A stretch of DNA of 64,000 nucleotides from Chitinophagales bacterium (GCA_046329555.1 JAXLUK010000005.1:188801-252800); one strand, 5' to 3'; positions 1 through 64,000 are shown, counted from the first letter of the stretch. The notes: a model not told the origin generated them from the sequence alone. Numbers and translations are program-made.

Positions 1-2290
1 AGCTGATCGCTATAATATGGCCATGGTGAATGGTATGATATTACCTAGCACCGAGCCTGATCGTAAAACATTTGCTTTTGATTTATTCCCTTCCAATATG
101 TTGGATAATATGATTGTGTACAAAACGGCACAACCTGATTTACCCAGCGAATTTGCGGGTGGCATCATCAATATGAACACGCGCGACATTCCGGAAAAAT
201 CTTTTGTGCAGCTTACATATAGCAACTTATTTATTCAAGGCAGTACCTTCCAAAAATATCAGACAAACACCGGTGGCAAATACGATGCGCTTGGTTTTGA
301 TGATGGCAGCCGCCAACTACCGGCCAACTTTCCTTCGGTTGACTCTATGAGCGCATGGAACAATTATAACCCCAAAAAATATCAGGCGGCTAAGCAACTG
401 CTCAATCGTTGGGGTTCAAAGCCGGGTAAAGGTATTGCTTATCCAGGTCAAAGCGTGCAATTCAGTGGCGGGTTTTCAAAGAAACTCAAACGGGCAGAAT
501 GGGGTGGTGTAGTTGCTGTAAATTATAAAAACGAATTACGCCAGCAGGCTATCGCACACCGCCAATCTATTGCAGGAAGCGATACGGATTGGGTGTATAA
601 CGAAACTCGATATATCAATGCCACGCAATTAGGAGCAATGGCTAATCTGGCGCTGCAAATTGATGGCCGTCTCAAACTGGCACTGAAAACGTTCTTCAAT
701 CAGCAAGGAGAAAATATCACTACCCAACGCCACGAAAAGGATTACAACACCGGCGATTTATTCGATCGCGAAATATATCAGTTCACCGCAACGCAATTGC
801 TGGCGTTTCAATTATCAGGCGATCACTTTATGCCGAAATCCGGAGTTAAATTGCACTGGGCTGGCGGTATGACTCAGTTACATCGCAATCAGCCAATGAC
901 CCGGGGTATTTCCTATCGATACTATAATAACGATTACGATGATGCCGATACGCTAACCCGCCAGTTGGCTATCAGCAATTCCGTAAACCCATTGATGGGT
1001 GGACTGTTCTTCGCTAATCTTAAAGAACGCCAATACACGGCAGCGGCCGATGCCGCCGTACCTTTTCATATCAAATCGGAAAAGCAGTGGTTTAAAACGG
1101 GTGTTTACTTCCTGCAAAAAGAGCGCGATTATCAATCCAGAATTCTGGGCTTCATTAAAGGACCGCAGTATAAGCCGGCACATAATAGCGACAACTATGA
1201 AACCGCTTTTGATACGGCTAATCTGAATAAGCAAGGTTATGTACTGGCAGAAACCACCAATAAAAAGGAAAGCTATGGCGCCCGCTCCAGAACGGTAGCG
1301 GCCTTTGCCATGTTGGATAACAAATTCAGTATTTTTCATTTGGTGTGGGGCTTGCGTTTCGAACATTTTCGCCAGGAGTTGAACTCCTTTGACCAAACTA
1401 ATCAGCCCGCCAATCGCAATAACACGTATCTCAACTTTCTGCCTTCTGCCAACGCCATCATCAGCGTACGCGAAGACATGAATGTGCGCCTATCGTACAG
1501 CATGACCACCTCACGACCTGAATTCCGCGAGTTGGTGGATAATGCGTACTACGATTTCACCACCAACTATTCAATTACCGGAAACCCTAACCTCACTCAA
1601 ACACAAATTCATAATGCAGATGTGCGCTACGAATGGTTTCTGGGGCGCGGACAAATGGTGAGTGCCAGCGCATTTTATAAACGAATCTTACACCCTATAG
1701 AATTGCTGGCACAGGCCGGAACAGGAAGCGTGCAGGCCTTCCAGTTTAATAATAACAGCAAAGCACATCTGGCTGGTGTAGAAGTAGAAGTAAAGAAGAA
1801 TTTTGACTTCATGAACCGCGCCATTAACTGGAAACAATGGGAGAATTTCTCGCTGTCGTTCAATGTAGCTTACATCTGGTCGCGCATAGCGGTAACCGAT
1901 TCATCTGTTGCCGGAAATAAAAATCGCGCTTTATACGGACAAGCGCCTTACGTGGTGAATGTTGCCTTGCAGTATAATGAGCCAGTGCATCATTTCAGTT
2001 GCGGTTTACTGTTTAATATCAGCGGACCGAAAATTTTCGCAGTTAGTGGATTAAATCAATACGATATCTACGAAAATGCCCGCCCTCAACTTGATTTTCA
2101 AATCAGTAAAGGCTTTTTCAAAAATCATTTTCAGGCCCGCTTTGTTGCCGGCGATTTGATTGCGCGCCCAACCATTCGTTATTACAACGCGCCCAACGAA
2201 AACAAAAACTTCGATGGCCGTCGCGATCAGGTGTTCGGCATTTGGAACAATTACCGCACTTTCCAACTGGCGCTTACCTATTCGTTCTAA
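1..2290 (+). CDS. TonB-dependent outer-membrane receptor (5' end cut by window edge)
   Basis: The frame is already open at nt 2, so the ATG at 17 is internal. Plug-like motif FAGGIINMNTRDIP. About 750 aa of beta-rich body ending in LALTYSF, with the terminal aromatic residue typical of OM barrels. Confidence 0.85.
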   Translation, partial: ADRYNMAMVNGMILPSTEPDRKTFAFDLFPSNMLDNMIVYKTAQPDLPSEFAGGIINMNTRDIPEKSFVQLTYSNLFIQGSTFQKYQTNTGGKYDALGFDDGSRQLPANFPSVDSMSAWNNYNPKKYQAAKQLLNRWGSKPGKGIAYPGQSVQFSGGFSKKLKRAEWGGVVAVNYKNELRQQAIAHRQSIAGSDTDWVYNETRYINATQLGAMANLALQIDGRLKLALKTFFNQQGENITTQRHEKDYNTGDLFDREIYQFTATQLLAFQLSGDHFMPKSGVKLHWAGGMTQLHRNQPMTRGISYRYYNNDYDDADTLTRQLAISNSVNPLMGGLFFANLKERQYTAAADAAVPFHIKSEKQWFKTGVYFLQKERDYQSRILGFIKGPQYKPAHNSDNYETAFDTANLNKQGYVLAETTNKKESYGARSRTVAAFAMLDNKFSIFHLVWGLRFEHFRQELNSFDQTNQPANRNNTYLNFLPSANAIISVREDMNVRLSYSMTTSRPEFRELVDNAYYDFTTNYSITGNPNLTQTQIHNADVRYEWFLGRGQMVSASAFYKRILHPIELLAQAGTGSVQAFQFNNNSKAHLAGVEVEVKKNFDFMNRAINWKQWENFSLSFNVAYIWSRIAVTDSSVAGNKNRALYGQAPYVVNVALQYNEPVHHFSCGLLFNISGPKIFAVSGLNQYDIYENARPQLDFQISKGFFKNHFQARFVAGDLIARPTIRYYNAPNENKNFDGRRDQVFGIWNNYRTFQLALTYSF

Positions 2291-2368
2291 TACTTAACGA
2301 ATCGTTAACCACGGCTCTACAATTACGTAATGGCACAAACGTTTGTTTGCACCCATTAAATCATAATC

Positions 2369-3976
2369 ATGAAAAAAGGATTACAACAATTATTTCTTGC
2401 TGTCGGTTTGTTGCTGAGCCTGATCAGCAATGCCGGTACAGTTACCGTTAGCGGAGATATTACCGCCAACACCACATGGACCAAAAACAATCAATACCTG
2501 TTAACGGGTTTTGTTTATGTGAAGAATGGCGCAACCTTAACTATTGAACCCGGTACAGTAATTAAGGGCGACCTGCCAACTAAGGGAACGCTGATTGTAA
2601 CGCGCACCGGAAAAATTAATGCAGCAGGAACTGCTGCAGAGCCAATTGTATTTACATCCAACCAACCTGCAGGCCAGCGCGGTGCTGGTGATTGGGGCGG
2701 AATTATTTTGTTGGGCAATGCGCCACAAAACTTCCACGATACCGCTACCATGGTGGCTATCGATGGCACCATCGAGGGTGGCGTGAATAACGCAGCCGGC
2801 GATGGAAAATTTGGCGGTACTAATGCAGCCGATAACTCAGGTGTATTAACTTATGTGCGCATTGAATTTCCAGGAGTGGCCTTCCAGCCAAACAATGAAA
2901 TTAACGGACTTACCCTAGGTGGTATCGGTTCAGGTACCACAATCCATCATATCCAGGTTTCCTATAGTGGCGATGACTCTTATGAATGGTTTGGTGGCAC
3001 AGTGAATGCCGACCATCTGATTGCTTTCCGTAGCATTGATGACGATTTTGACACCGATAACGGTTTCAGCGGAAAAATTCAATTCGGTGTTTGTTATCGC
3101 GATATCGCGGCATCTGATGCGGTGGGCGCTTCTAATGGATTTGAATCAGATAACGATGCGAATGGTTCCGCTAACTTGCCTTTAACCGGAGCAGTGTTTT
3201 CTAACATGACCATCATTGGCCCGCGCGAAAACGCCTCAACCGATTTAACCGGCACTTATTTCAAACGGGGCGCGCATCTTCGCCGCAATACCAGCGAAAG
3301 TATCTTCAACTCGGTGTTTTTAGGTTTCCCAATAGGCTTGTTTATTGATGGAACTGCCGCACAAAGTAATGCTGCCGCCAACAATCTGGTGTTCCGTTAC
3401 AATTCATTCTATGGCTGTCCTAAAATGGAAAAAGCATACGACTCTGCATTTGTAGGCGCAGCGCCCAATAACATTGTTTGGGGCGCCAATACTTCCGATG
3501 CCCAGCTTACCGCGCCGTATGCTGCCGCGCCAAATGCCGTTCCCCAATCGGGCTCGCCATTATTAGGATCAGCCGATTTCACCAATGGCAAATTGAGCAG
3601 CGGTTTCACTACCGTAACGTACCGCGGTGCTTTTGGTGCCAACGACACCTGGGCCCAGGGCTGGACAGAAATGGATCCGCAAAACCGCTCTTATGATGTG
3701 CTGGCCGTTAATGACATGAAAGAATCCACCAATATTCAGCTAATGCCCAATCCGGCTAAACAACGCGCCTATGTTCAATTGGAATCCGCTAATGCCGGTT
3801 CCGTGCAAATAAAAATTGCCGATGTAACCGGTCGCGTCTTATTAGTACAACAAAACACCATCTCTTCCGGATACAACCAATTAGAAATTGATTTGAGCCC
3901 ATGCGCCGCCGGATTATATCACGTACAAGTGCAAACTGAGGGCACAGTTACTACTAAATCACTGGTGGTTGAGTAG
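2369..3976 (+). CDS. Secreted beta-helix-like protein with T9SS type-A C-terminal sorting domain
   Basis: Signal peptide MKKGLQQLFLAVGLLLSLISNAG. G/N/T-rich repeat body. The last ~80 aa (MPNPAKQRAYVQLE...LYHVQVQTEG...SLVVE) fit the T9SS CTD pattern. Lies 79 nt downstream of the TonB receptor. Confidence 0.6.
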   Translation: MKKGLQQLFLAVGLLLSLISNAGTVTVSGDITANTTWTKNNQYLLTGFVYVKNGATLTIEPGTVIKGDLPTKGTLIVTRTGKINAAGTAAEPIVFTSNQPAGQRGAGDWGGIILLGNAPQNFHDTATMVAIDGTIEGGVNNAAGDGKFGGTNAADNSGVLTYVRIEFPGVAFQPNNEINGLTLGGIGSGTTIHHIQVSYSGDDSYEWFGGTVNADHLIAFRSIDDDFDTDNGFSGKIQFGVCYRDIAASDAVGASNGFESDNDANGSANLPLTGAVFSNMTIIGPRENASTDLTGTYFKRGAHLRRNTSESIFNSVFLGFPIGLFIDGTAAQSNAAANNLVFRYNSFYGCPKMEKAYDSAFVGAAPNNIVWGANTSDAQLTAPYAAAPNAVPQSGSPLLGSADFTNGKLSSGFTTVTYRGAFGANDTWAQGWTEMDPQNRSYDVLAVNDMKESTNIQLMPNPAKQRAYVQLESANAGSVQIKIADVTGRVLLVQQNTISSGYNQLEIDLSPCAAGLYHVQVQTEGTVTTKSLVVE

Positions 3977-4046
3977 GGCGGAAACAGTTTTTTCTTTCAA
4001 AAAACTAGCTAACTTCGCACTATTAATAAACCAAATAATAAACAAC

Positions 4047-4241
4047 ATGAAAAAATTCTTCGCAGCGTTGATGGTAGTAGCCGGATTGGCTTCTATGAAC
4101 TCTTGCAAAACTTGCGTGAACTGCCGTCCAGTTGGTGGTGGAACTGCACAAACTGTCTGCAAGTCAGACTTTAACAACAACCAAACTTTATACGATGCAG
4201 CCATCACGTCTTACCGTGCAAGTGGCTACAGCTGTTCCTAA
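4047..4241 (+). CDS. Small Cys-rich putative lipoprotein, paralog 1 of 3 (64 aa)
   Basis: I prefer the ATG at 4047 (MKKFFAALMVVAGLASMNSC) over the ORF-track start at 3969. Signal peptide, then CxxCxxC. Shares the motif CKSDFNNNQTLYDAA...GYSCS with the next two genes. Confidence 0.6.
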   Translation: MKKFFAALMVVAGLASMNSCKTCVNCRPVGGGTAQTVCKSDFNNNQTLYDAAITSYRASGYSCS

Positions 4242-4263
4242 GTTTGTTGCTGATAAGTAATCC

Positions 4264-4298
4264 AAAAAGCGCAGTATTCTTACTGCGCTTTTTGTTTT
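4264..4298 (+). terminator. Rho-independent terminator after paralog 1
   Basis: Stem AGCGCAGTA / TACTGCGCT (4268-4289), loop TTCT, followed by a T-run. Confidence 0.7.
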
Positions 4299-4312
4299 AA
4301 AATAGATTCTTG

Positions 4313-4320
4313 TAGTTTTG
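4313..4320 (+). promoter_or_regulatory. Candidate Bacteroidota -7 promoter box (TAGTTTTG) for paralog 2
   Basis: Matches the TAnnTTTG consensus. Lies 29 nt upstream of the ATG at 4349, just after the preceding terminator. Confidence 0.4.
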
Positions 4321-4348
4321 ATTATTCATTAACCAAAAAACTAACAAA

Positions 4349-4537
4349 ATGAAAAAAGTGTTATTCGCTGTTGTGGCTTTTGCTGCACTCTCTACTTTCA
4401 ACTCTTGTAAGAGCTGCGTTACTTGTAAATACGGCTCTACTTCCACAACCTTGTGCAAGAGTGACTATCAAAACAACCAAACCCTGTACGATGCAGCGGT
4501 TGCCGCTTCTCGTGCTGCTGGCTACACTTGCAGCTAA
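4349..4537 (+). CDS. Small Cys-rich putative lipoprotein, paralog 2 of 3 (62 aa)
   Basis: MKKVLFAVVAFAALSTFNSCKSCVTC...CKSDYQNNQTLYDAAVAASRAAGYTCS. Same architecture as paralog 1. Confidence 0.65.
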   Translation: MKKVLFAVVAFAALSTFNSCKSCVTCKYGSTSTTLCKSDYQNNQTLYDAAVAASRAAGYTCS

Positions 4538-4560
4538 TTCAGGTAACTGAAAGAATAAGA

Positions 4561-4593
4561 AAAGCGGGCCAACAACCCGCTTTTTTTATTTTT
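4561..4593 (+). terminator. Rho-independent terminator after paralog 2
   Basis: Stem GCGGG / CCCGC (4564-4580), loop CCAACAA, then TTTTTTTATTTTT. It lies inside the ORF-track N-terminal extension of the next ORF, which argues for the later start at 4609. Confidence 0.7.
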
Positions 4594-4608
4594 ATCGCCA
4601 ATAATCCT

Positions 4609-4806
4609 ATGAAAAAGCATCTCCTCTTATGGGTAACAGCGGCATTGCTGACCGCAGCTACCGGTTGTTCGAAGTGTAAAAATTGCACCAAGCCTACCTG
4701 GCAAACGCTCCGCATCTGCCTGAGCGATTTCAACGGCAATCAGCAACAAATGGATTCTATGATTAACCGTCAGGAAAAAGTGTTCGGCTATGTGTGCGAA
4801 CACTAA
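4609..4806 (+). CDS. Small Cys-rich putative lipoprotein, paralog 3 of 3 (65 aa, most divergent)
   Basis: ATG at 4609 gives MKKHLLLWVTAALLTAATGCSKCKNC...CLSDFNGNQQQMDSMI...GYVCEH. The lipobox-like ATGC and the Cys spacing are conserved. There is no room for its own promoter after the upstream terminator. Confidence 0.5.
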   Translation: MKKHLLLWVTAALLTAATGCSKCKNCTKPTWQTLRICLSDFNGNQQQMDSMINRQEKVFGYVCEH

Positions 4807-5006
4807 AGGGCACTTCTAAAAACCTGGCATGAGAGAAATGCGCAGAAAATTTGATGTAAGACAAGGCGCAACGAATGAGGTTACATAAATGATGTAACTA
4901 AATGAGGCGCAACGAAGTATTACATCAAATTTTCAAGCCATCACGCTATCGCGCCCCTGCTAACGATTAACAACATTTCGCCATGCTAGGTTTTTAGAGG
5001 TGCCCT
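4807..5006. repeat. ~200-bp nested inverted-repeat element filling the convergent intergenic gap
   Basis: Outer arms AGGGCACTTCTAAAAACCTGGCATG (4807-4831) and CATGCTAGGTTTTTAGAGGTGCCCT (4982-5006) match at 23 of 25 positions. Inner perfect 15-bp arms sit at 4845-4859 and 4920-4934. Central hairpin GTTACAT/ATGTAAC. Internal direct repeat AGGCGCAACGAA occurs twice. Confidence 0.6.
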
Positions 5007-5009
5007 AAA

Positions 5010-6338
5010 TTACAGCCGCTTCAAATAAACGTCTTTTACCTGCGTGGTAGCCTTGGTAAGCTTAATGGCGAAGGTTGATTTGTCTAACACCTTTCCTACC
5101 GCCGGATAATTCAAAAACTTGCGCTGAATCATCGCTTTTAACTGCGGATTGGTAATGCCATTCACATTCTTCGAAACATTCTGGCACTCGTCTACAATCA
5201 TGTCCTTAATCGTTTTGTAGTAATCAACCAGCATCTGCTCGTCTTTCTGAACCGGCCGGAACGTATGCGTTACCGGATCCAGCTCGGTAGATACGTACGG
5301 TTGCTGACCAGCCCAATCATCAAACTGCTGCTTGGTCACTTTTAAAGGTGTCAGAAATTTCATATTCGCATCAATGGCCTTCGCCAATGCCGCTTCATCA
5401 TTCGCATTCAGTAGTAGCTTTGCACTGTCAAAATCCATGTTCATAATCTTGGCGTAGGCCAAATATTTATTAGCCAGATTCAAATTGCCGGCCTTGTCGT
5501 AAATACGGGAAGCCAAACTGTAATTCATATTGTTCACGTTCTCCTTACCCAGTTTTTCAATCGCCTCCGTATTGGCCGTCTTGGTGTAATTTTCTACCAT
5601 CTTCACAAAAATATTCTGCGATTCTGTTTCCTGACCTAACTCAAAAAACTTATCGGCTACTTTCCGCAAACCTTCCGGGTCATCAGCGGCTGAATAGTAT
5701 TCATACGCCTTGGTGTACTGCTTCATATCAAAACACAAATCACCGGCCTTTTTATTCATGCCAATGCGCTTGTATAAATCTACTGCCTGCATGGCCGTTT
5801 CGCCGCCCTTGCTCACAAATTCACCAGCCATTTTCTCAATAGAAGGCGTGTCGCTGGCCTGCAAATAAAAATCAATAGCCTTGGGCAAAAACTTATCACC
5901 GCGCTCGTAATATTTGTCGGCAATCACCTTCGCCCCTTCCTTTGCCTTGCCTGATTTGCCATAATAATTCAGCGCGTTCTTTACGTTTTTCGCTTCCTGC
6001 TTTTCATCGCTAAACGCCAGCTCAACATAAGCAGCAGCCAGCTTTTCATAACCTTCTGCTTTCTCGGCCTTGTCGCATCTACCGTAATAATTCGAAGCCT
6101 GTGTTAAATCGCTGTGCTCCAAAAACGCATCGCCAATCAACAAATTCATCTCGCGCTTCATGCCGCCTTTCTGAAACAACTCCGTAGCTTTCTGAATCAT
6201 CTCGTTCTTCTTCGCCGGATCTTTTTGCGCAAAGGCCTTCCCTAAAATTTCCTTTCCTTTATCGATGTCTTTATTTTGTGCCGCTGCAGAAAACGCCAGA
6301 AAAAAGGCACAACAAATAGTGAGGAACAAATTCTTCAT
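5010..6338 (-). CDS. Secreted alpha-helical (TPR-like) repeat protein, function unknown
   Basis: Signal peptide MKNLFLTICCAFFLAFSAAAQ. Recurring A..YY.K.G / A.D.Y helical-repeat motifs. 442 aa. Confidence 0.5.
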   Translation of the reverse strand: MKNLFLTICCAFFLAFSAAAQNKDIDKGKEILGKAFAQKDPAKKNEMIQKATELFQKGGMKREMNLLIGDAFLEHSDLTQASNYYGRCDKAEKAEGYEKLAAAYVELAFSDEKQEAKNVKNALNYYGKSGKAKEGAKVIADKYYERGDKFLPKAIDFYLQASDTPSIEKMAGEFVSKGGETAMQAVDLYKRIGMNKKAGDLCFDMKQYTKAYEYYSAADDPEGLRKVADKFFELGQETESQNIFVKMVENYTKTANTEAIEKLGKENVNNMNYSLASRIYDKAGNLNLANKYLAYAKIMNMDFDSAKLLLNANDEAALAKAIDANMKFLTPLKVTKQQFDDWAGQQPYVSTELDPVTHTFRPVQKDEQMLVDYYKTIKDMIVDECQNVSKNVNGITNPQLKAMIQRKFLNYPAVGKVLDKSTFAIKLTKATTQVKDVYLKRL

Positions 6339-6399
6339 AGCAGCTAATTTTGTTTGTGGCCAAACTAGGAAAGAAAATTAAAGATTAAAAGAATATCAG

Positions 6400-6864
6400 A
6401 TGCAAAATCAAGCGAAACGCGGGAAAAGTAAAGCAGCCGGTATAGCCGCCATCGTGGTGCTGCTGTTGCTGGTGGGCGCAGTGAAGGGATTCAAGGCTTG
6501 CCGCGCCGCGCATCCGGCCGCTTCCAATACGTCAGCCAGCGCATCCCAAACCTCGGGCACGGCAGACGCTCAACACGAAATTGACCCTGATGCGCGTCTT
6601 ATTTTCACGAAGCATGCCCGCTGCCGTATGAACTGCCGCCATATCACTGAAGACAATATCCGCGAGGTGCTGCGCGAAGGCCACGTGAACTACGATAAAT
6701 CGGAACAGAAACCCGGCCGCTGCCCTACCTTCGCCATTGAAGACGCAATGGCCGATGGCACCCAGTTGCGTATTGTGTTTGCTAAATGTGCCCGCGAAGT
6801 ACGGGTGGTTACCTGCATCGACCGTACCCACGAGTATGAATGCCATTGTGAAGCCGGAGAATAA
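6400..6864 (+). CDS. Membrane-anchored DUF4258-like protein
   Basis: N-terminal TM segment AAGIAAIVVLLLLVGAV, then an S/A/T-rich linker. The C-terminal domain carries FTKHARCRMNCRHITEDNIREVL...VVTCI, which resembles the DUF4258 H-A-x-x-R-M-x-x-R pattern as I recall it. Confidence 0.55.
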   Translation: MQNQAKRGKSKAAGIAAIVVLLLLVGAVKGFKACRAAHPAASNTSASASQTSGTADAQHEIDPDARLIFTKHARCRMNCRHITEDNIREVLREGHVNYDKSEQKPGRCPTFAIEDAMADGTQLRIVFAKCAREVRVVTCIDRTHEYECHCEAGE

Positions 6865-6865
6865 T

Positions 6866-6998
6866 CAGGCCGGCTGCTCCGCTTCGCTACGCACCGGGCT
6901 GTTCGCTCCAAGTCCTCGCAAGGCTTCGTACCTCGCCTTGCTGTGGGCTTTCCGCTGCCATCCCTGCCGGACTTCAGGCACCGGCGCGCTTGTCGCGT
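6866..6998. repeat. GC-rich intergenic mosaic repeat (island 1)
   Basis: Abrupt GC-rich block between convergent genes. Shares short modules (GGGCTGTTCG, TCGCTACGC, CGTACCTCGC, GCTTTCCGCTGCCATCCCTGC-like) with the islands at 9935, 37896, 43866 and 45440. Confidence 0.5.
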
Positions 6999-7002
6999 AA
7001 AC

Positions 7003-7935
7003 TTACTTCAAATCTTCCAGTCCAGCCCCATTGCTGCCCTCGCTTCTGAGCGTAAACTTTTCACCCTTGGCAAAGCTGGTCCACTCGGGCCGCCGCGATG
7101 GAAATACGGCGCCCTCCAAATTAAAAACGCCCGAAGCCGTGGTGCTGTTGAAACGTGTTTGCCCCAAAAAATAACTGTTCCGGAACTCGGCATTGCCATT
7201 CAGTTTTGATTGCATCAAATCAAACCGCCCGCGGAAATACGCATTGGAAAACACCGCCTGCTGATCAAAAATGCAGTAGTTGAAAAAGCCATGGCCGTTG
7301 AATTGTACTAAACTAAAATCAGCATACCCCCTGAAATGCACATTGCTGAACTGGCTTTCCCGGCCAAATACCGCACCTTGAAAACTCACGGTTTTGTCAA
7401 AGCCAGCATCCATAAAATTCAATTTATCGAAAGCCGCAAACTGAAAGCGCGCCTCATCGGCAAAATTGGCCTTGCCAAATGCGGCATCACTCAAAAAATG
7501 ACTGCCTTCAAACGAGGCCGTCTTTTGAAAATCGGAACCGCTGAAATTCACCTTGCCATAAGCCGTCACCTCTCTGAAACTAACCATGTCTTTAAAATGA
7601 CAACTCAAGAACGTGACGCTTTTCATAAATGTGACCAAGTGCGTTTTCTCTTTATCGGCGCTGTACGTGGTAAGCGCTCCCTTAAAATCGCAATTGATAA
7701 AGGTGAGCGAGCCATTTACATAATGGCGTTGTATAACCGGACTTTCCAGCGTGGCGTTCTCCATTTGGGTAAAATCCAGCCGTTCGATAGTTTTATTTTC
7801 TACCACTACATCCTTACCAGCGGCCAGTTGTTGCAAAATATCGGTTTCACTCATCCGGTAAATGGTTTTGTTGGAAGAACAGGCCGTAACCTGCATTAGC
7901 ATCAGGCAGGCGAAAAAAAGGAGTGGTGTACGCAT
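7003..7935 (-). CDS. Pentapeptide-repeat lipoprotein
   Basis: Lipoprotein signal MRTPLLFFACLMLMQVTACSS. Long runs of A(D/N)(L/F)xx-type pentapeptides (FSNAYFRGRFDLMQSKLNGNAEFRNSYFLG...). Confidence 0.75.
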   Translation of the reverse strand: MRTPLLFFACLMLMQVTACSSNKTIYRMSETDILQQLAAGKDVVVENKTIERLDFTQMENATLESPVIQRHYVNGSLTFINCDFKGALTTYSADKEKTHLVTFMKSVTFLSCHFKDMVSFREVTAYGKVNFSGSDFQKTASFEGSHFLSDAAFGKANFADEARFQFAAFDKLNFMDAGFDKTVSFQGAVFGRESQFSNVHFRGYADFSLVQFNGHGFFNYCIFDQQAVFSNAYFRGRFDLMQSKLNGNAEFRNSYFLGQTRFNSTTASGVFNLEGAVFPSRRPEWTSFAKGEKFTLRSEGSNGAGLEDLK

Positions 7936-7975
7936 GGTTCAAATCTAAGTGAAAATTGCACTTTCTTCGCACCGC

Positions 7976-9217
7976 ATGGAACTTACGCTATTGTACCTAA
8001 TTGTGGCCTTTCTGGTGGCTGAATACGCCCTGGGCCGTGTGTTAGAATGGTTAAACCACAGGCAATGGGCCGCTCCCGTTCCCGGTGAAATCGCCGATTT
8101 GTTCAATGCCGAAGAGCGGCAAAAAGCCGTGGCTTACGCCAGCCATCAGTACTATTTCCAACTGCTGTCGTCCACTGTATCGCTGGCTATTACGCTTAGT
8201 TTTTTGTTGAACGGCGGCTTTGCCTGGGCCGATGCGCTGGTGCGCAGTATGACCAACAACGAAACCCTTCGCGGACTGCTGTTTTTTGGCGGACTCATGG
8301 TGGCGTCGTCGCTGCTGATGATGCCATTTACCATTTACGACACCTTTGTGATTGAAGCCAAATACGGCTTCAATAAAACTACAGCCAGGGTTTTTATAGC
8401 GGATAAGATCAAGGAGTTTTTGCTGGGCGCCATTATTGGCGGACTGTTGTATGCGGTGCTGGCCTGGTTATACCAACAGTTTGGCACCAGTTTCTGGTGG
8501 ATGGCATGGGCGGTGGCCGGCGCCTTTGTGATTGGCATGGCAGCGTTTTATACTGCGGTGTTGCTTCCCATTTTCAACAAACTGACCCCGTTGGAAGAGG
8601 GGCCGGTAAGGCAGGCCATTGAAGCTTATGCCCAAAAAGTGACCTTTCCTTTGCAGAAAATTTTGGTGATGGATGGATCAACCCGGAGTTCGAAAGCCAA
8701 TGCTTTTTTCAGTGGGTTAGGCCGGCAGAAAAGCATTGTGTTGTACGATACGCTGCTCACCACGCTTAGCACCAATGAAATTACGGCGGTGCTGGCGCAC
8801 GAAGTAGGCCATTACAAGCACCGGCACATTTTGCAATCCATGGTATTGTCATTATTGCAGTTAGGCATTCTTTTTCTGTTGTTTGGCTGGGTAGCGGCGC
8901 ATCCTGCGCTGCCTCATGCGCTGGGGGCACAGGAGCCGGCGTTTTATCTGTCGCTGGTGGCCTTTGCGCTGTTGTATAGTCCGGTTGCGCTGTTAGTAGG
9001 TGTTTTCATGAATCTTTTCAGCAGGAAGAACGAGTACGAGGCCGATGCCTATGCGCGGACCACTTATTCAGAGGAGCCGCTTATTTCATCGCTTAAAAAA
9101 TTGTATGTCAACTCTTTAGGAAACCCCAATCCACATCCGGCCTACGTTTTTGTGCATTATTCGCATCCTACCTTAGTGCAGCGGATCCGCAAAATGCGGC
9201 AGGCAGCGGCGGGATAG
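7976..9217 (+). CDS. M48 family (Ste24/HtpX-like) zinc metallopeptidase
   Basis: [10 protein letters not shown] zinc motif and multiple TM segments. I prefer the ATG at 7976 (MELTLLY) over the GTG at 7949. Confidence 0.85.
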
Positions 9218-9251
9218 AGAAAATTCCCCTTCGTTTTCAAAAAAAGTTTTC

Positions 9252-9259
9252 TACATTTG
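9252..9259 (+). promoter_or_regulatory. Candidate -7 promoter box (TACATTTG) for rplU-rpmA
   Basis: Matches TAnnTTTG. Lies 21 nt upstream of the rplU ATG. Confidence 0.4.
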
Positions 9260-9279
9260 CCGTCCCAAAAAAATCGAGT

Positions 9280-9588
9280 ATGTACGCAATTGTAGAAATC
9301 GCAGGGCAGCAATTTAAGGCAGAGGCCGGAATGAAATTGTATGTGCACCGCTTAGCAGGTAACGAAGGCGACAAAGTGACTTTCGATAAAGTGTTGATGA
9401 CAGGCGCTGATGGCAAAGTAAAGGTGGGAACACCAACCGTAGCCGGTGTAGCGGTTAACGCCACTATCGTTTCGCACCGCCGCGGCGATAAGGTGATTAT
9501 CTTCAAAAAGAAGCGTCGTAAAGGCTACCGCAAGACCAACGGTCACCGTCAGTCGTTTACGCAAATTTCTATCGACAGCATCGCATAA
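9280..9588 (+). CDS. rplU: 50S ribosomal protein L21
   Basis: [17 protein letters not shown]...[26 protein letters not shown]. Classic L21 sequence with rpmA directly downstream. Confidence 0.95.
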
Positions 9589-9620
9589 TTCTATTTAAAA
9601 ACATTTAAAGAGCACAAGCC

Positions 9621-9878
9621 ATGGCACATAAGAAAGGGGAAGGTAAAGTAAAGAACGGCCGCGAATCGCATAGCAAGCGTCTGGGTATTAAATTATACGG
9701 TGGCGAAGCTGCCATTCCGGGAAATATTATTGTTCGTCAGCGCGGTACGGCCTACCATCCTGGTAAGGGTGTAGATATCGGTAAAGACCACACCATTTTT
9801 GCTGTAATTGAAGGCAAGGTGAAATTTACCCGCGGCGCTAACGACCGTCGCTTTGTGCATGTAGTTGCCGAAGCGTAA
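9621..9878 (+). CDS. rpmA: 50S ribosomal protein L27
   Basis: [28 protein letters not shown]...IIVRQRGT. Classic L27 N-terminus. Confidence 0.95.
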
Positions 9879-9897
9879 GTAGCAGATACTTTCAATG

Positions 9898-9934
9898 AAA
9901 AATCCTGTGTTTCGGCACGGGATTTTTTGTTTTA
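9898..9934 (+). terminator. Rho-independent terminator after rpmA
   Basis: Stem AATCCTGTG / CACGGGATT (9901-9924), loop TTTCGG, then TTTTTTGTTTT. Confidence 0.8.
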
Positions 9935-10094
9935 GCGCGGTTTGGGAAGTGGGCGTCGAGCGCGAAGGATGCGGCGGGCGAGGCGTAAGCCGAGGCCCGG
10001 AATGGCGCGAGGTACGAGCGCCATGCAGGGCGGGAGCGATAGCGTACCCCAGAGCAGCCTGGCCCGCCAGCAGGCGGGCGCGCCAAAAAAACCA
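9935..10094. repeat. GC-rich intergenic mosaic repeat (island 2)
   Basis: GC-rich block ending in GGCGGGCGCGCCAAAAAAAA. This is the reverse complement of the TTTTTTGGCG.GCCC terminus seen at 37896, 38380 and 43866. Shares the CGTACCTCGC and GCGATAGCG modules. Confidence 0.5.
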
Positions 10095-10139
10095 GAATAA
10101 TAAAACACCCGCAGCGCGCGATTACACTATTTTAGCGGG

Positions 10140-11072
10140 ATGCAAAACATAGCCATAGCCATACACGGCGGTGCCGGTACGATTGACAAAAACCAACTGA
10201 CGCCCGAAAAGGAAAAAGCCTATCGCGATGCACTGGAAGCCGCGCTGCGTGCGGGTTACAGCCTGTTGCAAGCCGGCGCCAGTAGTTTGGATGCGGTAGA
10301 GGCGGCGGTGATGAGTCTGGAAGATTGCGAGCTGTTTAACGCCGGCCGTGGCAGCGTGTACAACAATGCGGGCGGTCATGAAATGGATGCGTCTATCATG
10401 AACGGCAGCAATTTGATGGCCGGAGCAGTTTCGTTGGTGAAGAACATTAAAAACCCAGTGCATCTGGCGCGGGTGGTGATGGAACAATCGAATCATGTGC
10501 TGCTGGCCGGTGAAGGCGCCGAGGCGTTTGCGCGGCTGAAGGAGATTGAATTTTGCGACGATAGTTATTTCCACACCGATTTCCGCTACCAGCAATGGCT
10601 ACGGGTAAAGGGTGAAGAGGGCGCGCACCTGGATCATTCGGTGGTGGTAGACGAGAAGAAATTTGGCACGGTGGGCGCTGTGGCGCTGGATGCGCAGGGG
10701 CATTTGGCGGCGGCCACCTCAACAGGCGGAATGACGAATAAAAAATTTGGGCGTATTGGCGATTCACCGCTGATTGGTGCGGGATGTTATGCCGATGACC
10801 AGACTTGTGCGGTGAGTTGTACGGGTGATGGCGAGTTTTTTATCAGAAGTGTGGCGGCGTATGATGTGGCCTGCCGCATGGCGTATCAAGGGCTTTCGCT
10901 GCCGGCAGCGGCCGATGAAGTGGTGATGAATAAGCTGGTGGCCATGGGCGGGGAAGGCGGATTGATTGCGATGGATAAGAACGGGCGGGTAGCCATGCCG
11001 TTTAATTCAACCGGCATGTACCGGGCTTTTATTAGCACCGATGGCACGGTAACGGTGGGTATTTACCGTTGA
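10140..11072 (+). CDS. Isoaspartyl peptidase / L-asparaginase (Ntn hydrolase)
   Basis: KKFGTVGAVALD autoprocessing-site Thr, then STGGMTNKKFGRIGDSPLIGAGCYA. Confidence 0.9.
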   Translation: MQNIAIAIHGGAGTIDKNQLTPEKEKAYRDALEAALRAGYSLLQAGASSLDAVEAAVMSLEDCELFNAGRGSVYNNAGGHEMDASIMNGSNLMAGAVSLVKNIKNPVHLARVVMEQSNHVLLAGEGAEAFARLKEIEFCDDSYFHTDFRYQQWLRVKGEEGAHLDHSVVVDEKKFGTVGAVALDAQGHLAAATSTGGMTNKKFGRIGDSPLIGAGCYADDQTCAVSCTGDGEFFIRSVAAYDVACRMAYQGLSLPAAADEVVMNKLVAMGGEGGLIAMDKNGRVAMPFNSTGMYRAFISTDGTVTVGIYR

Positions 11073-11103
11073 GGTATGGCCGGAATTCGCTACATTTAGT
11101 TTT

Positions 11104-11541
11104 ATGAAAACAGTTTTTCTGGCCATTGCGGTATTGTTGTACAGCGGTGTTTTTGCTCAGGCGAAAGATCCTATTTGCCGGGTGTGGTACAATGAGGAAA
11201 AGGACTCGAAGGTGGAGGTGTATGCCACTGCCAACGGCACGTATCAGGCGAAGGTAGTGTGGCTGAAGGAGCCGGTGTTGAACGGCAAGACGCGGGTAGA
11301 TGAGAAAAATCCGAATGAAAAACTGCGGAATCGTCCCATTATGGGATTGGTGTTTTTATGGAATCTGAAGAAAAGCCCCGATGAGAAAGATTTTTACGTA
11401 GACGGAAAAATTTACGATCCGAAAAACGGCAAAACATACGACTGCCGGATGACGTTCAAGGGCGACCACATTGATTTACGCGGTTATGTGCTGGGCATGC
11501 CTTTTTTAGGCAGAACCTCGGTATGGACTAAGGCCGATTAA
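11104..11541 (+). CDS. DUF2147-like secreted protein
   Basis: Signal peptide. GKIYDPKNGKTYDCRMTFKGDHIDLRGYV...GRTSVWTK pattern. Confidence 0.65.
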   Translation: MKTVFLAIAVLLYSGVFAQAKDPICRVWYNEEKDSKVEVYATANGTYQAKVVWLKEPVLNGKTRVDEKNPNEKLRNRPIMGLVFLWNLKKSPDEKDFYVDGKIYDPKNGKTYDCRMTFKGDHIDLRGYVLGMPFLGRTSVWTKAD

Positions 11542-11549
11542 GCGGCGGT

Positions 11550-12305
11550 TTATCCTTTTTCTTCGCTCACCAGGCTAGCCGAAATGAAATCGCGGTTCAG
11601 GCGGGCGATGTTGGTGAGTTTAATTTCTTTCGGGCATTCGGCTTCACAGGCACCGATGTTAGAACAGTTACCAAAACCTTCGGCATCCATTTGTTCCACC
11701 ATTTTCATGGCGCGCAGATCGCGTTCTGGTTGTCCTTGCGGATACAGCGCCAAATGCGAAATTTTAGCACTAACGAACAGCATGGCGGCGCTGTTAGGGC
11801 AAGCTGCTACGCAGGCACCACAGCCGATACAGGCGGCCGCATCCATGGCTTTTTCGGCATCCAGTTTTTCAACCGGAATGGCGTTGGCGTCTTGCGCCTG
11901 ACCGGTGTTGACGCTGATAAATCCACCGGCAGCAATAATGCGGTCGAAGGCGGAGCGATCGGTAGCCAAATCTTTTATTACCGGGAATGCTTTGGCGCGC
12001 CACGGTTCTACGTAAATGGTCTCGCCGTCTTTGAAATGGCGCATGTACAACTGGCAGGTAGTGGTGCCGTGCAAAGGCCCGTGAGCGCGGCCATTGATGT
12101 ACATCGAGCACATGCCACAGATACCTTCGCGGCAATCGTGGTCGAACGCAATAGGGTCTTCGTTGCCTGCGATGAGTTGTTCATTGAGCACATCAATCAT
12201 TTCCAGAAAGCTCATATCGCCGTGGATATTATCGATGCTATAATCTTTCAACTGGCCTTTTGTATTGGCATTTGCCTGCCGCCAAACTTTAAGATTGAAT
12301 TTCAT
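11550..12305 (-). CDS. sdhB: Succinate dehydrogenase/fumarate reductase iron-sulfur subunit
   Basis: Cys clusters [23 protein letters not shown] and [12 protein letters not shown]. Downstream of sdhA. Confidence 0.9.
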
Positions 12306-12340
12306 TGTTGTTGTTTGAGGATCAAAAAATCGCTTCTTAT

Positions 12341-14275
<1,935 letters not shown>

Positions 14276-14278
14276 ATT

Positions 14279-14794
14279 TTATTTTAAGAGGGTTGCTATT
14301 AATTGTTGAACATCTTCAAATTCTGCTTCAAGTTTAGTGAGATTTAATTTGGGAAGCATAGTAGCGGCATCTTTTACTTTATGATATTTTTTAGGTCGAA
14401 CCAAGTTGGCAAGATATTGGTCGGGCTGTTCGATCTCTATGGCCTTTCTTGGAACAGTTGGGGTGTTTTGCAAATTGAAACAATCTTTAATCACTTCTGG
14501 TTGAGAAAGGAACCAAGATTCCATTTTTTGAACCATAAAAAACACCCTATTGGCGTCTTTAGCTTTTATTTTCAGGTTAGATAAGCGGCGGTTTCTGGTT
14601 TCCTGGTTTCCGTCTAAATCAACAACTAAAAATTTATGTTCACTGGTGTCAGGATGATAAAATTTATATGTAGCTTCTGAATCAGGACCCTCAAGGTTCA
14701 GTTTAAAGCGATTGCCCCTTACCTTTTGCTGAAGCAACTGGCTAAAACCCGGGCGCAATTGTTTGTCGCCTTCTATGAACAACTGTTTTACCAT
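14279..14794 (-). CDS. Toprim-like (DUF4276-like) putative nuclease, partner of the upstream ATPase
   Basis: 171 aa. Acidic motifs E8 (LFIEGD), D59-x-D61 (LVVDLDG) and E92 (QKMESWFL) are spaced as in Toprim/DUF4276 proteins as I recall them. Overlaps the ATPase gene by 7 nt. Stop codon lies 3 nt before the sdhA ATG. Confidence 0.55.
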   Translation of the reverse strand: MVKQLFIEGDKQLRPGFSQLLQQKVRGNRFKLNLEGPDSEATYKFYHPDTSEHKFLVVDLDGNQETRNRRLSNLKIKAKDANRVFFMVQKMESWFLSQPEVIKDCFNLQNTPTVPRKAIEIEQPDQYLANLVRPKKYHKVKDAATMLPKLNLTKLEAEFEDVQQLIATLLK

Positions 14795-15885
14795 CGGTTA
14801 CCTCCTATATTTCCCTTCATCCACATATCACCTAAAAGGTAGGTGTCATACCAACCTTCGAACTCCTGTTGTTTTAGTTCTTTGACGATAGTGGCATTGT
14901 TTTCATCTTTTTCGAACACGCGAATATCTTCAAAAGTAAACCAGTTAAGCAGTTGCGGGGAGTGAGTAGATAGGATGATTTGGGAAGTTTGTGCGGCGTA
15001 TTGAATTCCTTCTGCCACGGCATGAAGCATATCGGGATGAAGGCCGTTTTCCGGCTCATCCAGGCAAATAAGCTGCCCGCGGTTTGGGTTGTAGAGGATG
15101 GCTAGTAAAGCCAAAAATTTAATTGACCCGTCAGATAGCAAATAGGCCGGGGTTGTTTTCTCAAAACCAGTTTCCTTGATTCCAAAAGTCATGGAATCCA
15201 AAACCGGAATGACCTTTAGTTTTTCATAGTTTCCATTAACCTTTTGCAAGTTCTTTTCAATCAAATCAAAATGCAAAGCATGATTTATCGAAAGGAAGTT
15301 GATGACATTGCTCAAGTTTCTTAAATCAGGTCGTAGGACTTTGTCGGAGGTGTACGTCAATGCTTTCCTAACTATTGCATCCTCTGACGTATCGAAAATC
15401 CCATAACTATAAATATTGTCTGCAGCGCTAATAAGATTTGCGAAAGCTACTGAAACGTCTTTTTCGCCTTCACTGTCATGATAGTTTGAGTATACCCGCT
15501 CTCCCCCGGCTAGAACTGTCGGAGAGAAGGAAAAAATCCCTAATCCCGGAAATTTGAAATTGGCGAGGTAAGTCAAGGGCCTAGGTGCTTCGGTATCATG
15601 ACGCTTGTAACTCACAAAATTTTGATCGAACTCAAACAAAAGTTCCGAAAACGTCGTTCCGCTTTGATAGTGCATCATCCCGTTTTGCCCCTTCCATTTA
15701 TGTAGAACCAAACTACCGATGTCTTCAATATTTTCTTTAGGAAGAATTTTGAATAATTCAATCGCCTTCAACAAATTACTCTTACCACTGCCGTTAATAC
15801 CCACCAACACATTCACTCCGGGATTGAGATTAATGGTACAATCCTGAAAGCTGAAAAAATTTTGAAGGCGGATGCTCTTGATCAT
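14788..15885 (-). CDS. ABC/SMC-like ATPase (AAA_21 / COG4637-like)
   Basis: Walker A GINGSGKSN, signature-like LSDGSIKFLALL, Walker B LICLDEPENGLHP, H-loop STHSPQLL, C-terminal LGDMWMKGNIGGNRW. The ATG lies 1 nt after the sdhC stop. Confidence 0.8.
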   Translation of the reverse strand: MIKSIRLQNFFSFQDCTINLNPGVNVLVGINGSGKSNLLKAIELFKILPKENIEDIGSLVLHKWKGQNGMMHYQSGTTFSELLFEFDQNFVSYKRHDTEAPRPLTYLANFKFPGLGIFSFSPTVLAGGERVYSNYHDSEGEKDVSVAFANLISAADNIYSYGIFDTSEDAIVRKALTYTSDKVLRPDLRNLSNVINFLSINHALHFDLIEKNLQKVNGNYEKLKVIPVLDSMTFGIKETGFEKTTPAYLLSDGSIKFLALLAILYNPNRGQLICLDEPENGLHPDMLHAVAEGIQYAAQTSQIILSTHSPQLLNWFTFEDIRVFEKDENNATIVKELKQQEFEGWYDTYLLGDMWMKGNIGGNRW

Positions 15886-15886
15886 T

Positions 15887-16573
15887 TTATTTCACCAATT
15901 GGAAAAAAAACGCCAGCGGCATAGAAGCGAAAATCAGCGGTACGATAATCGAAAACGCCACTCCGGCAATATGAATAACCTGATTGTATTTAACATGGTT
16001 CCATCCCATAGTTTGGAAGGCGCTGCCAAATCCGTGCAACAGGTGCCAGAACAGCGAGAAGCAGCCGAGCAGGTAGATGACTACGGTATACCATTCCTGA
16101 AATTCAAGCTGCATCATGGTAAACAAGTTGAGTTCTTCACCGTGAAGGAATTGATAGGCGCGGTTCGGGATCCAGAAATGGGCAGTGTGGACCACTAGAA
16201 ACAACAGGATGATAGTGCCTAACAATGCCATGCTGCGGCTGTACCAGGTGGTTTTTCCGTCGGATGCGGTTTTGGCGTATTTCACCGGCCGAGCGGCCCG
16301 GTTTTGAAAATAGAGCAGCAAGCCGTCAACGATGTGAATCAGAAATCCGGCAACTAGTCCGATTTCCATAATACGGATGATGGGATTGGTGCCCATAAAA
16401 TGAGCGTATTTGGAAAAGGTAACGCCTCCATCGTTATAAAACACCATGGCATTAATGGCACAGTGTACAATCAGGAAGGTAATCAGGAAAAGTCCGGTAA
16501 GCGCCATAAACACCTTCTTTCCGATAGAACTTTGAAAGAAAACCGAAGGTTTGGCTGCGGTGGTAGTACTCAT
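15887..16573 (-). CDS. sdhC: Succinate dehydrogenase/fumarate reductase cytochrome b subunit (b558-type)
   Basis: 228 aa with five hydrophobic helices bearing conserved His residues. First gene of the sdh cluster. Confidence 0.85.
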   Translation of the reverse strand: MSTTTAAKPSVFFQSSIGKKVFMALTGLFLITFLIVHCAINAMVFYNDGGVTFSKYAHFMGTNPIIRIMEIGLVAGFLIHIVDGLLLYFQNRAARPVKYAKTASDGKTTWYSRSMALLGTIILLFLVVHTAHFWIPNRAYQFLHGEELNLFTMMQLEFQEWYTVVIYLLGCFSLFWHLLHGFGSAFQTMGWNHVKYNQVIHIAGVAFSIIVPLIFASMPLAFFFQLVK

Positions 16574-16590
16574 AGTAGATAATTACATGA

Positions 16591-16598
16591 CAAACATA
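16591..16598 (-). promoter_or_regulatory. Candidate -7 promoter box (TATGTTTG on minus strand) for the sdh operon
   Basis: Matches TAnnTTTG 18 nt upstream of the sdhC ATG. I found no comparable box in front of the ATPase, Toprim-like or sdhA genes. Confidence 0.4.
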
Positions 16599-16732
16599 AG
16601 GCGGTAATCCAAATTAAGAAACAGAAAAAGAAGGAAATAGTTGAGTAATTGTGTTGAAATTAGGGCATTAGTGCTGTTGCAAACGGTACAATAAGCCCGG
16701 GCGTTTGCCGTTGTTTAGCTACATTCGCGGCC

Positions 16733-17587
16733 GTGAAAAAACCGGGTCATCTTTGTTTGGTGTTGTGTGCGCTACTGGCTGCAATGGCCGTGCGTGCGCA
16801 GTTTCACGAAGTGGGCCTTTGGGGCGGCGTAGCCAATTACTATGGCGATTTGAACCAACAATTCGGGGTGAAGTATGTGCGCCCCGCAGGAGGGGTTTTC
16901 TACCGCTACAACATCAGCTCTCGATTTGCCGCAAAAGGCTGTGTGAGCTACGGGGAGGTAGAAGGGCATGATGCCGCGTCTTCCAGCGCCCGGCAGCAAT
17001 TGCGCAATTTGTCGTTTCGCAGCAGTATAGCCGATCTGACCGCCACATTTGAATTCAATTTTTTCAAATTCGATAAATCGAAACCCAAGAAATATTGGTT
17101 TTCGCCTTATCTGGCCACTGGTGTAGGCATTTTCTTTTTCAATCCAAAAGCGGAATACAAGGGGAAGTGGTATTACTTGCAGCCGTTGGGTACAGAAGGA
17201 CAAAACGACCCCAGCTATTCAGGGGTGAAGAAATACAATCTCTATAGTTTTCATATTCCGATTGAAGGCGGATTTAAGTTTCATATCTATCAGAACTGGA
17301 ACATCAATCTGATTGTTTCCGTGCATAAAACGTTTACCGATTATCTGGATGATGTGAGCGGGAATTACCCCACAACGGTATCGTTGCCCGGCGGATCACA
17401 TGGCATTGCGGCGGCATTGAGCGACCGTAGCGGCGAGGTGAACGGCGGGGAAAATGCCGGAAGAGCCGGCTATCAACGGGGGGAAACCAGTAAGAAGGAC
17501 GACTTCGTGTTTGTGGGCGTTTCTGTCTCCTACACCTTCATGAGTATGCAGTGCCCCACGCCCAGCAATGGCTGGACTTTCCGATGA
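16733..17587 (+). CDS. Outer-membrane beta-barrel protein (DUF6089-like)
   Basis: GTG start, signal peptide ...AAMAVRAQ. FHEVGLWGGVANYYGDLN N-terminal motif. Alternating beta pattern. Confidence 0.6.
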   Translation: MKKPGHLCLVLCALLAAMAVRAQFHEVGLWGGVANYYGDLNQQFGVKYVRPAGGVFYRYNISSRFAAKGCVSYGEVEGHDAASSSARQQLRNLSFRSSIADLTATFEFNFFKFDKSKPKKYWFSPYLATGVGIFFFNPKAEYKGKWYYLQPLGTEGQNDPSYSGVKKYNLYSFHIPIEGGFKFHIYQNWNINLIVSVHKTFTDYLDDVSGNYPTTVSLPGGSHGIAAALSDRSGEVNGGENAGRAGYQRGETSKKDDFVFVGVSVSYTFMSMQCPTPSNGWTFR

Positions 17588-17671
17588 CACTGTCATTTTT
17601 TTGTAAAACCAACTGTACCCCAGTAGGAACCTTCGATTTTACTAATATATTCGTTTTCGAATTTTTCAACA

Positions 17672-19837
17672 ATGAAAAAAATATACACACTGTACGCCAT
17701 GATTTTGGCGATTACCGTTGCAAGCGCGCAACAAGCTTCAATGGGCTGTATTACCGATCACATGGATCGGAAATTGACGGAAGGCAATCCTGAGGCCATT
17801 GTAAGTAAGGAATTGCTGGATCAATTTACGGCGCAATTTGTGGCGACCTACAAAAAGAACCATCCGAATGAACGGGGTACGAACTACGTGATTCCGGTGG
17901 TGTTTCACATTCTTCACGACGGTGGCGCAGAAAACCTTACTGATGCGCTTATTCGTACTGAAATGAGCAACTGGAATGAGTATTACAGCAGAAGCAATCC
18001 TGAATTGCCATCGGCATCACCATGGTATAATTCCAGCGGCTTGAATTTGATTGCAGATATCGGCATTGAGTTTCGTTTGGCGCACCTAGATCCGAACGGT
18101 CACTGTACCACCGGTATTGAGCATATCTATACACAAGGTACTTATTATGGCAACGACGACGATAAAATGCGTCCTTGGCCACGTGAGAAATATTTGAACA
18201 TCTGGGTGGTTCGCTGTTTACAGGGCGACTGTGGCACATATGGTACACTGGCTTACGCATACTATCCGTCTTCCGTTTCCACCTTTAACAACGGTCGCAT
18301 TATCGATGGTATTATTGTGAAATACGGAAGTGTTGGCGGCTTTACCTTGCGCGGTACCATTGCCCACGAAGCTGGACACTGGATGAACCTGCAACACACC
18401 TGGGGAAATAACAATGATCCAGGGACCGTGTGCGGTGATGATGGTGTTGATGACACCCCAATTACTAAGGGTAACTTAGGCGGTTGCGATACGGCTCGCC
18501 GTGTGTGCAGTCCGGGTCGCCCTGATACTACTAAACCAGAAGCCGAACAGGACATTATGAACTATTCTGATTGTTCTGTTTATTTCACCGAAGGGCAAAA
18601 AGCGCGCATGCTGGCGGTTTTAGAAGATACTTTAAATGTTTCCGGAAGAAATACCATCTGGAAAATGCCGAATCTGATTGCAACAGGGGTGGATGGCTCC
18701 AATACCTGCGAGCCGGCGCCTATCGCTGAATACGGTGCTAATAAGCGCTATGTATGTCTGGGTTCACCAGTGAAGTTTACTGATTATTCTTACAATTATA
18801 ACTCTTTAGATTCGCGTACCTGGACATTCCCGGGAGATGCCGATATTACTACATCTAACAATGCATCAGAAAATATCACCTTCAGTTCACCGGGCTTTAA
18901 AGAAGTACAACTGCAGGTGACGAATACGTCGGGATCTGACACCAAAATTAAGAGTATCGTTTACGTAGCTGACAACAGCAATCCAATTACTGCTCCGGCT
19001 ATTGAAACATTTGAAGATCGCGGACTTTCTGAATCCCGTTGGGTGCCGTTGAATTATGATAATAACCAAACATCATTTTCTTATTTCGATAAAGTGGGTC
19101 ATAGCAGCCGTTCTTGTTACAAACTGAACAATTATGATTCCCGCTATCGCAACGACCTCGATGAGTTGGTTTCTCCGCCTTATGATTTGTCTTACCTGAC
19201 CGATGCTGAATTCCGCATTTCATTCCGCTATTCATTTGCTACTTTTAATTCCAATGGCGTAAACAATCCCGACGATTCTTTAGTGGTGTACATTTCAAAA
19301 GATTGTGGCGCTACTTGGAAAAGTATTTACAGCAATGGCCGTGCTGGATTATACAACGCTGGATATATTGCCGGGCCATATACCCCACAATCTGCAGAGG
19401 AATACTGGAGAAAAGTTTCTGTTAACTTGAAAACAGCCAACGGAATCGGAGCGCCGTATAAAGCGGCTGGTGTTTTGTTCAAGTTTGCTGTGTTTAGCTC
19501 ATACCTGGGCAATAACTTCTATCTGGACAACATCAACATTGGTAATGTAGATGAAACTTTCCTGGGCATTAACGACCATGTTGCTATCGAAGGGTTATCT
19601 GTTTACCCTAACCCGGCTACTGACAAGGCCATCGTTGAAATCTCTACTTCATCACCAAAAGAAGTGAGCATGAAGTTGGTTGATTTAACTGGAAAAGAAA
19701 TCAAGACTGTTTACGAAGGTGCCATTGATGGTGATCAACGCATCAACTTTGAAACCGGTGATCTGGCAAGCGGAATCTATCACTTGCAGGTTGTTTCCGG
19801 AAAAGACCGCTTGGTTCGCAAGTTCGTGAAACTGTAA
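17672..19837 (+). CDS. M43 (pappalysin-like) zinc metalloprotease with T9SS type-A sorting domain
   Basis: HEAGHWMNLQHTWG zinc motif and a PKD-like middle region. C-terminal VYPNPATDKAIVEI...GIYHLQVVSG...FVKL. Confidence 0.8.
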   Translation: MKKIYTLYAMILAITVASAQQASMGCITDHMDRKLTEGNPEAIVSKELLDQFTAQFVATYKKNHPNERGTNYVIPVVFHILHDGGAENLTDALIRTEMSNWNEYYSRSNPELPSASPWYNSSGLNLIADIGIEFRLAHLDPNGHCTTGIEHIYTQGTYYGNDDDKMRPWPREKYLNIWVVRCLQGDCGTYGTLAYAYYPSSVSTFNNGRIIDGIIVKYGSVGGFTLRGTIAHEAGHWMNLQHTWGNNNDPGTVCGDDGVDDTPITKGNLGGCDTARRVCSPGRPDTTKPEAEQDIMNYSDCSVYFTEGQKARMLAVLEDTLNVSGRNTIWKMPNLIATGVDGSNTCEPAPIAEYGANKRYVCLGSPVKFTDYSYNYNSLDSRTWTFPGDADITTSNNASENITFSSPGFKEVQLQVTNTSGSDTKIKSIVYVADNSNPITAPAIETFEDRGLSESRWVPLNYDNNQTSFSYFDKVGHSSRSCYKLNNYDSRYRNDLDELVSPPYDLSYLTDAEFRISFRYSFATFNSNGVNNPDDSLVVYISKDCGATWKSIYSNGRAGLYNAGYIAGPYTPQSAEEYWRKVSVNLKTANGIGAPYKAAGVLFKFAVFSSYLGNNFYLDNINIGNVDETFLGINDHVAIEGLSVYPNPATDKAIVEISTSSPKEVSMKLVDLTGKEIKTVYEGAIDGDQRINFETGDLASGIYHLQVVSGKDRLVRKFVKL

Positions 19838-19857
19838 ATCATTAATTAAAGATTAAT

Positions 19858-19892
19858 AGGAGGGCGAAAATGTTTTCGCCCTCCTTTTTTTT
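19858..19892 (+). terminator. Rho-independent terminator
   Basis: 13-bp stem AGGAGGGCGAAAA / TTTTCGCCCTCCT followed by a T-run. Confidence 0.8.
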
Positions 19893-19900
19893 AGACTGCT

Positions 19901-20836
19901 TTAGATGGGCGGCAATGGCTTTGACCGGGTCTCAATACGCGGTAACAACGGCTTTACTTTATGGATGATTTGTTGTTGAAGTTTATTCAGGATACTTTTT
20001 TTTGCAAAGTGCCGGTGAACAACCAAGCCAACTGAACGGTAGGGAACAGGAGCACTGAATGCGGCCAGGTGCCTGTGATCCACAGCCCGGAAATCGAGGG
20101 TGGCTAAATACGGCAACAAGGTGGTGAGCCGATTTGCCTTTACAAAACGCACCAATCCATCAATTGAGCCAGCCTGGTATTCGAAGTTTAGCAGGTTTTT
20201 CTGCGTATTGCGGGTGTGCCGGCATAAACTGACTACCTGAGTACGCATACAGTGTCCTTCCTCCATCAGGCAAAGGCGTTCTGTTTTCAACGCTTTCGCC
20301 AGCACCTTCTTTTGGTTAATTTGATTTGGATCATAAAGCACAAAGGGCTCATGATACAATGGGGTTTCCAGTAGATCAGCGTCAAGAAGCGGGGTAGAAA
20401 CGATACCGATGTCTAGCTCGCGTGATTTTAACTTTTTCGTAATTTCCTCAGTAGTTTCTTCCCGCACTACAATTTCAAGTTTGGGAAAGCTAGCGCCGAA
20501 TTCCTGTAGAAATAACGGCAATAGAAAAGGCGCGATGGTGGGTATTACCGCAAGGTGCAGCGGACCAGATAGTTCTCCTTTGAGCCCCATGACCAAATCA
20601 TTTAACTGCGCAATTTCACGCCTCAACACTTTGAGCTGTTCAATCAATTGAATTCCTTCCTGCGTGATGTCAACGGGCTTCCGTTTTCTGTCAAAAATGT
20701 GTAACCCCACCTCGTCCTCAAACCGGGCAATCATGGTACTCAAGGTAGATTGACTGACAAAGCACTTTTCTGCGGCCGTCTCAAAATGTCGGTATTCTGC
20801 TACCGCAAGGACGTATTCAAATTGTTGAAGATTCAT
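19901..20836 (-). CDS. oxyR: LysR-family peroxide sensor/regulator OxyR
   Basis: LysR HTH N-terminus. Redox Cys pair in LCLMEEGHCMRTQ. Divergent from katG. Confidence 0.85.
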   Translation of the reverse strand: MNLQQFEYVLAVAEYRHFETAAEKCFVSQSTLSTMIARFEDEVGLHIFDRKRKPVDITQEGIQLIEQLKVLRREIAQLNDLVMGLKGELSGPLHLAVIPTIAPFLLPLFLQEFGASFPKLEIVVREETTEEITKKLKSRELDIGIVSTPLLDADLLETPLYHEPFVLYDPNQINQKKVLAKALKTERLCLMEEGHCMRTQVVSLCRHTRNTQKNLLNFEYQAGSIDGLVRFVKANRLTTLLPYLATLDFRAVDHRHLAAFSAPVPYRSVGLVVHRHFAKKSILNKLQQQIIHKVKPLLPRIETRSKPLPPI

Positions 20837-20845
20837 CTATAAAAT

Positions 20846-23200
<2,355 letters not shown>

Positions 23201-23211
23201 AAGTAGTTAGC

Positions 23212-23260
23212 AGGAACGCCGGCTGATGCCCACGTTAGGGTTAGCCGGCGTTCCTTTTTT
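23212..23260 (+). terminator. Rho-independent terminator after katG
   Basis: 13-bp stem AGGAACGCCGGCT / AGCCGGCGTTCCT, 18-nt loop, then TTTTTT. Confidence 0.7.
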
Positions 23261-24092
23261 AGATCCTACTATTCACCCAGGTGATTATGCCGTTCAATAC
23301 TTTTTCGCGGTCGGCCTGTGGTTCGTTATGCAGTTCGTGATAGAAGCCATCCCAACGCTGAAAGGTGATGAGTTGCTTTGGTGCGTTCTTTACAAAATCT
23401 TCCGAACCGGAAAAGGCAATGAGCCGATCGGCAGTACCATGAGCAATATAGCAAGGAATCGTTAATGAATTCGCGTGCTCAATGGCCCATGAAGCGGCAT
23501 GATGTGTGTCAAAAAACGTTCCGGCGCGCGCCGTGTTGTGTACCAGCGGATCTTGTTCGTACTTACGTACTTCGGCCGCATCCCGCGAAAGCGCACCCGT
23601 GTCTAAATCGGCTTTTTCAGGAAATTTAGGATAGACATTTTTCATGATTTTGGCCAGGAACAATTTAAAAGCAGGCGGCTCAAAACCCAATCGCAGCCAG
23701 GGTGCTGTGGCAATAACGCCGGCAATGGCCGGTTTCCGCCTGAGGGTGTAATTCAACACCATATTTCCACCCATGCTGTGACCGTATAAAAAACGCGGCA
23801 AGCCGGGAAAACGTTTGGCCGCTTCTTCCAACAGCGAGCCAATGCTATCCATAGAAGCCTCCAGCGATGGGGAATAACCGCGTGGCCCTTCTGTTTTACC
23901 ATGCCCGTATTGATCGATCGCCAAAACAGCAATGCCGTTCTGGCAGAAGAAGTCAGCAACATGTGCAAACCGTCCGCCGTGTTCTGCGAAGCCATGGACC
24001 AGCGCAATAACTGCTCTGGGTTTTTCAGGAGCCCATCCTTGCGCGTATAGTTGATAGCCAGCGTGCGTCCAGTTCCATTCTATATGTGTCAT
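23259..24092 (-). CDS. Alpha/beta hydrolase (lysophospholipase/monoacylglycerol lipase-like)
   Basis: HGFAEHGGRF and the nucleophile elbow GHSMGG. Confidence 0.8.
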   Translation of the reverse strand: MTHIEWNWTHAGYQLYAQGWAPEKPRAVIALVHGFAEHGGRFAHVADFFCQNGIAVLAIDQYGHGKTEGPRGYSPSLEASMDSIGSLLEEAAKRFPGLPRFLYGHSMGGNMVLNYTLRRKPAIAGVIATAPWLRLGFEPPAFKLFLAKIMKNVYPKFPEKADLDTGALSRDAAEVRKYEQDPLVHNTARAGTFFDTHHAASWAIEHANSLTIPCYIAHGTADRLIAFSGSEDFVKNAPKQLITFQRWDGFYHELHNEPQADREKVLNGIITWVNSRI

Positions 24093-24243
24093 AGTAGCTT
24101 GGTGTATTTTAGCGAATGTAGAAAATATTACCTGCCGATGGGGCCGCCACCGCGCTATTTGCGTTTAGAAATTTTGGTTGTTGACAGGAATTAGCAGGCG
24201 TTTTCGCGTTTTTGCGTTACTTCGCCACGCTTAAAAAAGACGA

Positions 24244-25383
24244 ATGAATTTTACGCTTTCTGAAGAACACTTAATGATCCGCAAGGCGGCGCGCGATTTC
24301 GCTCAAAACGTTTGTAAACCCGGCGTGATAGAACGCGATACCGATATGATTTGGCCAGCCGATCAAGTGAAGGGAATGGCCGACTTAGGTTTTCTGGGCA
24401 TGATGGTGGATGAAAAATATGGCGGCGCCGGATTGGATACCCTGAGTTATGTTATAGCACTGGAAGAAATTTCTAAAATCGATAATTCTTCCTCGGTACT
24501 AATGAGCGTGAACAACTCGCTGGTGTGTTGGGGTTTGCAGGAATTTGGCACCGAAGCACAAAAACAAAAATACCTGGTGCCATTGGCGAAAGGCGAAAAG
24601 TTGGGCGCCTTCTGTCTTAGTGAGCCCGAAGCAGGCAGCGATGCTACTTCGCAATCAACTACCGCAATTGAAAAAGACGACCACTACCTGCTGAACGGAA
24701 CGAAAAACTGGATTACCAACGGTGGATGTGCTTCGGTGTATCTGGTCATTGCACAAACCCATCCGGAACTAGGTCATCGCGGCATCAACGTCTTCATCGT
24801 TGAAAAAGGCATGGAAGGTTTTGTTGTAGGAAAGAAAGAAGACAAGCTGGGTATTCGTTCCAGTGATACGCACACCTTGCTATTCAACGATGTAAAAGTG
24901 CCAAAGGAAAACAGAATCGGTGAAGATGGATTTGGTTTCAAATTCGCGATGAAAACTTTGGCTGGTGGCCGTATCGGCATTGCCGCACAGGCCTTAGGTA
25001 TCGCGGCTGGCGCATATGAGCTGGCGGCCGCCTACGCGCAGGAGCGCAAGGCGTTTAAAAAGGAAATTATCCAGCATCAGGCCATCGCGTTTAAGTTGGC
25101 GCAAATGGCTACAGAAATCGAAGCGGCTCGCCTGATGGTTTACAAGGCGGCATTTTTGAAAGACCAACATCAAAATTACGATACCGCATCAGCCATGGCC
25201 AAGGTGTTTGCTTCTGAAACAGCCATGCGCACAACAGTAGAAGCCGTGCAGATTCACGGTGGATACGGATTCGTGAAAGAGTATCATGTGGAGCGTTTGA
25301 TGCGCGATGCGAAGATCACACAGATTTATGAAGGCACTTCAGAAGTGCAGCGTATAGTTATTTCCAGAAGTGTGTTGCAATAA
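24244..25383 (+). CDS. Acyl-CoA dehydrogenase (short/butyryl-CoA type)
   Basis: 379 aa. GAFCLSEPEAGSDA, the typical ACAD fold motifs and C-terminal IYEGTSEVQR. Confidence 0.9.
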   Translation: MNFTLSEEHLMIRKAARDFAQNVCKPGVIERDTDMIWPADQVKGMADLGFLGMMVDEKYGGAGLDTLSYVIALEEISKIDNSSSVLMSVNNSLVCWGLQEFGTEAQKQKYLVPLAKGEKLGAFCLSEPEAGSDATSQSTTAIEKDDHYLLNGTKNWITNGGCASVYLVIAQTHPELGHRGINVFIVEKGMEGFVVGKKEDKLGIRSSDTHTLLFNDVKVPKENRIGEDGFGFKFAMKTLAGGRIGIAAQALGIAAGAYELAAAYAQERKAFKKEIIQHQAIAFKLAQMATEIEAARLMVYKAAFLKDQHQNYDTASAMAKVFASETAMRTTVEAVQIHGGYGFVKEYHVERLMRDAKITQIYEGTSEVQRIVISRSVLQ

Positions 25384-27127
25384 TCCATTTCGTTTCCGCT
25401 GTTCTTTCGAAACCATTCGAAAGGCAGTTGCTTTTTGTTGTCTGCTGGTCTTGATGGGATGCCAGCACCACACATCGTCACCGCCACACCCACAGCATGC
25501 CAAAGGCCCGGTAAAATACGGCGGCGTTTTTCATATGAATGAAACGGAATATTTTCGTTCACTTTTCCCGCAAAACGTAACGGAAACAGTAGGTCATCGC
25601 ATCACTAATCAGGTGTATGAAGGCCTGGTGATGTTGCGGCAAAGCGACCTAAGCGTGCAACCGGCACTGGCCTACCGATGGGAGATTGAAGACTCGGCAA
25701 GGCGTTTTATTTTTCATTTAAGGCGGGGCGTCTATTTCCACAATGATGCGTGTTTTAAGAATGGCCGCGGTCGCGAATTTAATGCCAACGATGTTGTTTA
25801 TTGCTTTCAAAAATTGTGTACGCCCGATGTGCAAAATCAAGGTTTTTGGTTGTTTAAAGATTTGGTGCAAGGGGCGAATGAGTTTTTTGCCGATCGCGAA
25901 GTAAATGCAGGAAAATTGAGTCATGTAGCGGGCATTCGCGCCTTGAACGACAGCACGGTTGAAATAAAATTAGTACGCCCCTTTGCTGGATTTTTGTTTC
26001 GGTTAGCCATGCCGTTCACGGCCATCTTTCCGAAAGAAGCCGTAGATTATTACGGTATTGATATGCGCGAACACGCGGTAGGTACCGGCCCTTTTGTGAT
26101 TAAAAAAATTATGCCCGATGCGGGCGTGTTCTTAGTTAGAAACGAACACTACTGGGGTGTTGATTCATTTGGCAATCAGTTGCCGTACCTCGATGCCATC
26201 AGATGGTCGTTCATTAAAGAAGAAAAAGTGGAGATGCTGGAATTCAAAAAAGGTAAGCTGGAGATGAAGTACCGCCTGCCATTGGATATGGTTACACAAG
26301 TGATTTCATCAGAAGGAAAACTGCAACCAGAATACAAGCGATTTCAACTGCAAACGGTTCCTGAACTGTCTACGCAATATTATGGGTTGTTGCACACGGG
26401 TAAAATTTTCAACAACGTTCATGTGCGCAGGGCCTTCAATTATGCAATTGACAGGCAGCGCATTGTTCGCTATACCTTGAAAGGCGAAGGCGTTCCCGTT
26501 ACAGCGGGAATTGTTCCGGAAGGCATGCCGGGATATCGTTACGATAATATCAAGGGATTTACTTTTGATGTCCAAAAAGCGCAGACTGAATTAGCGCAAG
26601 CAGGTTATCCCAATGGAAAGAATTTTCCGGCGCTCACCTTGCATATTAATAGTGGTGGTGGAAGGAATGAAAAAGTAGCGGAGGCCATTACAGCCATGCT
26701 GAAAGAAAATCTGAATATCGATGTAGATATTTCTCAGTCGCTTTGGGCCCAGCATACAGAAAACTCGGAAATGGGAAGATTTGATTTCTGGCGATTAGGG
26801 TGGGTGGCAGATTATCCCGATCCGGAAAATTTTCTGAATCTGTGTTACGGAAAAAATGTTCCGGCAGATGGCGGCCGTGCCTATATTAATTCATTTCGTT
26901 ATGTGAATCCGGCATACGACCGCTTATTTGAGCAGGCAATGGCCACTGCTGATGTAGAACAGCGCAACCGGCTCTATGAAACATTAACGCAAATTACTAT
27001 TGATGACGCAGTGACGCTCAATATTTTCTATTCTTTGAACCGCAGAGTGCTACAACCTTATGTGCGCAATTTTCCTGCTAATGGTATGGAACAAAGGCTG
27101 TTAAAAGAAGTTTGGCTGGATCGTTAG
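25370..27127 (+). CDS. ABC-transporter family-5 (peptide/nickel type) substrate-binding lipoprotein; start uncertain
   Basis: Lipobox LLVLMGCQ. Length and motifs (GTGPF, WVADYPDPENF) are typical of SBP family 5. The ORF-track start overlaps the ACAD stop by 14 nt. No adjacent permease or ATPase genes. Confidence 0.7.
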   Translation: MCCNNPFRFRCSFETIRKAVAFCCLLVLMGCQHHTSSPPHPQHAKGPVKYGGVFHMNETEYFRSLFPQNVTETVGHRITNQVYEGLVMLRQSDLSVQPALAYRWEIEDSARRFIFHLRRGVYFHNDACFKNGRGREFNANDVVYCFQKLCTPDVQNQGFWLFKDLVQGANEFFADREVNAGKLSHVAGIRALNDSTVEIKLVRPFAGFLFRLAMPFTAIFPKEAVDYYGIDMREHAVGTGPFVIKKIMPDAGVFLVRNEHYWGVDSFGNQLPYLDAIRWSFIKEEKVEMLEFKKGKLEMKYRLPLDMVTQVISSEGKLQPEYKRFQLQTVPELSTQYYGLLHTGKIFNNVHVRRAFNYAIDRQRIVRYTLKGEGVPVTAGIVPEGMPGYRYDNIKGFTFDVQKAQTELAQAGYPNGKNFPALTLHINSGGGRNEKVAEAITAMLKENLNIDVDISQSLWAQHTENSEMGRFDFWRLGWVADYPDPENFLNLCYGKNVPADGGRAYINSFRYVNPAYDRLFEQAMATADVEQRNRLYETLTQITIDDAVTLNIFYSLNRRVLQPYVRNFPANGMEQRLLKEVWLDR

Positions 27128-27221
27128 GGTGTACGCTATACTATTCGATACACACCGCATACCCTGATTTTTTAATCATTCCCTGCTGCATTAATTGTAT
27201 TTTTACCACAACGATTTTAGC

Positions 27222-30200
27222 ATGAAAAAGTACTTACTCAGTTGTTTTCTTTTTTGCGCGGCTGCAGCCATTCAGGCGCAAGTGGCCACCAACTACGTCT
27301 TTTCGCAATTTAGCGGTAGCTATTCACCTATCTCAGGCGGCACCGTGTTATTTACGGGATCATTTGATGATGACGATCCGGTACAGGTTGTCATTCCGGC
27401 ATTCACCATTGACGGCGTGGCACAAACGGATATGTGGGTGGATCCTAATGGATTTATCGGTTTTGGTGGTACCGGATGGTTCGGCGGCGATTCTTATACC
27501 CCGCTTTCGTCATCGTCAGCAACGCTGGATGCAGCGGCCATCATTGCGCCTTTCGGTCGCGATTTGGAAAATGCTGATGCCGGCAGCCCGGAAATTAGCT
27601 GGACCACTTTGGGTAATGAAATCGTAGTGCAGTATCAGGATGTGCATCGTTACCGGGCTTCAACCGTTACTGAGCAATTTAGTTTTCAGATTCGGATGAA
27701 TACAGTTTCAGGAACAATTGATGTGGTATACGGCGATATTACCGGAACGTCTACAGCTACAGGGCTGCCTCAGGTAGGACTGCGCGGCCCTGATAATACC
27801 TTTGCTACAAATGTGAATAATCGTACTGTCGGCACATCGGGTCCATGGCTGGCCTCTACTTCAGGCACAGCCAACAACAGTACCATGGAATTCAATCCGC
27901 CGGTATGGAACCCAGGCGATGTGTTTGAATGGCAGCTTGCTCCGCCCTGCTCAGGACAGCCAACTTTGGGTACAGCGCAGTCAACGCTAACAAATGTTTG
28001 TCCCGGCCAGTTCTTCAGTCTGTCATTGGTCTCTAATCCGGCAGGAACGGCTATATCATATCAATGGCAGGTTTCTTCAGATAGCATCAACTTTACTGAT
28101 ATTAACGGCGCAACTTCAATCAGTTATTCCGACACACAAGTTGCTACTTCTTATTATCGTTTGGTGGCATTGTGCAATCCCAGCGGACAAAGCGATACAT
28201 CCAGCATTGTAGCTATCTACCAAAATCCAGTTACGCTTTGTTATTGTCAGGATATTGGAGGTAGTTGTGGTGGCCGCAATATCACAAACGTAGAAATCGT
28301 TTCTACCACTTTGAATAACGCTTCCTCTTGTGGCACCAACGCCCTGGGTTCTTCACAAACTACATTCCCGGCAAGCGGCAGCTCAACAGCCACTTTAAAC
28401 GTTGGTTCAACCTATACTATTAACGTAACCATTGGTGGAACCAGCATTGCATCTATTTGGTTCGATTGGGACCAAAGCGGAACATTTGATGCTTCAGAAT
28501 GGACACAGATTGGTACCAATTTACCAGCCGGGGTGAATACGGTTTCGATTACCGTTCCAAATACAGCTACGCTCGGCCTAACCGCTATGCGTATTCGTAC
28601 CCGTTCTACCGGAAGTGCCAATGGCAGCACCGATGCCTGCACCTATTTCTTCTCCGGTGAAACTGAAGATTACTTTGTTACCATCGCCAATGCTGTTGCC
28701 TGCACCGATCCGCCTGTAGCAGGTACAATTTCTGGCCCTACGTCTATATGCCCGAATCTTCCTTTCCGTCTTACGCTGTCTGGGCAAACACTGGGTACAA
28801 CTATTCAGTGGCAATCGTCAAACGACAACATATCGTTTTCAGATATTGCGGGTGGCGTTAATCCTATTCTTAATGCATCCGGTTTTTCAGGAACACAGTA
28901 CTACCGCGCCCGAATTAATTGCTCCGACACCGTTTATACTAATGTCTTAACCATTAATACCGCCGCTCCGGTTGCGGGTACTGTCAGCGGTCCAACGGTA
29001 GCCAATGCATACACTACCGGTGTATTTGTATTAAGTGGATTCAGCGGCGATACCATTCGCTGGCAATTCGGATTTACACCTAATGGTCCGTTCTCCAATA
29101 TTGGAACCAATAATGACAGCCTCACTGTATCTTTAGATGTGGCCGATACGGTTTATGTAAGGGCTTTGGTTTTAAATGCAGGAGGCTGTAAAGATTCTAC
29201 TAGCCCATGGAGCGTGATTATCTCTTTGCCTGGAAATGATGTGTGTGATGCACTGCCTATTGTATTGGGAACTAATGGTCCGTTCAACAATATTGCAGCC
29301 ACTACACAAGCAGGAGAAGTGGTACCTCCAGGACTTGGCTGTCAGCGTCAGGATGGCTGGTGTAATACCAGTTTAAGTTTCTCTATGTGGTTCCGCTTTG
29401 TTGCTCCGGCATCCGGACGCGTTACCATTCAATCACCAGATTTCGACACGCAATTAGCCTTGTGGCAAGCGCCGGCCTGTGATTCGTTGTTATCATCAAC
29501 GGGTGCCAAACTGTTGTTTGCCAACGATGATGATACGGCCTATGCTTCGCATAGTGGCGTACAATATTCTTCTTTCATAACAGCTACTTGCTTGAACCCG
29601 GGCCAAACCTACTACGTACAACTAGACGCCTATTCTACTTCAACCGGTGATACTACCCGAATCATCTTAACGGATATGGGTGCGTTAACATCTGCGTTCA
29701 ACGGATTAGATTCAGTGTACTGCGAAGGCAGTGCTAATGTCATCATGCGGCCTGTAATGTCGGGCGGTGTTTTCTCAGGAACGGGCATTACGGATTCAAC
29801 TTTCAGTCCGGTTACTGCTGGCATTGGAACGTTCCAGATCAAATACAAAATCAGCGCTTGTGATTCTACCGTGAAAACTGTTCGGGTAGTACACAAGCCG
29901 GTGGTAATGGGTACACCTGCTATTACCGATGTACCTTGCCGCGGTGGCGCCAATGGCATCATTAATGTGACCATTGATAGCGGCAGTGCGCCATATCGCT
30001 CTTTCTGGAGTAATGGCGCAACTACCGAAGACCTTACCGCTGCAGCCGGGGTTTACCGCGATTCTATTGCCGATGTTTATGGCTGTTCAGTTACAGCCGG
30101 GCCATTTACTATTAATGAACCGGCCAGTGTTGTTGCTGCCACTATCGACAGCACCCGTCATGTAGATTGTTTTGGCAATGCTAATGGCACGGTGTATGTT

Positions 30201-31562
30201 TCTGTTTCTGGTGGAACTCCGGGATATACTTTCTCCTGGAATAATGGCGCATCATCTGAAGATATTACCAGCTTGGCGGGAGGTATTTATGTGGATACGA
30301 TTCGCGATGCCAATGGTTGCCGGGTCATTCTGAAGGATACGGTTAATGCTCCTTTAGCCCCTTTAAGTGGTGTGCTTGATTCGGTAAGAAATATTAAATG
30401 CCATGGCGCTGCTACCGGTGCTATTTTTACCACCGTTACCGGCGGTACCGCGCCTTATTCTTATCAATGGAGTCCGGCTGCAGCGAACGCCGGCGATGTG
30501 CAGAATCTGGTTGCCGGAACTTACTTCGCAACGGTGACCGACCGCAACGGTTGTACCTTCACCGCTCCTGTAGGTATTCCGGTTACTGAAAATCCGGCTA
30601 TTGTAATTACGGTAGATAGTTTGAGTCAGGTGCGGTGTAATGGCCAACAAAATGGGTCAATCTACATTAGCGTTTCCGGAGGAGCAGGCAGCACCTATAC
30701 ATATCATTGGAATAATGGCACTAATACCCAGGATTTGATTAATGTGAGCGCAGGAAACTACATCCTGGGTGTGACGGATAGTCTGGGATGCCAGACCAAT
30801 TCTTCTCCTCAAAATATTGTTCAGAATGCAGCCCTATTCGGATTGGTAGATAGCGTGGTGATGGTGAAATGTCACGGACAAGCTACTGGTGGGGTTTATG
30901 TAACAGTTACCGGCGGTAACGGTAATTACACCTACTTGTGGTCGAATGGCGCTGTAACGGCTGATTTGGCCGGCGTAGGTGCAGGTACCTATACAGGCAC
31001 TATTACCGATGGCAATGGCTGTACTTACAGTATTCCAACAGGAATAACCATTAGTGAGCCATCGTCAATTACTGTTACGGCTATTGTTAACAATGAAATT
31101 CAGAATGGGAATTCCGGAGCAATTAATGTAACGGTTAATGGTGGTATTACACCTTATATATTCTCGTGGGATAATGGTTCAGTTACTGAAGATATTTCCG
31201 GCTTAAGTGCGGGTACGTATCAAGTAACCGTTACTGATCGCAACGGCTGTACCGCTACGCGGTCTGACACCGTGAAATTGGTTGTAACCGGTATCAACGA
31301 AGAAGAAGTTATAGCTCGATGTGAAGTGTTCCCGAACCCGGCAGTAAGTACATTGTGGGTGAAACTGCTCATGCAACAAGAAGGTGCCGCAGAGGTAATG
31401 CTTGAAAACAGCGAAGGCCGCATAGCCATTGCACCTCAAGTGGTAGCAGGAAAAGAAGTAGCGCTTCAACTCGACGTTAACGCACTTCCGGCTGGCATGT
31501 ACCTGTTGCGCATTCGTGCGAACGACGGTGTAGCCGTGCGCCGAATCAGTATTGTGAAATAA
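27222..31562 (+). CDS. Giant T9SS-secreted adhesin with GEVED-like domain and six SprB-type repeats
   Basis: I prefer the ATG at 27222 (MKKYLLSCFLFCAAAAIQAQ). SGETEDYFV (GEVED-like). Six C.G..NG...V.GG..Y.Y.W......D...L.AG.Y...V.D.NGC repeats. C-terminal VFPNPAVSTLWVKL...GMYLLRIRAN sorting domain. Confidence 0.8.
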   Translation: MKKYLLSCFLFCAAAAIQAQVATNYVFSQFSGSYSPISGGTVLFTGSFDDDDPVQVVIPAFTIDGVAQTDMWVDPNGFIGFGGTGWFGGDSYTPLSSSSATLDAAAIIAPFGRDLENADAGSPEISWTTLGNEIVVQYQDVHRYRASTVTEQFSFQIRMNTVSGTIDVVYGDITGTSTATGLPQVGLRGPDNTFATNVNNRTVGTSGPWLASTSGTANNSTMEFNPPVWNPGDVFEWQLAPPCSGQPTLGTAQSTLTNVCPGQFFSLSLVSNPAGTAISYQWQVSSDSINFTDINGATSISYSDTQVATSYYRLVALCNPSGQSDTSSIVAIYQNPVTLCYCQDIGGSCGGRNITNVEIVSTTLNNASSCGTNALGSSQTTFPASGSSTATLNVGSTYTINVTIGGTSIASIWFDWDQSGTFDASEWTQIGTNLPAGVNTVSITVPNTATLGLTAMRIRTRSTGSANGSTDACTYFFSGETEDYFVTIANAVACTDPPVAGTISGPTSICPNLPFRLTLSGQTLGTTIQWQSSNDNISFSDIAGGVNPILNASGFSGTQYYRARINCSDTVYTNVLTINTAAPVAGTVSGPTVANAYTTGVFVLSGFSGDTIRWQFGFTPNGPFSNIGTNNDSLTVSLDVADTVYVRALVLNAGGCKDSTSPWSVIISLPGNDVCDALPIVLGTNGPFNNIAATTQAGEVVPPGLGCQRQDGWCNTSLSFSMWFRFVAPASGRVTIQSPDFDTQLALWQAPACDSLLSSTGAKLLFANDDDTAYASHSGVQYSSFITATCLNPGQTYYVQLDAYSTSTGDTTRIILTDMGALTSAFNGLDSVYCEGSANVIMRPVMSGGVFSGTGITDSTFSPVTAGIGTFQIKYKISACDSTVKTVRVVHKPVVMGTPAITDVPCRGGANGIINVTIDSGSAPYRSFWSNGATTEDLTAAAGVYRDSIADVYGCSVTAGPFTINEPASVVAATIDSTRHVDCFGNANGTVYVSVSGGTPGYTFSWNNGASSEDITSLAGGIYVDTIRDANGCRVILKDTVNAPLAPLSGVLDSVRNIKCHGAATGAIFTTVTGGTAPYSYQWSPAAANAGDVQNLVAGTYFATVTDRNGCTFTAPVGIPVTENPAIVITVDSLSQVRCNGQQNGSIYISVSGGAGSTYTYHWNNGTNTQDLINVSAGNYILGVTDSLGCQTNSSPQNIVQNAALFGLVDSVVMVKCHGQATGGVYVTVTGGNGNYTYLWSNGAVTADLAGVGAGTYTGTITDGNGCTYSIPTGITISEPSSITVTAIVNNEIQNGNSGAINVTVNGGITPYIFSWDNGSVTEDISGLSAGTYQVTVTDRNGCTATRSDTVKLVVTGINEEEVIARCEVFPNPAVSTLWVKLLMQQEGAAEVMLENSEGRIAIAPQVVAGKEVALQLDVNALPAGMYLLRIRANDGVAVRRISIVK

Positions 31563-32519
31563 TTACGCCTGGGGTTTATCCCATTGCGCCATTTTCTTTA
31601 GAACAGCTGGCAGTTGCTTCAAAGCGGCCAGCTGTTTTGCTGTAGTAACTACTTCATCACAAGGCGAGCCGAGATACGTTTTCCCAGCCTTCAAATTCAT
31701 GTTTACGTTACTGTCGCCTAAAACCGTAACGTGGTCTTCAATCACGATATTCTGCACTACGGCCGATTTGCCCATCATCTTCACGTGGTTACCGATGCGC
31801 GTGTTCCCCGCAATGCCTACTTGCGCACACAATAAACAGTGCGCTCCAATTTTTACATCATGCGCAAGCTGAACCAAATTGTCAATCTTGGTGCCATCGC
31901 CAATCACCGTGTCGCTGGAAACGCCCGCGTCTATTGTGGTGTTGGCGCCAATTTCAACATCGCTGCCAATTACCACCCGCCCAATCGAAAACATTTTTTC
32001 ATAATGAGTACCTCTGCTTTTGAAATAGAAAGCGTCACTGCCAATTACAACACCTGAATGAATGATGGTGTTGTTGCCAATTACTGTAAATGGCCCGATG
32101 CTCACATTGCTTCCGATAACACAATTTTCCCCGATGGTTACACCTTCCGCAATCGATGTGTTTTTTCCAATTCTGGTGCCCTCACCAATTACGGGATCAG
32201 GATGCCGGCGCGCACGCAGTAAGGCGGCATGGTATTGCGCATAAGCCAGTTGATTGTAACAAGAAAAAGGATCTTCTACCAGCAATAGGGTTTTGCCATC
32301 CGGCACTTCCATACGCGCATTAATGAAAATAACACTGCCCGCCGATTGTAGCGCTTTGGCATAATATTTTGCATGATCCACAAAGGTGATATCACCGGCC
32401 TCCGTATTGTTCATTTCATTAATACCGGTAATCATTCTTCCGCTATCACCTAAACAGGTGGCTTGAAACTGCGCGGCTACAGCTGACGCTACTAAGGGCT
32501 CTGATAATTTCATAATCAA
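31563..32519 (-). CDS. lpxD: UDP-3-O-acylglucosamine N-acyltransferase
   Basis: Hexapeptide left-handed beta-helix repeats after an LpxD-type N-terminal domain. 318 aa. Confidence 0.8.
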
Positions 32520-33794
32520 TTATTGATTCATCCAATCATGCCAATACCCAGCTTTGTAAGGATATCGCTGCAAATACAACAACTTCACTTTTTCGAAAAT
32601 TTTCTCGCGTAACTCAGAAGTGTTTCGATTCTGTGTGGCCGACATGAAAATCACATTGTCGTTCGTTTTCGCCATCCACGAATCCTGCAATTCTTTCAAC
32701 AGCGATTTTTTTATTTCTGCCGGAAGAAACTCATCAAACTTCTTCTGTTCATACAAATCCATTTTGTTGAACACAATAATTACCGGCTTATCCTTCGCCC
32801 CTAATTCTTCCAAAATCTCATTCACCACCCGCATTTGCTCTTCAAATGCATTGTGCGAGATATCTACCACATGCAACAGAATATCGGCCTCCAGTGTTTC
32901 ATCTAAAGTAGATTTAAAACTTTCTACCAAATGATGCGGCAACTTCCTGATAAACCCTACCGTATCACTCAGCAAAAACGGAATGGCATTAAACACCACC
33001 TTCCGAACGGTGGTGTCAAGCGTTGCAAACAATTTATTCTCGGCAAACACCTGCTCTTTTGCCAAAACATTCATCAGCGTACTCTTACCTACGTTGGTAT
33101 AGCCTACCAACGCCACCCGAATCATTTCCGCGCGGTTCTTTCGCCGCGTTTCATTTTGCTTATCTATCTCTTTTAACTTCTGCTTCAGCAAAGAAATTTT
33201 CTTCTCCGCCATTCGCCTATCGGTCTCAATTTCCTTTTCACCGGCTCCACCGCGCGTTCCTGTGCCGCCTCGCTGCCGCTCCAGGTGCGTCCACATCCCT
33301 TTTAATCGCGGTAACATATACTGCAATTGCGCCAATTCTACCTGCGTGCGCGCCTGCACCGTCTGCGCCCGGTTCGAAAAAATTTCCAAAATCAACATCG
33401 AACGATCCAACACCTTCCGCTTCACCAATTGTTCCAGATTGCGCAGTTGCGAGGGCGAAATCTCATCGTCTATAATCAGTAAATCTACCTGCTTCTCTTC
33501 AATATATGCCGCAATTTCCTCGGCCTTGCCTTTTCCCAGAAAAGTTTTGTTGTCAGGCATGGGTAACTTCTGCCAGAACTTTTTTACCGTGCTAATACCC
33601 GCCGTTGCGGCAAGAAATTCTAACTCATCCAGATATTCTGTCAACTGCTCTTCTGTTTGCTGCCGGGTTACTAAACCCGCCAACACCGCCTTTTCTATTC
33701 TTACCGTCTTATTTTCTATCACTCCACGAAAGTAGAATTTTCGCAGCTTTATTACTTTCGCTTTATGAATCTTGATTTCTCGGTCTTCGCCCAC
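32520..33794 (-). CDS. hflX: GTPase HflX (start codon uncertain)
   Basis: HflX N-domain GKGKAEEI. G1 GYTNVGKST and G3 DTVGFI. The ORF-track start overlaps the divergent terC-like start by 30 nt. Confidence 0.9.
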   Translation of the reverse strand: MGEDREIKIHKAKVIKLRKFYFRGVIENKTVRIEKAVLAGLVTRQQTEEQLTEYLDELEFLAATAGISTVKKFWQKLPMPDNKTFLGKGKAEEIAAYIEEKQVDLLIIDDEISPSQLRNLEQLVKRKVLDRSMLILEIFSNRAQTVQARTQVELAQLQYMLPRLKGMWTHLERQRGGTGTRGGAGEKEIETDRRMAEKKISLLKQKLKEIDKQNETRRKNRAEMIRVALVGYTNVGKSTLMNVLAKEQVFAENKLFATLDTTVRKVVFNAIPFLLSDTVGFIRKLPHHLVESFKSTLDETLEADILLHVVDISHNAFEEQMRVVNEILEELGAKDKPVIIVFNKMDLYEQKKFDEFLPAEIKKSLLKELQDSWMAKTNDNVIFMSATQNRNTSELREKIFEKVKLLYLQRYPYKAGYWHDWMNQ

Positions 33795-34508
33795 GCCTCG
33801 GCCTGGGTGAGTTTGCTTACGTTAACTTTTCTGGAAATTGTTTTGGGGGTAGATAACATCATCTTCATTTCCATCGTTACTCAAAAACTGCCGCCCGATG
33901 TTCGGAAGAAAGGCCAGAACCTGGGTCTTTTCATCGCCATGTTGTTGCGCATCATCCTGTTATTCTTTTTGGGATGGATTATGGGACTGGAGAGTAATTT
34001 GCTGCCGGAAAGCTTTGGATTTGAATTGAGCGGAAAGGGATTGATCTTGTTACTGGGTGGCGTGTTTCTGATTTATAAATCTACTACAGAAATTCACCAC
34101 AAAATGACGGGTGATGACGATGAATTTCACGAAGAAAATCCATCGAAGCGTAGTTCCTTTTTTTCTGTTTTAATTCAGATCGCTATTCTGAACATTGTGT
34201 TCTCATTCGACTCTATTCTCACGGCTATCGGCATTGCTGATCAGATTGCCATTATGATTGTTGCCGTCATTCTCTCCATCTTGGTGATGATGGTGTTCAC
34301 CGACCCGGTAAGTAAGTTGGTGAACAAATATCCTACCTTACAAATGCTGGCCTTATCATTCCTGATCATGATTGGCGTCACGCTGATCATGGAAGGCTTT
34401 GGCCGACATGTAGAAAAGAATTTCGTTTATGTTTCAGTGGCCTTCTCGTTAATTGTAGAAGTGCTCAATATCCGGTTGCGGAAGAAGCAGGCGGCATTAA
34501 AAAAGTAG
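33765..34508 (+). CDS. TerC-family integral membrane protein
   Basis: LEIVLGVDNIIFISI motif, repeated in the second half (FSFDSILTAIG). Seven hydrophobic segments. Confidence 0.85.
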   Translation: MNLDFSVFAHASAWVSLLTLTFLEIVLGVDNIIFISIVTQKLPPDVRKKGQNLGLFIAMLLRIILLFFLGWIMGLESNLLPESFGFELSGKGLILLLGGVFLIYKSTTEIHHKMTGDDDEFHEENPSKRSSFFSVLIQIAILNIVFSFDSILTAIGIADQIAIMIVAVILSILVMMVFTDPVSKLVNKYPTLQMLALSFLIMIGVTLIMEGFGRHVEKNFVYVSVAFSLIVEVLNIRLRKKQAALKK

Positions 34509-35869
34509 TGATGAGTAATCAGGCTCAGACCCGGCTTTTAGTAGCGCTGATGGTGCTGGCCTTGTTTCCATATATTGTACTGAGCGCTTTTGCTTTTCCA
34601 ATGGCCGACGATTTTTGTTTTGCCTGGGAAGCCTCAAAATATACAACCTTATGGGATGCGTTAGTGGCCACCTACAAACACTGGACCGGGCGCTATACGG
34701 CAGCAGCATTAGTATTGTGGAACCCTTTCATGCACGCACCGCTTTGGATGTATCAAACCGCCGCCGCTGGCGTCATCGTTTCCGGCGTTTTGATGTACCG
34801 CTTGCTCACTGGTATTTTTCTGGAAGATAAACTATGGGCGTGGATGGCGGCCTTGTCAATGCAATTGCTGTGGTTACATAGCATGCCGGTACTGAGCGAA
34901 GGCGTGCTGTGGTACAACGGATACGGCGTATACTACGCAGGTATGGTTTTCTTCGCGGCATTGCTGTACAGCTTGTATCGAAGTGCCCGCACCGCTTATT
35001 GGCTGTTACCGGCTATAGCCTTTATGGCGCTGGCCATTGGTTGCAATGAACCTATGGCATTGTTGGTGCTATGGACCCTCTTGCTGCTGCGCCAAAAATT
35101 ATCGCGGCAAGTGTGGTTGCTGCTGTTCATCATAGCGCTGTCATGTACAGCTATGGTGGTACTTGCTCCGGGCAATAGCGCCCGCGCGGGCCACGCACCT
35201 ACCTCAGCCAATTGGATAAAGGCCATCGTCATGTCGCATGCGCAGATGATTCGCTTTTTAGCGCAATGGTTGGGTACCGCGCCCATGGCCATTGGGCTGC
35301 TCATCGCCGCTGCACATCCAACTGAACAAATCAGCAGGTTATTGAAAGGATGGTCGGCCTGGCCATTTTTACTTACTATATACATCACCTTGCTGGCCGC
35401 CATATTGTTGCCGTATTGGTTTACGGGCATGTTGGGTCAGCAGCGTACATTAAACGTAGCACTCGCCATCATCATGCCGCTTTCGGTATTAACCGTGGCG
35501 AAATGGTCGATGCAGTATCAGTGGCACAAGCACTTGTCGTTTCTTAAAGGAAGCGTATTGCGATACACCGTGGCCTCAGCCTTGGTATTAGCGCTATTTA
35601 CCGGCAACAGCGCGAAAATTGCGTACGATTTTTCTACCAACACCTTGCCGCTATATCGCGCAGAAAAAATTCAACGCCACCGGCAATTGATGCAGCAGCA
35701 AGATGATGCCCTTTTACATACCCCCATACAACACCGGCCTACCAGTATATTTTTATACGATGAAAGCGATCCGAAAATTTGGTGGACGGTAAAATGTGAA
35801 GCGGAATATTATCAGATGAAGCGCGCTGAAACTACTTCTTCGTTACAAAATACACCCCGCCCAGAATAA
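34508..35869 (+). CDS. Polytopic membrane protein of unknown function (possibly glycosyltransferase-C-like)
   Basis: About 12 hydrophobic segments. N-terminal FPMADDFCF motif. GTG at 34508 or ATG at 34511. Confidence 0.45.
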   Translation: MMSNQAQTRLLVALMVLALFPYIVLSAFAFPMADDFCFAWEASKYTTLWDALVATYKHWTGRYTAAALVLWNPFMHAPLWMYQTAAAGVIVSGVLMYRLLTGIFLEDKLWAWMAALSMQLLWLHSMPVLSEGVLWYNGYGVYYAGMVFFAALLYSLYRSARTAYWLLPAIAFMALAIGCNEPMALLVLWTLLLLRQKLSRQVWLLLFIIALSCTAMVVLAPGNSARAGHAPTSANWIKAIVMSHAQMIRFLAQWLGTAPMAIGLLIAAAHPTEQISRLLKGWSAWPFLLTIYITLLAAILLPYWFTGMLGQQRTLNVALAIIMPLSVLTVAKWSMQYQWHKHLSFLKGSVLRYTVASALVLALFTGNSAKIAYDFSTNTLPLYRAEKIQRHRQLMQQQDDALLHTPIQHRPTSIFLYDESDPKIWWTVKCEAEYYQMKRAETTSSLQNTPRPE

Positions 35870-36713
35870 GCGCCAATCCCAGCAACTGTACGGCTTCCAG
35901 TTGTTCGCCATCTACCAAACCCCAACCTATCGCCATCAGTGGAATTAAATACGTTACCGATGCAGCAAACAACGCATCGGTTTGTTGCACCAGGCGGTAG
36001 TACAAAATCCACCCAATCACGGTGCCGAAAAACGATAAAGCAAACAAGCAGGCCGTTCCTTTCCAGAAAAAGGGTGAAGCATAAGCCTGATGCGCATCTG
36101 TGAAAAATAAAACAGGCAAGCTCACACCGCCTAAAAAAAGCATGGCCATGGCGGTTACTTCTATCGCATTCGCATACGCAAAATGCTGCTTGATAAAATT
36201 TGAATTCATGCCATACATCAAGGTGGCCACCATCGGAAACAATGCATACGAAGCATCGCCTGTAAGCTGCCAACCACTACGCCCTAACACCAACACTACC
36301 GCTCCGGCTAAGCCAATAAATACACCGGCCACTTTACGCGGTGTTATCGCTACCTTCCAAATCAATGCGCCGGTAATGACTGTAAACAAAGGGGATAGCG
36401 AATTGATAATACCATTCATAGCGCTGCTGGTCTTCGTCATGGCGTAAGCAAACAAAAAGGCAGGTACCCCACTGGCTAACAAACCGGTGGCCATCACTTT
36501 CCAGTAATCGCGCACCGAAATGTTTTTGATGGCCTTGGGCAAAAAGGGCATGCAGCAGAGCATCGAAAACACCATTCGCAAGGCCGCCAATTGCAAGGGC
36601 TGATAAACCAGCAGCGCTTTTTTAATGAGGATGTACGAGGTGCCCCAGATCAACATCAAACTCAGTAGTAACACCCATTGTTCGCGCCCTGGCTTATGCA
36701 TCATGCGAAACAA
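35832..36713 (-). CDS. EamA/DMT-family transporter
   Basis: Ten TM segments in two EamA-like halves. 293 aa. 3' end overlaps the convergent upstream gene by 38 nt. Confidence 0.8.
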   Translation of the reverse strand: MFRMMHKPGREQWVLLLSLMLIWGTSYILIKKALLVYQPLQLAALRMVFSMLCCMPFLPKAIKNISVRDYWKVMATGLLASGVPAFLFAYAMTKTSSAMNGIINSLSPLFTVITGALIWKVAITPRKVAGVFIGLAGAVVLVLGRSGWQLTGDASYALFPMVATLMYGMNSNFIKQHFAYANAIEVTAMAMLFLGGVSLPVLFFTDAHQAYASPFFWKGTACLFALSFFGTVIGWILYYRLVQQTDALFAASVTYLIPLMAIGWGLVDGEQLEAVQLLGLALILGGVYFVTKK

Positions 36714-36742
36714 GAAAATTATTGCGGTTTCGTTATCATTGA

Positions 36743-37849
36743 GTGGTGATACGCCGTTTAATCATGGTCTTCAATGCCGTTGCCTGGGTGCTGCTGGTAC
36801 TGGCGGTTGCGGCCTGTTATGTTAGTCCTGCCAAATGCTGGTGGCTGGCGTTGTTTGGTTTAGGGTATTGGCTATGGTGGCTGCTGGTGGTAGCGGGCAC
36901 CATACTGCTGGTGCTGTTGCGCACCAAATGGGTAATGGTGAATGTGGTGCTTTTGCTCATCACCTGGCCCTTTACGCAACTTGTTTTCGGGTGGCCGGGT
37001 AAACAAATGGCATCGCGCAGCGCACCAAATTCACTTTCCGTATTAACCTATAATGTGAAGAATTTTGATTTGTATAACTGGACCGGCAACCGGCAAACCA
37101 GGCAACATATTTTTGATGTACTGCAGCGCGAACAGCCCGATATCATTTGCTTTCAGGAATTTTACACCGATTCGCTGACCTATCGAAATCTGAGCTATGT
37201 AGCGGATTCGTTGCACTATCCCTTTCATTTTTTCAAACCCTCGTATTCCTACTATTACGAAAACAGCCATCATCAAGACGGACAAACACTCAGCTGGGGA
37301 CTGGCCATTTTTTCGCGGTATCCGGTGGTTGATTCTGGTGTAGTGTCATTCGAAGGCACCGGAAGCGGTCAGGCTATTTACGCCGATGTGTTGAAAGGCG
37401 CTGAACGATTGCGGATTTACAACACGCATTTGCACAGTATTCATTTAGGGTATGATGATTACGATACGCTCGACGAATTGCGTGAAACGCAGAACACACA
37501 ATGGTTTCGGGTGAAAAACATTTTGCGAAAGATGCGCAATGCCTACCGCCGCCGGGCGTTGCAAGCTGAACGGTTGGCAAAAGCCATCCACGAATATTCC
37601 GGAAAGAAATTGGTGTGCGGCGATTTTAATGATCCGCCAACTTCCTACTCGGCTGCGCAAATTTCCGCTTCCATGAACGATATGTTTAAAGATCTGGGAA
37701 CCGGTTTTGGAAACACGTATTTAAACAGATTCGGTTTTTTTAGAATCGACTACGTATTGTACAGCAATGGAATCACGCCGCTGTCGTATCAAATACTTCC
37801 CGATGCCTGCTCTGATCACTATCCGGTAAAAGCGCAGCTAGCCTGGTAA
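36743..37849 (+). CDS. Endonuclease/exonuclease/phosphatase (EEP) family protein with N-terminal TM anchors
   Basis: LSVLTYNVKNF, CFQEF, GDFND and SDHYPV are the EEP catalytic motifs. GTG start. Confidence 0.75.
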   Translation: MVIRRLIMVFNAVAWVLLVLAVAACYVSPAKCWWLALFGLGYWLWWLLVVAGTILLVLLRTKWVMVNVVLLLITWPFTQLVFGWPGKQMASRSAPNSLSVLTYNVKNFDLYNWTGNRQTRQHIFDVLQREQPDIICFQEFYTDSLTYRNLSYVADSLHYPFHFFKPSYSYYYENSHHQDGQTLSWGLAIFSRYPVVDSGVVSFEGTGSGQAIYADVLKGAERLRIYNTHLHSIHLGYDDYDTLDELRETQNTQWFRVKNILRKMRNAYRRRALQAERLAKAIHEYSGKKLVCGDFNDPPTSYSAAQISASMNDMFKDLGTGFGNTYLNRFGFFRIDYVLYSNGITPLSYQILPDACSDHYPVKAQLAW

Positions 37850-37895
37850 GTAAGCATGGGTGATACGTTGCGGCAGCAGCATAAAATTTCCATGA

Positions 37896-38380
37896 TTTTT
37901 TTGGGCGTTCCCCTTCGCACCGCTAAGGAATGTAGCGCGGTGTTCACAACAGTTTGCTACAAGCGGTGCTCAGGGTCGCGTGCGCTCGGGCTACGCCCGC
38001 TGTGGCGGGCTTCGGTGCTTTCCGCCGATGGCGGATGCGCACGGCCTTCGCTGCGCTGCGGCCCCCTGTTGCCCGCTAACGCGAATGGGGGCTATCAAAA
38101 ATTAATAAGGAACTCAGGTGCTGTACGGGTGGCATTTAAGCAGATGGTATTCAAGGCGCGCATTCACGACCCCGGCGGGGTCGCATATCCATCGGCAATT
38201 TTTGATAACGCGCACCCATCGTGGTTTGCGCCGAGCGTGAGGTGGCGAAGTGAAAAGCCCGCAAGCGAGCGAGGAACGAGCGAGTGCGGACTTGTAACGA
38301 AGCAACCGACCCCGAAGGCAGCGATGGGTTATTTCAATAACGCGCCCGGTGCCGCTGCCTGAGGGGGCACGCCAAAAAAA
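37896..38380. repeat. Two GC-rich ~200-bp elements in inverted orientation (island 3)
   Basis: Element A (37896-38103, plus) runs from TTTTTTTGGGCGTTCCCCTTC to TATCAAAAATT. Element B (38380-38197, minus) runs from TTTTTTTGGCGTGCCCCCTC to TATCAAAAATT. Both are full of short GC hairpins (CCCGCtgtgGCGGG, TCCGCCgatGGCGGA, CGACCCCggcGGGGTCG). Confidence 0.6.
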
Positions 38381-38382
38381 TC

Positions 38383-38817
38383 TTATCGCATCCTGGGGCC
38401 ACCCTCGCGGCGTTCGCGTAATACGCGCACTAAGTCGCGCTTGAAATTCTCTTCGGTGCGCGCCAGCCGGTTCACTTTCTCTTTGCCAATACACTGCTCG
38501 AACTGCGGCTTGTAACGCTTCTTCAAATCCAATTTCTTCTGCTCAAATTCCAATTGCTGATCGGCCGTCAAATCAGCCCCCTTGCCGCCAAAATTCTGCC
38601 TTAAGGTTCTTAAATCATGGTGAAACTGATTATACACCGGCCAGAACCGCTGCGCCTCTTCGGGCGACAACTGCAACTGGTTGGTGATGTAGGCTACCCG
38701 CAGCGCCTCTACCCGCTCGTGCCGCGCACCGCCCTCGCCGCCTGCAGGAGCCGGCGTTTGCGCCATAGCGCTATAGCCTACCAGCAGCACTATTACAAAA
38801 AACCAATTCGTTTTCAT
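38383..38817 (-). CDS. Periplasmic helical protein (Spy/CpxP-like), third gene of ECF sigma module
   Basis: Signal peptide MKTNWFFVIVLLVGYSAMAQ. LSPEEAQRFWPVY motif and charged helical sequence. Confidence 0.45.
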   Translation of the reverse strand: MKTNWFFVIVLLVGYSAMAQTPAPAGGEGGARHERVEALRVAYITNQLQLSPEEAQRFWPVYNQFHHDLRTLRQNFGGKGADLTADQQLEFEQKKLDLKKRYKPQFEQCIGKEKVNRLARTEENFKRDLVRVLRERREGGPRMR

Positions 38818-38831
38818 ACGTAAAAATTTAT

Positions 38832-39440
38832 TCAGTCAATACTTTCGTTTTCTAAAGCCGTCAAATCATTTTCCTCCAAATTGCTCAACACATCAATATC
38901 ATTCGTTCCTTTCTGCAACAAATTCTCGTCGAACTCATCGGTATGCTGATCAATATACAGCGCAATTTCCTGATTGCTGAGTTGGTATAAATCAGCCTGC
39001 GGTACATTTTGCGGACCAGAGTAAAACACCGAACCCGCCATTATCACGCCGGTAAAAGCAGCCGCTACTAGGGCCAAACGCGGCTGGTACAACCCGTGCT
39101 GAATAGCGTCGGTTAGTTGTTGCAAACGCTGTTTCAGCACCTGCTGCCATTGCGGCTGCGCCTTTTTCTCTGATTGGTGAATACGCTGCATCACCGCTGG
39201 CGCAACTCCTTCAAAATAACCTTTTGGAACCGCATCCTGCGCGCCTTTATCCAGCGCCGCCAACTGCCGGAAGGCCGCCAGTTCATCGGCCACTTCTTCT
39301 TTGCGGATGCGCAGCAACAACTGCTCGCGCTGCGCCGCAAAGTAGCCCTCAGGCGCCTGGTAATGAGGGCGCAGCCGGCTGGCCAGCAAGGGCGCTACAG
39401 CCTTCAGTTCCTCAGCAATATGGTTACTTAAATGGTTCAC
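38832..39440 (-). CDS. Putative anti-sigma factor (single-pass membrane protein)
   Basis: Immediately downstream of the ECF sigma gene. One TM segment, LALVAAAFTGVIMAGSVFY. Confidence 0.45.
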   Translation of the reverse strand: MNHLSNHIAEELKAVAPLLASRLRPHYQAPEGYFAAQREQLLLRIRKEEVADELAAFRQLAALDKGAQDAVPKGYFEGVAPAVMQRIHQSEKKAQPQWQQVLKQRLQQLTDAIQHGLYQPRLALVAAAFTGVIMAGSVFYSGPQNVPQADLYQLSNQEIALYIDQHTDEFDENLLQKGTNDIDVLSNLEENDLTALENESID

Positions 39441-39470
39441 GTCAATAGGACAATAACTATAGCGAAAGGT

Positions 39471-40031
39471 TTAATCTTCCAACAATAAAAACTTCTCAAT
39501 CTTCTGCGCGGCGTGGAAATAGCTGGCTTTCAGCGCGCCTACACTGGTCTGCAAAATCTCACTCATTTGCTCATAGGGCAACTCATCGTAATAACGCAGG
39601 TTGAATACGATGCGTTGCTTATCGGGAAGCGCCTCAATGGCGGCCTTTAACCGCAGCGCCAGCCGGTCGGCATCCAGCGTGCTGCTTTCGGCTTTCAGAT
39701 AATTAGCCGGCGCGTAACTTTCTTCATCATCGTCAGTTCCATCAAAAGTCACGTGCTGGTGTCGCTTGTTTTTATTCAGAAAATTGAGGCATTCGTTGGT
39801 GGCAATGCGATACATCCAGGTAAACAATTGCGAATCGGCCCGGAAATTTTCCAGCCCTTTCCAGATTTTTACAAAGGTGTCTTGCAACACATCATTGGCG
39901 TGTTCGTGTTCAATCACCATACGCCTGATGTGCCAATAGATGCGCTGTTGGTATTTTTCTACCAATAGCTTAAACGCCCGCTCGCGGCCAGTCTCGCTGT
40001 GAAAAAGCGCCAGTATCTCAGCATCCGTCAT
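39471..40031 (-). CDS. ECF-type RNA polymerase sigma-70 factor
   Basis: Region 2 (DVLQDTFVKIW, WMYRIATNECLNF) and region 4 (LPDKQRIVFNLRYYDELPYEQMSEIL). Confidence 0.9.
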   Translation of the reverse strand: MTDAEILALFHSETGRERAFKLLVEKYQQRIYWHIRRMVIEHEHANDVLQDTFVKIWKGLENFRADSQLFTWMYRIATNECLNFLNKNKRHQHVTFDGTDDDEESYAPANYLKAESSTLDADRLALRLKAAIEALPDKQRIVFNLRYYDELPYEQMSEILQTSVGALKASYFHAAQKIEKFLLLED

Positions 40032-40071
40032 GTACGGGGTTTGACTGGTCTTTTGCTTAAAAGTTTAATGA

Positions 40072-41049
40072 CTAGGCGCTTTTGCGCTGTAGTACGCGTT
40101 TCACCGCCGCTACTACATCGGGTGTATCTAATCCGTACTTCGCCAGTAGCTGGTCGGGCGTACCGCTTTCGCCAAACGAATCCTGCACCGCCACAAACTC
40201 CATTGGCGCCGGAAATTCTCGGCCCAGCAGTGCCGCTACCGAACTGCCTAATCCGCCAATCACATTGTGCTCTTCACACACTACGGCACAGCGCGTTTTG
40301 CGCACTGATTGGAGGATGGCCGCCGTATCCAGCGGCTTAATGGTGTGGATATTGATTAACTCTACCGAATGCCCTTCGGCTTCCAGCAGGCGCGCGGCTT
40401 CAATGGCTTTCCACACCAAGTGACCGGTGGCAAAAATGGAAACATCTTTTCCTTCGTGCAGCAGCAACGCCTTGCCAATTTCGAAGGTTTGATCGGCCGG
40501 AGTGAAGATGGGCCATGAAGGGCGACCAAAGCGCAGGTACACCGGGCCATCATACGCGGCTACGGCTAAGGTGGCTGCCTTGGTTTGGTTGTAATCGCAC
40601 GGATTAATCACCACCATGCCCGGCAACATTTGCATCAGGCCAATATCTTCCAGAATCTGATGCGTAGCGCCGTCTTCGCCTAAGGTAACGCCCGCATGCG
40701 AAGCGGCAATTTTTACATTCTTGCCGCTGTAGGCTATAGATTGTCTGATTTGATCATACACGCGCCCCGTGGCAAAATTGGCAAAGGTGGTGGCAAACGG
40801 AATTTTGCCGCCAATGGTTAAACCCGCGGCCATGCCCATCATATTCGCTTCTGAAATACCACACTGAATAAAGCGCTCCGGAAATTCTTTTACGAAATCA
40901 TCCAGCTTCAGCGAGCCCAGCAAATCGGCGCACAGCGCCACTACATTGGGATTGGTGCGCCCTAATTCCAGCATGCCCGCGCCAAAACCGCTGCGTGTAT
41001 CTTTCTTTCCGGTGCTTACTAAATGTTCTAATGCCATGGTGTTTCGCAA
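40072..41049 (-). CDS. Transketolase, C-terminal (pyrimidine-binding) subunit
   Basis: GISEANMMGMAAGL and the split-transketolase subunit B length (325 aa). No N-terminal subunit gene adjacent. Confidence 0.9.
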   Translation of the reverse strand: MRNTMALEHLVSTGKKDTRSGFGAGMLELGRTNPNVVALCADLLGSLKLDDFVKEFPERFIQCGISEANMMGMAAGLTIGGKIPFATTFANFATGRVYDQIRQSIAYSGKNVKIAASHAGVTLGEDGATHQILEDIGLMQMLPGMVVINPCDYNQTKAATLAVAAYDGPVYLRFGRPSWPIFTPADQTFEIGKALLLHEGKDVSIFATGHLVWKAIEAARLLEAEGHSVELINIHTIKPLDTAAILQSVRKTRCAVVCEEHNVIGGLGSSVAALLGREFPAPMEFVAVQDSFGESGTPDQLLAKYGLDTPDVVAAVKRVLQRKSA

Positions 41050-41083
41050 TTATTTTGATGATGTTTGGAAGCGGGTGTGCTGC

Positions 41084-42481
41084 TTACAGCTTCAAACTTA
41101 CACTTCCGCCGCTGGTCACCTCAAAATCTTTTTCCACCGAACTGTGAATAGCTTTTGCGCTGCGCGCGCGGTACACTATCTTGTACTTGCCCGGCTGCAG
41201 CCACCACTGCATGGTTTTTTTGTCGTTGCGCAGGCGCTCCAGCGCTTCTAAACCATGCTGGCCGTAATACAGCAGCGCGCCTTCCATTTCCTGCATGCAT
41301 TGCACCTGCAACAGGCCGGGAACCGGCACGACCAATTCGGTGTTTTTTCCCGGCGGAATAGTCAAAGCATGAAACTCAATCCGCGGCAAGGTAAGCAGCG
41401 AAACATCATACGTTCCGGCCAACAACGGTTCCGGACGGTTCATGGTCGATTTCAATAAAATAGTTCCGCTATCGGGCCGGTGAATCAACACAGGAATGTC
41501 TTCAGGAAGAAAATTTTTCGGCAACACCCCGCTGTACATCGGCAACAGCGTGCCACGTGCGGCATCGGCAACAAGGCGGTTGTGTTCATTTTTCTTCAAC
41601 ACAATATCGCGAATCACCAGCGGCGGCGTGGTGTGCACCGTAAGCTGGTACGTAAACAGGGGCGATAACGTCATCGTATCCGGCAGTCCATACGCATTCA
41701 AGGTGTGGAAGCACCGGTACTTCACCACGCCCGTACGGGCATCGCTGAACGTGAGCGGCACCGCGGTTTCCAGCGGTTTTCCAAATTCATTATTTAAATC
41801 CACCTGCACCGTAGTTTTAGCAATAGCTTCGTTCACGATGCGGTCGAGCTGCTCAGTAAATTCAGCCCCCGAATTTACATTCACCAAATCGCCTACGCAT
41901 TGAAAATTGGCTTCGGCGCGGGCGTTTAATTGCAAGCCAATCACAAATGGTTTGAGAATAATACCGCGCTGTTGTAACAATAAACTGGCAGCGCACACAT
42001 CGCCCTCGCAGGCTTCTTCACCATCCGTAATTAAAATCAAAATATTTCGCGATTCGTCGGCGCCAAAATCACCGGCTGCTTTTTCCAGCGCATAAGCAAT
42101 AGGCGTAATGCCTTTTGGTTTCAGCGTTTTCAGTTTCGATAAAAACCGCTCGGCATTATTTTTCCCAATCGGAATTTCCAGTCGCGTGTCCTTGCAATTG
42201 TGTTCCGATTCATCGTATAAATCGCCAAAGGCGCGCAAGCCTGTTACCACATTCGGAATCTTACAGATACTGTCGGAAATTTGCGCAATGGTATTGATGG
42301 CCGTTTCCCACTTGGTGGCGCCATCCCAGTTTTTCTTCATGCTGAACGACGCATCCAGCACGTACAAAATTTTGGTGGTTTGCGCGAAGGTGGAAGTGCT
42401 GAACAACAGCAACCACAGCAACCAATACCGGTAAGCGCGGCGGCCTGTTGCCGGTGAGAGATGGATTTTTTTCGCGCTCAT
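41084..42481 (-). CDS. Secreted von Willebrand factor A domain protein (paralog B)
   Basis: Signal peptide. MIDAS motif VLDASFSM...ILITDGEEAC. About 250-aa C-terminal beta-rich extension. Confidence 0.8.
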   Translation of the reverse strand: MSAKKIHLSPATGRRAYRYWLLWLLLFSTSTFAQTTKILYVLDASFSMKKNWDGATKWETAINTIAQISDSICKIPNVVTGLRAFGDLYDESEHNCKDTRLEIPIGKNNAERFLSKLKTLKPKGITPIAYALEKAAGDFGADESRNILILITDGEEACEGDVCAASLLLQQRGIILKPFVIGLQLNARAEANFQCVGDLVNVNSGAEFTEQLDRIVNEAIAKTTVQVDLNNEFGKPLETAVPLTFSDARTGVVKYRCFHTLNAYGLPDTMTLSPLFTYQLTVHTTPPLVIRDIVLKKNEHNRLVADAARGTLLPMYSGVLPKNFLPEDIPVLIHRPDSGTILLKSTMNRPEPLLAGTYDVSLLTLPRIEFHALTIPPGKNTELVVPVPGLLQVQCMQEMEGALLYYGQHGLEALERLRNDKKTMQWWLQPGKYKIVYRARSAKAIHSSVEKDFEVTSGGSVSLKL

Positions 42482-43824
42482 AAGTCAAGCACACTGGTTT
42501 TATTTTCTTCCATCACCACCGTGGTGGATTTTGATGATTCGGCATGTTGGGCGTTTAGCGGTTGGGTGAGCACCACATAAGTGCCCGGTTGCAGGCGGCA
42601 CGATATACCGGCTTGACCAACTTCAGCTCGGTATTCCAGCGTTTCGCCTGATGCGCCCTGATGAAGAATGGCCAATCGCGCTTTTTCGCGCGAGGTAATC
42701 AGCAGCGTGCCGAAGGCGGGCATCGTCCATTCGTTGGCCAGCGGTTGCGTGAAAAGGGTATCGGCAATAGGCGTGGTCAGCACCTGCACCCGAAGCGGCG
42801 AGGCGGCATACTGCTCGGTTTCGTTCCTACTTTGTGTTTTGATGATGTTCGATTGGCGCACCACTACGCGCGCATCGTTTTTTGTTCCCGGCAAGATGGG
42901 CGCATTCACGCGAACAGGAGTCAGAAAGGCGGGCAAGGCCAGTACGTTATTTTTTCCAGGGTCAATGGTAATGTCATTTTTTTGCAAGGCAGGAAATGTA
43001 TGCACGGTAAGCTGGTACGTTCCGGTAGGATTCATCCAAATGGTATCGCTCACCACGGGCGCGCGATGCGTCTGCACCAGATTATACAACGGCTGATGCG
43101 AGTAGGCATCGGCAAACGTCATCGGCACATTGGTGATGCTGTTGGTTTCTTGTCGGTCAACCAGATGCACCTGCACCGTGGTATTGTCGAGCGTTCGGCG
43201 CACCAGGGCGCCCACCGCCTGCTGTACTTCGTTGGCCGAATGCGTATTGATGAACGTGCCCACACATTGAAAGTGTGCGGTTAGTGCTTCGGGCACATCT
43301 ACGCCAATGATGAACGGTTTTAGTGCAATGCGTTTTTCGCTCAGGCGCTGCGCGGCCACACACGGATCGCCCTCGCAGTTTTCGTTGCCATCGGTAATCA
43401 GGATGATGGCGTTTAGCGCTGTGCTGTCGGCCAAAAAATCTTTGGCGCCTTCGGCAATGCTATAGGCAATGGGCGTCATGCCTTGCGGAACAAGCCGGGA
43501 GGTGGCGGCTTTAAAGGCTGGACCATTTTGTTTGCCGAAAGGGATAAGCAGTTTTGAGTCGGTACAGTTTTTCTGGTTTTTCGGGAATTGCGCGCCGAAC
43601 ACCCGCAAGGCGAATTGTACGCGGCCCGTGCGCTCGAAAGAATCGACCAGATGGTACAGCGTGTTTCGGGCCACTTCGAAGCGCGATTGGCCCTGCCAGG
43701 AGGCCGCCATGCTACCCGAAGCATCCAGGATGAAGAGGATATGTTGTTGTTGCGGATGGAACGGTTGCGCCGGAAGGGCAACACGCAACAGCAGGAACCA
43801 ACCAAGCAGCCAACGCATCTGCAT
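42478..43824 (-). CDS. Secreted von Willebrand factor A domain protein (paralog A)
   Basis: MIDAS motif ILDASGSM...ILITDGNENC. Same architecture as the downstream paralog. ATGA stop/start overlap at 42478-42481. Confidence 0.8.
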   Translation of the reverse strand: MQMRWLLGWFLLLRVALPAQPFHPQQQHILFILDASGSMAASWQGQSRFEVARNTLYHLVDSFERTGRVQFALRVFGAQFPKNQKNCTDSKLLIPFGKQNGPAFKAATSRLVPQGMTPIAYSIAEGAKDFLADSTALNAIILITDGNENCEGDPCVAAQRLSEKRIALKPFIIGVDVPEALTAHFQCVGTFINTHSANEVQQAVGALVRRTLDNTTVQVHLVDRQETNSITNVPMTFADAYSHQPLYNLVQTHRAPVVSDTIWMNPTGTYQLTVHTFPALQKNDITIDPGKNNVLALPAFLTPVRVNAPILPGTKNDARVVVRQSNIIKTQSRNETEQYAASPLRVQVLTTPIADTLFTQPLANEWTMPAFGTLLITSREKARLAILHQGASGETLEYRAEVGQAGISCRLQPGTYVVLTQPLNAQHAESSKSTTVVMEENKTSVLDL

Positions 43825-43865
43825 AATAACGAAGCTAAGGAATTGTAAATTGTAGTAAAGAGCAG

Positions 43866-44184
43866 ATCAGGATTATTTTGGCGTGCCCCCTCCACCCGCA
43901 AGGAAGTATGCGCCTGGTGCAAGGGCAACGCTAATGCGGGTTTCGGGGTCGCGCCCTCTGCTCCCAAGGTTTTTGGCCGCGCATTGTTTCTGCAAGAATT
44001 GCGGCGGCATCAAAATGAGCGTAAAAAGAAGCCGGCGTTTTTTTTTGGAGCCGGCACAGCTCATTTTCTTCTGGCCGGGTGAAGGCCAAAAACGCTTTCC
44101 GCGTCGGTCGCTCACGCTCGGCGCAAGGTGGGGAAGGGTAGTGCGGCCAGGCGAAGATGCGCGTTCCAATTCGCGCGTTGGCAC
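43866..44184. repeat. GC-rich intergenic mosaic repeat (island 4)
   Basis: Begins TTATTTTGGCGTGCCCCCTCC, the same terminus as element B at 38380. Contains CTCACGCTCGGCGCAA, also present in element B. Runs directly into the 214-bp array. Confidence 0.5.
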
Positions 44185-45380
44185 GTGATAAATGGATAAA
44201 AATCCCGAAGGGATGAAATGATTATGGGGAATAATGTCACCCCTTCGGGGTTCATGATTTCACGATGTGGTGTTGCTACAAATATGCCAACCCTTCGGGT
44301 TTGGTTGGGCGCAGGTGTGCTCCATCTGGTTCAGTGATAAACGAGAGATGGATAAAAATCCCGAAGGGATGAAATAGTTGTAGCTGCGGAAATGGTGCGG
44401 AATCCAATCCCGAAGGGATGATAGGATCAGGAAGATTTTCGGGAATAATGTCACCCCTTCGGGGTTTATTATTTCACGATGCGGTGTTGCTACAAATATG
44501 CCAACCCTTCGGGTTTAGTTGGGCGCGGATGCGCCTTATCTGGTTCAGTGATAAACGATATATGGATAAAAATCCCGAAGCGATGAAATTGTTGTAGCTG
44601 CGAAAAAGGTGCGGAATCCAATCCCGAAGGGATGATAGGATAAGGAAGATTTTCGGGAATAATGTCACCCCTTCGGGGGTCATGATTTCACGATGTGGTG
44701 TTGCTACAAGTATGCCAACCCTTCGGGTTTAGTTGGGCGCGGATGCGCCTTATCTGGTTCAGTGATAAACGATATATGGATAAAAATCCCGAAGCGATGA
44801 AATTGTTGTAGCTGCGAAAAAGGTGCGGAATCCAATCCCGAAGGGATGATAGGATAAGGAAGATTTTCGGGAATAATGTCACCCCTTCGGGGGTCATGAT
44901 TTCACGATGTGGTGTTGCTACAAGTATGCCAACCCTTCGGGTTTAGTTGGGCGCGGATGCGCCTTATCTGGTTCAGTGATAAACGATATATGGATAAAAA
45001 TCCCGAAGCGATGAAATTGTTGTAGCTGCGAAAAAGGTGCGGAATCCAATCCCGAAGGGATGATAGGATAAGGAAGATTTTCGGGAATAATGTCACCCCT
45101 TCGGGGGTCATGATTTCACGATGTGGTGTTGCTACAAGTATGCCAACCCTTTGGGTTTAGTTGGGCGCGGATGCGCCTTATCTGGTTCAGTGATAAACGA
45201 TATATGGATAAAAATCCCGAAGGGATGAAATAGTTGTAGATGTAGCAGATGGCGCAGATACCAATCCCGAAGGGATGATATGATGATTATGGGGAATAAT
45301 GTCACCCCTTCGGGGTTTATTATTTCACGATGTGGTGTTGCTACAAGTATGCCAACCCTTCGGGTTTGGTTGGGCGTAGG
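44185..45380. repeat. Tandem array of a 214-bp unit, about 5.6 copies
   Basis: The anchor AATGTCACCCCTTCGGGG occurs at 44233, 44447, 44661, 44875, 45089 and 45298 (spacings 214, 214, 214, 214, 209). Copies 3 and 4 are identical by eye and the outer copies are diverged. Each unit holds four CCCTTCGGG/CCCGAAGGG hairpins, two per orientation, plus GGCGCggatGCGCC. Confidence 0.9.
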
Positions 45381-45439
45381 CATGCTCTAAAACTGGCCCT
45401 TGCTTTGTTACTATCTCCTAAAGCAAAACTGTAGTGTGT

Positions 45440-45593
45440 GGCCAGCATTGGCCAAAGGATATTTTGATGAAGCGGCGACTATCGAAAAGAGCGTCGAGCG
45501 GCCGGGATGGTAGTGGAGCGAGCGTAGCGAGCTGTGCGGAACGAAGTGGAGCACCGCAGCGATAGCGGAGCCACGAACAGCCCGTAAGCCGCC
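45440..45593. repeat. GC-rich intergenic mosaic repeat (island 5)
   Basis: GGATGGTAGTGGAGCGAGCGTAGCGAG...CAGCGATAGCGGAGCCACGAACAGCCC. These are reverse-complement versions of the modules in island 1. Confidence 0.45.
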
Positions 45594-46259
45594 CTAATAA
45601 TTCAAAAATCGCATGAGGGCGTCGTAACGATCTTTCACGTCTTCGGTGTAGTTTACTTCGTTGTACACGCCGCTTACTACATAATCGTAACGCTCAAAGG
45701 CCGCCACAATGGGCGATAAATCCTGTAAATTAATTTTCAACGTCACCAGCGTCTTGCCCGAATGTTGGTTGGTTTTGGAATAGGCCGATAACACTTGTCC
45801 GTTGTTCTCCTCCACAATCCTGCACATTTCCGATAGCTGGTAATCTACCGGCGCTACTTCTACTTCAATCAGGCTGCCTTCCTGCATCACGCCGTTTAAA
45901 TCGGCAAAGGCCTTTAAGCAACTTTCAGCCGATATCATGCCGATGTACGCTTCGCTCTCATCGTGTAGCACGGGTACCACCTTCACACTGTAGGCTACGG
46001 CAGCGCGCATCACCTCTAACAGGTGTGCGCTGGCATGGGTGTACACGCGCTTGGGTGCTGTGAAAAAACTGCCGAGGGTGGCACTCATATCGGGCATGGA
46101 AAAAATATCTTCCATGGCAATGAGTCCGACAAACTTCTCGCCATCTACCAGGGGCATCTGGTTGGCCATATAATCATGCATCAACAACACGGCCTGCTCT
46201 CCGGTAGTTTGTACCGTAAGGGGCTTGATGACATCCGAAACCAAATCGCGCGCGAACAT
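45594..46259 (-). CDS. CBS-domain pair protein with C-terminal ACT-like domain
   Basis: Two CBS-like motifs (VDGEKFVGLIAMEDI and VVPVLHDESEAYIGMIS). 221 aa. Confidence 0.7.
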   Translation of the reverse strand: MFARDLVSDVIKPLTVQTTGEQAVLLMHDYMANQMPLVDGEKFVGLIAMEDIFSMPDMSATLGSFFTAPKRVYTHASAHLLEVMRAAVAYSVKVVPVLHDESEAYIGMISAESCLKAFADLNGVMQEGSLIEVEVAPVDYQLSEMCRIVEENNGQVLSAYSKTNQHSGKTLVTLKINLQDLSPIVAAFERYDYVVSGVYNEVNYTEDVKDRYDALMRFLNY

Positions 46260-46325
46260 GCTTTTCTATTAAACGCTTTTGTTACTGAATAAGACGAAAT
46301 TGAACGAAAAAAGATGCGTCTCCAA

Positions 46326-47090
46326 TTACTTAGACAAAATCCGTTCCAAAAAGTTGTCCATGATGGTATTGAACGCTGCGGGCTGCTCCATCATGGGTGC
46401 ATGACAACATTCATTGAGGATGTGGAGCTCTGAATTTTTCAAGAGCTTTTTAAACTCTTCTCCTACAAAGGGCGGTGTAATGGTATCGTTGGCGCCCCAG
46501 ATGAGGTTGCAGGGCACCTGGATGTGTTCAATTTCTTCGCGCATGTTGTGGCGCACGGCTGACTTGGCCAGAAACACAATGCGGATGGCCTTTTCGCGGT
46601 TGTTGACGATTTCATAGACTTCGTCAACCAGCTCTTTATCGGCCAATGCGGGATTATAAAATGTCTCGGCGGTTTTTTTGCGGATGTATTCGTAATCGCT
46701 CTTCTTGGGATACTGATCGCCGAGTGAACTTTCAAACAAACCGGAACTGGCGGTAAGGGTGAGTGAGCGCACTTTTTCCTGGCGGCGGAGGGTGTACACA
46801 ATACCGATATGTCCGCCCAGGGAATTGCCGATGAGGTTGAGTTGGTTGTAGTTTTTATGGGCAATGAATTGATCGATATGATCTACCATGCCGGTTACGG
46901 AGGTTTGATCGAGGGGCAGGCGGTAGAGGGGCAGAATGGGAATGACCACCTTGTAGCGGTCTTTAAAATGGTTGATGGTATCGGCGAAGTTCGACAGGGC
47001 GCCGAACAGGCCGTGCAGCAGGAGAATTACTTCTCCTTCGCCTTCTTCAACATATTGAAATTCACCTTCGGTACGTACCTGAAACTGCAT
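46326..47090 (-). CDS. Alpha/beta hydrolase
   Basis: LLLHGLFG and the nucleophile elbow GNSLGG. C-terminal catalytic His in CCHAPMMEQP. Confidence 0.8.
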   Translation of the reverse strand: MQFQVRTEGEFQYVEEGEGEVILLLHGLFGALSNFADTINHFKDRYKVVIPILPLYRLPLDQTSVTGMVDHIDQFIAHKNYNQLNLIGNSLGGHIGIVYTLRRQEKVRSLTLTASSGLFESSLGDQYPKKSDYEYIRKKTAETFYNPALADKELVDEVYEIVNNREKAIRIVFLAKSAVRHNMREEIEHIQVPCNLIWGANDTITPPFVGEEFKKLLKNSELHILNECCHAPMMEQPAAFNTIMDNFLERILSK

Positions 47091-47137
47091 TGAGCGTAAA
47101 AGTAATTTTTTATAGTAAAAGGAAAATGGGAAAGCGG

Positions 47138-47325
47138 TTGTTTACACCTAGAGGGGGTTTGCACGCAAAAGGGGTTTACAAGCGAAGGGGATACACGCAA
47201 AGGACGCAAAGATTATACACGCAAAGAACGCAAAGATTTACGCAAAGACCGCAAAGGGGTTTACACGCAAAGACCGCAGAGGTTTACACGCAAAGAACGC
47301 AAAGATTTACGCAAAGGGCGCTGAG
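47138..47325. repeat. Degenerate tandem array of the heptamer CGCAAAG (CTTTGCG on the gene strand)
   Basis: Eleven exact CGCAAAG plus about three variants within 190 bp. The higher-order unit TACACGCAAAGAACGCAAAGATTTACGCAAAG occurs twice, 70 bp apart. Lies between the ABC-F stop and the hydrolase start. Confidence 0.8.
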
Positions 47326-47359
47326 GGGATGGAAGTGGGGGGCGGGTCGATATTTTGTT

Positions 47360-49252
47360 TTACCCGGCTTTATCGCTCAATTCCAGCCAGCGAAGTTCTT
47401 TTTCCTCCAGCAGCCGGCCGATTTCGCCGATGCGGTGCGCCAGTTTTTGCAGCTCGTCGTAGGGCGCATCGCCCGAAGCAATTTTCATATTGATATCATC
47501 GCGCTCCTTTTCCAGTTGGGGCATTTCTTTTTCCAGTTGCTCGAACTCCAGCCGCTCTTTGTAGCTGAGTTTTTTGGGCTGCGCCGCAGGTGCCGCAACT
47601 ACCGGTGCCGCCGCAACTTCAGGCGCAGAGCTGGCAAAATTATCTGCCAGCGTATCGTTCTTCTTCTGCATCCGGTACAAGGTGTAATTACCCGGGAAAT
47701 CGCGCACCACGCCCTCGCCTTCAAAAACAAAAAGGTGATCTACCAACTTATCCATGAAGTAGCGGTCGTGCGACACAATCAATACACAACCCTGATAGGC
47801 ACTCAAAAATTCCTCCAGCACCTGCAATGTCACCAGATCGAGGTCGTTGGTGGGCTCGTCGAGTATTAAAAAGTTGGGATTGTTGAAGAGAATCGACAAC
47901 AGTTGCAATCGCTTTTTTTCACCGCCACTGAGTTTTGAAATGAAGGTGAATTGTTGTTCCGGCGGAAACTGGAACAACTGTAAAAACTGCGCGGCCGATA
48001 CCTTGGTGCCATCGGCCAGCGGGAAATTGTCGGCAATGTCGCGTACATATTCAATTACGCGCTTGTCTTCCTTCCATTGTAATCCTTTCTGATCAAAATA
48101 ACCAAACACCACGGTTTCACCAGGATTAATTTTTCCGGAATCGGCTTGTTCTAATCCTAACAAGATATTGAGAAACGTAGTTTTACCTACGCCATTTCTA
48201 CCAATAATGCCGATACGATCGCCGCGTTTGAAGGTGTAATCGAAACCTTTCAGAATCACTTTCTCGCCATAGCTTTTATTCAGCTTTTTGAGTTCCAGAA
48301 TTTTGCCGCCTAAACGACTCATCTTCACTTGTAATTCCAGTTCTAGTTCTTTCTTGCCGGAATTGGCTTTCTTTTCTAATTCGTAGAACGCATCGATGCG
48401 CGATTTTGATTTGGTGGTGCGCGCCTTGGGCTGTTTGCGCATCCATTCCAACTCTTTGCGCAATAGGTTGCGCGCTTTGTCCTGACTGCTGGAAGCCGCT
48501 ATTTCGCGGGCTTCTTTCTTTTCCAGGAAGAATTCGTAATCGCCTTCGTAAGAAAACACTTCGGTAGGTGTGAGTTCTAAAATTTCGTTGCAGACGCTGT
48601 CCAGAAAGAAGCGGTCGTGTGTTACCAGCAGCAGCGTCACTTTTGAATCGCTGAGATAGTTTTCCAGCCACTCAATCATGTCGAAATCCAGGTGGTTGGT
48701 GGGCTCATCGAGTATGAGCAATTTCCGGCCTTGATCAAATTCAACATCAATCAGCGTTTTGGCTAGTGCCAGTCGTTTTTTTTGTCCGCCTGAAAGCAGC
48801 GAAGCCGGTTGGTTGAGGCGGTCTATTTTGAGACGGCCCAGAATTTGGTTCACCTTGCTTTCAAAATCCCAGCCGTTCAGTTCATCCATGCGGCCCATGG
48901 CGTTGGTGAGTTTATCGGCATCGGGATGTTCTTCCTGCAACAACACTTCGTATTCTTTCACGGCTTCAATCACCGGGTGGCGGTGTTCCAGAATATTTTC
49001 GATAACGGTTTTATTAGGGTCGAATTCAGGTTCCTGATCCAGGAAGCAAACGCGCACATCTTTGTGTACCCATACGGTTCCGGTTTCGGCGGTGTCGCGA
49101 CCGGCGATGATATTGAGTAAAGTAGATTTGCCGGCGCCGTTGCGGGCGATGAGGCCGGCTTTATCGCCTTCGGATAAGTGAAAGGTAATACCCTGAAAGA
49201 CTGGCTTTTCACCAAATTGTTTGGTCAGGTTTTCTACCGTCAGATAATGCAT
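47360..49252 (-). CDS. ABC-F family ATPase (two ABC cassettes, no TM domain)
   Basis: Two Walker A motifs (GRNGAGKST, GRNGVGKTT), two signatures (LSGGQKKR, LSGGEKKR) and a C-terminal coiled coil. I prefer the ATG at 49252 (MHYLTVENL) over the ORF-track 49369. Confidence 0.9.
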   Translation of the reverse strand: MHYLTVENLTKQFGEKPVFQGITFHLSEGDKAGLIARNGAGKSTLLNIIAGRDTAETGTVWVHKDVRVCFLDQEPEFDPNKTVIENILEHRHPVIEAVKEYEVLLQEEHPDADKLTNAMGRMDELNGWDFESKVNQILGRLKIDRLNQPASLLSGGQKKRLALAKTLIDVEFDQGRKLLILDEPTNHLDFDMIEWLENYLSDSKVTLLLVTHDRFFLDSVCNEILELTPTEVFSYEGDYEFFLEKKEAREIAASSSQDKARNLLRKELEWMRKQPKARTTKSKSRIDAFYELEKKANSGKKELELELQVKMSRLGGKILELKKLNKSYGEKVILKGFDYTFKRGDRIGIIGRNGVGKTTFLNILLGLEQADSGKINPGETVVFGYFDQKGLQWKEDKRVIEYVRDIADNFPLADGTKVSAAQFLQLFQFPPEQQFTFISKLSGGEKKRLQLLSILFNNPNFLILDEPTNDLDLVTLQVLEEFLSAYQGCVLIVSHDRYFMDKLVDHLFVFEGEGVVRDFPGNYTLYRMQKKNDTLADNFASSAPEVAAAPVVAAPAAQPKKLSYKERLEFEQLEKEMPQLEKERDDINMKIASGDAPYDELQKLAHRIGEIGRLLEEKELRWLELSDKAG

Positions 49253-49579
49253 GGCGCAATGATACACTAACTTTAGGGCATCTCTATCAATCGATAGAAG
49301 GGAAATGTGCTGCTTCGCCGGCCGGGAAGTGATTATTTGATGAAGAAAAAGCGCGATGTGCGACTTCATGGCCTTTTAGCTAGTGAAATTTTCTTCGAAT
49401 GACGGTTGAATTGGTGTTTCGTGGCGTGCTGGTGTGGTGATATGGTATTACGGTTGAAAGCACTTTTCGCTTAAAACATAGAAGGGTACAAGATTTTAGA
49501 TAGCTAGATGTATGGTATGCTGAAGGTTGCCTTAGTATAACCGCACAGATTTGGAAGTTTGGAAAAAGAAGTTTTTCTT

Positions 49580-49599
49580 TGACTAACGAACGTTAGTTA
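49580..49599. promoter_or_regulatory. Palindromic candidate TetR operator
   Basis: TGACTAACGAACGTTAGTTA has perfect arms ACTAACG/CGTTAGT separated by AA. It abuts the GTG start of the TetR gene. Confidence 0.5.
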
Positions 49600-50184
49600 G
49601 TGGAAGTAATCAACGGCATATCAGAACGGCGGAAGACGATTTCCAGGGCGGCGCGCAAGCTCTTTAACGAAAAGGGTTTTGCGGGCACCAGCATGCGCGA
49701 TTTGGCGCAGGAAGTGGGTATTCGCGCGGCCAGTCTGTATAATCATGTTGCGGCCAAGGAGGAGCTGTTGCATGAGATTTGTTTTGAAATGGCTGATGCT
49801 TTTTTTGAAGGATTTCAGCAGGCCACGGAAGGGGATAAGCCGGTAAGTAAGAAGTTGCAGCAGGCGATTCAGGCGCATATCAACGTCATCAATAACCACC
49901 CAGATGCGTCGAAAGTGTTTTTTGAAGAATGGATTTTTTTGAAGGAAGAAGATTTGGTGCGGTTTAAAAAGATGCGCAGTCAGTACGAGCGCGGTTTTCG
50001 TCAGTTGCTGGAGAAGGGAATGGAAACCGGCGAGTTTCGCAAAACCAATGTGCGGTTAGGAACGTTTATGATTTTATCGGCACTGAATGCCATTTACGAT
50101 TTAGAGCGGATGAAGGAGCGGTTGAGCGCAGGTGAAGTGGCAGAAGAAATTGGGATGTTATTAATGAAAGGATTAAAAAAGTAA
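49600..50184 (+). CDS. TetR/AcrR-family transcriptional regulator (PaaR-like by context)
   Basis: Tet[38 protein letters not shown]. Directly upstream of paaABCD. Confidence 0.85.
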
Positions 50185-50195
50185 ATCATAGCAAT

Positions 50196-51182
50196 ATGTA
50201 CGGAAATACCAGTTTAACAGCAGAGGAAGCGCGCCAGTTGAATCAGGGCGGCGATGATCCGGAAAAATTAGCAGCCTTTGAAGCGCGTATTGCGCGTGGC
50301 GAGAAAATTGAACCCGGCGATTGGATGCCCGAGCAGTATCGTACGCAGTTGATCAGAATGATTGAACAACATGCGCACAGCGAAATTGTAGGCGCGTTAC
50401 CGGAAGGCACATGGATTACGCGCGCGCCGAATTTCAGGCGTAAACTGGCCTTGATTGCCAAGGTTCAGGATGAAATTGGGCACGGACAATTACTGTATTC
50501 TGCAGCAGAAACGCTGGGCAAAACCCGCGAAGAAATGCTGAATGATCTGATGAGTGGAAAGAGTAAATACAGCAATGTGTTTAACTATCCGGCAAAGACC
50601 TGGGCGGATATTGCGGTGATTGGATTTTTGGTAGATGGCGCAGCCATTGTGAATCAGGTCATCAACTCAAAAGGCTCGTTTGGTCCGTATTGCAGGGCGC
50701 TGGAGCGGATTTGCTATGAAGAATCATTCCACCTGAAGCAGGGTCATGATAATTTTGTGTATTTGGCTACAGGCACCAAGGCGCAGCGGGCGATGTTGCA
50801 GGAAGCGCTGAACCGCTGGTACCGGCCGTTGCTGCATTTCTTTGGTCCGCCCGACCGCAATTCGCAGCACAGCGAGAAGTTGATGAAGTGGAAGGTGAAG
50901 CTGGCTTCGAACGACGATATGCGCAACCAGTTTTTAGACCAGTACGTGCCAAAAATTTGGGAATTGGGATTGACGTTCCCTGATCCGAATTTGCGCAAGA
51001 ATGAACAAGGTATTTGGGAATTCAGTGATCCGGATTGGGATGAATTTAAGCGCGTGATAAATGGCGATGGCCCTTGCAATGCCGAGCGGTTGGCGGTACG
51101 CCGGTATGCCGAGCAGGCAGGCGCCTGGGTGCGGCAGGCGCTGATGCAACCACAGGATAAATATGTAGTGCCTTTGGCGTAA
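50196..51182 (+). CDS. paaA: 1,2-phenylacetyl-CoA epoxidase subunit A
   Basis: Di-iron ligand regions [10 protein letters not shown] and [11 protein letters not shown]. 328 aa. Confidence 0.9.
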
Positions 51183-51213
51183 CGAAAGTAATAACGAAGC
51201 AACAGAAATAACT

Positions 51214-51579
51214 ATGAATTCATTAGATCCAAGAGTACGGCGTTTGTCGATTTCAGGCGAAGAAGCTGCAGGAAAAACCAATACGCATCTGATTACGTGG
51301 GAAGTATTTCATCAGGAAAAACGCGGCAAGCAGGTAGAGCATGTTGGTATTGTTCATGCGGCATCTCCGGAAATGGCGCTAGCCATGGCCAAAGAAGTTT
51401 TTGGCAGAAGGGGAAAGACGACCAATCTGTGGGTGGTGAAATCCTCGGATGTGTATACGCTGGCACCGGAAGATGAAGAGATGTTCGCCACTACGCCAGA
51501 GAAACTGTTCCGCGATCCAATTTATTACAAGGTGCGCGACCGGATTGAAAAGTTTCAGCAGAAACAAAAAGAGCAATAA
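51214..51579 (+). CDS. paaB: 1,2-phenylacetyl-CoA epoxidase subunit B
   Basis: WEVFHQEKRGKQVEHVGIVHA...ALAMAKEVFGRR. Position between paaA and paaC. Confidence 0.85.
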   Translation: MNSLDPRVRRLSISGEEAAGKTNTHLITWEVFHQEKRGKQVEHVGIVHAASPEMALAMAKEVFGRRGKTTNLWVVKSSDVYTLAPEDEEMFATTPEKLFRDPIYYKVRDRIEKFQQKQKEQ

Positions 51580-51597
51580 CTCAAAAACAGATATCCA

Positions 51598-52356
51598 ATG
51601 AATCAGGAAGCAATAAAGAATTTGATTGTAGCGATGGCTGATGATGCGCTCATCATCGGGCATAGAAATAGCGAATGGACAGGGATAGGTCCGTTGTTAG
51701 AAGAAGATTTGGCATTCTCTTCTATGGCACAGGATAAGATAGGTCATGCACAGGCCTTGTACGATATGTTACACCAACATTTCGGGATGCCGGATGCTGA
51801 TCACCTTGGTTTCATGCGCAAGGAAAATGATTTCCGTTGCTGCCAGTTTGTTGAGTTACCCATCGGTGAATACGATTTCAGTTTGATGCGCCATTTTCTG
51901 GCCAGTCATGCTGATGTGATCCGTTGTCGGATGCTGGAACAATCGGCATTTGAGCCATTGGCGCAGTTTGCGCGCAAGGTTCGCGGCGAATTGCGTTATC
52001 ATACGTTTCACGCCGATGTGTTTGTGAAACAGTTGAGCATGGGTACAGAAGAAAGCAAGGCGCGCATGCAACAAGCGCTGAATTACTGTATGCCTTTTGC
52101 GTTGGGCATGTTTGAGACAGTTGAAAGTGAACAGGCATTGGTGGCGGAAAATATTTTTGCCGGAGAGGCGGCATTGAAACAGCAGTGGATAGCCAAGGTA
52201 CAGCCGATGGTGGAAAGTTTTGGGTTAACCTGGACTTCAGAGGAAACATCAAAAGTGATGAATGGCGGGCGTAAGGGCTTTCACACCGAATACCTAAAAC
52301 CGTTATTGGATGAAATGTGCGAAGTAGTGCGCACAGATGAAACGGCGGAGTGGTAA
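51598..52356 (+). CDS. paaC: 1,2-phenylacetyl-CoA epoxidase subunit C
   Basis: MADDALIIGHRNSEW...AQDKIGHAQALY. 252 aa. Confidence 0.85.
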   Translation: MNQEAIKNLIVAMADDALIIGHRNSEWTGIGPLLEEDLAFSSMAQDKIGHAQALYDMLHQHFGMPDADHLGFMRKENDFRCCQFVELPIGEYDFSLMRHFLASHADVIRCRMLEQSAFEPLAQFARKVRGELRYHTFHADVFVKQLSMGTEESKARMQQALNYCMPFALGMFETVESEQALVAENIFAGEAALKQQWIAKVQPMVESFGLTWTSEETSKVMNGGRKGFHTEYLKPLLDEMCEVVRTDETAEW

Positions 52357-52360
52357 TATC

Positions 52361-52864
52361 ATGGAAACGACAGTAGCCAAGGATGATATTGAGGCGCAGG
52401 TGATGGCGCTTTTAGAAACTGTTCCTGACCCCGAGATACCGGTGTTGAATGTGGTGGAAATGGCCATGATTGCAGGTGTTCGGGTTGAGGGTGAAAATAA
52501 GGTAGTGGTGCGTTTTCTGCCTACGTTTACGGGCTGTCCGGCTATTCAGTATATCAGCAATCAGATTGTAAAAACGTTGGAAGCGGCAGGTTTTTCGGCT
52601 ACGGTAGAAGTGGCACGTGATAAGAAGTGGAGTACCGACGATATGACTGCGGCGGCTAAAGAGAAGTTGGAAAAGTTTGGTATTGCTCCGCCCGCAGCAT
52701 TACACGGAAAAGAATTTACAGCAGAAGAACTCAATCGCGTGCGCTGTCCGCATTGCGGCAGTACCGATACTACGTTGCGGTCGGCATTTGGTTCAACCTT
52801 GTGTCGTGCTATTCGCTTTTGTTTTTCGTGTAAGCAGGGCTTTGAGCAGTTCAAGCCGCTATAG
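52361..52864 (+). CDS. paaD: 1,2-phenylacetyl-CoA epoxidase subunit D
   Basis: DUF59-like N-domain (VPDPEIPVLNVVEMAMI) and a C-terminal CPHCGS...CFSC zinc ribbon. I prefer the ATG at 52361. Confidence 0.8.
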   Translation: METTVAKDDIEAQVMALLETVPDPEIPVLNVVEMAMIAGVRVEGENKVVVRFLPTFTGCPAIQYISNQIVKTLEAAGFSATVEVARDKKWSTDDMTAAAKEKLEKFGIAPPAALHGKEFTAEELNRVRCPHCGSTDTTLRSAFGSTLCRAIRFCFSCKQGFEQFKPL

Positions 52865-52879
52865 CAGAAGTAGAGTCTC

Positions 52880-53752
52880 CTATTTCTTACTATACTGAAA
52901 CAAAAAGTCTTTGTCGTCTTTCGACAAGCTTTCATAGCCAGAGGTAGATATTTTATCCAAAATGGCGTCGAGCCGGGCCTGATCATCGGTTGATTTCGCC
53001 TTGGCAAACGATTGTCTGGTTCGTTTTTGTTGATTCCCCCCCCCGGGATTGGGTCGCTGCATCAAATAACCAATCCATTCAAACGGCCGTAGAATATTTC
53101 TTCCCTGCCGCAATTGGCTCACGAAAAGCCACCCGGTAAATGCGCCGCCGCAGTGCGCCAGATATCCGCCGGCATTACCATACGGAATCTGAACGATATC
53201 CAGCAATAGTAAACCTACGGTTACATATTTAATGGGCACCCTGCCAATCAACAGTAAATTTAACTCATGATCGGGATGCAAGGTGGTGGCGGCGAACATG
53301 ATGGCAAAAATAGAGGCCGAAGCTCCAGCCATTAGCGCACTATTTCTAACCGCATAAAAGGCTGGAAAAATCTGATAAGATAACATGAACAACAACGCCC
53401 CGGCAATACCGCCGGCCAGATATAATGCGGATAGCCGGTCGTTGTTCATGTACAACTGATATACCTGCGCAAACACAAACAGGAACAGCATATTTCCCAG
53501 CAGATGCATGACACCTTCATGATAAAACATATAGGTAATGATACTCCACGGCTGATAGAGCAATTGGTGAAACGAGGCCGGCACCTGCAGGTGTTCATGT
53601 ATCCATTGCCACAGTTGCAGGTTGTTGAACATGAATCCTAAAACCTTTACCAATCCTCCAATTACAAACACCAGCAGGTTGAGCGCTATCAGGCGCCACA
53701 TGGCATCACTGCGAATACCGTCTTTGATATCATCAAACCAGCTGCTTGTCAT
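52880..53752 (-). CDS. Rhomboid-family intramembrane serine protease (with cytoplasmic C-terminal tail)
   Basis: HLLGNMLFLF, GASASIF (catalytic Ser region) and AHCGGAFTG (catalytic His region). Confidence 0.8.
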   Translation of the reverse strand: MTSSWFDDIKDGIRSDAMWRLIALNLLVFVIGGLVKVLGFMFNNLQLWQWIHEHLQVPASFHQLLYQPWSIITYMFYHEGVMHLLGNMLFLFVFAQVYQLYMNNDRLSALYLAGGIAGALLFMLSYQIFPAFYAVRNSALMAGASASIFAIMFAATTLHPDHELNLLLIGRVPIKYVTVGLLLLDIVQIPYGNAGGYLAHCGGAFTGWLFVSQLRQGRNILRPFEWIGYLMQRPNPGGGNQQKRTRQSFAKAKSTDDQARLDAILDKISTSGYESLSKDDKDFLFQYSKK

Positions 53753-54435
53753 TAGTAGAAATTGCTTCTGTCGCGGTTCCAGATTTTTACGATGATATAA
53801 CCCATAAGGGCACCACTCAGGTGCGCCAGGTGTGCAATATGATCGCTTTTATGATCTAGTTGAGATACTAATTCCAGTACAATCATTCCGGCTGCAATAT
53901 ATTTGAGTGGCAGCGGGAATACGCCATAAATGTAAAATTCTGTGTTGCCAAACAACACGGCTGCCGCCGTCAACATAGCAAAAACAGCCCCTGATGCACC
54001 CAAACAACTAGACACCAATTGTACGGAAAGCGTTTCGCTGATCACGTCATGCTCGGCAACATGCGGCCAAAAGGTGCCGCAAGCCATATAAATCTGAACA
54101 CCTTGCGCCAGCAGATACAATAAAGCGCCGCCAATTCCAGTGATGAAAAAGAAAAGTAGTAAACGCTGTCCGCCCCAGAACCGCTCCAGTAAATTGCCAA
54201 AAATGAAGAGGTTAAACATATTGAAGAACAGATGTCCGATGCTGGCGTGCGTAACCAGATGCGTCAGCAACTGATGCGGCATAAAAAAAGGAGAAGCGGG
54301 ATAGTACAGCGACAATGCATCCATCAGCGGCATGCCCTTAATGCTGATGGGTACAAACGCCACTAATAAGTAAACGAAGAGGTTCAACACAATCAGGTTG
54401 AAAACGGCACTTCTTGTATCGATACGAAAATTCAT
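53752..54435 (-). CDS. Rhomboid-family intramembrane serine protease
   Basis: HLFFNMFNLF, GASGAVFAM and AHLSGALMG. Confidence 0.8.
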   Translation of the reverse strand: MNFRIDTRSAVFNLIVLNLFVYLLVAFVPISIKGMPLMDALSLYYPASPFFMPHQLLTHLVTHASIGHLFFNMFNLFIFGNLLERFWGGQRLLLFFFITGIGGALLYLLAQGVQIYMACGTFWPHVAEHDVISETLSVQLVSSCLGASGAVFAMLTAAAVLFGNTEFYIYGVFPLPLKYIAAGMIVLELVSQLDHKSDHIAHLAHLSGALMGYIIVKIWNRDRSNFY

Positions 54436-54442
54436 GAGGGAA

Positions 54443-54865
54443 CTACTTGTTTTTTCCTGACGATTGTTTTTTGAAAAATCCCGCGCCCTGTGGCGTTAGT
54501 GCGTTATAATATTTCATCTTGTCTTTCTCAAATACCAGATAACCGGAAGAGTCGCCGGTGAGGTATAAATCACCGCTTAAAAATTCGCGGCCGTTCCGCT
54601 GCCACATCAAAAAGCCGGTTTTGGGTACAGCAGCGGCTGAGGCAGGTTTCCAGTCAACAAATGAAGAAAAGAGAATAACACTTCTACCTTCCAATGAAAG
54701 CGAAGTTCCCGCGCTGAATACGACATCAATTTGTGTGCACGAATCGCGTAAGGCGTGGTACACCGGCATGGGCAAGGGCTTTGTTTTTGTTTGACCTTGC
54801 GCCCATATCGACAGCAGCAGTACAGTGCCTGCCAGCGACAATCGTATCATTTTCATCATATACAA
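54443..54865 (-). CDS. Hypothetical secreted protein
   Basis: Signal peptide MIRLSLAGTVLLLSIWAQGQ. No recognisable motif. Confidence 0.4.
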   Translation of the reverse strand: MYMMKMIRLSLAGTVLLLSIWAQGQTKTKPLPMPVYHALRDSCTQIDVVFSAGTSLSLEGRSVILFSSFVDWKPASAAAVPKTGFLMWQRNGREFLSGDLYLTGDSSGYLVFEKDKMKYYNALTPQGAGFFKKQSSGKNK

Positions 54866-54880
54866 ACCTAGTGGTTTTCG

Positions 54881-55342
54881 TTAACGATATCGTTTCATTA
54901 CGCGATCCATTTCCCGCTTACCTTCTTTTTTCTTAATGGTTTCGCGTTTATCAAATGATTTTTTTCCGCGACCTAAAGCAATTTCCAGCTTAGCGAAACC
55001 GCGTTCCGATTGAAACAATCTGACAGGAACAATGGCCATGCCTTTCTCTCTCACCTTACTATCAATCCGATCTAATTCACGTTTTTTAAGAAGTAATTTC
55101 CGCAACCGCATTGCCTCGTGATTCATCAGATTGCCGTGGCTGTATTCTGCGATGTGCATATTCTTGATGAACAATTCACCATCGCGCATGAAACAGAAGG
55201 CTTCGTTCAGCGACCCTGCGCCTTCGCGCAATGCCTTAATCTCGGTGCCTTTCAGCACCAGACCGGCCACCATACTTTCCGTTAACTCGTAATTAAACGA
55301 AGCCCGGCGATTCACAATTTCGAGCTTCTTCTGCGCCCCCAT
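54881..55342 (-). CDS. smpB: SsrA-binding protein
   Basis: NRRASFNYEL...GLVLKGTEIKALREG. ATG at 55342, 1 nt after the upstream stop. Confidence 0.9.
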   Translation of the reverse strand: MGAQKKLEIVNRRASFNYELTESMVAGLVLKGTEIKALREGAGSLNEAFCFMRDGELFIKNMHIAEYSHGNLMNHEAMRLRKLLLKKRELDRIDSKVREKGMAIVPVRLFQSERGFAKLEIALGRGKKSFDKRETIKKKEGKREMDRVMKRYR

Positions 55343-55343
55343 G

Positions 55344-56690
55344 TTACTCCGTTTTATACAACTCTTTTTCAGAAACAACTTCTACCAAATCTCCCGGCTT
55401 TAGTGATTTAGAGATGAGTTTGAACGGTGCTTTCACCACTTCCATTTTCTCATCAACACCCGTAACCTCTATATAGTTCGCATCCTGAATGCCGATGGTA
55501 ACCGGAACGGCGCGCACCTTACCTTTATCTACCACAAATACAATCTCGCGCATGTCTTTACGCGCATCTGTTTCTTCTTTTTTGTCGGAAGAAGTATGCG
55601 CTACGGCATTTTCTTCCAGGTCTTTTTTCTCGCGGGGGGTAACGGCCTGAATAGGTACTGATAGTACATTTTCTTTAGCCTGTGTTTTAATATCTACCGT
55701 AGCCGACATGCCTGGCCGGAATGGATACGCCTGTCCATGGGCGGCATCAATTAATTCTGCATAACTGGTTTTAACCAGCTTTACTTTCACTGTAAAATTG
55801 GTGGCTTGCGAAGTGGAAACAATTGCTGTTGCTGTTGTGGAAGAGTAGGCGATTTCTGACACCACGCCTTTAAATTTTTTATTCAGATAAGCATCCACCT
55901 CTACTTCTGCGGTATCGCCAACCTTCACGCGAAGCACATCACTTTCATTCACATCAACCTGCGCCTGCATGTGTTCCAAATCGGCAATTCTGATTAACTC
56001 GGTTCCAGCCATTTGCGCTGTACCTACCACACGTTCTCCTAACTTTACATTCAGTAAAGAAATGATACCGGTAGCTGGCGCGTAGATGCGGGTTTTCTTC
56101 AAGTTGTCGCTGGCTTGCTTCAATTGCGCCTCGCCGCTATTGATAGTAAACGAAGCGGCATTCAATTGTTCCCGTGCAGTGGCCATCGCAGTTTCAGCAT
56201 TTTTCAAAGCATTGGAGGCCTGGTCGAATTCTGCGTCAGAAATGATTTTTTCGTCGTGCAGTTGTTTGTTTCTTCCAAAAGTAACCACCGCCTGGTCATA
56301 CAGCGCTTTGGCATTTTTATAGCTGGCTTCTGCACTCATGCGGTTAGCACGAACTTGAGAAACACTGGCTTGCGACTGGGCCACCACCGATTCATATATA
56401 ACCGGATTGATGATTAGTAACAAGTCGCCTTTCTTAACGCTGTCGCCTTCTTTCACATTGAGTTGAATAATTTCACCGGAAACTTCCGACGAAATTTTCA
56501 CCTCCATTTCCGGGTATAATTTCCCGCTGGCGGTAACCGTTTCCACAATTGAACGGCGCATCGCTTTTTCTACAGCAACCTGTTTCAATTCATCCTTACC
56601 CCACCAGCCCGCTTTCTTGCCGGCAACGCCAATAACAATGGCGAGCAGCAGTAAGCCGCCAATCACGTATAATGTACGATTGTTTTTCAT
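55344..56690 (-). CDS. Efflux-pump periplasmic adaptor (HlyD/MFP family)
   Basis: N-terminal TM anchor, lipoyl-like halves flanking a long coiled-coil hairpin, and a beta-barrel C-domain. Confidence 0.85.
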   Translation of the reverse strand: MKNNRTLYVIGGLLLLAIVIGVAGKKAGWWGKDELKQVAVEKAMRRSIVETVTASGKLYPEMEVKISSEVSGEIIQLNVKEGDSVKKGDLLLIINPVIYESVVAQSQASVSQVRANRMSAEASYKNAKALYDQAVVTFGRNKQLHDEKIISDAEFDQASNALKNAETAMATAREQLNAASFTINSGEAQLKQASDNLKKTRIYAPATGIISLLNVKLGERVVGTAQMAGTELIRIADLEHMQAQVDVNESDVLRVKVGDTAEVEVDAYLNKKFKGVVSEIAYSSTTATAIVSTSQATNFTVKVKLVKTSYAELIDAAHGQAYPFRPGMSATVDIKTQAKENVLSVPIQAVTPREKKDLEENAVAHTSSDKKEETDARKDMREIVFVVDKGKVRAVPVTIGIQDANYIEVTGVDEKMEVVKAPFKLISKSLKPGDLVEVVSEKELYKTE

Positions 56691-56691
56691 G

Positions 56692-58170
56692 TTATTTCAG
56701 TTCAATCGGTTTTCCCATGTAAAAATCGAGCACCTTCATTTGTAAAATGTAGGTGTATTTGGCTTGAATCATTTGCGATTCGGCACGCAACAAATTATTC
56801 TTTGACTGTTGCACTTCGAATGTGTTCGCCAATCCTACAGCATAGCGCTTATCGTATGCATCGAAACTCTTTTTTGCAGACTCCAGACTTTTTTGGTTGG
56901 CGGAAAAATTTTGTGAAGAAGCTAACGCATTAGCATACGCTTTTTCAATATCCTGGCGCAATGTGTTTTTGGTGTTTTCTAAATCCAAAGACCGCATTTG
57001 ATGGTTCAATCGGTTAACCGATAATGCCGTCATTTTTTGCCAGCCTGAAAAAATGGGCACGCTTAAACTGATGCTGACTGTTTTGGTTAAGTTATTTTTT
57101 AGTTGGTCGGAAAACGAAATCGGTTCAGTGCCCGCATATCCGATATTTCTGGCGTAGCCCACGATGGAGCTATTATCGGGATAGGCCGAACCGAAAATGG
57201 GTATATCGGTAACGGAGTAACCAGCGGGTTTCGAACTTTTATCGAAGTAATTGGAGCGTAAAGAGGCGCTGGCCGCCAGCGTAGGACTGAAACTTCCTTT
57301 TGCCATGCGCAAACTGAACATTGCGGAACGAACTCTGGCCTCAGCGGCGCGGATGGAAGGCTGATTCATCGCGGCGTAATCAAAAATGGCCGATGAAGAA
57401 ATCCGGCTGATATCCGTAAGGTGGTCGGTAGTAACCGCAGGTTCACGAATATCAAAAGCTGTTTTTTCAGGAAGTTGAAGTGCGATCCGCAGCGAAAGCA
57501 GCGCCAGGGCAACATTGTTTTTCGCCGTTACTACACTGGCTAAATCGCGTTGTTGTTGCGCTTCAAATTCAAAGCTGGAGGCTTCAGCCAATGTGCCGGC
57601 CCGAACCTGCGCACGTGCCCGTTCTAATTGCGCTTCTGAAATCTCTAACTGCGTTTGGGCGACTTTTAGTAATTCTTTGTTGACGATAATCTGCAGGAAA
57701 TAATTGGTTAGCGTTAGAGCCACATTATTGCTGGCATTTTGGTAATCCTGCTGAGCAGCTTCAAAATCGGCCTTACTTTTCTGAATGTTGTTCAACTGCT
57801 GTAAACCCGTAAACAAAGGAACGCTGCCGCTGAGCCCGCCCGTAGCAGACTGAGAGTTTTGCTGCACATACGAGTAAGTGGTAGGGTTTACCGAGTTGCC
57901 AAAATTGAAATTGTAGCTGGCATCAGCATTAATCGAAGGCAGCAATTTTATTTTGCTTTGGAGCAGGTAGGCCTTGGAAATAGCGGCGTTTAATTGCGCC
58001 TGCTTAATCTGAATATTATTTTCTGCCGCATATTTCAGGCAGCGCTCCAAAGTCCAGGCACTGTCGTTTTGGGCTTCTGCCAGTGTAAAGCTGAACAGGA
58101 TAGAAAATAGCAATAAACTGCGTTTCACGGCATTATGATATGAAGGGGCAAAGGTATTTTTCTTTAGCAT
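56692..58170 (-). CDS. TolC-family outer-membrane efflux protein
   Basis: Signal peptide and two OEP repeats rich in coiled-coil segments. 1-nt gap to the adaptor gene. Confidence 0.85.
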   Translation of the reverse strand: MLKKNTFAPSYHNAVKRSLLLFSILFSFTLAEAQNDSAWTLERCLKYAAENNIQIKQAQLNAAISKAYLLQSKIKLLPSINADASYNFNFGNSVNPTTYSYVQQNSQSATGGLSGSVPLFTGLQQLNNIQKSKADFEAAQQDYQNASNNVALTLTNYFLQIIVNKELLKVAQTQLEISEAQLERARAQVRAGTLAEASSFEFEAQQQRDLASVVTAKNNVALALLSLRIALQLPEKTAFDIREPAVTTDHLTDISRISSSAIFDYAAMNQPSIRAAEARVRSAMFSLRMAKGSFSPTLAASASLRSNYFDKSSKPAGYSVTDIPIFGSAYPDNSSIVGYARNIGYAGTEPISFSDQLKNNLTKTVSISLSVPIFSGWQKMTALSVNRLNHQMRSLDLENTKNTLRQDIEKAYANALASSQNFSANQKSLESAKKSFDAYDKRYAVGLANTFEVQQSKNNLLRAESQMIQAKYTYILQMKVLDFYMGKPIELK

Positions 58171-58215
58171 TAGTAGGGGGTACCGGAATGACCAGTAAAC
58201 GGTAGGTAAGGCGAA

Positions 58216-58740
58216 TCAGGGGCGCAAAAATTTTTGGAGCCTGCGCTTTTGTGCTTCATGATGGCGCATATGCATTTGGCAAAGCGTAACCCATTCTGCC
58301 GCATTAAGGTAACCCAGAAAAGGATGCCGCGTTTTCAGGGTAAGGTCGCTGTTGGGCAGGCGCTTTACATATTCATCGCAAAGGGTTCGAATTTCTTCGA
58401 ACTTGGAAACAATGTATTCTTTTGACTCTGGCATTTTTGGCTCAACTGCTACCGACTCAGGCATGCGGATGCGAACCGCGGGCATGTGGCCAGTTAAAAA
58501 GACCAGTTTGCCCACCCATGTTTTGCCTTTTCCCCGGACGGCGCTATCGTTGCTTAGGCATTTTTCTGCATTTTTGAAGAAGAACCCTTTGGCGCTCATC
58601 CATAGGTGGATGTACACCTGTCCTAACGACCAACCGGTGGCAGGTCGGCGTTGTAACTCTTCAATTGTATAATGGCTGAGGTCGGTTAGGTACGCATCAA
58701 TTGCCCGATTGGATTTGCTTAGAATTTTGGCAGCATTCAT
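58216..58740 (-). CDS. DinB-family (four-helix bundle) protein
   Basis: WSLGQVYIHL...H..HH pattern (MHMRHHEAQ). I prefer the ATG at 58740. Confidence 0.7.
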   Translation of the reverse strand: MNAAKILSKSNRAIDAYLTDLSHYTIEELQRRPATGWSLGQVYIHLWMSAKGFFFKNAEKCLSNDSAVRGKGKTWVGKLVFLTGHMPAVRIRMPESVAVEPKMPESKEYIVSKFEEIRTLCDEYVKRLPNSDLTLKTRHPFLGYLNAAEWVTLCQMHMRHHEAQKRRLQKFLRP

Positions 58741-58846
58741 CTGCCGCAAGAATAAGAAACAAAAGCGGCGGTTCCCAACGTTAGAAGGCAATTATGGCAG
58801 GAAGCGCTTTTCAACCAAAAATTTCTATATATTTAAACGCTTATTT

Positions 58847-60340
58847 ATGAAATACGTTTATCTGCTTGTCTTTTCTTGTAGCTGTTGGTTGACACAGGCG
58901 CAAACCGCACTGTTCAATAACCGTGGTGCAGATATGTATGTAATGCCGGGTGCTTATATGATTGTGAAGGCTGATTCTTTGCATAATCACACCGGAAGTA
59001 TTCAGAATGCAGGTGATATTGTGGTGGAAGGAAATATTTACAACGATGCCACGCTAACAGGAGGTAGCAGTACGCCTACCGGCTTATATCAGATTCACGG
59101 CGATTGGATAAATAATGGTGTAGTCAATTCCTATAATGATTCGGTTCAGTTGGCTGGAGGGGCTCAATTTATTGGAGGCACGCAGCCCACGCCGTTTCAT
59201 CATTTGATTCTTGCGGGAACACCGGGATCGGTGAAAACGCAGTTGGTAGATGCCTCTGTAGATGGCGTACTGAACCTGAGCGATCACGAGTTGGCTACAG
59301 AAAATAACGAAATGTTAGTCTTGAATACAGCGCCTTCAGCTATTGTAAAAGGCACTGGTCCAAATGGTTTTGTAAGTAGTTTAGGTGCGGGCCGGCTTAC
59401 CCGTGCAACTGCTTCTACATCGCCTTATTTGTTTCCGTTGGGAACGCCTAGCGCTATTGCCGGCAAGCCATTTTATTACCGCCCGGTTGAAATGAAGCCC
59501 GCAGGCGCAGCCGCTAATCGCTTTGGCGGACGGCTGGTTCATGAACCGCTGGCTGATAGTTACGATCCAGAGTCTTTCGAAGACGCCTTGTGCAAGGTAA
59601 ATCCATTATTCTATCATCGATTATACCATAGTTCAGGAGCGGATGCTGCTTCTATAAAGGTATTTTTCGATAAAGCGAACGACGGCGCCTGGAGCGATTT
59701 GGCGCAATGGCGTTCGGAATGGAAGTATATGCCGGTGGCTTCGGTAGCCAGTGCTGGTGGCTTTTCTACAGTAGAGGTTAAAAACTGGACTAATTTCTCT
59801 ACATTTCCCTTTGCCCTGGCTTCCAAAAAGTTTGTTGTTGATGCCGGTGCCGATCAGGAAATTTTGCCCGGGGCAACCGCCAATTTGGATCCGGTTATTA
59901 CCATTTCAGATGCAACGATTCAATGGATTCCCTCAACTTATCTAGATTTTGATAATATTGCACGCGCTAGGAGTACTCCTTCCGAAAGTTTGGAGTACAC
60001 TTTGCAGGTGACGAATGCAGTGGGTTGCAAGGCTTCGGATCAAGTAAAAATTACGATTTTACCTGATGCGTTGTTGGTACCAACCGGATTCTCGCCCAAC
60101 GGAGATGGAGCCAATGATTTGATGCGTCCTTTAAACACAAATCTGGACGAAGTAGAGTTTCAAGTCTTCAATCGGTGGGGAGAAAAAGTGTTCGAAACCA
60201 CAAATACTGCTGATGGTTGGGATGGAACTTATAAAGGAGTGAAGCAGGATTTAGGGGTATATGTTTGGAAAGCGGTGTATCGGTTAACTGGAAGTTCAGA
60301 ACGTCGTTCGGCCTCGGGTAATTTTACACTGGTGAAATAA
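58847..60340 (+). CDS. Secreted protein with T9SS type-B (gliding-motility C-terminal, CHU_C) sorting domain
   Basis: ATG at 58847 (MKYVYLLVFSCSCWLTQAQ). C-terminal PTGFSPNGDGANDLMRP...VFNRWGEKVFE...GWDGTYKG...GVYVWKAVY. Confidence 0.8.
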   Translation: MKYVYLLVFSCSCWLTQAQTALFNNRGADMYVMPGAYMIVKADSLHNHTGSIQNAGDIVVEGNIYNDATLTGGSSTPTGLYQIHGDWINNGVVNSYNDSVQLAGGAQFIGGTQPTPFHHLILAGTPGSVKTQLVDASVDGVLNLSDHELATENNEMLVLNTAPSAIVKGTGPNGFVSSLGAGRLTRATASTSPYLFPLGTPSAIAGKPFYYRPVEMKPAGAAANRFGGRLVHEPLADSYDPESFEDALCKVNPLFYHRLYHSSGADAASIKVFFDKANDGAWSDLAQWRSEWKYMPVASVASAGGFSTVEVKNWTNFSTFPFALASKKFVVDAGADQEILPGATANLDPVITISDATIQWIPSTYLDFDNIARARSTPSESLEYTLQVTNAVGCKASDQVKITILPDALLVPTGFSPNGDGANDLMRPLNTNLDEVEFQVFNRWGEKVFETTNTADGWDGTYKGVKQDLGVYVWKAVYRLTGSSERRSASGNFTLVK

Positions 60341-60367
60341 AAAATTAGAAAAATAACGTCTCAAAAT

Positions 60368-63433
<3,066 letters not shown>

Positions 63434-63452
63434 TCTTTAATTACTAATCATT

Positions 63453-63851
63453 ATGAAGAAATATATAATAGCATTGTTGATGTGCGCCGGAGCAATCACT
63501 TCGTGGGCTCAGGGAGAATCGCGGAAAATGCTGAATGATTTTCAAACCGGAGATATCGTAGCTTCTACTACGGCGCGCCTCGACGGGCAGTTCTATAAAC
63601 CATCAACTGCCGGTGACATGAACATCATCGGCGTGTTTGGCGAGATGAATTCTCCCCGGATCGACCGCGTGATGATTACATCAGGCGTTGCACAGGTGAA
63701 AACGGCAGAACCTTTACGCAAAGGCGATTGGGTAACTACGAATGCTAAGGGAGAAGCTGTTAAGGCAACTTCGGGAATGATGTTGGGCGTAGTGCTTGAA
63801 GATGCTGCCGCAGGAACCGCCAAGATTCGTATTATGATTACTTACAAATAG
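63453..63851 (+). CDS. Small secreted protein of unknown function
   Basis: Signal peptide MKKYIIALLMCAGAITSWAQ. 19 nt after the collagen-like gene and followed by a terminator. Confidence 0.45.
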   Translation: MKKYIIALLMCAGAITSWAQGESRKMLNDFQTGDIVASTTARLDGQFYKPSTAGDMNIIGVFGEMNSPRIDRVMITSGVAQVKTAEPLRKGDWVTTNAKGEAVKATSGMMLGVVLEDAAAGTAKIRIMITYK

Positions 63852-63874
63852 GACCATGCTGGTCTCATGATAAG

Positions 63875-63900
63875 AAAGGGCGGTTTAACCGCCCTTTTCT
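63875..63900 (+). terminator. Rho-independent terminator
   Basis: Stem GGGCGG / CCGCCC (63878-63894), loop TTTAA, then TTTT. Confidence 0.7.
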
Positions 63901-64000
63901 ATTTAATAAATATAACTTCTTTCAAACCAAACTTTAACTCCTTTCCCTCACTCTCGATAATCAATTTACCCTCCTTAGTAACGCCTACAATTTGACCTCG

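Follow-up and report, generated by a model that had tools for sequence, protein, structure and literature searches.

A 1.2-kb tandem array of four-hairpin elements in a Chitinophagales bacterium is probably a BIME-like cluster related to IS200-like Y1 transposase elements

Genomic setting and extent of the array

The window analysed in this study is a stretch of 64,000 nucleotides from a Chitinophagales bacterium (GCA_046329555.1, JAXLUK010000005.1:188801-252800), and positions are counted from its first letter. An intergenic region (43825-45593), flanked by a VWA (von Willebrand-A) gene and a CBS-domain gene, houses a tandem array of 1.2 kb with a period of 214 bp. The limits of the array (~44185, beginning with GTGATAAA, and ~45396, ending in ..CTGG) were set by comparing its terminal copies with the internal junctions and the flanks. 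An earlier inspection of the DNA (hereafter the sequence-only reading) had described about 5.6 copies between 44185 and 45380; its left edge and period were retained, whereas the right edge was moved to ~45396 and six elements were recognised, the first of them lacking one hairpin. The features are listed below; E values refer to the element profile described further down, '<' and '>' denote the two hairpin orientations, and the array, its elements and its linkers carry no strand assignment.

42478-43824, minus strand: VWA (von Willebrand-A) gene, neighbour of the array
44185-45396: whole array, six head-to-tail four-hairpin elements with linkers, between the CBS-domain and VWA genes
44195-44303: element 1, incomplete, three hairpins (one '<', two '>'); nhmmer, model 46-153, E 4e-21
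44304-44355: linker 1, ~52 nt, small hairpin of the GGCGC..GCGCC type in a variant form (copy comparison)
44356-44517: element 2, complete A-B-C-D ('< < > >'); nhmmer, model 2-153, E 1e-27
44358-44384, plus strand: outer module example, hairpin A and tail, ATCCCGAAGGGAT-GAAATAGTTGTAG (family consensus AAyCCCGAAGGGrTGnnATGATTRTAG)
44407-44425, plus strand: inner module example, hairpin B, ATCCCGAAGGGAT-GATAGG
44447-44465, minus strand: inner module example, hairpin C, plus-strand reading ATGTCA-CCCCTTCGGGG-T
44489-44515, minus strand: outer module example, hairpin D and tail, plus-strand reading CTACAAATATGCCA-ACCCTTCGGGT-T (consensus CTAYAATCATnnCA-hairpin-TT)
44518-44569: linker 2, GGCGC-GGAT-GCGCC and junction CTGG-TTCA-GTGATAAA (copy comparison)
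44570-44731: element 3, complete, hairpin A with a stem-breaking G>C (CCCGAAGCG); nhmmer, E 2e-24
44732-44783: linker 3, same as linker 2 (copy comparison)
44784-44945: element 4, complete, identical to element 3, same hairpin-A defect (profile and copy comparison)
44946-44997: linker 4, same as linker 2 (copy comparison)
44998-45158: element 5, complete, same hairpin-A defect, hairpin D mutated (CCCTTTGGG); nhmmer, E 2e-23
45159-45211: linker 5, same as linker 2 (copy comparison)
45212-45368: element 6, complete, four intact hairpins; nhmmer, E 2e-28
45594-46259, minus strand: CBS-domain gene, neighbour of the array

The period was recovered by Tandem Repeats Finder (44220-45376, period 214, 5.4 copies, 94% matches) and by a repeat search of the array, which returned a start-to-start distance of 214 four times. 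Anchoring on hairpin C (44241, 44455, 44669, 44883, 45097 and 45306) gave the same intervals as reported before (214, 214, 214, 214 and 209 bp). Exact CCCTTCGGG or CCCGAAGGG sites occur 19 times in the 64-kb window, and all 19 lie in the array (chance expectation 0.5; 19 reached in 0/100 shuffles). With up to one mismatch allowed, 23 hairpin modules were found in the array, 11 in one orientation and 12 in the other, all 23 being intergenic. Neither core sites nor the profile search disclosed further unit copies in the window beyond the array.

There was no transposase gene near the array, no Y1 gene in the 64-kb window when it was searched with the Y1 open reading frame (ORF) of the family, and no tRNA or tmRNA. 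The earlier rejection of any credible ORF in the array was upheld. Rfam yielded no match in the window at the gathering score, with only sub-threshold chance matches in the region (E ≥ 0.18), and no match at the elements of 18 related loci.

Anatomy of the unit and comparison of the copies

Each unit consists of an element of ~160 bp with four short hairpins, two per orientation ('< < > >'), and a ~52-nt linker with a small GGCGC..GCGCC hairpin, which connects hairpin D to the next hairpin A. On the plus strand, CCCGAAGGG is the reading of hairpins A and B and CCCTTCGGG that of C and D; A and D form a 28-nt inverted repeat, and B is likewise an inverted repeat of C. Within the unit the hairpins are spaced by ~50, 40 and 50 nt, and the six repeats follow one another at 214 bp. 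The module comprises ~28 nt with a 13-nt hairpin (5-bp stem, 3-nt loop) and asymmetric flanks (AA on one side, TG..AT on the other), its consensus on the GAA-loop strand being AA-y-CCC-GAA-GGG-r-TG-nn-AT. Outer modules add GATTRTAG, in which RTAG (ATAG or GTAG) is conserved ~10 nt from the stem foot on the inner side; inner modules lack RTAG.

As the sequence-only reading had stated, copies 3 and 4 are identical (214/214), and copy 2 departs from copy 3 only near its start, at 5 positions, none of them past nt 63. Mosaic variation marks the outer copies: GGGGTTTATTATT is common to copies 2 and 6 and GAAGGGATGAAATAGTTG to copies 1 and 5, also as described before. The GGCGC-GGAT-GCGCC hairpin noted for its changes in the outer copies was located in the linker. 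In element 1, ~58 nt between hairpins A and B are absent, leaving it one hairpin short, and three adjacent units carry one shared stem-breaking G>C in hairpin A.

A CRISPR array was rejected here as it had been before, since the stretches between the hairpins recur in successive units and hairpin orientation alternates. Integron attC sites were rejected because GTTRRRY boxes are absent, and outward-facing TATAAT promoters because TATAAT is not conserved in the window.

Conservation and folding of the hairpins

Conservation of the stems was assessed by anchoring on sequence outside or inside the hairpin. Anchoring on the 7-nt tail presupposes no stem; a perfect 5-bp stem with a 3-nt loop was found at one fixed offset in 232/542 tail-anchored sites, compared with 1/542 after shuffling, and 13 different stems were present among these sites (including ATCCC, ACCCC, AGCCC, ACTCC and AGCCT). 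With the 9-nt core as the anchor (n=1263), Watson-Crick pairing at the fourth position, the next pair outward, reached 86.9%, against 36.1% expected from base frequencies, with CG, TA, GC and AT all occurring. A pair count for the local hairpins on alignment A3 was circular, because the members of A3 had been chosen for perfect stems; it was not used, and the tail- and core-anchored counts served as its unbiased versions.

The hairpins had been described as C(UUCG)G tetraloops. This assignment was abandoned: the conserved register is A-y-CCC/TTC/GGG-r-T, a 5-bp stem closed by a triloop, and the covarying pairs are compatible only with this symmetric register. The single-strand fold of minimum energy is a long rod in which A pairs with D and B with C (z = -4.1 for DNA and -5.7 for RNA relative to shuffles). 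As a conserved structure the rod was rejected, since it has no comparative support: in 42 elements, 86.7% of the arm-to-arm positions were paired compared with 87.0% in shuffles, with no surplus of compensatory changes.

It is the hairpins that evolution conserves, through compensatory stem changes. Such changes also disfavour the protein-binding duplex array that had been offered as an option, because recognition of duplex DNA by a dimeric protein would not require them. Small stems kept on both strands in a two-fold symmetric layout point to DNA hairpins rather than to RNA or a duplex protein site.

Distribution of the element

One genome per species was scanned for three hairpin cores at the observed spacings, which gave at least 120 loci. 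An nhmmer profile was built from 42 units of other genomes and contained no sequence from the window. Applied to the window, it returned six matches, all in the array (E ~1e-21 to 1e-28). It also matched 104/120 genome loci (among the matches listed) and 74/120 metagenome loci, all of which had first been found by the hairpin-only pattern. Pattern matches in Planctomycetota, Verrucomicrobiota, Myxococcota, Fischerella and the VFQN01 contigs proved to be unrelated GC-rich hairpin repeats and are excluded by the profile.

The carriers among the matches listed belong to the Bacteroidota (Saprospiraceae, Chitinophagaceae, Cytophagales, Flavobacteriales), the Chloroflexota (Anaerolineae) and a few other groups. 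Most loci among the listed genome matches hold a single '< < > >' unit, and gene-less A-B-C-D units are scattered in Bacteroidota and Chloroflexota genomes, mostly between genes. Anaerolineae MAGs contain several unit copies each, and in one Saprospirales MAG about a dozen contigs end in the unit, the flanks differing from one to the next. Tandem four-hairpin arrays were also found in other assemblies (L168, L173, L208; periods 168, 187 and ~256 nt), as were series of as many as eight 50-nt modules that all point the same way (L176, L203); loci such as L099, L176 and L203 differ in how many internal modules they contain. For the module-plus-spacer arrays of L203 and L176 a CRISPR-like reading was rejected, because their 'spacers' repeat.

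A 28-nt pattern specific to the window had no match in the metagenome collection, so no second copy of this exact variant was found there. The viral collection held one element only and gave no link to phages. A full-text literature search for CCCTTCGGG and CCCGAAGGG, both 9-mers, yielded nothing but primers and sequences without relation to the element.

An interpretation of the unit as a MITE was adopted at first, because copies in Anaerolineae, Saprospirales and Chitinophagaceae carry terminal inverted repeats. Some copies are indeed nested in host-specific MITEs with such repeats. Unrelated cargo is framed by the same repeats at L104, L106 and L031, however, and many elements lack them altogether, so the unit was no longer taken for an ordinary MITE. 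About half of 47 elements tested showed no inverted repeat outside the outer hairpins, and no conserved flank, target motif or target duplication was present there. Terminal inverted repeats at the very ends together with a target-site duplication, the hallmarks of a MITE of a DDE transposon, were thus not found.

Association with a Y1 transposase gene

The gene was discovered by tblastn with an approximate IS608 TnpA query, which gave weak matches beside larger module clusters that were then confirmed by Pfam. An E. coli RAYT query, likewise approximate, gave no tblastn match. Among the matches listed, a Y1 ORF was present in 27/241 loci, roughly 20-250 nt from the modules, all 241 having been ascertained through the hairpin motif. 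The ORFs encode ~154 amino acids, share 57-78% identity (39% in one case) and match PF01797 (Y1_Tnp) with E values of 1e-22 to 1e-25.

At the clearest loci, the '<' modules precede the start codon by about 90 and 40 nt (-90 and -40), and '>' modules begin at or just past the stop codon. The Y1 gene thus occupies exactly the interval from hairpin B to hairpin C, and the canonical full element is A-B-gene-C-D, with the four-hairpin unit as its gene-less version. The A-B-gene-C-D unit measures ~700 bp, and some loci have a Shine-Dalgarno-like GGAGG between hairpin B and the ATG. At several other loci the whole four-hairpin unit lies upstream of the gene, or modules are found on one side only.

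For a reverse test, five homologues were taken from a protein search without prior inspection of their flanks. Adjoining modules were found in 5/5 cases (Emticicia, Elizabethkingia, Pedobacter, Melioribacter and a Chitinophagaceae MAG). In Emticicia they lie upstream of the gene only, in Elizabethkingia their orientation is opposite to the canonical layout, and Melioribacter has ~28 modules upstream (~19 '>' and 9 '<'). One homologue is located beside the same neighbour genes in three separate assemblies.

Eight residues are invariant in 20 Y1 sequences of 150-155 amino acids (H55, H57, W95, Q96, Y115, Q119, H122 and H123), which correspond to the HuH histidines (DH-V/I-H), the WQ motif and Y..NQ..HH. 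The NCBI IS200/IS605 model scored 54-69 bits (cut-off 55), whereas the NCBI RAYT model (NF047646) scored 25-31 bits, below its cut-off of 80. The nearest solved structures are the TnpA proteins of ISDra2 and IS608, and the solved E. coli RAYT gave no match at E ≤ 0.01. By its sequence, the Y1 protein belongs to class 1 (IS200-like), not class 2.

Within class 1, the protein agrees in motifs, length and taxa with subclass 1.2, in a comparison that covered the motifs (Quentin et al. 2018, PMC6006769). This subclass was defined by ~148 amino acids, DH[IV]H, WQ, Y---Q--HH, a specific C-terminal domain and its occurrence in Bacteroidetes. It was described as close to IS200 transposases but listed with 'no' REP and generally without IS200 end structures (PMC6006769). 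A gene of the same type was also found in Anaerolineae MAGs (L066, L079). In the literature covered, which was incomplete, no later paper tying subclass 1.2 to a repeat was found, and the pairing of these hairpins with this subclass may be unreported.

Origin of the array and alternative explanations

Because the same hairpins bracket an IS200-like Y1 gene in many Bacteroidota and Chloroflexota genomes, the array is interpreted as a REP/BIME-type cluster rather than an RNA gene or CRISPR. It is probably a BIME-like cluster of six tandem gene-less four-hairpin elements, whose hairpins represent the end structures of a small IS200-like Y1 (HUH) transposase element. Of the options left by the sequence-only reading, the BIME/REP-like composite is the one borne out, by a widespread family of inverted-pair modules that brackets a Y1 (IS200-like) gene in other genomes. 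Co-occurrence with a RAYT/IS200-like gene, a check proposed at the time that proved decisive, was found in other genomes and not within the window.

By analogy with IS608 and ISDra2 TnpA and with E. coli TnpA-REP, the Y1 enzyme would recognise the modules as single-stranded DNA hairpins, for instance on the lagging-strand template. It might then cut and rejoin the DNA beside them and in this way move or copy gene-less units in trans. The array may have grown from a single unit with ~52 nt of flank through unequal recombination or replication slippage, after which gene conversion would have homogenised the middle copies. The identity of copies 3 and 4, the G>C shared by three adjacent units and the mosaic outer copies fit such growth with gene conversion rather than six separate insertions, in keeping with the concerted evolution proposed earlier for the homogenised central copies. 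Dimers of classical REPs are likewise reiterated in tandem along with pieces of flanking DNA (Di Nocera 2013, PMC3733652). Transcripts may be influenced to some degree, in view of the convergent-gene excess and the terminator-like enrichment described below; partial termination at the two neighbour genes or protection of RNA 3' ends, if any, is regarded as a side effect.

Several observations count against this interpretation. The 64-kb window lacks the Y1 gene and holds only this one cluster. Subclass 1.2 was reported as REP-less and without typical IS200 ends (PMC6006769), and RTAG is placed ~10 nt from the stem on its inner side, unlike the stem-adjacent GTAG of classical REPs. The protein failed the RAYT model, the loci were ascertained via the motif, and the reverse test comprised five homologues.

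On a broader scale, the four-hairpin module and the 'orphan' Y1 subclass 1.2 might together constitute a previously unrecognised REP/RAYT-type system of the Bacteroidota and Chloroflexota (Anaerolineae), a proposal about as likely to be right as wrong. Such a system would have a recognition module of ~28 nt that is nearly constant across phyla, would readily nest in other mobile elements and would form arrays of up to dozens of modules, the window array being one such amplification.

A rather doubtful alternative sees the units as MITE/PATE-type derivatives of an IS200-like insertion sequence that transposes actively, instead of as partners of a RAYT-like gene that is domesticated and present in single copy; the array would then have arisen from insertions beside existing copies at a preferred target. 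The Y1 protein passes the IS200/IS605 model (54-69 bits, cut-off 55) and fails the RAYT model, its closest solved structures are ISDra2 and IS608 TnpA, A-B-gene-C-D has with ~700 bp the size of IS200, and the arrays are arranged head-to-tail. However, subclass 1.2 occurs at a mean of 1.7 copies per genome, with 36% identity among the copies within a genome, and has no IS properties (PMC6006769), one homologue keeps the same neighbour genes in three assemblies, and no target motif is conserved beyond the outer hairpins. In addition, the stem-breaking mutation common to three adjacent units points to local duplication and not to repeated insertion.

That the copy number of the array, as distinct from its existence, is an assembly artefact appears unlikely. 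The identity of copies 3 and 4 extends over 214 bp and further, too far for short reads to count the copies. No Logan short-read contig spans the array: one, in an assembly of the same organism (SRR26348422), reproduces the left flank and the first ~50 nt and then ends, a second left-side contig ends ~145 nt before the array, and two right-side contigs end in another repeat at ~45514, ~120 nt past the right edge. As the contig breaks ~50 nt into the array, the copy number is that of the MAG contig alone. On the other hand, the left junction and the first ~50 nt were independently reproduced, similar arrays exist in other assemblies, and the outer copies have diverged enough for the ends to be anchored.

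It is quite improbable that a host role in duplex DNA or transcription (as a bidirectional terminator, an insulator or a binding array for nucleoid proteins) is the main reason why the element is retained, with the transposase link being secondary. Classical REP/BIME sequences do bind IHF, gyrase and Pol I and stabilise mRNA (PMC2817692, PMC6006769). In addition, 25 elements lie between convergent and 11 between divergent genes, and eight weak terminator-like sites were predicted in the array versus 2.4 expected. However, the T-runs after the hairpins are short, and the bias towards 3' ends would equally be expected from selection against insertions into promoters. Furthermore, 3/6 A hairpins in the array are broken in their stems, contrary to what strong selection on every single hairpin would lead one to expect.

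Finally, it is highly improbable that the array encodes several structured small RNAs in a row, or a single long structured transcript, with the hairpins acting as RNA: single-strand folds are more stable than shuffles (z = -5.7 RNA, -4.1 DNA), the stems covary and UUCG-type loops are common in RNA, but there is no Rfam family here or at the 18 related loci, no promoter-like site was found in the array versus 3 expected by chance, the two-fold symmetry places equivalent hairpins on both strands, the covariation follows the 3-nt loop register and not cUUCGg, no covariation is seen in the long-range pairing of which the RNA fold mostly consists, and a transposase gene is bracketed by the modules. 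The small-RNA option of the sequence-only reading was given up on these grounds.

Significance

REP/RAYT systems are the classic example of a domesticated transposase that is retained along with its miniature partners, and work on them has concentrated almost entirely on Proteobacteria. If the proposed link is true, a second class of Y1 proteins, near the true IS200 transposases and reported as REP-less, would have hairpin partners in two other large phyla. It would then offer a tractable system for the reading of DNA hairpins by HUH enzymes and for the transition from a transposase to a gene kept by its host. The recognition module is short and strongly conserved and is thus directly testable with oligonucleotides. 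From a practical point of view, the elements break short-read assemblies of environmental Bacteroidota and Anaerolineae, and a profile of the element would prevent it from being flagged repeatedly as a candidate RNA or CRISPR-like array.

Comparison with known systems

The closest resemblance is to the REP/BIME sequences and TnpA-REP (RAYT) proteins, or 'REPtrons', of E. coli and other Proteobacteria (Nunvar 2010, PMC2817692; Ton-Hoang 2012, PMC3333891), which likewise comprise short extragenic palindromes. The asymmetric tag of REPs, a conserved tetranucleotide (GTAG or CGTC) at one end of the palindrome, may have a counterpart in the RTAG of the outer modules. REPs are found as singles, as inverted pairs and as tandem clusters that take in parts of the flanking DNA (Di Nocera 2013, PMC3733652). 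Two of the features by which such sequences are recognised were found here as well: short (20-40 nt) extragenic imperfect palindromes that form stem-loops, and regularly spaced inverted clusters, sometimes in tandem. REPs are also dispersed in many copies per genome; the unit was seen in several copies per Anaerolineae MAG, about a dozen times in the Saprospirales MAG and as one cluster in the window. As in a REPtron, inverted copies of the palindromes stand on both sides of a small HUH-Y1 gene, in this case in other genomes (27 hairpin-selected loci among the matches listed; 5/5 protein-selected) and not in the window. Unlike in classical REPs, the stem comprises only 5 bp with a 3-nt loop, RTAG lies ~10 nt off the stem instead of adjacent to it, and the usual unit is a double doublet of four hairpins. 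The module is nearly constant across two phyla, whereas REPs are species-specific, and the Y1 protein is of class 1 (IS200-like), not class 2, and fails the NCBI RAYT model.

The REPINs of Pseudomonas (Bertels and Rainey 2011, PMC3116915) are similarly gene-less inverted REPs that fold into long hairpins and are thought to be moved in trans by a Y1 enzyme. They possess one hairpin per arm compared with two here, and the arm-to-arm pairing of the present units shows no covariation beyond the shared consensus.

IS200/IS605 elements (IS608, ISDra2) and their palindrome-associated miniature derivatives include the closest protein relatives with solved structures, and the gene with its ends spans ~700 bp. 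They share subterminal hairpins, which are recognised there in single-stranded DNA and would, by analogy, be recognised in the same way here. At IS608-type ends the two hairpins differ from each other, share one strand and have the cleavage sites to their outside; the ends described here consist of a single module in inverted copies, at least two on each side, and the tag lies to the inside. IS200/IS605 elements typically have several near-identical gene copies per genome; for subclass 1.2 a low copy number and 36% identity are reported (PMC6006769).

BOX (boxA-boxB(n)-boxC), Correia and ERIC sequences are also small, hairpin-capable intergenic composite repeats with a variable number of internal modules, but no Y1 gene is tied to them and each occurs in a narrow range of taxa. 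Terminal inverted repeats and target duplications, which Correia and ERIC elements possess, are both absent from the core unit.

Among Y1 proteins, the likeness is to TnpA-Y1 subclass 1.2 (~148-154 amino acids, DH[IV]H, WQ, Y---Q--HH, specific C-terminal tail, Bacteroidetes; Quentin et al. 2018, PMC6006769). In contrast to the published subclass, which was listed as REP-less, the genes found here are flanked by hairpin modules and occur in Anaerolineae as well. The feature is of a known kind, a REP-type cluster; its probable partner is an IS200-like class-1 Y1 that had been listed as REP-less, a pairing that may be unreported, and its module is conserved across two phyla.

Dispersal of the four-hairpin unit and its nesting in MITEs

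In the Saprospirales MAG JANNMS01, the four-hairpin unit is a dispersed high-copy repeat that breaks the assembly. It was found with its own ends, CAGGTCAAACGCATTAAAATCC, at approximately 12 contig ends, with differing flanks. One of the loci concerned, L115, is perfectly palindromic, possibly because of a chimeric assembly.

The unit also occurs within other small elements. In Anaerolineae it frequently lies within a MITE that is flanked by TA and has TAACTCACCTTACGCAG as its terminal inverted repeats; the MITE that surrounds it in Chitinophagaceae has CCACAAGTGTTCGGAAGATT instead. Since quite different cargo is also enclosed by the terminal repeats of these MITEs, either the four-hairpin unit invaded other mobile elements or those elements captured the unit. 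In the element at L031, the loop of hairpin D is split by a 23-nt palindromic insert, CTGCCTTTGCCGGCAGGCAGGCA (positions 4080-4110), which is present again close by; this insert is a second, still smaller repeat nested in the four-hairpin element.

Loci with dispersed or MITE-associated units
Unit in JANNMS01: L005, L016, L018, L025, L026, L030, L032, L037, L047, L090, L109, L115
MITE nesting or terminal repeats: L104:1422-1530, L106:101-210, L031:4168-4730
For comparison with the MITE loci: L009, L055, L066, L069, L089

The sole match for the four-hairpin unit in the viral collection was one complete unit (positions 2844-2996) in L125, a 42-kb IMG/VR contig classed as viral.

Neighbourhood of a Y1 transposase gene

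The gene of the Y1 protein P0068, an IS200-like transposase, has the same neighbours in three separate assemblies (L251, L252 and L253): one gene encodes an Obg GTPase and the other a product of ~644-693 aa. Between hairpins C and D, an indel of ~25 nt sets L251 apart from L252 and L253. This shared context hints that the P0068 gene is stably inherited rather than jumping.

Flanks of the array and other repeats

The following segments were observed beside the array and elsewhere in the window:
43860-44180, GC-rich segment of 320 nt between the start of the VWA gene and the array
45480-45590, GC-rich stretch GGAGCGAGCGTAGCGAGCTGTGCGGAACGAAGTGGAGCACCGCAGCGATAGCGGAGCC... directly downstream of the CBS gene
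47185-47330, separate tandem repeat of ~5 copies of the 23-nt unit TACACGCAAAGAACGCAAAGATT
60368-63433, ORF of 1021 aa

In the 320-nt segment, GCCGGC-N13-GCCGGC with a T-run after it on the minus strand resembles a terminator. The VWA gene may therefore be transcribed from a promoter of its own, located downstream of this putative terminator. Two independent short-read contigs both stop at ~45514 within the stretch next to the CBS gene, which is therefore probably another dispersed repeat. The 23-nt tandem repeat is intergenic, lying between a hydrolase gene and an ABC-F gene. The ORF contains ~2 kb of GGT-GCn-ACn repeats with a 9-nt period (Gly-X-Y, collagen-like), longer nested periods of 87, 99, 189 and 288 nt, and a GC content of up to 61%.

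Metagenomic VFQN01 contigs (L189, L205, L169 and L128) carry dozens of GC-rich hairpins of the GGGGC/GCCCC type per 10 kb, with GAAG loops, interleaved with TATATA motifs. These hairpins make up a separate palindromic repeat family of very high density, with no relation to the four-hairpin unit.
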